From NCBI GenBank assembly GCA_976226885.1, contig OZ320313.1, forward strand, positions 71,734,001 to 71,798,000: DNA of 64,000 nt, given 5' to 3'. This document shows, one piece after another, positions 1-64,000 of this stretch. Source of the stretch: Iphione sp. A-MEVVRFRX5. Lineage: Eukaryota. Below the pieces are notes generated by a model, which had not been told where the DNA came from, ran no database searches, and was given only the letters and a program-made list of their open reading frames with translations. Position numbers and translations under genes: made by a program. The stretch's first letter is position 1; each line of letters opens with the position of its first letter.

Positions 1-2720
1 CGCGCGCGCTTTCGCTTTCTTTCTCTCTTCATTTTGGCTTGGAAAAATGCATTATTTTACATACCCCAAGGAACCTACACAGCCTGTTTCTTTTTGTCTA
101 TCTCTTGTCTCTCCCGTTTCGTCTTCTCTGTGTGTATACATACTTCAGCACGAAAAGAATAACTGATGACATCAAATGAACTCCCGTGTTGTGTTAATTT
201 TGACTAACTCGAGACGTGTTTGGCATTCATTAGAATGCGAAAAAAGGTTAACATGTACCAACATCGAGCCCAGCCTTCCAATCCTCTTCGATAACAAGAA
301 TAACATCTCGGACAACGCGAGCTGTGCCCTTGGCTACAGCGCTTGTCCAACGGTCAGCCGGTTAAAGTTAAAAGGGGGGGGGGTCACTAGTACAAAAAGG
401 ATAAATCTGAAACCGTGGAGCACAACATGACTCCCCGGTCAAACCAGGCCCGAACAGAACGCCTGTTGAAAGTGGCACCCGCACCAACTGGACCTTGACC
501 TGCCGAGGGCGCCACTGCCAGAGGAAGGCAGGAACATTGTCGAATTCTGTACAGCATGACCCAGGTATATCAATCGGTTCCAGGTACTCTTGTGTATATA
601 AGAAACCATTCTACAAATTACATTGCCTTACCCTAGTACTCTCAGTCAAAAATTGCTGAAAAAGCTAAAATGAAGGTTTCTCGTATAAAGGTTTCTTTCT
701 TACGTCTCCACACGGAATTGTATTCAACTAAAAGCCTCTGAGCCACTTCTCTTGAGCACCCCTTTGTTAACTTAAAGCTTTCATATTTGATGATATTTTT
801 GTTTTGTTTCCGCTCACAGTTCCCCTCAGACTCCATTAAAATACTTGGATATGACCACACGACTGCAGACCGGTGGTCCGCCGACCCTCAAATCGGGCTC
901 TTCTCCAGTGTAACTCACACAAGGGTGACCAGACATTTAGGGCGTCGCAGGTCATGATCCCGGACAGAGAGCTTCCCTTTTTTCAACATCCAAGCTGTTG
1001 GTCGGGTCTTGGTGGTGGCAAAAGGTGATATACAAACATACAAACATGTATTCCTGAGTTCCTGGGCCAACAGATCAGAGTTGGGACATTCCTGATTCAG
1101 CTGTCATGGTAACTTTTCATCATCAGTGGAGCAATATCACAGTATCACAGCTCACTTAGTTTTGTCTTTGAACCAAAACGCCAGTCACAGAGTGGCCTTT
1201 GAAAGGCAACCCCGTAACTTGTGTTTTTAAGGGAGGAGAACACCAGCAAAGGTAAAAGAGACTTCTTTCTTGAACACGGGCTGATTATTATAATTATTGC
1301 TTTGGACGTTTTTCTGTTGTACATCAGGAAAGCATACATATGAGGACTTGTTTGGGTAACAAAGTCCACCTTTTAAAGAGCATGATACAGCATGACTGCC
1401 CAGTATATGACACCACAAGGTACCTTGCCCAAAGAATTCATTTTCAGGTGGGACTTAACCCTTACATGATAACAGGGCATATATATGGGAGTAGAATTAA
1501 GAGGAACGTGGCTTGGTTCGACCATATCTTAACACGCTGCTGACATGTAGTACAGAATGTAAATTATCATGGCAAAAATATATCCACCATGTTTAAAATC
1601 TGACGTTACAATTTGACGAAAGTACTAACCTTGCGTTCCGACAAATATGAATGGTACATGATAATGCTTTTAATATACGTGCTGTGCAAGAACAGTTAAC
1701 GGTTCTACTTTGATATTGGCACCTTCGCACCCACCAGAGACTGAATCAAGATGGCCATGGCCCTCATACAAGTTACACTTGAAGCACCGATGCGGTAACA
1801 AAGATCGATTACTTAAAACACTTCTCGTTACATGAACTATGGTGAATCAGTAAACATAAAATTTTGGCACCGACAGGATTAGTGCTGGATCTTGACAGAC
1901 ATTTCTTTTTGGTTCTTGTTAGTTTCGCACCCTCAAAAAATCCTTCTAAAAAGCACTATTCTTCCTCCTTAACAAATGCACCCCACATTGTAGATGCATT
2001 ACACGCTCTGCATATTGGACGCAACATGACAGCTGGCCACCCACAGGTTTCCTTCTGAACTAAAATGACGTGTACTCAGAAACACCATAGAATACACTAC
2101 ATATACCAGTCATTGAGCATACTGTACAGTATAACTTCACACTTGCCCTTACCTTCATTACATCGACCCGATTCAACATTAACGCCGTTTTTCTCTCTCT
2201 CTCACACGGTTGTTGACATTACTAAGCGGCTTCCTTGTGCGCATGTACTCGAAGGGTGAGCGGAGATAGGGACCCAAACGCTTCAGTTTAAAACTCTGCA
2301 GGATATGTAGTACGTAACAAATGAGACTCGCTCGGTTAAGTGAGGACGCAAGGCCTATTTACGGGATCATTGTATGAATACACTGTTCCGAGTGACGTCA
2401 TGGGTGAGCTGCCAATGTGAGATAACGCTCGACCCACCTCGGGATACTGGACACGCTGTGGGCTGGCACCAAAGCCCACCGTTAACGTACACATCACTCG
2501 ACCGGCCGAGAGATCAAAACACGTTCACAGACATGACTCTGGCTGCGGTCAATGAACCATGGAAAAACTCAGCCTTGCATGTCCCAACTCTGTCTGATTA
2601 CCTAATGGATAAAGGGCTCATTTTTCTCCAACAGTACGCTATGCTTACCATGCTTCCGCAGATGGAAGCAGGACCCATTTTTTCAATTATTTGTGATTAC
2701 ACTTTCGGTCACAAATCACC

Positions 2721-2749
2721 AGTAGTAGTAATAGTAGTAGTAGTAGTAG
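2721..2749. repeat. (AGT)n imperfect trinucleotide repeat
   Basis: agtagtagtaatagtagtagtagtagtag. Confidence 0.9.
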
Positions 2750-4567
2750 ATAATATTTAGTAATAATATTGGTAATGATAAACCATTTGTCATACTCTGT
2801 ATTCTCTTAGCAATAAAACAATAGGACTTTGTATTTTACTTTCGTCAAATCACACATGTAATACAACAAGAAAGCAACGTTAACAACTTTGAACACTGCA
2901 AACAAAACTACAACATGCCATCTTGTTTGGTTCTACAAATTGAAACACGTCTCGAAAAACTAAAATAATTAAACTATCTCAATGATAGTTTTCCCAGTAA
3001 CAATATAGGAGCACATAGCCTAAAGTACCTCTTGATTATAAGCTGGCTTCCAAAGTAACATTGTACGCCTATTTCCTGAGAGATACTTTCAAACATTTAT
3101 ACGAAGAGACAACACCCACAACTTTGAAATCCACTCATGTGGCAAGATTCGTGATATATCCATAACTTAATAAGTGAGCGGCAAAAGTACATGTACACCC
3201 CAAAATGTATGGCCACCGTCTTGGTATCGACAGTGGCTGCAGAATCCCTTACAAGACAAGCACAGTTTGTATTTTTTTCTCCTTTAGTATACTACACTAC
3301 ACTTATCACAAGAATAACTTCAAAAACGACACAAAACAGCCCAAAATGACACAATAAAACCTTTGAAGGTACTGCAACTTTGCAACGCTATCCTGCTGGC
3401 TGAAAGTATCTCCCAGGCGATGCTTGGAGAGTGTGATTGGCGCGTAGCCCGGGTATCAGAATTGTTTAGACGCGGCCTTTAGGACGCAGGACGCACACGA
3501 CGCATGACGACGACCACGACGACGCGACAGGAGAAGATGGAGAAAACAAGGACGCACGCTTACATGGGGGACACACGTCACGTGTTATCTATTGAGAGAA
3601 GATAAGCCAAAAAGGGGAGAAAAATTAAGAAAAAAGGTCTTCCAGCGGCGGTAGTGGCAGCAGCAAAAACATACAGGTCAACAATCACTCCCTTGTCTGC
3701 TATAACATAGGATGAAACGTGTCATTTCGTAGATATCAATATTTATGTAGGCAAACGAGTGCCAGGCCATGGCGTCCATTCTAGCGATTTGCAATATATT
3801 CATAATTTAGTTTCGTATAAAATATAGCTTGTATTAATTAAATTTGAAAACTTTCCATAATGCAGTGATACACGTTAACTTAAATCGAACGTATCCTTCT
3901 ACAGTACTTTCTGCAGATCAATAAGTTTAGTGTAAAATGTATCATAAACTTGCTCTGCTATGTGAATGTTGCAACAGTGTAAACTTAAGTGAAGCAAAAA
4001 GCATGTTCTTTGGGACAGAATTATTATAGGGGGTGCAATCTATGCAGCTAAAAACATTCAGAGTACCATGCCGGTCATTCATCATACCCTGAGGTACCGT
4101 AATAACAGGCACACATACACTCTTGTGAAACTCATGCAACGACGTCCAATCAAGCGGTAGGAGCAACAAAAATATATACACGCACATCTGCAGAGAACTA
4201 CAGATGTAGTGAATGGGCGGAGAAGATAAGTTATAGTCATAATCTTTTTATGGGAGAGTTTTACTTTTTGGTAGCGGATAAAGTTAAAAAAGGACAGATT
4301 ATGTATTAAGGACCATTGGTTATGATGACTACAGAATGACTGCACAGCAGGTTAAAAGACAATTGATAGGTGGACAGATCTTAAGACAGAACTATGAAAC
4401 TAGACTGATTGACAGATGAAGGTATAAACAGGTCAAGATGAGTTGAGCCACATAAGAGGTAATGAAAGGATTTGAAAAAAGACCTAGCCAAACAACATGG
4501 CGGTTATTGATAAGGTGGGATAAATATACATGTATATATTCATACATATACATATATATAGAGATAA

Positions 4568-4571
<4 letters not shown>

Positions 4572-4625
<54 letters not shown>
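4572..4625. repeat. (AG)n microsatellite
   Basis: Pure AG dinucleotide run, preceded by a TA/CA-rich run at about 4525-4560. Confidence 0.98.
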
Positions 4626-4627
<2 letters not shown>

Positions 4628-5246
4628 TCTTGCAAAAATTCCTGAGAGGCACAGTTTAAAAGGATGCATGCTCTAAGTGACATGCACTGAATGTTTTAAA
4701 AGTAAACAGTCATTCTTTTCTCTGTGTGGAAAGAATAGTTTGTACACCTGGAAATGTTGTTGAGTCGAGTTTAACAAGTCATGGGGTCATATTTAGATTC
4801 CGCGGGAAAACGTGTTGGTTAAAAAAAATCCTTGTGGGGTTATCTCATGAAAAAAAACTGTGCTGGTGATCTGTACAGACTATGCATTTAGAGGAAGCGA
4901 GTGAGGACCATGCAATATTCGTGTGGATACTTTATATGCTGAACACTGACACAACACTCAGGCAGCAGAGCGAGCTAGAGAAATATTACAAGCTCAAGGG
5001 AGTGAACTAGTCAACCGACCTACACTCAAACTGATGCTACAAAGACAGAAATAAAGAAAATGAATACGAAAAACAGACATTCAATAGGGGAAATCTAAAG
5101 AACACGCACAAAAGGGATGACCTTGAGATGACGTCACATGACCATTTGTAGTTAGGTATGATATTCGGAGAGAAAATTAAGACTGAATGTTCAAAATGAT
5201 GTTCATCGTCTTCGTATGATGAACGAATATCTTAGTGCGATGAGAA

Positions 5247-5252
5247 TTTATT
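5247..5252 (-). promoter_or_regulatory. Candidate polyadenylation signal AATAAA for an unspliced short 3' UTR
   Basis: tttatt on the plus strand, about 730 nt downstream of the stop; motif only. Confidence 0.3.
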
Positions 5253-5957
5253 TATACACCTATTCATCTCCTCTGGTTCCTTTTTGCCATTTCAACTGGC
5301 TGAATGTTGCTGCCATCTCTGATCAAACACAAAACATATACTTTTAGGATGGGCCCGGGGTGGGGTGGATTCAGATGCCGAGGAGACAATGTTAACATGT
5401 ACACTTTAGACGGTATAACCAAGAGTTAACACAAAACACATGGGCACACGAAGATTCTCTGGTAAAAACAGATCGAAGGAGGCTGACAATCTGAGACTTT
5501 TAACTCGTTACACGACATTTCTCGTTTTCAGACGCCAGTACTTGATGTCCAAAAAAATGTTGAAACTAAATGAGTGCTTTTCTGCCGCAGCAGCGTAGAA
5601 TATTCCAGCTTATAAGCCACCTTTGACCTTCTGGCCATGCGCATACATCACGTTGCCCGCCAAGAGTTTGCATCGCTTCTACTACTCCTTAGCCACTTTA
5701 CTCCCCCTCCCTCGTCCAGAACAAGTAGGCCAATCCTCAAGGGTTCGCGTACGATCGCAGTCCGGCCGTGACAAATATGGCTCTGAACCACCTCCTCCTA
5801 CGCCGACTGGCGTACTGTAGTCGGGTCCTTATGAAGCGACTTCGAGGCAAACTTTCCAGAGATAAACGTGGAAAGACGTCCGGCGGGCATGTGGTATGGT
5901 ACAGACAGGGGACGAGTAGGTACGGCGGGGCCACAGGATTTCGAATGATAAATGACT

Positions 5958-5963
5958 ACCTAC
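5958..5963 (-). other. 5' splice site of a predicted 3'-UTR intron (CAG|GTAGGT)
   Basis: Near-consensus donor 18 nt downstream of the stop. Candidate acceptors: tttctgtctttgtag| (exon start 5036) and cttctctcaatag| (exon start 3588). Confidence 0.6.
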
Positions 5964-6109
5964 CTGTAAGGTCCTCCCACGTCAATAAGGCTTGCTGTCG
6001 CTCTTTGGCCGCTTCAGCTGCACCTTGAGCCGTTTCATGCCGATCTGGAAGCCGTTCATCGCCTGGATGGCGGCCTGCGCGGAGACCGGGTTGTCATAGC
6101 TGACGAAAC
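5964..6109 (-). CDS. CELF1/2: Last coding exon, RRM3 C-half ([42 protein letters not shown]); stop TGA at 5984-5982, then 18 nt of UTR to a donor
   Basis: tgctgttctag|GT TTC GTC ... TAT TGA cgtgggaggaccttacag|gtaggt. Confidence 0.95.
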
Positions 6110-9100
6110 CTAGAACAGCACACAAGATAACAGGCGTGCTAAATTGTGTTGGCCAGGAGTCCAGCAGGAGCAGAACGCGCCGAAAAACGCTGAGATGACG
6201 TATACTGATGCTGTCGTGGGTGCAGATGGTTAACGTCTAACTCGATGACTGCTTTTCGATCTATTTGGCTATGATTATTGCCCCACAAAAATATGAAATC
6301 AATATAAACATTTTTTTAAACGCGAGGACATTTACCTTATAATTAATAAGGTTTGAACTTAAGTTCACTAAGTGACACTATTCCCACTGTAAAACTCTAA
6401 GATTAACGGTACTCAGATCAACAAGGTGTGGCTAGGTAACGGGACAGCTGGGAGGTCGGAAAACATTATTCCTGTGGTTCCCTTCAAGACCACGAGACAA
6501 AAAAATACATCCTGTCAACCCTTGCTAACTGTTAACAATGTGTACATGGTTCTTGGATTATGACTTCTGTCAATTCATCTAGTTTGGAATTGTTGTCTAG
6601 CACTTTATGCGCGGAGAGTTAAATGCAAAATAACACTGTCTTGGACACCCCTGCTGGAATGACATCCCCCTCCCTCCCCCCCCGTTTTTTTTACAGCCCT
6701 TCGGCGTGTCTTCTCGCAGGTGGCTCACCGAAGCACTTGCTGAGGTTGGTTTGTTTGTCGATGAAGACCTTGGCTGAGATGACGGTGCCGAATGGCATGA
6801 ACATCTGCATGAGGTCGTGATCACCGAACTCCTGAGGCAAGTGGTAGATGAATAGGTTGGCTCCATCAGGGCCTGTGAAAAAGGCAGATCGAGGTATTAT
6901 TAGGTGCCATAAAGACATGCACGTACTTCATTACGCACTGAGGTCAGTCCGGTTTAACCTGTTCGGATAAAAGTCCCGATCTCTCATTTTGCACGTTGTT
7001 CGTCATTTATCGAGTTTCACTCCTGGATTGTATGGATATTTATGCTATTTATGAATGCTATTCGTACAGCGTCGAGTCCAATGAAATGGGTTTTATCAAG
7101 TCAATGACTGTCACATTCGGTGATTTGATAGAAATTCAAAAACAGAAAAAAAGGTGACATTATGTGACATCGTATGCAAAATCTGTAATTACCTTCACTT
7201 TGTTTGCCAGCTGCAGAATTGGCTGCGGCTTGCTGAAGTTGGGCGGTTGTTTGGGTTGTGAAGGCATTAGGAAAAGAAGCTGGAAAAGAAACGAAAATCT
7301 GTACACTGTCCTCCATATCGTGAGTCCGTGCATGTGACTTGTTCAATTGCAATCAGTCACGTGTAGCCAATTTGTGATTTCCACGTTTAAAGATATCTGG
7401 AAAGAAGTCATTATATATTCTGTGATGGTTTCCTTTTTTAATCTATACCATATGATTACTGGACTTGCAAAAAAAGAAGGGGGGAGAGAGGGGGTTCTCA
7501 TTACAAGCCAAAGTTGTTATTGGAAAAAGATGTCAGCCTTTAATCAAACACATTTGGTTTTGTAAGAGTAATTCAAACAATAGATGCAAATATGCCAAAA
7601 ATGTATCAAGAAACTAGTAGGTCAGGAACACTGGATGTGTTATGCAGAGGGCGGAAAGTATCATCAATTCATGTTGGCAACAAAAGTCGATTTTGCCAAT
7701 ACAAACGGTTTTAAACACCTCTTCGGCTTAAACGGGTCACCAGTCGAATCTGGAACATGTGACTGATTTTGATGGGGCAAATCACATACAGATTTGATCT
7801 TAACATTCTCATTTCTGCAAGAGAAGAGAAGATTTTCTTCCAAGAATAACACATCTGTGATAAGATGTGCGGAACAGAGAGAAAACAGGGGATGAAGTGG
7901 AAAGAACTTTCTTTCTCGAAATCCTGAATGTTTGGTCATAGTAAGCTTAAACGACATTGTGTAAGAAACGATATTTGGTGTTGGAAAACCAGCAAGCTTT
8001 AGAAAATTGAAACCTTCCAGCTGGGTCCTAGTTAAAACGTAAGAAACTTCTAGAGGCCACATCCCTTGCTGCTCCTACCAGTTCTAAATAGGATGCAGGC
8101 GATATGAACGCTTTCAACTGCCTAGCCTTCAATATCCCACTTTGGGGTCACCAATTATACAGCAAACTAGAATATAAAGCACCCACATGGAAGATGCTTA
8201 ATGATCAATACTGCTTAATTCAATGCATAAATCGAACTCCTGTATGATCGGACATCCACTGAGAAATACTTATTACAGGAATCATGACACCTACGTTACT
8301 TCTGATTATGGTAGATATTACGGGCAAAATGGAAGAGGTAGCGAGTACAATAAGACTCCTCGGGTATACATAATTTAATTTATATCTTTATTGTACATGT
8401 ATGTGCGTACCTCTTCATAAATCCATTCGCTACTTCAAAATAAAGAAAAAGAAACAATCTGACAACTTCATATTGGCAGTCACTCTAACTGGTGAAAATA
8501 TTATGCTCAAGCCACTTGTCCAATGAATTCAGAATAAACTTGGCCCTAATATAATCCTGTTACATCAGATACTAATATATTTCTAGCTCTACTAGTATTA
8601 CCTAGGCGTTTCACTATTCACGACTAGAGATGCGTGGAGGGACGGAACTGGCCTTTTGTATATGTACTGCCTACCTGGCACAACATTCATGCAGGTAGCA
8701 TTGCCAGTCATTCCCATCGTTTTTCATATGGGATGTTTATACACGTTTCAAAAGTAACTTTTTACCTTCTTGAAATGGGCTAATTTGAAACCGGTTTCCT
8801 TGTAAAAAGAGCTGACAAAGAATGTCTTTTCAGAGAGCTGACAACGGATGTCTCTTAAAGGGAATATCTATAAGAAGTGATACGTTCTGGTGAAATTTGA
8901 CCCAAGGAGCAAATTAAGTACAGACGTTCAGCAAACCAGAATAACATGACTGAAGGGAAATATGACGCCAAGAAAAGTAAGATACAAATGTCTCATCGCT
9001 GTGAACAATCCTTTTCGAATACATCTACAGCTTTCGTGGTACAAGCTATTAAGCTTAAGTCTTCCTCCAGTTAATAACTACGTCGTAAACATGAAGGGTA

Positions 9101-12100
9101 CGACCAAAGGTAGCACAGGACGGAACACTGCCTGCAGGATTCGGACACAGACGGCGTCAGGACGGTTGGCCTAAAGAAAACATCTATGAGGAAAGGGCAG
9201 ACAAACGATACATTAGTCAAGGCTTTGTTTGTGGGAGCAATTGTTTTTTGAATGAGGGCTTTCCAAGTTTCTTCAAGTCTTTTTCACTTCGTTGAAACAT
9301 GAGCCTGGGTGGCATACTTGTGGCCAAAATTGCTGTCGCCTCGACAGGTAAGCGGTCAAATACAGCTACGTACAGTAATAAAAAAAATACAGCTTTGTAA
9401 ATTAAAAAAAAAGGTTGTTCCCATCAGTTTATATCCTGGTTTGACTGTGACTGCTGAAACGAATGGAGGCAGGTGACAAGGCCGGTGTGACGTATGTGTG
9501 AGTGCGGATGTCTGCAGTGTTTGGGGTGCGTGTGTACATGACTGTCCTTGTTACATTTATCTGAGGTGCACCTATGTAGTCTTCCATGCTGGCAATGGTG
9601 CAAGCAGGCGGCCTACGTTGTAGAGATGGGCTTCGTCACAGACGTGGCGGGGATGGGGATTTGGGAGAGTGCGGTTCCGAGGTACGGAGAGGGTTGGGCT
9701 TTATCGAAAGAAGCGGTCAGCAGGAGGAACTAATAGGGGAATGCAGAGGCCGGGGTCTGCAGGTAGCATGTCACCACTGGCAGCCACAAGAGGGCGATGA
9801 GCAGGCCGGCGGCGGCGGCGGCGCAGCAGCAGCGGCGGAGTCCACCACACGCTCACCACAAGACACATAATCATACAAGTACAGAAGACGTACTGAAAAG
9901 GTTTTTTTTATATAAAAGAAAAACAGATACGCGGGTAGGTAGGACAGCCAGTCAATGCAAATCTGAAAAAGTATCAAAATGTGAATTACCTTGACCGAGT
10001 AAACCAGACAAACCTGCGTATTGCTGGATGCCTGAGTAGGCCTGGGTGAGTGCGTCGCTGCTGCCCGCCATCGATGCGTTCCCTATGCCGTTGCTGCCGA
10101 TGTTGGGGGCGACGGCCCCGACATTCGGCAAGCTGTTTTGAAGGCCAGTGAGTCCGCCCATCGACGCCGAGGAACTTGTCGTGTTGGTCGTTGCCTGACC
10201 TGTGGAGACAGAGAGCGCAAACAAAATTGAAACAGCTGAAAAATACAAGTAGTTGCTCTTTTTGCACGGTGGTTGAAAAGGTCTAGGGTGACAGTGCGAT
10301 ATGGCCGGTTATTTTCTAAATAAAGCAAACGAAATAAACTTATTCTTGTCACTCTGGGAGCTGTAAAATCTACTTGAATTAAGAATAGTACGGTCACGAA
10401 AAACAAAGCAAAAACGTATAAAACTCAATTATATTAAACAAAGCACCTTAAATGCATTACCAGTGAACATATTCACCAAACAAAGTTTTCAACTCAACAG
10501 GACCATCTGTATACAAGTTAAGGTGGACAAAAACGATTTTATCTGATTCAGGCTCTTGGCAAGGGATATTATATCCTGGCTCCAAGGATAAGCAGTTTTT
10601 TGCTCTTGAACTCATTATATTATGTGATCTATACTTTGACCACATACTGCACTAAATGGGTGAACTGAGAAAGGTTGGTACATGTCAACTGGAGCAAAAC
10701 GATTCTTACTTGGTTGGGCTAACTGGAAAACACTGTTACTTGTGCTGTGTTGGTAATCCATGGCACTTCCTTAAAATCATCAGAAAGACAGCCATAAACT
10801 TCATTTCAAGCAAACACATTATTTGTCCTTTTTAAAACAGTTATTATCATTTTCAAGTATCATATTGCAATAATACACCCTTGGCAAATGCCTAAATTGA
10901 TAAAGTTATCTCTTAACCATCGACACACATTTAACCAAAATCTTGAAACGAAAGTTAACAGAGTAAGCAAAACATGGTAAGTGATAACACAGGTACGAAA
11001 GATTGAACAGTGTAAGCAAAAACTGTAAGAATTAGCAAACATCAGCCAAGGTCAAGGGCATATGATTTGAAAACAAAAGAGAAGCCTGGTAAACTAATAG
11101 CCTCGAGTATGCATTAAAACGAAGGTATATATATATAAAAAAAATCATTCGAACAGAATTGGTTATTTTTCATCATCCCCCTTTTGGGGAATACAAAGAC
11201 ACTGCCCAAGACATGTCTGACTAACGGAAAGAGGACACTGAGTGTAGGACGAAACTCATCTGATGACTGGTTCTAGGACAACACCAAATAATTAGTACTG
11301 TGACATTGCCTAAATCTTACAAAAATGCATGTTGCTGTTGCGTTTTTTTCGCTCTAGTTGTGGTATAAGTTTATAACCATCCCGAACCTACTGTCTTATT
11401 TCCAATTAAACGCTTGCTTCAGCCGGTACCCAAATTGAGAGAGACCGAACTGTGGACAGGTATATATGTACGTGGTTTAAGAAGATGGATAAACGGACAA
11501 ACAAACCGACAGACGTGATAGCAGGCAAACAGGTAACAGATACGGAGATGGAGACTGAGAGGAGGCAAGGGAGGATTTTCTAAACTGATAGTATTCTTCG
11601 CAGTAACTCGGAGAACCTTGTTCATCTTCGCAACTGTAACAGGACTAAAACTCACCTATACTCATAAATGTACAAACATGTATATATATTCACATGTGTA
11701 CCACAACATGCAGTCTCACCTAGTCCTAGTTGTCCTGTTTTCCCTAATAAAGCAGCTTCAAAAAGACAGAAAGCTGGTCAGTTTTTGTGTCTAAGACAGA
11801 CTGCAAACTACAAAGAAAGACGCACAGGTCCATGCCGCAGTCAACAAGTCAAGGGCAGAGCAATATGGAGCAATTAACGAAAAAAGGTGGTGACATTCTA
11901 TGCGACAAGAAAATAAAAAGGTGAGCTAACGCAAGTGGTATTTTGTACATTAAATACATGAATAAATAAAATATCCAGGCCAACTTGGTACACTAATTGT
12001 GCTGGTGCGAGATAAGAGATAGAAAGCCAGAAGCAGTACGAAAAAAGTCAATTCAACAGATGCACCGCAGGCAGCAGAAAATAAAGACGTTGCAATAACT

Positions 12101-24100: not shown

Positions 24101-27100
24101 AGGCAGGGATTAGTTTAAAGTGATTCGAAAACATTTACCTGAATTTGCTCCCTAACTTAGCCTGTGAGGTACGGCTAAGTATTTGCTGTATAAGCCAACT
24201 ATGGACTACAAGTATATTACGATGCTTTGCTTGAATTCCTTAGGATAATGGAGATACCTACAGTGACACATGCCTTGCATTGACTTCATTCCGTTATCCA
24301 TGCGACTGGGTTTATATAATGCCGTGGAATGCTGGCGCATCTGCTGTGACGCGGGGATGGGTGGTAGGGGTGGGGGTGGGATTGCTTCATTTATGATGAT
24401 GAGAACTGTTCAGGTGGTTTCGACTGTGTGCCTCTTTACGCACCGCTGAGAAAGAAGGGCAACCCCCCCCCCCCACCCACGAGACCATGAATCTATCTTA
24501 CTTTACCCATTGCCGGAGGCTAACTTGACTTTTCGTGTCCCAGAGGAAGACTTCCACCATACGACTAGGTAAGCTTTCAGAACGTGAAGCCATTCATCAA
24601 CTGGAGTTTCCCTACTATTGCTGCACTCATTTAATAGCCGTCCTTTATACATATTATACGAGTGATAAGCAGCGGCATTTCTGGTCCAAATTGCAATACG
24701 AGTCACAAGTGCAAATGTCGCCGATATAAATCATGGCTACTTTGGTGGGCGCCCCGCTGGCCATTTAACTGCCCGCTTTTATAACGGGTACCCACCACAG
24801 CCGGCAGCGGCCAATTAATGTATCTACTGTCCATTACGACCACCATTCACCATTACCGTGATTGGCCGCATTTCGCCCAGTTCTGACTGTGCGTTTGTGG
24901 CTATTTGAAGGGGCCGCTTACTTTGTTAACGGGGCACCAACTATAAAAAGTAAGAGGCCGCAGGGGCACTGTTACATTCCTGACGGAGATATTACCCGCG
25001 ATGTCTCTCTTCAGCCGCTCCTTGCCCGCTGCTTTTGAGGCTCGTGCCGGCGGAGGGGACCCCCGTGCCAAGTGTATGAATAAATCACGCGGTCGCCTTC
25101 ATCAGTATGCATATGGATGCTTGCTTGACGTAATTACTCCTGTATCTGATCATCACAAGTGGTGCGGGAGAGGGGCTTGGTGAGAGCCGGTGGGGCCCGC
25201 GAAGATTCGGGGGTGGGAGTGGGGGGTGGAGTGCGTGCACAAGGTGGGGCGTCCTACCTCTTCGCTCATGCAACTGCCAATTTAAAGACTGCCTCACTGG
25301 TGTACCATTCCCTATACGAACCTCCTTTGTGCCGCGCATCTACGCGTTCGTCTTTCACTGCGGCCTCCACAGGAGAACATGAGTCCTTGAAATCTGCACT
25401 AATCTAAATCCTCAAGCCGAAGGCCAGGGCGGAGCGTAAGTAGTATAAGCAAATGGGAATTAGGTGTAGGTTAACGGCGCGATCATTTGGCACGGAGCAG
25501 AAACAAGATGCCATTTCAATTCTCTCCAATCTAGGCGAAAGGCGGATTAGTCAGTCGCTCTCTGGCTTTGTATGTCATACATCATGTACTACACAGCAGA
25601 TGTTATTGCTGCTCTACAGTTTCCTCTCCCTGTCTTTACTCATCTCGCATATGCAGAATTAAAATATTTAATATGTTTTACCCTAACATCGAGAGATGCA
25701 GACATGCAACAAAAAGACAAATGTTTCATCCACTTCTTTCCGTTCAAATTACATGTATATGGAAACATTCACGATAACCGTGCTTTTTGTCATTAACATT
25801 ACAAAACATGGACATAAGTCACATAAACAGGGGATAAATAATAAATGAAACGGGAAATATGATAAATGCATCGTATATCTTCTATCATTAAAAAATATAC
25901 CAACGTTAGTACCTGAAGAACATAACTAACTTCAGATGTTTAGTTCACCCGGTTTATGCAATCAACACGAAGTTCCTTTTTCAAAGTTTGTAAGAGAACT
26001 ACCCCCCAACTTCGCAGCTAAGTAATAAGGATGTCCTTCTCTTAGTAGCATTAAAGTGCACCCTACCGCCTCCTGTGGAGATGGTATTAATAACAGTTGC
26101 TGTATAAGAAAAAACTGTCAATGCCCGAGGGCTAACTTATGCCGAGATTTTCCCATTATAGATTGGTTATCACATTTCAGACCTGGTGGGCTTTGCCGTC
26201 AAGCTACAGATGACGGACAGAGCCTCCCAATGGGCATTTGTGTCTGTTACTCCTACATGTGTTATAGAGAGAGCCGTATTCCCACCTTCTGTCGAAAATG
26301 AAAACGAGACTAATCGCCCGCAGGTGTCCGTTTTTCTAATGTGTACGCGGCGATGTATCCCATGGGGGTCTACTGAAAATACTCTGCTGCCACATCATTA
26401 AATGGCTTAAAATTCATTCTGCGACAGTGGTCTAGAGCACATTACTTCTAAATATATTCACATAAAAGGTCTGCAAGCACGCTAAACCGCATTCGACTGC
26501 ACTGTTTTCGATGTTACAATGAACAGATTTAATTATTTTTTCGAACTAGGGTCGAAGCCACAACTACTCATTACTAGCATCAAAAACATATATCCAATCA
26601 TCAATACACATTTTGGGTCTAGATGGCTATTTTGTACCTAATCACTTTGTTGACTGTAAAAGGTGACCTTCCACTACCAACCTTAGATTTTTACCTGGAG
26701 TACACCAGGGGGAAAACATGCAGCCTACCACGCTATATATGTGTGCGCCTTTTGTAGTTTGATAGAGTTGTGTTCCAGGAGACATGCCAAGCTCGCGACA
26801 GCAGCCTATCACGTGTGTAAATTTAAGAGAACACAGGTCAATGGAAGGCTTGGGATGGCCTGTTAAAGATAGTCCAGTTGGGGCACTGTTCAATTTCCAC
26901 AGTGCCATCTGTCTTCAGGAACGTCGCACGAACCACTGACCAGTACACTAGATTTGTTTTGGTCTTGCGTTGTTGGCTGTTTTTAACGAGATGTTTGCAC
27001 TTGCGACACTAATGCCGCTTTTGCGTGACGCACCAATGGATTTTCGCGATTCGAGTCGCATGCTACAAATTTCGAGCTTTAAAAAGAGACCTTGTTTTGG

Positions 27101-30100
27101 CAAGATTCAATCTCAATAAAAGCTTCTCTGTTAGAATTTCCGAAGCCTTCTCTGTTACGCGAATTCCAGGAAAGGTTCGTGTGCGGAGCTGGCGAAAATA
27201 CTCTGCATGCACTATAAGATGCTTTCCAATGAAGCATATCTTAAATAGGAGGACCTTTAGGGACGGGGCATAATTTATGCTTGGTCAGGAGACACTACCC
27301 CGGTGGGATCAGAGGAAATGTGAGGGGTTTCCGATTGCCATCGCCCGATCGTTCGTGCTACTATCAAGCAGAGCTGAACAGATCACAGCAACCATGGCCT
27401 AATTATGAGATGGCGATCGTCATTACGATCTATAAATGTAAGGTCGGGGGCGGATAATGATGGAAACTTCCATTTTTACAAGAATGAATAAAAAGGATCC
27501 TGATGATAAACAGCTTTGTATTCCTCTGCTACTTACGTTATTAAATCAATAGTCTACATTTCATATTGAGTCCTACGCTACGCTGCATGTTGGGAGAACT
27601 GTTTTAAAAGACGATAAAAGGGAATTAAGAATTTCATGCAGATAATTTTGTGAGTATTGTACAAAAGGACCTTAAAAGGATTAATATGATACATTTAAGG
27701 GAAGCATATTTAAGAATCTGACGGTCCTTGGTGATACTAAAATTATTGTGATCTGTGTCTTATCTACAAAGAAGGTGCACTAACCGGGCACATTTAAAAA
27801 AGGGAAGATTAAACTTGCTGCATCCCGGGTTACTTCAGCGTCGCCACAGATAAAATGAGAATCGATCTAATTCTCATCAAGTACTGGCGTTCTATTGAGG
27901 CCGTGTGATAAGGAATGGACACTAGAATAATTTGTCGTCTGCGCGCCGTAGCGGCCAAATAACAAGACGACGCCAGCGTGGCACACGTGCGCCCCTAGTG
28001 TGAACGACGGCCATTAATCTGGGACTTGTTAGATCGCCAATTTAAAGGACGGCGAACAACCGCGCCATATCTAAAGCTATAGACCAACAGGCAGCCCTGC
28101 CCTGTCACACAACATGCATCCAACGAGGGCGTCATCTGGTGGAAAGGCTCCAACAAACTGTAAGGTAATCCAGGCGGCAGAAAATTGGTCAATTATGGGG
28201 CGATAGTCGGCGCAAGTTAATGGAGCCGATCAAGTGTGAGGAGCAATGTAGTTATGTACAATTATATCTGGCGGCGGTCGGCGGCTGCGGCTTCCCAACC
28301 AACAAGGGGCAACCATATAGACCGCTAGACGGCAGCGTGGACTCCAGCCTCCAGCCCCCCCCCCCCCCCCCCCGGGACGATTTGCTTTCTTGAGTCTGCC
28401 TGAGCAAAGGCTGGCAAGAGGGCGGAGAGGGCGGAGCAGTGCGCTGAGGTTCATTGCGAAGGGGTCAAGCTCAGAGCGTTGGTGACATCAACCCACGGTC
28501 AATTTGCTCTGCGGCCACTGCAAACGTCTGACACTTCCAATTTCCGGCGCGTTGATAAAGAGCATGGGTAGCACGGCTGGCTGCACTGTTGGGTTGGGAT
28601 CGACTTTAAGACCGGCCAGTGACGCTTGACAGACTGGAAGCTAAACAGTTCGAAACTGCAGTCCAACCACGGCCTAGGGTATCCGATTGATATCGGGGGC
28701 ATTTGTGTTACATTCTTCGATTGACCGAGGATTTGGAGACAGACAAGGAAATACCTCAAAGCGCTGGCTATCATACACCTGACCTATCTGTCACTGTGAT
28801 GTCACATCCGTAGTCCAGCCCACATATTTGATGAAGAGTAAGGAACAAGCAATGAGTTGCCCGTAATGCATCAGTGATGTATCGGAGGTTGACGGGGAGA
28901 GAGTGATATATATATATGTATTATATATATATAGAGAGAGAGAGAGATGGGGAGGACAACCCCGCCCCTGCCATCTTCTTTGCCAAAGGCGTAGGAACAG
29001 GGTAGCAGGTTTGAGCGGAAGGGAGCAAAATTTGGCATTACACTCGCTTTTCAGCGCATCAAACGAAAAGAATTCTGTCGATATAGGATGCACATCACGT
29101 ACATGCGTTAGAAACATGACATCTACTAACATTTGTATGATCAACCTAATAAGGAAATCTGGTAACACTATGCGGGATTAAAGATCGAGTAGGTAGAAAG
29201 GGAAGAAGTAGGCTATAGGGTGAAGGTCCAGAGAAGGCAAAGGAAAACCTTACTATGGCTTATGACTAATCAAGCTCATTTGACCCATGAGACAACGGCC
29301 GATGATAAAACTAAGCGTGCGCACACTAGATAGTGCAGCGAGTAGGCATTGACAGATAACCATCCTTACTCCCACGCACAGTGGACCACCCCTCGAGACG
29401 GGGACATTCGTGCTTCGCATGTTTTCCTCGAGGACTGTATCTTCCCCCTGGCGGTATCTTGCAGAGGTCATGACTTTTATAGACGGTCTATATCAATCCC
29501 GGTCGAACCCTGAAGACTACATTTGGGTCCTGCAGTGTCCAGGGTGGCCCCATCGCTTCGGTAACAGAGACCGGCATGACAAACAATCCTATCTCGACAG
29601 GCGGTGTGATGGGACCGTGGGTGGCTGGCTAGAACCGCCAACTACCCCCCCGGACGCGGCTCCAAGTGCCGCATGCCACCTCTTGAGCTCTAATGGAACC
29701 AACGCCATGGCCCGGCACTTCAGTAGTGCCCATGTTTTTCGTCAATTCGAAGCTAAATGATGCATGCCGAATCTCATCCATCTCGAGCAAGTCCAACGCT
29801 AAAGATTTCAAAAACTCATCGCTCAAGAGTGATCATTCATAACTGAGCATTTTATTAGGCGACTGACACGAGAGCAATCTCGTTCTAAACTGTAGAGCTG
29901 GGGTAAATGCACAGCGATTACACCGTAAAAAGTGTTACTGCGGAGACGGCCTTCAGGTTAATTTGAATGCAAAGTGCCACTTACGGTCCACTACTCCATT
30001 CTATTTCGAATCGAACTGAATTTTATTTACTATTTTAATAGCATCCTTTAATTGGATTGTGGCAATGTGATTGTTCTGTTTAGGACAAGGCAGTGGGGCA

Positions 30101-33100
30101 GATCAAGTGCGGCGGACGACCGTAGAACTCGGCGGCAGACAGGCATATTTGCATCCACCAGATAAAGAGCTCCCCTACTGGGGGTCTCCTGGTGGAGATA
30201 CGCTGGCCGCACGCCTCTCCAAGTGGCTTTGGAAGCTGTGGGGCTCAGTGGGCAGACTCAATGGGCCACATCCTCTGGGGACCCCTATCCACTATTTCTC
30301 CTCTCTCCACGGCCGTGCTCCACTTCCTTGGTAGTTCCCATAGGGGGGGCTGGTGGCCAGTGGGAATCACTACTCTGGAAGAGGACGTTTCCTTCTTCGT
30401 TGGCCGGGGTGGGGTAACGGGGGGTGGGGGGTGGACGTGGAGCAATCCGCCCTTTATCTCCCATCGCAACATATCGAACACCCACGGCAACAAATTCATA
30501 GCCAACCAGCTTTCCTTCCCATCTCGTCTCTCCGCCACATGCCCCTTTAATTTTAGAAGGCACCAAGATATCAGCTGCCGACAAGGGGGATGGCCGTCGA
30601 CGACATCACGTGCGTAAGGCTGTAAATATTGGACGGGTGCACCGTGCGTGACGGATAAGTACATCGTCTTCAATCTCCAACCAAGTGGGGCCTCTAACTT
30701 ACATTGGTGCCTGCTGAGCTTCTTATGCTGAACATAGCCAAGAGTGGATATTAAATAAGATAATTTACTAAACGTCTGCCAAGGATGAAAGATCACACTG
30801 GGATTTAAAGCAGCTTATTTATTACAGTCCGACTTTTTGAAATTGCTGTAGCAGTAAAAGCGTAACAGCCAGTGATGGCAATGAAACTTTCCAGAGGCTG
30901 AAGCAGACAGAACGAAGGTACTTACCCCCGGCATTGTTTTTATATTATGCATCATATTTTGTGCATCTAACGCGGCCTTCCTTGTGTAGAACGTGACAAA
31001 GCAGCATCCTGAAACAAAATCATAAATACCAATTTAGAAAACAATAGCTTTTAAGCCTTCTGTCTGGGGTGTATCAAACTAGAGTAATCAATAATTTAAT
31101 ATAACTGGCTCAAACTTTCCGCAACATAGAACAAGATTTCATTGAGGGAAAGCATATCGAAATTAATACTAACGTCTTATGCAACATCTTGTTCCAGCAA
31201 GTAAATATGAGGAAACATCCTTGCTACAACTGATAATACAAAAGTATAAATTCTGTACAGAATTACGGCGTGATAACGACAATGCAAGAAAAGTCCATGG
31301 CTATTTATATAAGGTGCAGTCAATCAAACCAATTATTCATAGATCGCCTCCAGGCTAAAACAAAAAAGGCAGTGGGCCACGGGCAACATTGATCTCATCA
31401 TTTCGGCCCGTTCCATGTCAATATATTAATTACAGAGAGTTATACCCAAAGGGGAGGGTAAAAAGACTTGCACAAGGAAAAAATGTGACAAGACAGCTCC
31501 TTACTGCAACCTGTGACCATATATAGTTAATGTATCGTCCATAAAACCGTTTTACCAGAAGTCGGCACAGCTGAAGTCTAGATCATTTGCCCCCGTAGTC
31601 CCTCCACATTTTGAAACCGTACGAATTGTGTGGCAGCAGTGAAATCTTACATTATGAGAGGGGAGTGACAAATATGACCGCCCATGCATGGTGTTTCGTC
31701 TTGCTGGTGTAGCAGCACCACAGCTGTTAAGCCAAAGCACGCTAGCTTTGCAACGCAAACATGCCTCATTTGTCATGAGCACCCCTCTCACTCAGGCACT
31801 GCTTATGACAGTCACGTCATCCGACGTAATGACCCCACTGCATGCAGCCCTGCCAAAAATCGTCCGCCAGCGTACGTCCTTTCCATGGTAAATCTTGGAC
31901 GTGTCATTTATTAAGCGGCCATTAGGCGCGGGCCGCAGACTATTCCCTCTCCGCAAACACGGGTTTCTTTTCGGCATAACTGGATGTGGAGCAACCAGTC
32001 GTCCTGACATTAAGCACGGCCCTCTGTCTCAGGCGGTATAATCGATGGGTGGACTGGAGGGCACCAGGACAGGCAAGGGCTATGTTAACTAGTAGTTGGG
32101 AGCTGCGGTTTGGGGCGTGGCCGAGGCTGCGAGTGTCAAGAGCTGCACGGATTTATTATGCATTCGCGTGACTAGCCTGAAGAAACTTGGCTGCAGTTCG
32201 AAAGATGCACGCCCCTATCGGCTCGAAACGGGGCAACTGCATTAGTGGGCGCTTGCTGCAGGACATGGTCAATGATTGCCTTCAGGCAGAGTGGTCACAT
32301 GGCTAGCTAGAAGGGAAGAATGGAGGAGTGAGACAAACACAGAATACACTGGTCATCTGCCAGAGCTTTGAACGGGGGATAGCTAAGTTATCCTATCACT
32401 AATCACAATGACACTTGTACACAGAGTAGCAATGTACCAAACGGAAAGCTCTCAGGAATTTCCTGACCAGAACATACTGTTAGGAATGATGCGCAACTTA
32501 ATAATTCATCTCCGCACATCCAATTGAATACCCCAAGAATTGTTCTATGTTCACTTCAAGAATCCATCTTAAATGTGTGTCACAGGAGGTGTGCTTTACT
32601 CCTGCTAGAAGTTCGTGTCCTCCATCTGACCTCCTGGCATGGTCGCACGGGGACTGAAAATTGGTCCCAGCTTCAGCATCCCATCAATACAATCTCATCA
32701 GATGTTCGCGTGTACCAAGTATACCAAGTTCAATCAAGGCTGTATTACAAAACGAGCGTACACTGCAGATTCTCTCTCATGTTTATATAGATATCTCTTC
32801 GGAAAGTTATATTGATTCAGTAGGCCTGTTTTCATTCTTCCCTAAAACACGCGGTACCCTTTTCATTCACCCAAGGTAGCTAAGGGCATAAAGGTGGCAA
32901 TTCGGGAGTAGGATCTGTCGATCCAGGTCGATAAAGGCTGGCATAAGACCAAAGCAGATGTCAAGGTGTCAGAAAACACAACTTTACCTGTCCCTTTCGT
33001 GGGGCGTTGCACTGTCGCAAAGCCACGACATAGCGGGGGAAATAGGCATAAATATGGTTGCATATTTTAACTGACCATTAGCCAGCAGCCATTGCTGGCA

Positions 33101-36100
33101 GATTTCCCAGCGCTGATAGCCGTCAAATGACGTCCTCTTTCAAGGCCTCCAGTGTGAAGAACCCCACATGGTAGATTGCCTTCCTTCACTTTTTCGTACG
33201 ACGCCTCTCCATTTATCAATGTAATCATTAGCTGTGTTTTGCTGGCAGACCCACTCGTTCGTTTGGGCAGGAGGAGACCACATTATTACTTTTCTTGATG
33301 TTGAACATCGATAACAAAGAGGGATAGTGCATTATGAAATAAAACATAGGTTCGGTAGGCGATTGCACTTTTGAAATTCCAGCTTTAATAGGTGTTTTCG
33401 GGCCTAATGGTCTCCGGCAGCTCGGTGAAAGTCCAAGGACGACAAACTTCCCCCAATACTGGAAATCACTGACTTTTCTCACACGGCTTCCAAAATCAAT
33501 ATGCATGACAGTTGGACAAAACAGATTCCTGTGAGGCGCCCGAGCGAAAAGCAGGAACAGGATTAAGTGCTGTCAGTTTGTCGGTCTATTCATTTTTGCC
33601 TTTTATTATTTACTTTGCCGGCATCCAAACCTCGCTAATTTACAATTCCAGCAAGGCTCATCAGTAGTGGGGGACAGGCGACGACCTGTTTGCTGTTGGG
33701 TGAGATCTGCATGCCAGATTGCCACCTTAGCCCGACCAACACAAGCTCGGTAAACCCTGACTGCCAATCACCCCACAACTACTTCTAAAGTAGAAATATT
33801 TCACAATGCTCGCGTAATTTCATGCTTTACATCAAGATAATTTTAGGAAACGCCGTCATGAATGCGGCGATATAGTGAATAATAAACGGCACCTAGGTCA
33901 TCGTTGGAGTCGCCCATTTCCCACAGGTGCGTGACAAAAGTACATTAAATTAGGGAACAAACTACACGTCAGAGAGAAATTAGTACGTATCAGAAGTTAT
34001 ATTTTCAAACGGAGAGTTCAAGGCCAAAATCAAAATAGCTACAGGGAGAATGTCTTGTCATCACATTGGCTAATCTCCAACATGTGGCCTTAGTCACATA
34101 GCCTATAGGGCTTTCTACCAAGCCAAATTAAGATTCCTTTTGGCAGGCTCAACACCGTGACATACGTTGTACCTGGACTCATTTTACCATTCACTTTTTC
34201 TCACTGTCAGCGGTAAACAAATAACCCACAAAGCAGAAAACTATATCAATGACGGCACTATTACATCTTCACATTTCATCTAATTTGTTGGTAAGCACGA
34301 ACATACATGTGCATGTACCTATATTTCTTGTCTACGTTGTCTATCCAGCACCTTCGTCCTACAATATGATGTACCATCCGACATGGACTGCAATCTTGTA
34401 GATTTGTTCGCGTGTCACAAACCACCGTTTCTTAAAAGTGGCTTTGAAAACCTCATCGAAATTATATGAATTACATCATAAGCTAATTGCTGTCATTCAA
34501 CCTGAGAAGAAGTGATATGGAACGCTGTAAATGAATTATTGATATACGCATAATGCATTTGTTGCACAATGCACATACTAATAGATGTTTCCCAACTCGA
34601 CCATTCCAGTCAATCTATTCACCAAGATATTGACAGAAAGAGCTGAATCCGCCACGCCTGCTACAGCAACGGGAGCACTCTGTGCGTATCAGTCTGCACC
34701 CGCGCGGGCCATTGGCGAAGATGGGCGATCCTTCTAATGCTTCTTCAGTAGCACCTTCAGGCTATATCGTGATGATGAAAGGGAAGTGGAGTACTCAGGC
34801 GCTCTACAAAGGCAAAGAATAGAGGTCGCATAGAAGGGAGCTGCTCTATGGAAATGTTCCAGATCCTCCATCTCACAGCGTGTTAAGTGGAGCCGCCTCT
34901 GTGGCGTGAACCAACTTGTTAGCTTGTTTGGGTTCGTGACCGCCACTTCCACTCTGGCAATGTTTAAGTATGTTTGCGGTCGGACAGGCCGAGATAGGAC
35001 TTTATTATTCTCGGCAACTGCAGTGCGGCACGATAAAACCCGAATGTATGGAAATCAATATCTTAGGTTCTCCTGATATAACCTGCATTCTTCTGGTAGG
35101 CCGTGCCCCCGCCGGCCTTTCGGCCTACCAGATTTTACCGGCCTTTTGGCCTACCAGATTTTTCCTCTCAGAGAAATACGGCCTCAATCATGCTGATGAA
35201 AGATGCGCCTTTAATATCCAGGGGTCCGTCTTCGCCTGCTCGTAGCTATAGGCGTCACTATTTCAATGTAAAATCTGACGTCAAGTTTACGCGTCTCTGA
35301 TTTGGAATTGGTTACTAGTGAACATCAAATTTTCGAGAGAAGCTGATGAAGTACTTTCTGTGGGAAGAACAGTGTTGAAAGACGAGGCGTGCGGTGGTCA
35401 GCTCGTTACATTTACTGCTAACCTGCCTTATGGCAATGTCTTTAGGTCCAATGGAACATGTATTTTCACAAACCTTTCTTCGTCAAATACGTTCATAAAT
35501 AATGCTACACCACATGCGCACACATACTATAAATTATGCAATGCAAGATGTTGGGATGCCAATATAACAAGCCTGCCTGACCTTTGGAAAGTTATCGTGC
35601 CAATAAGTAAAACTATTTTCACGTTGAATGTGTAGTATTTTCCGCTGACAGTTACCGCTTTCCACGGCATCGCTGAGCAAATGTGTGGAGACTTTTTTGT
35701 GTGTGTGTCCTCAGATGTTTCCAATAGCCGCCCACCACCTATTGAAAAGTACCCACATGAGTAATGAGGAATGAGAACTTCTTGGCAGGGCTTTCGTGGC
35801 AGGGAGCCTGCTTTGGGTCAGCCAAGCTTTTACGACATGTGAGAGCAACGTTTTAAAAATGTCCATGGCCTGCGGCAAGGAGAAGAGCACAGCAGCCAGC
35901 GCTAGTATAACTCAACGTCCAGTGTTTGGCTAAGGGACCCGACTGACTGGACTACCCAGCTGGACTACCCAGCGTCCTCAAACTCGAGCTTTGCTGGCTC
36001 GGGCCTCGACGGGCTAAAGCGACAGGCGCTCGTCTATGAACGAGGACCCCTGTCATCTGACAGGACCTGTAGCCAATTTGCCTTTAAGAAATATATGCAC

Positions 36101-39100
36101 TGTCGGGAAACGGCCTCCAGCCTGAAGTCTATTCTCATAGAACTAGCGAGCGCGCAAAACCTGCCCGTAGGCAGAAGAGTGCCCAGTGGCCAACATCTGC
36201 TCTGTCGTACGCGTGGTTATGAGCCGTACGCTTTCTTCTCGTAGTGCCAATTTCTAATCCCGCGTCCTACTCGGCGGCCTCGGGTGCATCAGCAGTGACC
36301 AGACGTCGGAACCGGATAAAAACCGCTGACCTTTCGCGAACGACAGCAGCACGTGACTGCTTAGATTGGGATTAGCGGTGGCAGACCCCGAATTCGAATC
36401 CATTAGGTTGCACGGGAGGCGACATTTATCTTATTCGTATCAAGTTGTAGAGTACACGGAAACAAGAAAACGAGCGGCACGTGACAAAATGATTTCTTTA
36501 ATCTAGGGGAAACAGCTAATGTCTTGGGGCCATTAGTCAAATGGACCTGTAAAGTTCAGGACAATAGATATCGCTCGCAAGCATTTCATCTGTCTGGGTT
36601 TAGCAAGGGACCGTGGGGGGGGGGGGGGGGTGTGGCACACGGTTGTCATGCTTCAACCTGTTCAGCCCTCCGCATATACTGAAAGGTCAACACCCTCACC
36701 AAAACGACATCTTAGTGTTGCCAGGAAAAGACAGCGGACACAGGAAGGCAGTGACGGTCGGTCGTGTCACATGACAAAAGGTCAGAACACCACCGACAAC
36801 GAACAGGTGTGCCACTCCAATAATGGCTCCTCTGTTTTAGACCGCTGTGTCACCAGGTGGTATTGTTCCGATGGATGTTTATTGTAGGGAGATGTCGAAA
36901 GTTTTGAAGGCAGCTGTAGAAAATGAACGGAACGCAGGAGCGAGAAATAAGAGATGCGTTTTTGAAAAAAAATGGACTGGCTTGAAAAAAGGGTACAGGT
37001 CGATAACGGAATAGGGCCAAATTAAACGAGTTTTGAAGTAAAGAAAGGGTGCCTAATTTACACACACATTCCTTATAAGCGATATGTTCACTAGCAGTTG
37101 GCTGCATGCTTTTGTAGCAATACACGTCCACTGACGAGACCCAAGGTGAAAACGTGCTCTTTTAATGGAAACAAGATGTGCTTGCTGTTTCACACAGAAG
37201 ACCTCTGATTCAATGTCATGGGAAGCTACATAATGAATACTCAGAACAATGCCTATAAATAAATGTGTGAACAAATACATGTAGATGCATTGTGCACGTG
37301 TAGCTAGAATATGCACTGACGTCTTGGCCTGCCCATGGAGTCCGTGACTAGTGACAGGTGAGCGAGCTACCAATATACCTGCTCACTACACACTCTTCGG
37401 GCAGCTCAGCGGTTTGTTGCAGTGAGTATGGGTGGGAACTGAATTAAAATCGCTCTACAGGCGAACCACCCAAATGTCTGCGATTCATAGTATTTCAACT
37501 CGCTTTACTCAATGGATTATGCACACATCCAAGATCCTACAGTTAGGCAAATTGAACCTGATCACATCGATGGTTTTTCCGATATGCGATCGCCTCCTCT
37601 CGCTCCATCCATCCAAGCAGTGGACTCCTAGGACCCTTGAAACTGCACGTATCCCAAGGGCCCCCCAGCAAGTGCTGGGTTGCATGTAGTAATTTGCCAT
37701 TAGCAGCAAGGACGCCGGCAGCAATGGCCGCGGTGACGCCAGGTGGCTACATGGCAGGCCCTCCATTACATAACGCTCCTGGCCATGCGTCACTGGATTA
37801 CGTCTTGAACGCAAGCTATGGCACGGCCATGGAAACCGGCCATTCTCCATGACAACCTGGTCTCCGTGTCAGCAATCTGCAGCGGCCAGCTCCGACTGGT
37901 TGTCAGGAAACGTGGGTGCGCGGCATTTGCAGGCGGATGAAGGCCTGGCGTGGTTTCCCATTCGCATTCACCAGAAAAGTGGAGAGGTGAGCGTTGCTGA
38001 CAAGGAAAACGGCTCGAGACAGCTAGAAGGGAAATTATGGTCGTTCCCTTTCGCAGACACACATATCAAGCAAAAAGCTTTCTCATTACAAAATATACGT
38101 CCACCACGAAAATATATTTGTGGGTATAAATCCAACTGAGGTAAACCGAGGAGAAAGCTACAATGGACTTGGAAGGCAGGATTCTTCTTAACAGACACGC
38201 CAACCTGAATACTAACTAAACTCATGACCCGTATATATTTTACTTCTGAAAACCATCCTTCGCTTGGAGATTCTTGTATGTTTCTGTAAGGTAAATAATA
38301 CATCTCGAATCCTGACACTCTAGGACATGCACTTACTTGTACTAAAACAGGACTTCCACATTGACCTGATAGCAGGTGCAACCTGATCTTTCATGTAACC
38401 CATACCCATGGTTAAACAGGCAGCAAACACTGGACAGATGTAGTTAAATAATACAAGTGTCGGAAATGTTTCAAGCATGTTTGCCTTTAACGCCGGCGTG
38501 AATAGTGTCGGATGGCGGGATGGTAAAGTTGAGAAGCGGGGCAAGCTTTCACCAGATTACGGGCGAGGTGGTTATATACAGTGGTATACTCGATCCGGAA
38601 GGCTAACACACCCCTCCGCCAGGTCCTCGGGGAGGGGGCGTCACACAGCGCTACACACCGACACGCTCAGCGACCTTCCTCACAACCAGGGGCCAGGCGG
38701 ATCAATCCTTAAGGGCCAGCTGGGGCCTCTGTGTCCTGCCTCTGGTGACAGCATCTTGAGTGTAGCATCCTGATATGTCACACCGAGTGGCGCCTCTCAA
38801 ATGGAAGGGTACGGCCCTGGCAAACAACTCCAGAGGGTCGCACTTGAGAAGACTGCTGGCAATTGCCTAGCGACACTTTAGAAGTCGCATTTGATGCAAA
38901 AAATTATTTCCTTTGGGAAAAAAAGAGAAACGCGCAGATGGCGAGTTGAAAAGGGTTTAGATGAGAAAACTACACAAATCTTCCGACATGGAGTTTTAAC
39001 GAATGGACTGCTTATTGAAGATGGTGAAAATCCGCCAGCTTTCCAAACATCTCTGGTCCATTAACCATGTACATGTATTCCTTCTCAGCTGAACTTTATT

Positions 39101-41582
39101 CAGACATCTCATGCCGGTTGCTTTCATGTCGCACTGGTTAACTGATCCTACCTGCAGTTTGTAAAGTGATATACAACGTAGATAATTCAGTCCATGACGA
39201 AATGACCCCTTTGATGGGTATTGTTTACCCATCCGTCTTCTGCGCCATAAAGCTTGTTCATTCTCTAGTTTCTTGTTCCATACAAACTTCAGAATCACTT
39301 GGCGCCTGGGGATACGATGCGGGCCAGGTAGAAGGCAAATGGCCTACCTGTCTAGGTAAAATAGCAGCGACGTGCTGACGACCGTCAACACACCAGAAAA
39401 TCTGATAGGAAAGGTCACTGCCATTACAATTTACCAGTCTTACGCCTTTTGAGATTACCTTCAATCGGGGGGGGGGGGATAATTACATACGTAAATATTA
39501 CTTGCAAGACATTAAGCTCGTTATATGAGACTCGCAGTTTATCATACGTGCTCAGTGAGTTCAATTCTGTCAATAAGCACTGAAGATCCTGAAAATATAA
39601 GGTGGTTACTGCAACATCATATATCTTGTCTTTTGTACGAAACCAGCGACAATTATCTATGTAACATTTACATGTGTGTACATGTATGCCATTGTGTATA
39701 CAAGTATATCACGGGGTGACACATCTTATTTGCTCGCCCGTTTTTTTTCATGGCGCGACCACTAATTTTTGTCAGGAAAGCTTATCCACGAAATGTCTAC
39801 TGCTAAGAATTTCGATTGGCAATTCATTCATGTCTGGAAAGATTTAATTGGGAAAAATAGCACCAATCAGGCGTCATATAAATGCTGTCTGAGTGAATTA
39901 ACACTATCTACGAGAAAAATCTCCCATTATCCACTTGAGGGGAAGTCTTGTTGTAGCAGTAACTTGAGTATTTATATGGAGATATCACTTTCCCAGGGAC
40001 ACTAATTCTCCGGTATAAAAAGATAAGCACTTTTATTTATCGACCTTCGGGGTTGTTGTTATAGCCTCATACGGAAACGTCAAAACCAGGATCGGGGGTG
40101 GATCAGAGAATATATTCACTTGGATCACTTATCAGCGCGTATCAACACAGTTGGCTAATTCAGACCATAAAACAGACTTGTATGAAAGCCGTCCCTTCTG
40201 CTGCACAGATATGTGCAAACAGAATCTATTTCTAGCTCTTGTCCCAGTTTCTTCTTCTTTCTTAGAAGGTAGATCTGATTCTTCTTAACAAACGTATGGA
40301 GTAAATTAAATCTAAATATCACAAACCTGAAAGCAAACACGTTCGAGTACCGTCCGTATAGTTCATATTTGAGTCGAAGGTTTTTTTCCTTGAGTAAGCT
40401 TCAGACCGTGCGTGACCACTAAAATATCAAAGGGTGGACTTTAACACCCAGTTTTTAGGGGAGCAGTGTTAGCCTTTTCCACGCGACCTCCCCGGTTAGC
40501 AGGTTTTAGCTTTATGGCTTGGATACTTCAGGAGGACAGGTCGCGTGTAGGATGCGAAAAAGAAGAAAAGCGCTCCCTGCTGCTGTTGATAGACTTGGGT
40601 TATTTAGTTAAGGCTAATTCTGAAGTCACGCTCTCTGCATGTGAACACCAGACGTGTTTCCTGAACGCTAACGTCCGTCAAATGTGTCAGAAATAGTTTA
40701 AAACACTCAATCAAGCTGCACAACGTGACTAGGTCTAGATGGTAGCTGGTAGCATCTACATTTGGGAAGCGGGATAAAGATCTTCCCCTTGTTTGTGAAC
40801 TGGGTGAAGAGAGACGAGGTGTGACTAATACATTAAAAATATCCAGGGGATCGTGTCTAATTTCCTCTTCTATGAAAAAAAAACCGTCCCTTGCAATTCT
40901 TTTGTTTTACTGTAGGGGCGCTTCCCAACACCTGCCTGTCGTTTATTCCTGGTCGAAATTCGCCAATAATTAAAGGCCTCCTTCTAAATTTGCTCGCATT
41001 AATGCCTGTCAGGGCCGTCAAAATGATCATGGCGGCTTCTTGCCGCGGCTGGAGGCTGCAAAGTTGGGCGGCACCGGCTACTTCGGGCCCGGCTTTACGC
41101 TGCAGCACGGGCGCGGCTGATGAAGAAATGGCGCCCACAGCCTTTGATGTGTGAGACCGTTGCCGGTAACATGGCGCCCGTCAAATGTCAAAGTTGCTCA
41201 GCCTGCCGCGGTGCCCGTCGCCTCTTCACAATAGACGTGGTGGCCCTAATAGCGTCCATACGGTACGGCCTACTGCACACTAGTGATCATTCATCCACCC
41301 AGAAGTAAGCCACCTGGGTTCATCATCATCACCACCACCATCATCATACTACCGAGGCAGAGCGTAAGCCAAAACAAATCCACTCCTGCTTCGAGGCCTT
41401 CCTTGTAGTGTGAAATGAAGTCGTCATTATGACATTACGAAGACTTCAGACAATTAAATGATTACAACGGACTTCTTCATATAACAAGATTGTGGACCTG
41501 TGAGGTCTATTGTCCCCCACCATCAACTGCACAGAGAAAGAGGGGGGGGGAGAGAGAGACAGACAGAGACAGAGAGAAAGAG

Positions 41583-41633
<51 letters not shown>

Positions 41634-41705
41634 GAGAGGGAGACAAACAGAAGAGAAAGGGAGAGGGGAGAAAGGGAGAGACAGACAGACAGACATACAA
41701 ACAGA

Positions 41706-41743
<38 letters not shown>

Positions 41744-43076
41744 TGTCTCTCTCTCTTTACAACCACCTTGATTGGCACCTTGTTTTGGGGTGGTTGGCTA
41801 GGCTTGTTTAAGTCCTTCAGGTTTACAACTCTCGGTTCTGCCTCACTGAGCACCAGCCTGCTACAAACCCTCGGTTCTGCATGGCTGAACAGAGCTCCCT
41901 CGGTTCTGCCTCACTGAGTACCTGACTGCTAGGTAGAAAGGAGATATTGGTGAGTGTGTATGTGTGCATGTATGTGCATTATCAGACCTAGGAATCCCTA
42001 AAACAAGTATGTATGTTTGTAGGTGTGTTAGCAAAAGAGTAAAATTGACATAATTTCACTTTCAAAATACTTGAATTACTACCAAAATTACCCAGTGCCA
42101 TGGGGCCATATATACCAATATCATATATCAAAATCAGCTCTTTTGAGTGAAGGGCTTGAGACTTATAAGACCCACAAGAGTGTGACGGATGGTCGGGACA
42201 CCAGCTGGTAGCATTCCTAATGTCCCCCCCTCTATGAGGCGGGGGACAATGAGCTATCAATTTCACTCGCATTTCGTAACGTTGGTGACGGAGAAATATG
42301 TGTGTGTGTATATATACATATACAAAAACACATTACTGGAACCTTAATAACATTTCACTTCTAGTGTGTTAGACTAACCGTTCCAGCTTAAGTGTCCGCT
42401 GTATCGACAAACGGAAAAAATGATACCTGAATGAACTTTGCTGGTAAATGAAATCTTTAGAGGCTGACTGGCAAAAACTATGATCTCCGCAAAAAAAACT
42501 ATTATTGAAACCAGCATAATTTAATCTACCATTTCCGGATCTACCTGCAATATTGTAAACATTTCAGTGTCTTTTTAACAAGCTTGCAAAAACAGCAGAT
42601 TACAAAACAGCTGTCGGATAAATCCTGCAAACATCACTTAGTGAAAGAAGGTAACGAAACACAGGTGCACACGTATGTCAGGCTTCGCTATAAAATACAC
42701 ATACAATATACGTATACTGTCCTCATCATACGATTAATAGGTCTCAGGTGTTCTAATGTTACATCTCACAAAAACGCCATATATCATGGTCACGTTTAGC
42801 TTTCCTCTTCTTTTTCTCCCTTTCACTACTCTTAAGCTTTGTGGTATTAGTCTCGCACTCTGGAATTAGAAGAGTAAGGACATCAAAACGCAATCGAGGA
42901 AACTGACCTTTGCTCTGGCCCGTCACTTTATCCCGCAGCACATTTAGCTGGTGGACTGGCCCGAACTCCTCGAACATCTTCCGGAGATCGTTCTCGTCCA
43001 TCGACCGAGGGATCTGACCGACGAACATCTTAATGGCGTCGGGGTCAGGCTCTGTCTTGGGTGTTTGTGAGTTCAT
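5982..43076 (-). CDS. CELF1/2: CELF1/2-family (CUGBP Elav-like / Bruno-like) RNA-binding protein. Core CDS join: 42908-43076, 30926-31008, 22263-22311, 20740-20871, 19513-19592, 19208-19348, 18917-18983, 18463-18594, 15575-15649, 13919-14002, 9990-10199, 7193-7279, 6729-6872, 5982-6109 (1581 nt, about 526 aa)
   Basis: Manual splicing gives one open frame with GT/AG at every junction. RRM1 has MFVGQI and KGCCFVTF, RRM2 has LFVGML and KGCAFITY, RRM3 has LFIYHL and KCFGFVSY. The linker motif [14 protein letters not shown] and the C-terminus [12 protein letters not shown] are typical of CELF1/CELF2 rather than CELF3-6 (recognised from memory of the family). Confidence 0.96.
6729..6872 (-). CDS. 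CELF1/2: CELF exon, RRM3 N-half ([48 protein letters not shown])
   Basis: ctgcctttttcacag|GC ... TTC G|gtgagc; 144 nt, phase 1-1. Confidence 0.96.
7193..7279 (-). CDS. CELF1/2: CELF exon preceding RRM3 ([29 protein letters not shown])
   Basis: ttttcgtttcttttccag|CT ... GAA G|gtaatt; 87 nt, phase 1-1; ends like the family AAGSQKEG motif. Confidence 0.9.
9990..10199 (-). CDS. CELF1/2: CELF linker exon ([10 protein letters not shown]...[16 protein letters not shown][GLSGLLGQ]) with alternative donors at 10014 and 9990
   Basis: ctctctgtctccacag|GT ... GCA G|gtttgt or CAA G|gtaatt; contains the conserved [14 protein letters not shown]. Confidence 0.92.
13150..13173 (-). CDS. CELF1/2: Candidate 24-nt microexon (GSSGTPSS)
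   Basis: gctgac branch-like motif, then gtggttgttgcag|GCTCCAGCGGGACACCGTCATCAG|gttggc. Phase 1-1, frame-preserving, weak donor. Confidence 0.45.
13919..14002 (-). CDS. CELF1/2: CELF linker exon ([28 protein letters not shown])
   Basis: gcctgatag|GA ... ACA G|gtgaga; 84 nt, phase 1-1; resembles the family LQNLATL motif. Confidence 0.82.
15575..15649 (-). CDS. CELF1/2: CELF linker exon ([25 protein letters not shown])
   Basis: gcgttgcag|GG ... TCA G|gtactc; 75 nt, phase 1-1, open, with linker-like L/Q/S/A composition. The donor is non-optimal. Confidence 0.72.
18463..18594 (-). CDS. CELF1/2: CELF linker exon ([44 protein letters not shown])
   Basis: gtgatttacag|AC ... CCA G|gtgagt; 132 nt, phase 1-1; the LQ..LAAAAAA motif resembles the CELF1/2 linker. 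Confidence 0.85.
18917..18995 (-). CDS. CELF1/2: CELF linker exon ([SLLQ][22 protein letters not shown]) with two in-frame acceptors (18995 and 18983)
   Basis: tttttacccttcag|TCTCTGTTACAG|TTACTG; donor ACAG|gtaagt; phase 0 to 1. Confidence 0.9.
19208..19348 (-). CDS. CELF1/2: CELF exon, end of RRM2 and start of divergent linker ([24 protein letters not shown]...GPQYLA)
   Basis: tttcgttcgcag|GGC ... GCT|gtgagt; 141 nt, phase 0-0; family motif VVKFADTQK. Confidence 0.95.
19513..19592 (-). CDS. CELF1/2: CELF exon, RRM2 RNP1 ([27 protein letters not shown])
   Basis: tgtcgtgtttcag|GA ... GAG|gtacag; 80 nt, phase 1 to 0. Confidence 0.95.
20740..20871 (-). CDS. CELF1/2: CELF exon, RRM2 N-half ([45 protein letters not shown])
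   Basis: ctttacactgcag|tag|aag tandem acceptor; donor AAAG|gtaagg; 132 nt, phase 1-1. Confidence 0.95.
22263..22311 (-). CDS. CELF1/2: CELF exon, end of RRM1 ([16 protein letters not shown])
   Basis: tttttgtag|ATG ... AAT G|gtaaga; 49 nt, phase 0 to 1; matches the family motif [11 protein letters not shown]. Confidence 0.95.
28355..28373. repeat. Poly-C homopolymer
   Basis: Run of about 19 C. Confidence 0.95.
28906..28948. repeat. (TA)n/(AG)n compound microsatellite
   Basis: atatatatatatgtattatatatatatagagagagagagaga. Confidence 0.9.
30926..31008 (-). CDS. CELF1/2: CELF exon, RRM1 RNP1 ([28 protein letters not shown])
   Basis: attttgtttcag|GA ... GGG|gtaagt; 83 nt, phase 1 to 0. Not in the ORF track; found by reverse-complement reading. 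Confidence 0.95.
35112..35163. repeat. Two-copy 26-bp tandem duplication
   Basis: ccggcctttcggcctaccagatttta followed by ccggccttttggcctaccagattttt. Confidence 0.9.
41533..41741. repeat. Compound (AG)n/(AGAC)n purine tract followed by (GT)n microsatellite (about 41708-41741)
   Basis: Directly visible; it explains the spurious ERERER/CVCVCV ORFs. Confidence 0.95.
41831..41920. repeat. Degenerate three-unit tandem repeat with core CTCGGTTCTGC
   Basis: Core at 41831, 41870 and 41900; units 1 and 3 share ctcggttctgcctcactgag. Confidence 0.85.
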
Positions 43077-43080
43077 GTTG
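42908..43080 (-). CDS. CELF1/2: CELF exon, RRM1 N-half ([57 protein letters not shown])
   Basis: Acceptor ctttcctcccgtttccag|CAACATG with ATG at 43076; donor AAAG|gtcagt, phase 1. The acceptor 4 nt before the ATG implies at least one upstream exon. Confidence 0.95.
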
Positions 43081-46000
43081 CTGGAAACGGGAGGAAAGCA
43101 GTGTTAGAATACAGATGGACCTCCCCAAGTTTAGCACGGTAGAATAAACAAGGCTATCGGAATCATTCTATATGTTCCGCTTAGGAATCCATTCGCGAAC
43201 ACGGGACCTGGAGACAAAAATTTGCTTTCTGAAAAAGAGTGCGCTAGCAATTACCGATACAATGACAGGTCCTACCTCTTCCACCCCTAGACTGAGCTAT
43301 TAACTGATTCATTCAGACAAGACGGCATCTAAAAACCCTCTACACGTTATCTGCGATGTAGTTGAGAAGGTGCCACAAACAAAATTATATAAGGAGATCG
43401 TGCTGGACTCGTCTGATACAAAAAAAACGAAACAGCATTTCTATTATCAGAAACAGACATCAGGTTAAAACAGACCTGAAGATACAAATATAGCCCACTC
43501 GAAACAATCATATTTTCTTATGCCTTGATTACAGTCGAACTGTTTAAACACTCCCGATTTGCAACCATCTAGAGTAATTAATGCTATTAAATGAAGGAGT
43601 TTTTCCTAAACGCCAGGTGTGGTCTCCTTGTCGATTTACCTTTACCTCCCGAAGGAGAGACATCAGTGCAGCAGGTAGCGGGCTAGCTATCCTCCGGCCG
43701 CTCTACCTTTGTGATAGCACGAGTAAATTTAGCCTCATTTGCTGAAAGAACAACATGACCTTTGCTGGTACCAACCGCTTTGTTGCTCTGCTGCCGAGGC
43801 TTAGCCTTTGAATGTTAGCTTGGCCCCGCCCTGTCAAATAACCCTTTCAAACGGCAAGTAATCAATGACACCATTCCGTCTGAACAGCAGGCAATACACA
43901 TTATTTAAACCATACTCAATGAAGGGTGTGCACAGTTGTTTTGGCTGCTGGTCCTCCTACCACAAATGGCCACTTACTCCTGAGTCTAGGAATCCCTATT
44001 AGGTTCCTATTATTGCCTGGCTGCGTTACCCTTATACGAAAGTTGGTCAATTCCAACTTTTAGGGGGAAAAAAACTTGCGATTGATGTCATTCAATGTCT
44101 AACACAGAAAAGTAACATTCTAAATTATTGCACAAAAAGGTTAGAGAAGAAGTCAATAAATATATCACTATTTTTTTAAAGACTGTTTGCCGACGGTCGG
44201 CCACTAATTAAATCGATCGAAGCACTAAGTGGCTTCTCCCCAAGCCATATGGAAGCCATAGGTGAACATTTTCTCTAGTAAGGGAGGAAGCCATGGAGCT
44301 GTCTATAAGCGACGCGTCGGCCCATCTTGGCAATAATGCCGATAGCTAAGTACATGTACGCGGATTAACATATCATTTGATAAGCCCGAAAAAATTCAAC
44401 CAACAAAAATAAACGGACCGACTGGTTTGTAAGGTAGAAACGTGCAGGCCTAAACCCATATGACGTGAAGCAAACGTTTCTAAACATGGCAGGCTGAATG
44501 CGCTCTACAACAATGCCAATGGAGTTTGTCACCTGCTTTGAGCGCTACGCCGGTTTGCTGTTACTATGCGTAGGTGTTGTCAGGTGGAGATATCGGTAAT
44601 GGTGATGCTCACACAGACCCGTGGCCATACCGAGTGCCGGTGAACTGCTCATACACTATTTATAGGAGCACCGAGGCATCACATACACCGTGTCATGTGG
44701 GTCGATATTGTGATTACTACCGTATCCTGGTCGAAGGAGAAGACAGCCCCGAGACTGGGGCATGATGCCACAGAACAACAGGCAGGTGGGGACGATTGAC
44801 CGTGTCCTGTCATGTCAGTTAACAATCCCCTGCTACACACCTTCTACAAAGCAGGTGAACCCTATCTGTCATCCCTCTTATTAAACTAAGCACGTTGGAC
44901 CCGTGTTAGGCACCACTTATTGTGATAGGCAAATAAATGACTTCTAATATGCAATTACTCGAACCACAACTCACCCGGACATAAGATCCAACAGGTTATG
45001 TATGCCAGATATGCTGCTGATGCAGCTATAACTACACTGCTCCACTATGCCTTTACTAGTACGATAAAGATCTGTGGAAGGTGATAATACATGTATATGA
45101 ATAGAAATGACGGGATATGCCTGTATGCTACAGATATTTATGTATGATGATGTAGTGTTCACTATGGCCTTGCAGTTGGTCCATTTGTATTACAGTACCC
45201 AATACGAAGCCTCGGCAAGTTACAAACACACGTTGAAGAATATAACAATTTTTTCCCTTTCATGTGTTCATCTTATATTTAAATAATGTATATACAAAGG
45301 GTTTGAGAAAGAGACAGCGTGTCAAGAGTATCCCTGTCTTTGTAAAAAAAAATTACAATAATAACAAATCTCTTCTATTTGTCATAACATTTCTAGTGTA
45401 CTTCTTTCATAAGCACTTATGGGAAACGTAATAGAAGCAACGTGTAGAACACGCCGTAAAACAGCAGAGTTAATTTGCCCGTGATGCCGGTACATGTCAA
45501 GCCCGCGCCGGCAGTGACGACGGCGGGTCGCTGCATGTATTACAAGGTGCTTGAGTTTCTCTGTTAAGCCAGTGCCTTCGGTAAGGGTCTTACATTAACC
45601 ACAATGCTGTGGGATAACAGTGGTTTAAGAGGAGAGTAGTTCGCTCAGCTGCCTGTAGACCTGCCCATATAGGAGCCGCCCATGCTATGCATACTTAATA
45701 ACATCCGGAAGCCGGGTCAGCAGGCGGCTTCGCGGCTTGCTCTGATCGGCCATCTCGGGTGTAAGTAAAGGTGCACTGCAGGTGTAAATGGATAGACGCG
45801 TCCACCAGGCAGCCGGCAGAGAGACGATACAGGGCCACGTCGAATGAATAAAACCAACCCAGCACGCATATCTGCCCGTGCAGTGAGCCTACAGGCGATG
45901 TGTTCCTGAACTGTCAACGATTACGTTAAATAAACGCTCGGACCATGGGGGGAAAATGCACAGCGCTTAAATCAAGAGAGGACATAATTTTGTTCAGCAC

Positions 46001-46196
46001 GTCACTGATGGGAGTTTAGAGGATCAGTTTAAATATTTATAGCCGAACATGGTTGTAATGACCTGAACGATGATAATGAAACATTCAATATGTTGGCTTG
46101 TGTGTAATCAGGGTAGCTAAGCGATGACGTCCATTTAATCAATATTGACTGACAGAGCTTGTCAATGTACTGCACACTTACATATCATGGACGTTC

Positions 46197-46346
46197 NNNN
46201 NNNNNNNNNNNNNNNNNNNNNNNNNNNNNNNNNNNNNNNNNNNNNNNNNNNNNNNNNNNNNNNNNNNNNNNNNNNNNNNNNNNNNNNNNNNNNNNNNNNN
46301 NNNNNNNNNNNNNNNNNNNNNNNNNNNNNNNNNNNNNNNNNNNNNN
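46197..46346. other. Assembly gap (150 N)
   Basis: Run of n. Confidence 1.
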
Positions 46347-46541
46347 TCAGTGTTGTGTGGATGTCGATAACAACACAGAGGGGCGCGATGCCGGCTTGCT
46401 ACTTCCTGAAGGTCGATGCCCTACTACCCCCTCCACCCCCCGCCTCCCTGTTCTTGTGTCAATACCGAACTTCCTGTGTAGGTACGTGAGGGTGAAAATC
46501 AATGACCCGGGTAAGAGTGTACAGGCTAGAAGCTTCAGCAC

Positions 46542-46969
46542 CTGGTAATCGTGGTGATGGCCATCATGTCGGACGACGACGGCACTGCCGGCAACGACGG
46601 CGTGCAGAAGGCGGAAGCGGAAGTAGCCGCTGTTGTTGCGGCGGGATTTTCCAGTCCGTTAGCGATGGCGCCTACCGGCACTGCAGACGGGGAGAGGGCG
46701 GGGCCGACAGAAGGCTGGTGGTGCTGCTGCAGTAGGTGATGATACTGGGACGTCGGTGATGACAGCGGAGGCAATGGCGACGACGATGGCGACAGCGATG
46801 ACAAGGGCGGCGGTGAGGACGAGCAGGTAGACTGTTGAAGAAGAGGATTGTGGCCTAATGGCGGCCGCTGCTGCTGCTGCTGCTGTTCCTGCTGGTCGTG
46901 TTGGTGCTGCTGATGGTGATGGTGGTGCTGGCTATAGGACAGAACCGGGACTAGGCAGGCGCCCTGCAT
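46542..46969 (-). CDS. CELF1/2: Candidate upstream coding exon: 142-aa His/Gln/Ser/Pro-rich low-complexity N-terminal extension (MQGACLVPVLSYSQHHHHHQQHQHDQQEQQQQQQRPP...)
   Basis: The ORF ends ACC AG|gtgctga. This phase-2 donor, just before the stop, joins in frame to the 43080 acceptor (AG|C AAC ATG = Ser-Asn-Met). The real ATG is 46969; the ORF track starts at a GTG. The donor is weak. Confidence 0.55.
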
Positions 46970-47388
46970 CACTATAGCGTTATCTCTGTGGGGGCTCCTC
47001 CTAACAGGACACGCCTACACAGCGCATGTATGAACCACAGAGTAACACTCGCGGCCTTGGACAGTTCGACAAAAAAGAAGCCACTATTCTGCACACCTAT
47101 TCACTAGGGGGCAGGAAGGCAATAAGGAGTCCTCTGTCTCTGTGATGCGTCCTTTAGTTCCTTTCGATAGGATGTCTCCTTCAGTATGCCTTCTTAACAG
47201 GCTGAGAATCTGTACGCCAGATGAATTAGGTCCAAAGAGGCAAGTACTGCACCAAGGTCTTGCAGATATAGCTTGCTGACTGACAGAACGATCTCCAAAG
47301 CCCCGGCCGGTTGCAGAGAGTTAGGAGAAAGGCGTTGGAGCGATGTTCACTCGTTGGTGATGGCGGTGAGTGTGAAACTCGTGCCCAC

Positions 47389-47486
47389 CTGTTCTTCCTG
47401 TTCCTCCTGCTACTACTGCTGCTGCCGTTGCTGCCGTCGCCTCTCCAACTACTAGTAGTACTCGTGTTCCCGTGCCCTTTTGTGTT
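47389..47486 (-). CDS. Candidate upstream coding exon B, 98 nt (NTKGHGNTSTTSSWRGDGSNGSSSSSRRNRKN-R/S)
   Basis: Pyrimidine tract catttcttctcttattaccaagcgtcgtag| and donor AAC AG|gtgggc. Phase 0 to 2, open in the frame that continues exon A. Confidence 0.33.
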
Positions 47487-47599
47487 CTACGACGCTTGGT
47501 AATAAGAGAAGAAATGACGCAACAACTGCCGCAAACGATAACGCTGACTTGAATGCCTCAGCAGATGTACGCAAGTACTTGTGTATGAATTTCACTTAC

Positions 47600-47842
47600 G
47601 CTTGCAACACTCCCGGTTGTTGCGCTGATGTAGTAAGATTCTTCTTTATGAGGCATCAACTGCTCACTGCGTGCGTTGTATGTCACATATGCCTGCGTTA
47701 CAGATGCTACGTTAGCTACTGCTGCTGCCGCAGCCTGTGCTAGTAGAGCCGCTATCGCTGCTGCTCCTGATCCTCCAGGCCTGTTGACCCGCCCTCGCGT
47801 GCATTGATCCGCCCGCACAGGTGAGGCTGTCAGAGATGGCAT
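47600..47842 (-). CDS. Candidate upstream coding exon A, 81 aa, Ala-rich (MPSLTASP...AAAIAALLAQAAAAAVANVAS...TTGSVAS)
   Basis: ATG at 47842, open frame, consensus donor AGC|gtaagt in phase 0. Confidence 0.35.
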
Positions 47843-50800
47843 GAGGCACTGACGGGTCTTCTAAAGACCACTGACCTAGTCGGCCACCTTCAGCACTGCA
47901 GCAGAACGTTGCCTTCCCTGTCACCGTTCGTCCAATGAGTGGCGTTAATCCGTGCTAGTTTTCCACCCAATCTATAGATGGCACACACGATAGCATCTAC
48001 AACAGCAGGTGAACTAGCAGGCGACGGCCAGGTGGCTGTACTGCACCTGCTGATCGCATCTCTCTGGCGCTAACGTTGTTACCTGTATGACTACACCCAC
48101 AGCACTCCATCTGCCGCTGCCGCCACTACTGCAGCCAGCGTGCTGCTGCTGCCTTTCCAGTTACTGTTGGGCTTGCTGCAGGCAATATAAGCTAACTACT
48201 GTGCGTACTGCCACGCACAACTTTACTGCTACATTGATGGCACAGAACTTAAAACAAGTAATACCTGTTGCTAAGAGAAGCTTATATGCAGATCATTTGT
48301 ATACATGTATTTATATTAGTTTAGCATGTACATAGGTACTAACACAACATTCTGGCAGCGGCGGGGATAGTGCTGCTCTCCTTACTAGCCACGCCAAGGA
48401 AAGCGAATCCAGATCCCGTCGCCTGCTTCAAGGTGAGCTCAGGTCACAGGTGGGAACACGGAAGAGCAACAGCTGACATGGAATCGACGTTATGAATTAT
48501 TTACCGGGGAAACGAGGAAACGCACTAGACCACAAAAACTAAATCATGCGGTAATTTTGGTTGAATGTAAATAATTCCGTAATGATGTGGACGGGAGAAT
48601 CGTTTCTTTCCATCCTTTTCCCGTGAAATAAATATGCACTGAGCTAACACATTAATATCCTGAAATATATTACGGGTAACACAAAAATAGCAGCTTGCCT
48701 TCAATATATACTTAGCCAACAAAAAACCTCATGACAAAAAAAGTGTAAGCTCGCTCGATTATTAGTTCAGGAAAACGTTTGTCCTGAAACGTGGACGTCA
48801 TCAGAGGCCATTTATTCTGAATGAAGTTCAGTCAAGTATTAGTATTCAATAAACCATTGTTTTCTTACTGAATGACAGCAGATAATATGCCAATAGGTTA
48901 AGAACTACGGCCACTGCGTTAGAAGCTGTCAACCGCAGCCTTGCAGCGGAGGTCTGATATGATGTTTTCCTGCTGAAATCCAGTCACCTTTTATCTTAGC
49001 CCTATGCAAACACTGCATTATATATACTACTCGCACTGTGCGAAGCCACTCCCAGGATTAATTGGAGTGGGCGGGCTGGTAAGTCGGGGCGGACGAGACG
49101 ACTTACCGAGAATAACAATCAGTGATAAAGAAGAGCAAAGCAACACATATAAGCACTATAATGCACTGGCGCCACTGAAAACCGAATATATTCTACAGGC
49201 GCCACAGGCGTCAGCGGATGACGGATGAGGTGGCAGGTCAGAGGCTGGCCAAAAATGCGAGCACATTTCATACGACGATGGGCCCATTTCGGCGCCATTT
49301 CCAACGCCCTCCTGCTGATTATATCTATTTGGATACAACATCCATCACCATACAGGTTACTTAAGGCTGATTTGTCAACAGGCACCCGTCTGGACGTCTA
49401 TTTATGGCCACCACGTAAGGGTCGTGGGTCGCCGGCCCCGATCTCGACTGGGAGGGTTCGCAGACGGTCGACTGGTGGTGATGGTATTGTGGAAAGCGGT
49501 CTGGCCGTGTGTCAAATACTAGGCTAGCGACAGGGACGACCAACAAGTGCTTTTACTCGGCATACACCCGAGTCTGAGTGATGCCGTCCAAGTTCACAGA
49601 GCGCTTTCACCTTTCTAGGAATAACACTGCCATCGGAGGTGGAAGAGGTCATCTAAACAAAACTGCGTCGCACTATGCCTAAGATGGGGGCCGTCATATA
49701 AACGAATAAAATCATCCGGAAGGGTCAGATAAATGAGCTACAGTTGTTTAATGAATGGGTTCGCTTAATGCCTCATTCACCCTGTGAGAGTCTGCTGATC
49801 CCTGGAAGGGATGTGCCGTCTAGTAATGGCGAATCTAGGGCACGTGTCTGGAATGGACATCATGATGTCCCTGACCCTGATCTCCGACCCCACCCTCACT
49901 GCTATGTTGACTTACGCCCAAACTTTTCACACCTTAAAGCCAAGTACTCACACCGGACGTTAAATTAACATCGGCGAGGCGTTGGTATATTCCTTAATCT
50001 CTTGTCAAGTTAAGAGAGTATTCTATATCAAAAGGATGTATATACTGTATTCTATGTCACAAAATATTGTATATTTCTAAAGAGCACACAGAGGGATGAC
50101 AAATAACTCACACAGAATCTGCAACCTGAAATGTGAAAAAGCAATGCCTTAAGGCCATAAAATACTAGAACATACAAATCGATTAGAGAACAGCCACCAT
50201 GGCCATTGTTAAGAAAGATAATGTGGTTTACTGTCAATAAGAGCACGATAAATGAATACGATGTAACGATCTTTGACACTACAATTGAATATAAATACCG
50301 TCAGTAATAAGAAAACAGGACACGGAAAAACGCTTGTGTTCTACTCTGGACCAAATCCATGGAAATAAATGTAGTTTTGTGTAGTAAAGTGCAGCAATTT
50401 AGCCTTTCTTCTCTTTGATCTCTGTTCTGTATGTATTATGAGTGACAGTTTATCCTCTTTATAGCCTGGAACGGAGATAGTGTTTCTGCTGTTACGAGGT
50501 CTATTCAACAAAACACGGACCTCATAAATGGAACTGCCACGTTAACAATGAATAAGCTGCCCCGTAAGCAAAACACTTGGCCCTTCCGGACGGGCCATAA
50601 ATTAAATCAATAAAGTTATCTTCCACTTAACCTCTTCATGTTAAGATACTTTTATTCCCTTTTTTTAAAAAAAACTTTATTCATACTGACAATTCATTGG
50701 TGTCAGTCAATAGTGTTGTACATGTGGAACATTCCTTAATTCTACTATATATAAGCTATGTACACGAATATGTACAAGTATATATACAGAGTATTTACAA

Positions 50801-53800
50801 TACATACGGAACATACCATATATCAGAATTCAGAAACATAGTCTTAACCTGTTTAGACATGACACATAACACATTCCTGCTCCAATCCGATTCCTGTCCC
50901 ACTGCGATTTCCTTGATCGCAATATTAATCGCCCCCCCACACACTGCTACACGTCTCTGGCTGCTCTGAGGGTAGAGCCGTGCCCTCTCATCATCCATCT
51001 AACGATAATACATCGTATACCCAACGGGCGGCAATACATCTACAAAGACACCCCTTGAAGAGCACTTCCAACTGGTCCTCACTTTTTCTCCATTTGAGCG
51101 CACCCTATGGATAAAAAAAGTAACTTCTCCATCTGCCCCTAGTACCCCTGGTATTGTTTCATCTCTCTTTAAGTCCAAGAGAAGGATTCAAGCCCTGGTG
51201 ACGACAATACTATACGAATAAGCAAACAAATGCAAAGTTGGGAACCCCGGAGGCTAAGGGGTCTGGCTGCTGGAGATAGTTGCATGAGAAAGTCTACCCC
51301 CCGAGACACCGAGCCGCTGTGCTTATCAACAGGGTGTCGCTACTACACCGTCTTAACTGTTCTTGCGGTGTTAGAAAAGCCATTCTAACAGCAAAAGGTA
51401 CTAATGAGAAAAGGCACTGATTTGTTTCAGCTACTGACCGTGTTTGAACGTAAATACAGATGGACTCCCGGATAGACAGATCGACAGACCTCCCCACTCA
51501 GGTCTAAGTGAACTGACAGTGAACGGTCAAACGTTACAGTAGTGGTTATAAATATAGGGGTGTCAACAGAAAACGAAAGAAAAAGAGGCAACGGCTATAT
51601 AACGCCAAAAGCGAAGATTACCGATAACATAATTGGAAAACCGGTAAACTTAACAATCTATACTTCGACTCAAAGCACCTTCCTGTGTCGATATCGGGTT
51701 TGTACCGTTATACTAGTCTGTAAAAGGATTCATTCTAAGGTGACGAAGGCATCCGTTCAGTATTAATAGATACGGGGGTTCCAGGATTGGCACTTGTCCG
51801 TGATACTTCCTGCAAACACGGTTTTCACAAAATATACTCGCTATAAAATCCTCCATGAAATCTCTAGAGCATTTTCCATAAAGGTCAGACCACGTCTGTT
51901 AATGTCATCCTTACCTGTCTTGTACCTTCAAAGGGCAGCCTACAGTGATGACGGTTAAGATCTAATGGCTTGTTCAATATCAATCTTCTGTATAATCTGC
52001 CTGCCAGGTTAGCACGGCCTCGTGGGATCGTAAAGCGGACCCAACATTATTAATCATTAAATCTGCTCTTAAGATGAGGTCGGCGTCCTCCACTAACGAC
52101 GGTGAAGGGACCGAGAGCACTGTTTGACTCTTCTAATCGCCCTTTGTGCGTACAGCGTTTCTTCATGTCACTAGGAGCTATTTGCAGTAATTGACATATC
52201 TTCACTATAATTTCTTTATTATGTAGGGCTAGAGTTGAGTGATGCAACTAAAATACCCTCTCTTGTTTTCTTATGGAGAGGCCACTCTCTCCTCCCCCCC
52301 CCCCGACCCTGGCAGGCCTTCTCCTTGCGACTAAGCTGCAAAACACATTACTAGTCACATCTCCCGTGTCTAGCCTCAGGATTATTCCTACTGGAGAAGG
52401 ACCAGGAGAGCTGCTCGTGGCGTCAGACAGCAGAGGCTCGGCTAGCTGCGTGCCACATGCGTCGACTTGCATCCCGTCTAATCACTATGATTCTCACTAT
52501 TATCACCACTGGCGCCTTGGCCCGCTGATCGTTTCAACAAGAAAGACGTTGACGATCATACGTTATTACCTGTTTTAAGAGGGTGCAATCATCCTTTCCC
52601 TCACGGGAGCCGCCCGACGAAGGCGCGTGTCCAATCAACTGGCTCACTATCGATGTCCATATCTAAACCGAAGATGAGGCTACGGCAGAAGGTCACAGAT
52701 TAGGAAAATTATATCGATGCTAACGCGATCGCGCAAGGGAAGGGTGTCAAGTTCGTTCATCGCCATAGATACAGACATCCCGACAATGTGGATAGGAGAT
52801 GGAAGTGGGTAGGAGGGCGGCCGGCCTGGTAATCAGAAGAAAATGTCGTCATTCTGAAATTGACGCCCAAGGTTGGCCTGTCTAGACTTCCTAAAAGTTA
52901 TAGGGGTGCAATTTGGAAAAAAAATAACTGGCTGCACTAGATGAATACCCTACATGCTTGACTGGAAAAATCAATATCAAAATTCAACATCCGGCATTTT
53001 GTTAGTTTATTACGGAGAGAGATTACTGACATAAAATACGCTCTATTTGCTAAGGTGATACTGTCTGCGGCTGTGTACTTGTATCTGGGTTTTGATGAAC
53101 TATTAATTCATTTCAATGTAATCTGCAGACTTGAACATGCATGTGTGCAGAGTAAATACCTCGAATGCAGCTACTCGAGGGACCGGCCACTTCTAAGCCT
53201 CATGAAGTGCTGCCCTCCTTAGACTCTTATTTCCTATATATTGTATATCTTTATAGGTCAAGGTGGGGATCCAAGGGCTTCCCTCTTTGTTGGATAATCA
53301 GATTCTAAAGATGCACATAAAACAGAGCGTGAACGGACAGAGCCATACCGTCTGGGGTAGCTTCATGGCAATTCAGATTCATGTGGAAACAGATTTCGCT
53401 TTAGCACATCTGACACTGACGTGCGCTCAATGGCCTATGTCAGAGTACATGTCTACAAGCTCCACAGTGTTGACCAATCTTCACACATTTTCCAACCAGT
53501 CTTGATTGTTCCCAGTCCGGATCCCCCAGTGATACAGCCACCAACAGACAGGCCTCATTCGTCGCCTTCACATCAATTTTCATAGATATGTGTAGATGCA
53601 TACACAGTGGAATGCTTGCTTGCAAAAGTCTGGGAACCAAAAACGTCCCAAATGCGAACGAGTTTCACTAAAACTGAGCAGCTTTTAAAGTCTATCGAGG
53701 TACCAGACTGGAAATGTCTAAGACAGGGAAAGGACTGCCTGTGGGCGTGCATATTCTGGTACACAATGGTTAGAATCAAGCTTTGTCGCAGACATCACAG

Positions 53801-55744
53801 AGCCAAAGTGTTTGTGTCTCATCTCCGGCCGTGCCTTTTCTCGAGCTCGGCAGTGAGGTGGAGAGTGGCTAGTAGGCGGCCAGGTGGGTGGTAGTGAGTG
53901 TGGTGTCAGACTGTTGAACCATAACTCCATTCGAAAGTCAATTAAGAGTTCCTTTATCATCTGCTCACACTTGACTACAAACGGAGTCGTTTACCCGGAT
54001 ATGTTATCACGTGCGTTGATAGTCACTGGCAGTAACTCAATAATATTGTGGGATTTCGTGTTTGTTGCTATGTGTTTGTTGCTATGTAAGCTGAACATGT
54101 ACAAGCATAAGAAAGTATCACGATCAGTAATCATAATTTAAAGTAACATATTTTTGGGTAAAAAGCGGCCTTTGGCCACAAAGGTTCCCTAGCATCCGAC
54201 CTTGGAAGCTATAGATCGCATGACAGCATTTGCATGTATGAAAATTCATGTTTGTGATAAAGTGGTCTCATAACACAATGTCCCCGATAAGGACATGAAT
54301 AAAAACTGGACAGTAAGGTAAATTTTTACCGTAAAGAACCCGTGTGCGTTAATATCTCAGTCATTTCTCTGTATAGAACTGGAAACATGTACATGACGTT
54401 TGGATATATTCTGTGCAAATACCTGGGGACTAGCATTTTCTGCAGGGTGTGTTAGTAAAGAAATGCATACATGTTTGATCGAGCCATTATGCTGAAACAG
54501 ATATGTCACCTGTTGTCATCTGAAGCTCTTACCGGTATCCATACTGCACTGTTTCTGCCAAATGTGTGTATTTGTTTTGGTTTCAAAGAGACGAGCTAAC
54601 ATGAATGGCTATCAAAATGGAGAAATGCTTACCAGGTTTAATAAAGTACCGTTATTTCCTCGATATAGCTGGAGACTTCAATCCGGGTTCGAGGTCTCAT
54701 CGGTACCTGGTCCAACACCAAATGCTCAAAAAATACACTGTGCCTTCGTGTACCTCTGCCTCTTCAATATCCTGGCCAGGTATGCTGCTACCATCCAATG
54801 CACGGTGCTCTTGACCTCGTAATCTTATTAGGTTCTGATGAGCTGATTAATTCGATCGGCTGGCACTAGGGCCGCAGGCGTAACTGAACCAAAAAAAACA
54901 GCTAAGCTGAAGCGAATATTAACTATTCGGGGACGTTTGGCACTTCAACTACCATAGCGACGTATTATTTATGCCCTGACTGTTTGGAGGTGTATCTATT
55001 CCGAACTAATAAAATAAGCAAGTTGGTGAGTGTCAAAGTCTTGTCTATCCAGCAGAAGATTATACACAATGCTCGGAAACAAGTGCAATTCTTAACATTT
55101 TACGTCGCCTTGAAAAACAAGACTTCTGAAAAAGAACTACACATACGTCTGTCCTCACATCGATGTAGTTAAGACAGCGGATGCAAAAGGTATCTATTTT
55201 TCGCGGACAAGTGAGTCGAATTCTGGGAGCACATCGAAGGATGCGAGTGACAAAGCCCCGAGACCAGCCATGTAATCCGGATTTAGATCATCCTTCTCGA
55301 TCCGGCTGAGCACTCGCTAGCCGGCTGATCTACGGGTTTCACGGGCATCTGTCCTTTGACATCCAATGAAAGGAAAACGCACGTCCAACATGTCGATGTT
55401 ACACTGGAGCTGGTGCCAACGATGCGCCTTGGGCGATAGGAAAACAGGTGACATCCGGAATTGGGAGAATGAATCGCAATTTTATGAAGCGTGCATAACA
55501 GTTCACAATGACGCGCGCTGCCAAAAAATCTCACAATTTACCTACGACTTCTCTCCGAGCCCTTTTTAGGAAACATCATGTCGACGACATAAGAATTACA
55601 GCTGTAATGGTTCCAGGCTATCTAATGCCCCATGACATCAAAATCTTCATGCTCGTCCCAGATAGGAAAATCTTTTATTTTCTAAGTGCGAAAATATAAA
55701 CGAGATTAACACAGATTGTTCCAATCCACGAATCAAAAGCTATT

Positions 55745-55881
55745 NNNNNNNNNNNNNNNNNNNNNNNNNNNNNNNNNNNNNNNNNNNNNNNNNNNNNNNN
55801 NNNNNNNNNNNNNNNNNNNNNNNNNNNNNNNNNNNNNNNNNNNNNNNNNNNNNNNNNNNNNNNNNNNNNNNNNNNNNNNNN
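55745..55881. other. Assembly gap (137 N)
   Basis: Run of n. Confidence 1.
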
Positions 55882-57025
55882 TTTTCTTCGAGGCAGGTTC
55901 TTGAATTACCATGAAAAATCCCCATGAATATGCAGGTTTCTCTGATCAAATCAGTCAACACTGGTTCAGTGTTAATGCAACACCGTGTTAATCCTGTCCA
56001 TCCCTCGGCGATCCCTAGTGAATGGCCACGGGGCAGGATCACGTGATGCACCTATATTGGCCATCCCCTAAAAAGATGATCCAGAGAGGAGCTGTCAGGA
56101 CGAATGTATGATTCACTAAGTAGGCTTGTCACTGGGTTCAAACAGGTGAGAAAGGGGAGGAGTTGATGTTGGCGAAGTAGATGTCAATACAACCGAGCAT
56201 CTTGCACCTTTTGTAATAAGCTGTCCGGGCTCCTGTCCGGTTAGAGCCATTTCTTCACCTGCCAATGGACAGCACTCAAATGCCCACGAACGACAGTTTT
56301 TCCTCTTCGTTAATTTGAAAATAAACGCATGACAGCGTTGCCTCGTGGGTACAGATTGGTAATTTCAGGGGCTTCAAAACTTTCGAGTGACTTAAATATT
56401 TATTTTTGGCGTGGTTGATCATTCTTCTCAATTCTTTGTGTTTTGGTAGTTTGTGAATTTCTCCTCAATATTTACTTAATATAGAAAATGAGCGGTTTCG
56501 CCAAAACATTTATCAACAGAAATAAATGACAAATACGTCCATATGTAATCTAAAAACGTCAATCCTAAAACTTTAGTAGTTGTGATAACATATATGCTGC
56601 GCCTATTGGGGTTATTTTAAGTATTGTGTCTCATCAGTCTCATGTTACATGAAGAGGGCGAGACATAAATGTATATAAGAGAATACGAAATGATGCACCT
56701 GGGAATCGTGCGTGCGAGCAACCAGAGATGAGCACATGAATCTATTTATACTTGCATACCTGTTTCACTTAAGTATACGAATCTCGTGTTCGTGCGTGTG
56801 GTGGGGTCTGCCTCTAGATTGCAGTAGGTCGATAGGCGCACGGGTTGCAGAATCCAATCGCAGCTTCCTCGGGGCGCTGGCAGCACAGCTTCGGGTTGCG
56901 GCGATGCTAACTAGATTAAATGCAGTTTCTTGCTGAATAATTCAATGGGAGTAACGCTGGCGACGAGCAGCTGGGGATGCCGTGCCTTCTTGCCCTACTA
57001 GGCTGTTGCACATCCATCCGTTTAC

Positions 57026-57191
57026 CATGGCCCGTCGCCGCCGCCGCCGCCGCCGTCGTCGAGCTGCTCATTAGATTAACTTCAGCTGTCAGCTCTGTCC
57101 ACCAGACTTCCGACTCTTGTCCGCAATGCTGATACAAATACGTCATCCCTGGCATGTTGGCGTCCTTGTTGGTGCTCCTCTGACACTTCAT
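57026..57191 (-). CDS. Possible distal first exon (MKCQRSTNKDANMPG...MSSSTTAAAAAATGH), phase-1 donor
   Basis: ATG at 57191, poly-Ala (GCG)6, donor CAT G|gtaaac. Linkage to CELF is unproven. Confidence 0.2.
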
Positions 57192-60100
57192 CACTGTCAG
57201 ACCTGTCTAGAAGCCATAGACGGTTACATATATATATTGTATATATGTATTTTGGAACACTGTATAATCCGGCCACCCAGTCGTGATAAATATATCCGGT
57301 AGATGCTAGGCCCTATATCTGTGGGGCATATGTGGCGAGCAGGAAGTGTGTATGTGGTGATGGGGGGATATGTGAGCGGAATATAGGGAGATGAAAGACG
57401 CAGAAAGAACATCACAGATGACTGATCTCAACGCTCTGTGCACTGCATGGCCATCAACATGGCCATGAACATGTAAATATCTACGGCTAAACTACTGAAG
57501 ACTTCCTACTTGGCTTTATCCTTGACTCCAGACTTCTAGGATACCAACGTCCAAATTATAGGGAACATCTGAGGCCTAAACACCAAACACTGAAGCCCTA
57601 GTATACAAGGAGTTGCTCATTTCTGCTATCGACTTGCTGCTGCTACCTCTCCTGCCTCAGATCAGAAGGGTGTGTACACACCTGGTTATCAGTGCTTGAG
57701 AGATATTCATGGAATACCCGGTGTTTACCCTGGTTCCAGTCACCAGGTGAGAGAGGGAGGAAGGGAACGGGGAGAGGGGAGAGAGGCGGGAGGGGAGGGG
57801 AAGGGAAGAGAGGCAAGACCAGAGAAATATAGAGGGGGCAGGGAAAGAGAAAGACAGACAGACATACTTAAACAAGGATGAACTTTCTCTAACCTGATTT
57901 CTCCACAAATCTTTTACCTGTCAATTTCCTAGATATGAGATCCCCGTTGCGATTTTCTTACAAAAATCAGGTTTTTGTCCCAGACCCACCAAAGACTTTG
58001 TCATGGAAAGTTTGCTTTTGTCGGCGTCAGCGTTGGATGGTTACTAAGAACGTCAGCAGGTGGCGTGACATGTCACACGATGTCCCTACCAGCGCATAGT
58101 TCATGTCCCAGCTGCAAAGAACCAGCCGCAATGCCCATTAAATTGGCTCGCAGCAATATGGACAGGCTTCGCGTGACCATCTTCCCTCTCAATCAAACTG
58201 TTCTCTTCGTACGGTAGCTGCCATAGGAATACTGCAAAGTCGCAAAGAAACGTGTGCTGAATATTAAGGCAGCTCGAGTGTCATATATCACGTCAACAAG
58301 CAGTGCTAAATACGTCCAGCACAAACCTACTCACCCTTGGTTTACCCGCCTTCCCAAGACCAACAAACATCACTTGTCACAAGTACCAACGCCCTGAATC
58401 ATACTCCTCGTAATGCCACCGTAAAAACACTGGATCTTTGGAACCCCGCTTGGTTGATACTACAGACCGGGAGCTGCACTGACCTTGGGATCCATACCAC
58501 CACACAGAGTAACATTACACGGTCTTATCTGAAGTGCCGAGGGTGCGGTCCACAGACCTCTTAGCGCTCAGACTTAGGTCGAGAGTGACTGACCTGAACA
58601 TTCTGCAGGCAGAGTTCAGCTGGTGTGCCGTGTTAATTAGTGTAAACAAAAGTGAAATCATACTCCCTCCCTCCCACTGACATTACATAAAATCAGTGAC
58701 TGTGGGGTAAAGAGAATACCCGCGAAAATAACATGTTGCTTATGACCAACCAGGACTGATGAATTAATATGGATTTTGTGCGAAGCTCAAATTAAATTTG
58801 TCGCGAGAGGGAAGCGTGACGTTTTAAAGGAACTTACTTTACCGAATTGGCGTTTAAAACAATTTGAGAGCCTCATTTTAAAATTAGCACTAGGTTTTGG
58901 TTTAAAAAAAAGGAGTTGTGTTGAGGTATAGTGACAATTTAAAGACCGACTTTTTGCTTGGCGTATCCGTAATTGTACTTCATGGAGAGCACGTCTATTA
59001 ATTCGAGAGAGAGGGTTTCAGTAAAGCAACGTAGATCTGAACGTATACTGAACTACTGTATGGAGCGACCTTTAACAATGCAACATCATTCAACCAAATG
59101 GTGACGAGCTTTCTGTTCCATTGGTCGCATATCAATCAGAGGTTCACATTTATGTGTGCAGGTATTCTCTGTATACATGTGTGATGATTCAGAGTCTAAA
59201 TCATGGACAGATGATGTGACTGTGACTAATAAAGCCACTTTCAGATGTCAAAAAGGTTGGAACCAATTGGATTAAAATAACACCCTCCATTACTAGGGCA
59301 AGGTTACCTTTTCTCTGTTATATGATACGTAACAAAAGCCGACGTTAGGGAAGATATACTCTTGTATTAAATGTGGTTTACCCTATCTTATTTTCACCTT
59401 TCTTATAACTAAGTATGCTTCTAAGTCATGCTGATAACATGCTGTGCCTTACGTCAGTGACCTAATGGTAGTAAGGGGGCAAGGAGCGTCAACTTACCCT
59501 GAATGAAACCCGTGTACATACCATGTACCATGTTGGGTGAGGTTTATATGACGTTTTGAGTTTTGAAGGGTACCTCCTAGAGTATATTGATCGGACATGT
59601 ACTGTACTGACACGGGCATGCACCTAAAGTTTAGGACTGGCAGGCACTCTCACGTCGGAGCGATATTTACCATACGTCCACAAAAATATGTATGTAAAAT
59701 AGGTAAGAATGTGATTTCGACGTTGTAGGGCGACCCGATACACAGAAAACAGAGAGTGTGATGGCTGTTGGCCACTCCGAGATGCTGTGGGAAAAGGAGG
59801 TGAGCGCAGAGGCTCGAATACTTCCGTTGACACCAAGGCCTCGGTGTTGACTTAGTAAGCAACAGGTCTGTTTTATCTCCAGGCCCCACTAGGTGCCGCT
59901 ATTATCAGCCTCGACGTGCGTCTCAGACCCTATTAGTCATACCTAGGGCATATTTATATCCACCTTTTTATATATTTAAAAAAGTGTCCTTCTTTACATT
60001 AAGCAACGCAATACTAGCCAATAAACTTTCTTACCAGTTCGGATATAAAATGTAAGCAAAGACTGAACTGACCCTGTAGGCAACAAACAACTATTTCAGT

Positions 60101-63100
60101 ATTCTAGTTTTTGTCCCAAGTTACACACAAGGAACAAAGCAGAAGTGAAACTGGATTTGAAGGCTGTAAATATCTCTTCGGCATTATGTCTGCACAAACT
60201 CGACTGTGATCAGATCACTAGGCTTTAAGTCACGGACAGAATTTATAAAGCAATGAAGCGGCACCATGACAAAGACACTATCGAATACATAACTAACAGC
60301 AACGACCGAAGCGTTTGGTGATAAATGGAATTACAAAAGGGAATAATAGACTTTTATTATTGTTACTCTTTTTGGTTACCACCCTATACCCATCTAGCAC
60401 TTTTGAAGATGCAGCCAATAAGGACACCATTTATCGTGGGCGTGATGGGACGCTGGTGACGTTGTAGCCACCAAACTAGCGTGACCGTTTTTGGTTTATC
60501 TCTAATTATGGATGTGATCCCGTCTGCCCACATGGATCGTCAACTGGTTGTGTGGCTCCTAACGTGATAAGGGACTCCATCACTTTACGACGTCAATTCA
60601 TCACATCATCAGTCACTCTGATAATTTGCACTTAACAAATGTTCTTCCACTTGAGTAAAAAGGCCTATTTCAGCAGACACTGGGATTACTGCGGGGGCCC
60701 CGCTGGAAACAAGACTCCCGCCAGCCGGGAAGGATTTCCTCTCCAGGACGATGGCATTGCTGAAGGGATGACATAATGGAGGAGTGCCTCGATGCGCCCG
60801 GAGTGGCTTCGGTTAATCGGATGGCGAATTAGCACTAACTGAATACTGCGGTTGATGTCTTAGAAAGTGCGCCAGAATCTCGACCAACGTGCACTCTACA
60901 AGATTATACGTGATTTTCTATGTGGTGGCATCCTTGAAACACTCTTTCCCATATTGCAATGGTTTAGTTGGGTAGTTTTATCTTTGTAAAATCTAAGATT
61001 AAAGATATATTTTTTCCCACTAATGGTGGCGAACTTCTCTCAACTTCAGGAAGGCATTGTACAAAACATGTATATCAAACACGACAAAAAGCCTCGTTCA
61101 ACAATGCCAGAGGATCTGAGGCACACGTGGAATAAGAACTTTTCTTCAGCTAGGAAATTTCTTTTAACTTCTAATCTATGGATGCAGGATGGTTTCAACC
61201 AGGGCTAAAAACTGAAGGATGTCGAACCCTGTAAACACTTGAACAAATAGAGATTTTTTCTTCAAACTTCTGCCTCCTCTGCAAAGCTCTTTTTCACTTT
61301 TGACTATCGGTCCAACTGTCGAAATAGTATAGATTGGCTGCCAAATAGCACTCGGTGTCCACTGTAAATAACACTTTACTAATGAAATCATACGAGACAA
61401 ACCCTTTCCTAGAAATAACATCGTCTAGCTCACATTACTGCAGTATTGAAACCTGTATCCGGATTGCCTCTAGAAGTTCATGGTAACAGCAACAAGAAAG
61501 ATGATTATCTCATCGTTCCAAACGGTTCTATTTGTAGGTTGTGCGAATACCAGTTTTTTTAGAGAAGTCCAGTTGGGAAATCGGAGTTGTCTGTGAGCTA
61601 AAAAAAGTACTGTGTCTTTCCCTAAGCAGATACTCACTAAGTGGCGCAATTCTCTGGGTAGTTTTTAAGTATCATTTGCTACTGACTGTCCGATGACTCG
61701 TGTATATTTTATCAATCCCCTCCCTAGCGTCTCATACGAACCCCCCCCCCCCCTCCCAGCAAGTCTGGTAATAACTGTGCTTAAAATATAGAACTAAACG
61801 CATATTCTCCCCGTAGGATGACGAGCTACTTTAAACAAGCATCTGGTTCTCTTAGAGAAAGTTGTTACTTACAGTAGTGGTTTTTTTCTGACCAAAAGTG
61901 ACAAGAATGGCCCGCACTTACCTGAAAAGATAAGAAAAAAAAGAATATAAGACAACTGTAACATATGCATCCAAAAACACGTGTGATGATAGAAAAGCAA
62001 AGCTGAAAAAACAACTTTACGACGGCTCAGACAGTGAATGACAGAAAATGGTGACTGACCGCAATTACAGTAGTAGTTTAGAATACCGAAAAACTTCTAA
62101 AACAGAGAGGGTACAGGAGTGATGCTCGGCTCGAGTCAAGGAACACGTTCGATTCAAGGAAGGTTATGATGCAAGAGAAAATTACGCGCATGCTTTCAGA
62201 GTTCAGCTGGTCAACTCCCTCATTCTGATCGTCCAGAACACGCTACATGCGGTGAGCACTGACCTACGGTTCAATTTTTCCTTGCACAGTGGAGGAATCT
62301 CTGAGAATGGATCCAAAGGGATGCACGCCATATCTTCTTCACATGATACTGGTTTATATCGACACTAAATGAGAATGCGCAAGCCGATGCGACCATGTGA
62401 TGTCGACGTTCTGCCTAGCTTCCTCGTGCTGCATAGTGTGAAGGGAGAGGGGAGGGGAGCAAAGGGTCGACGGGAGGTAAACATTGAGGTGATTGGGGGG
62501 CGCTGCGCCAGGGGTGAGGAATGGGTCACCTGTCTGCCGGTAATCGCAATTCTCCAGCACTACGCTTCAGCCGTAGGCCTCGCCTCAAAGAAACCCGCAC
62601 CGGCGCAGCGGTCTGGCTAGCGGAGAAGAAAGCAGCAAATAGCAACTTAAAAACAAAAGGCCTGCTTATCAGCGCTGTTTTGAGCCTCTGCTGTGGTCTA
62701 TCGAAAGGTCACCTCTACTCGAAGTTTTATAATTATCGATCTTCTCTCCTGATCGGGCAGTTTATTTGTGCTGTTCTTTGAAAAACAAACCCCTGTCCCT
62801 TTCCTTCTTCCATATGATTCCGTTTCGTCCATTCCTCCTGCTGTCTATCCTGCCATCTCATGCTGCACTTTCTTCATCTTTGGTGTCTGTTTCGCTACGA
62901 AGTGTCACTCGCAACCATACAAAAGACAGCTGTCAGGCGTGAATAATGGGTCGTAATAAATCCGCCCAATATGCATCCAAGACAGGAATGCCTCGGATGT
63001 GCGCCACGTTTAGGGACCGCTGAGACAGAAGCGATATGTTCGCCACCTTTACTTCCTCGTACGTATTGATTGCCAACCTTAGGGAGACGCCCGAGGAAGA

Positions 63101-64000
63101 TCATTTAATCTGAGAAAGTACCGGTCAATAGGTTGGGAGCCTGTCAGTCCAATGCTCCCACCTGGTGGCCATTGAGGGAACAAGATGAACACTGATGTTT
63201 TTACCACCCTTATTGACTTCAATAAAGGGAGTCGCATGAGAATTTCCTGCAGATTGCATGCAATTTTAACCGTCAGGCTTATTTAACGTCATCAGTGTTG
63301 ACCAATACATTTTCACTAAATCTACCGACAATGACAATTCAACAAGAGCTTCAAACAAAGTTCTTTGTACCTGCAATAATTAGAACAGGACAATATCCAT
63401 TTAAATTCATTTCGCTCAACGTCGTGTTTCAAATAAATCGAAACTGCTGGATGTAATATCAAGGTAATTTTTCAGGTTCGCTCGCACGTACCAAAGCTCG
63501 GCGGGTGAGCCCAAAGAAGCCTCATCTTAAAAGCTACAGGCTTACCGAGGTCCCAAGCCCCATCTCTTCTGATCTACCCCGGGGGTCCATCTCATTCACG
63601 TATCGTTCCGGCCAATCAATGGCCGCCAAGCTGATCTGGTGAGGGCCACCGGAAGCAGCCGTCGGCTTCCTGAATTGAGCGGCGCTAGGGCCGGGTGCGT
63701 TCGCTAACAGATCAATTGAATTCTGTTCTCTGCTCCTCAGCTTGTGCTCACTGTTAAGGGATCAAGAGCGATAGGAAACTATTTCCAACCTACCTCTCTA
63801 TAGGCAGGCATTATCAACTGCATATATTTCAGGTTCACACGATCAAGGCACTGATAGGCATGTAATCGCAGTGTGATACTACCACTGAACCAGAATGTTA
63901 ACCCTATCTAACTGCATCTAGAACTGGATATGTAAAGCACTAGCCTACTGTTTTTCCAGTAGAAGTAAGCGTTCAAAATAATCCCATTTCGTGAAAGGAA

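Follow-up and report, generated by a model that had tools for sequence, protein, structure and literature searches.

The analysed window, a 64,000-nucleotide stretch of contig OZ320313.1 from Iphione sp., carries a gene of the CELF1/2 type on its minus strand, spanning approximately positions 43080 to 6000. The CELF family regulates alternative splicing as well as the translation and decay of mRNAs in nerve, muscle and the germ line. Full-length CELF proteins mapped 10 exons of this gene in the window by tblastn, with bit scores of 812 for P0162, 760 for the protein of the annelid Paralvinella and approximately 600–730 for the listed molluscs, in weak agreement with an annelid origin. The open reading frame at 43076 matched the Pfam domain RRM_1 (E = 8.6e-10), and a motif scan placed CELF/Bruno signature motifs, including KRLKVQLKR, between 43031 and 6035 of the minus strand. 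The motifs, the RRM_1 match and the mapped exons identify a CELF/Bruno gene, a family defined by two N-terminal RRMs, a divergent linker, a C-terminal RRM and characteristic RNP motifs. The RRM1 exon, which contains the Pfam RRM_1 match, occupies 42908–43080 (minus strand) and is bounded by an acceptor reading ag/C AAC ATG and a donor reading AAAG/GTCAGT. The genome contains one other CELF paralogue, on C10, the RRM1 of which is only 60% identical. Open frames of 135–150 amino acids are also present at 41446–41853 of the window (minus strand), within the intron that follows the RRM1 exon, and at 3884–4336 (plus strand) in L009, an orthologous locus described below, where the frame lies upstream; both consist of microsatellite-like SL/TH repeats and are compositional frames rather than genes.

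A candidate 5′ exon precedes the RRM1 exon at a distance of 3.5 kb. A minus-strand open frame runs from 47014 to 46538, 159 codons from stop to stop. The upstream in-frame stop codon (47015–47017, minus strand) lies 5′ of an ATG at 46969, which is the predicted translation start. From this ATG, the coding part of the candidate exon (46542–46969, minus strand) comprises 142 codons to 46544, followed by the two bases AG of a split codon (46543–46542). The original prediction had singled out this region as a low-complexity frame and quoted two strings from it, HHHHHQQHQHDQQEQQQQQQ and SSSPPPLSSLSPSSSP; both are found in the frame. Reading from the ATG, the sequence begins with MQGACLVPVLSYSQ, continues through a His/Gln tract and a Ser/Pro-rich stretch, and finishes with an Ala/Ser/Thr-rich stretch ending in SSSDMMAITTIT. 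The His/Gln tract is encoded by an imperfect array of CAG, CAC and CAA triplets that was detected by TRF at 46867–46931 (minus strand). By composition count, Ser, Pro, Gln, His, Ala, Thr or Gly make up 72–75% of the residues of the extension, which contains charged residues at only five of 142 positions, three aromatic residues and three asparagines. The frame occurs once in the 1.18 Gb genome; a search of the species' own genome found no paralogous copy.

The length of the frame is within the range of chance. Among 2000 dinucleotide shuffles of the 483-nucleotide stretch, 177 were open over at least 159 codons, and the same held for 75 of 500 when the GC-rich island around the stretch (approximately 46250–48250) was shuffled; the frame is located at the GC peak of this island (0.59–0.61). 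The window contains 16 open frames of at least 110 amino acids, most of them plainly non-coding with random-looking products. Because 9–15% of the shuffles match the observed length and long frames are this common in the window, length alone is not evidence of coding. Both the island and the shuffles fit an alternative reading, in which the stretch is a conserved non-coding element, such as a promoter or 5′UTR, with one frame kept open by its triplet-repeat composition. The other frames of the stretch contain two to seven stops each.

The open frame ends in …ATT ACC AG/GT GCT GA, so that 46542 would be the last exonic base and the last GT before the stop (46540–46541, minus strand; CAG/GTGCTG) a phase-2 donor, exactly as had been proposed. 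The RRM1 exon is preceded by the acceptor …ccgtttccag/C AAC ATG AAC TCA CAA at 43080. When the two exon edges are read by eye, the phase of the donor matches that of the acceptor. Joining them would complete AG+C to a serine codon, followed by asparagine and then MNSQ, and would place 142 + 2 = 144 residues ahead of the methionine of the RRM1 exon; the predicted junction …TIT-S-N-MNSQ and the gain of 144 amino acids from ATG 46969 are thus reproduced from the sequence. The donor is weak at positions +3 to +6 (GTGCTG), whereas the remaining donors of the gene resemble GTAAGT or GTGAGT. The putative intron extends from 46539 to 43081 on the minus strand. The window contains two runs of N, of 150 bases (46197–46346) and 137 bases (55745–55881); the first is inside the putative intron, approximately 200 nucleotides downstream of the donor. 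A comparable arrangement would be that of human CELF2, in which the N-terminus of a long isoform is said to connect to the RRM1 exon ahead of the methionine with which the short isoform starts.

Orthologues of the gene were collected by using the frame of the RRM1 exon as the query, scoring residues 1–57, and consisted of gene calls the size of one exon, located on long contigs from other species. Including up to 10 kb of flanking sequence, seven orthologous loci were examined, making eight together with the window. Loci L009 to L015 are considered orthologues of the window gene because the other paralogue of the genome is only 60% identical in RRM1. L009 is the closest, with 98% amino-acid identity in RRM1; between the two RRM1 exons synonymous differences are saturated (pS 0.72) and non-synonymous ones are rare (pN 0.007). 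L009 carries a counterpart of the candidate exon at 5494–5783, on the same strand and 4.2 kb upstream of its RRM1 exon, with 96 codons from the ATG compared with 142 in the window. The L009 frame begins with MQGACLVPVLPYSQHHQHQPQHQLQQQQQ, continues through a Ser/Pro-rich and an Ala-rich stretch to …GGGIMAITTIT, and is followed by AG/GTCCGC. Its other frames contain one to four stops each.

The two exons resemble each other most closely at their ends. Both start with MQGACLVPVL(S/P)YSQHH, in which the first 10 residues are identical, and both finish with MAITTIT immediately before AG/GT, with all of the last seven residues identical. The N-terminal block, codons 1–16 (MQGACLVPVLSYSQHH; 46922–46969, minus strand), is the same in L009 at 15 of 16 residues and shows six synonymous changes and one non-synonymous change (pS 0.56, pN 0.027). 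The C-terminal block MAITTIT (46544–46564, minus strand), which abuts the donor, is the same at seven of seven residues, with two synonymous changes and none that is non-synonymous. Seven of the nine bases changed in these ends are at the third codon position and none is at the second (binomial P ∼0.008, our own arithmetic). The low-complexity middle has accumulated many insertions and deletions that add up to 46 codons (138 nucleotides), and the frame is open in both species. The original prediction had named frame-preserving indels and a dN/dS below 1 in congeners as a check, and both are seen in the comparison with L009: the frame survives the 46-codon difference, and in the conserved ends eight synonymous changes stand against a single non-synonymous one.

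The boundaries of conservation coincide with those of the candidate exon. Over approximately 20 kb compared between the window and L009 by blastn and tblastx, only the RRM1 exon, the first ∼90 nucleotides of the frame and its last 29 nucleotides were aligned. The blastn blocks cover 46977–46884, beginning 8 nucleotides from the ATG, and 46568–46540, ending at the T of the donor GT. In-frame translations of the two species are unrelated upstream of the ATG as well as downstream of the GT; in particular, the interval between the upstream stop and the ATG (47015–46969) shows no protein-level conservation with L009, and the tails obtained by reading past the donor are RC before the stop in the window and RSAKTPEF before the stop in L009. 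The putative intron holds no block conserved with L009 in either the blastn or the tblastx comparison. In L009 the donor, CAG/GTCCGC, is likewise weak at +3 to +6 and likewise in phase 2, matching the acceptor of its RRM1 exon. Since the acceptor AG/CAACATG is common to both, the window and L009 would both read …ITTIT-S-N-MNSQ across the junction.

The assembly in ENA from which L009 derives includes a second contig, L018, that is 96.9% identical to L009 over 14 kb. The exon differs between the two by one synonymous third-position base and contains no indels, against a background divergence of 2–4%. Coding-type conservation, with the frame kept and dN much below dS, is present in both L009 and L018; the comparative support comes from one other species, represented by two copies. 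A 1-kb zone nearly devoid of differences between L009 and L018 (L009 positions 4750–5750) covers the exon and ∼750 nucleotides upstream of the ATG. Because it starts ∼750 nucleotides before the ATG, this zone fits a promoter plus first exon, and it is probably the promoter and 5′UTR of the CELF transcript.

These comparisons bear on the reading of the stretch as a conserved non-coding element. The extension of the low-divergence zone ∼750 nucleotides upstream of the ATG adds to what the GC-rich island and the shuffles offer in its favour. However, changes are biased towards third positions and synonymous sites, the frame is kept despite a length difference of 138 nucleotides, and conservation between the species sets in no more than 8 nucleotides from the ATG and breaks off at the GT. 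We therefore regard a non-coding element as very improbable. A second alternative accepts translation and dispenses with the splice: the stretch would be a separate upstream open reading frame, either a uORF in the CELF leader or a stand-alone protein of ∼145 amino acids, translated without being spliced to RRM1 and terminating at the TGA two codons after …ITTIT. The weak donor in both species is compatible with this, and peptide-level conservation at both ends would fit any translated frame. Yet conservation ends at AG/GT rather than at the stop, the tails beyond it differ in length as well as in sequence, and the donor phase agrees with that of the acceptor in the window as well as in L009, which makes a separate frame distinctly unlikely.

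The acceptor of the RRM1 exon was further compared among the eight loci. In an alignment around window positions 43081–43086, conservation begins at the acceptor AG in eight of eight, and the four bases before the ATG of the RRM1 exon are C-A-A-Y in all eight, with the asparagine codon AAC or AAT varying only synonymously. The CAAY bases and the acceptor-bounded conservation together suggest that the species of all eight loci translate sequence ahead of MNSQ, even where the His/Gln exon is missing. A third alternative is that the stretch is a coding first exon but is joined to another small, fast-evolving exon before RRM1, or belongs to a different transcript; the 3.5 kb of unaligned sequence and the run of 150 N between the two exons leave room for such an exon. 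Neither blastn nor tblastx found anything else conserved between them, however, and the RRM1 exon is the next conserved coding block on the strand and matches in phase, so that we consider an intervening exon or a different transcript quite improbable. Taken together, the shared start and end, the preserved frame, the synonymous bias and the termination of conservation at the GT support the proposal of a coding exon able to fuse in frame to RRM1. On this comparative evidence the frame is probably a real coding exon at the 5′ end of the CELF1/2-type gene, and its donor is most likely joined directly to the RRM1 acceptor at 43080.

The exon was searched for in other loci and databases. No counterpart was recovered from L010–L015 or L019; the sequence covered was the 10 kb ahead of RRM1 in five further orthologous loci, extended to 18 kb in one of these, L012. 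Its absence from the other loci means that the exon is lineage-restricted or lies further away there. A word-index protein search confined to candidates of 80–250 amino acids returned 1268 candidates, none of them significant, and a HMMER search of 1.84 billion representatives gave no match at E ≤ 0.001. The HMMER result is weak evidence of absence, because the L009 frame was itself not called by the gene caller and full-length proteins are subsumed in 50%-identity cluster representatives. Scans of JGI metagenomes with the two-species alignment or with a degenerate MAITTIT pattern recovered no relative, and an Rfam search of the stretch returned nothing relevant. A match of the frame to the Pfam AF-4 family was sub-threshold and compositional, and was discarded.

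Two other features came to light in these loci. An 83-nucleotide block (L011 positions 9507–9589; L013 positions 8304–8380) is conserved 0.4–1.7 kb upstream of the RRM1 exon. A 17-codon frame in L011 (MDSQQHCQYVAITYSSQ followed by AG/GT, 410 nucleotides upstream of RRM1) was considered as a coding exon and rejected, the L013 block having neither the ATG nor the GT; the block may be a 5′UTR exon or a regulatory element. In L015, a called gene at 3685–4212 (minus strand) contains three in-frame stops under code 11; apparently a different code was used to call it, or it is an artefact of the caller.

Coding exons in this position are known from other lophotrochozoans. P0045 (ERR1712142_1073791), one of the RRM1 matches, falls into a 90%-identity cluster with an Octopus bimaculoides protein, which was used as a full-length query and retrieved many mollusc CELF proteins. 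Their N-termini, which include Gnomon models, carry several differing in-frame extensions, each terminating immediately ahead of (N)MNSQ. Cephalopod forms end in MDNDDLIITATNMR or MLEEER directly ahead of NMNSQ, Haliotis forms in …AIAKTT or MEVMV, and further N-terminal forms are found in scallops, oysters, Patella and Pomacea. Some of the cephalopod forms are proteins of 536–546 amino acids on contigs of 1.9–2.3 kb, which must represent spliced mRNA because they are too short to hold the proteins otherwise. These in-frame extensions indicate that coding exons ahead of the RRM1 acceptor are normal in the group. The lophotrochozoan CELF1/2 genes thus resemble the gene model proposed here in joining an upstream coding exon in frame before (N)MNSQ, and they have several alternative N-termini per gene.

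The exon of the window nevertheless differs from the known forms in its sequence. Its His/Gln tract and its MQGACLVPVL start are absent from the listed lophotrochozoan forms, and beyond the window species the exon itself was seen in a single relative. When its C-terminal part was aligned with the N-terminal extensions of molluscs and annelids, no convincing homology emerged; the end of the cephalopod exon, L-I-I-T-A-T/S, loosely resembles M-A-I-T-T-I-T, a likeness between short motifs that is statistically weak. We judge the exon to be a lineage-restricted example of the N-terminal extension exons of CELF genes, a type that is already known. Among the mollusc proteins, the gastropod CELF2 models P0154, P0165, P0169 and P0219 (Patella, Haliotis and Pomacea) share an N-terminus of the form MRRG.R...(I/L)Q.(I/L)LKDL.KLQR, which appears to be a separate and older alternative first coding exon in gastropods. 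A basic motif, (A/E)K(R/K)L(K/R), occurs in the N-termini of P0207, P0176 and P0121, where it resembles a nuclear localisation signal; it has no counterpart in the window extension.

The extension is polar, nearly uncharged and low in complexity, as are prion-like and condensate-forming sequences, and it is on this composition that its description as condensate-prone in the original prediction is based. In Drosophila, granules assemble through the action of an N-terminal prion-like domain of Bruno 1, both in cells and in vivo (PMC9042795). Bruno 1 and the gene model of the window have in common a long low-complexity N-terminus, here predicted to be disordered, ahead of the RRMs of a CELF/Bruno protein. 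The analogy is loose: the Bruno 1 domain is rich in Ser and Asn, whereas the window extension is rich in Ser, Pro, Gln and His with only three Asn, and the two show no sequence similarity. Runs of at least five histidines target proteins to nuclear speckles (PMC2644819), and the window extension, which would belong to a splicing regulator, has a run of five within its His/Gln tract. In L009 the longest His run is two, so that the His/Gln character of the tract is kept but a pure His run is not. The suggestion that the CAG tract might be polymorphic is weakly supported. Short and interrupted, the tract contains at most six consecutive pure CAG triplets in the window and four in L009, and L009 and L018, as two haplotype-like copies, show neither an indel nor any other length variation in it, in contrast to what an unstable or polymorphic repeat would show.

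We propose that translation would start at ATG 46969 and that the exon would end at the phase-2 donor after 46542, serving either as the only first coding exon or as one among several and giving the CELF protein an N-terminal arm of 144 residues. This arm of ∼144 residues would be mostly disordered and nearly uncharged and would pass from His/Gln through Ser/Pro-rich to Ala/Ser/Thr-rich sequence ahead of RRM1. Purifying selection acts on its two short ends, MQGACLVPVL(S/P)YSQHH and MAITTIT at the junction, and the middle evolves rapidly through in-frame indels with its composition kept, as would be expected of a spacer or a low-complexity interaction region between short linear motifs. The pattern of conservation suggests that the ends make functional contacts and that the middle is a composition-constrained spacer or a region of weak multivalent interactions.

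The disordered parts of CELF proteins set the site of action and the partners of the protein, as has been shown for Drosophila Bruno (PMC9042795), and the arm may by analogy contribute to localisation or self-association. Tentatively, and with our own expectation leaning against it, the exon could constitute a lineage-specific regulatory module in which MQGACLVPVLxYSQHH and MAITTIT bracket a fast-evolving His/Gln and Ser/Pro spacer and control the targeting of a splicing regulator to nuclear bodies or granules, or its turnover; the I-T-rich motif at the junction would then perhaps date back to early lophotrochozoans and have its equivalent in the …LIITA… of cephalopods. General knowledge of the family would be unchanged, because isoforms with N-terminal extensions are already common in CELF. 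The exon would probably escape ab initio gene prediction, and its recognition would, if it is real, improve the annotation of the gene. The organism would then possess an annelid-type CELF protein with a long N-terminal low-complexity arm and two conserved short motifs.
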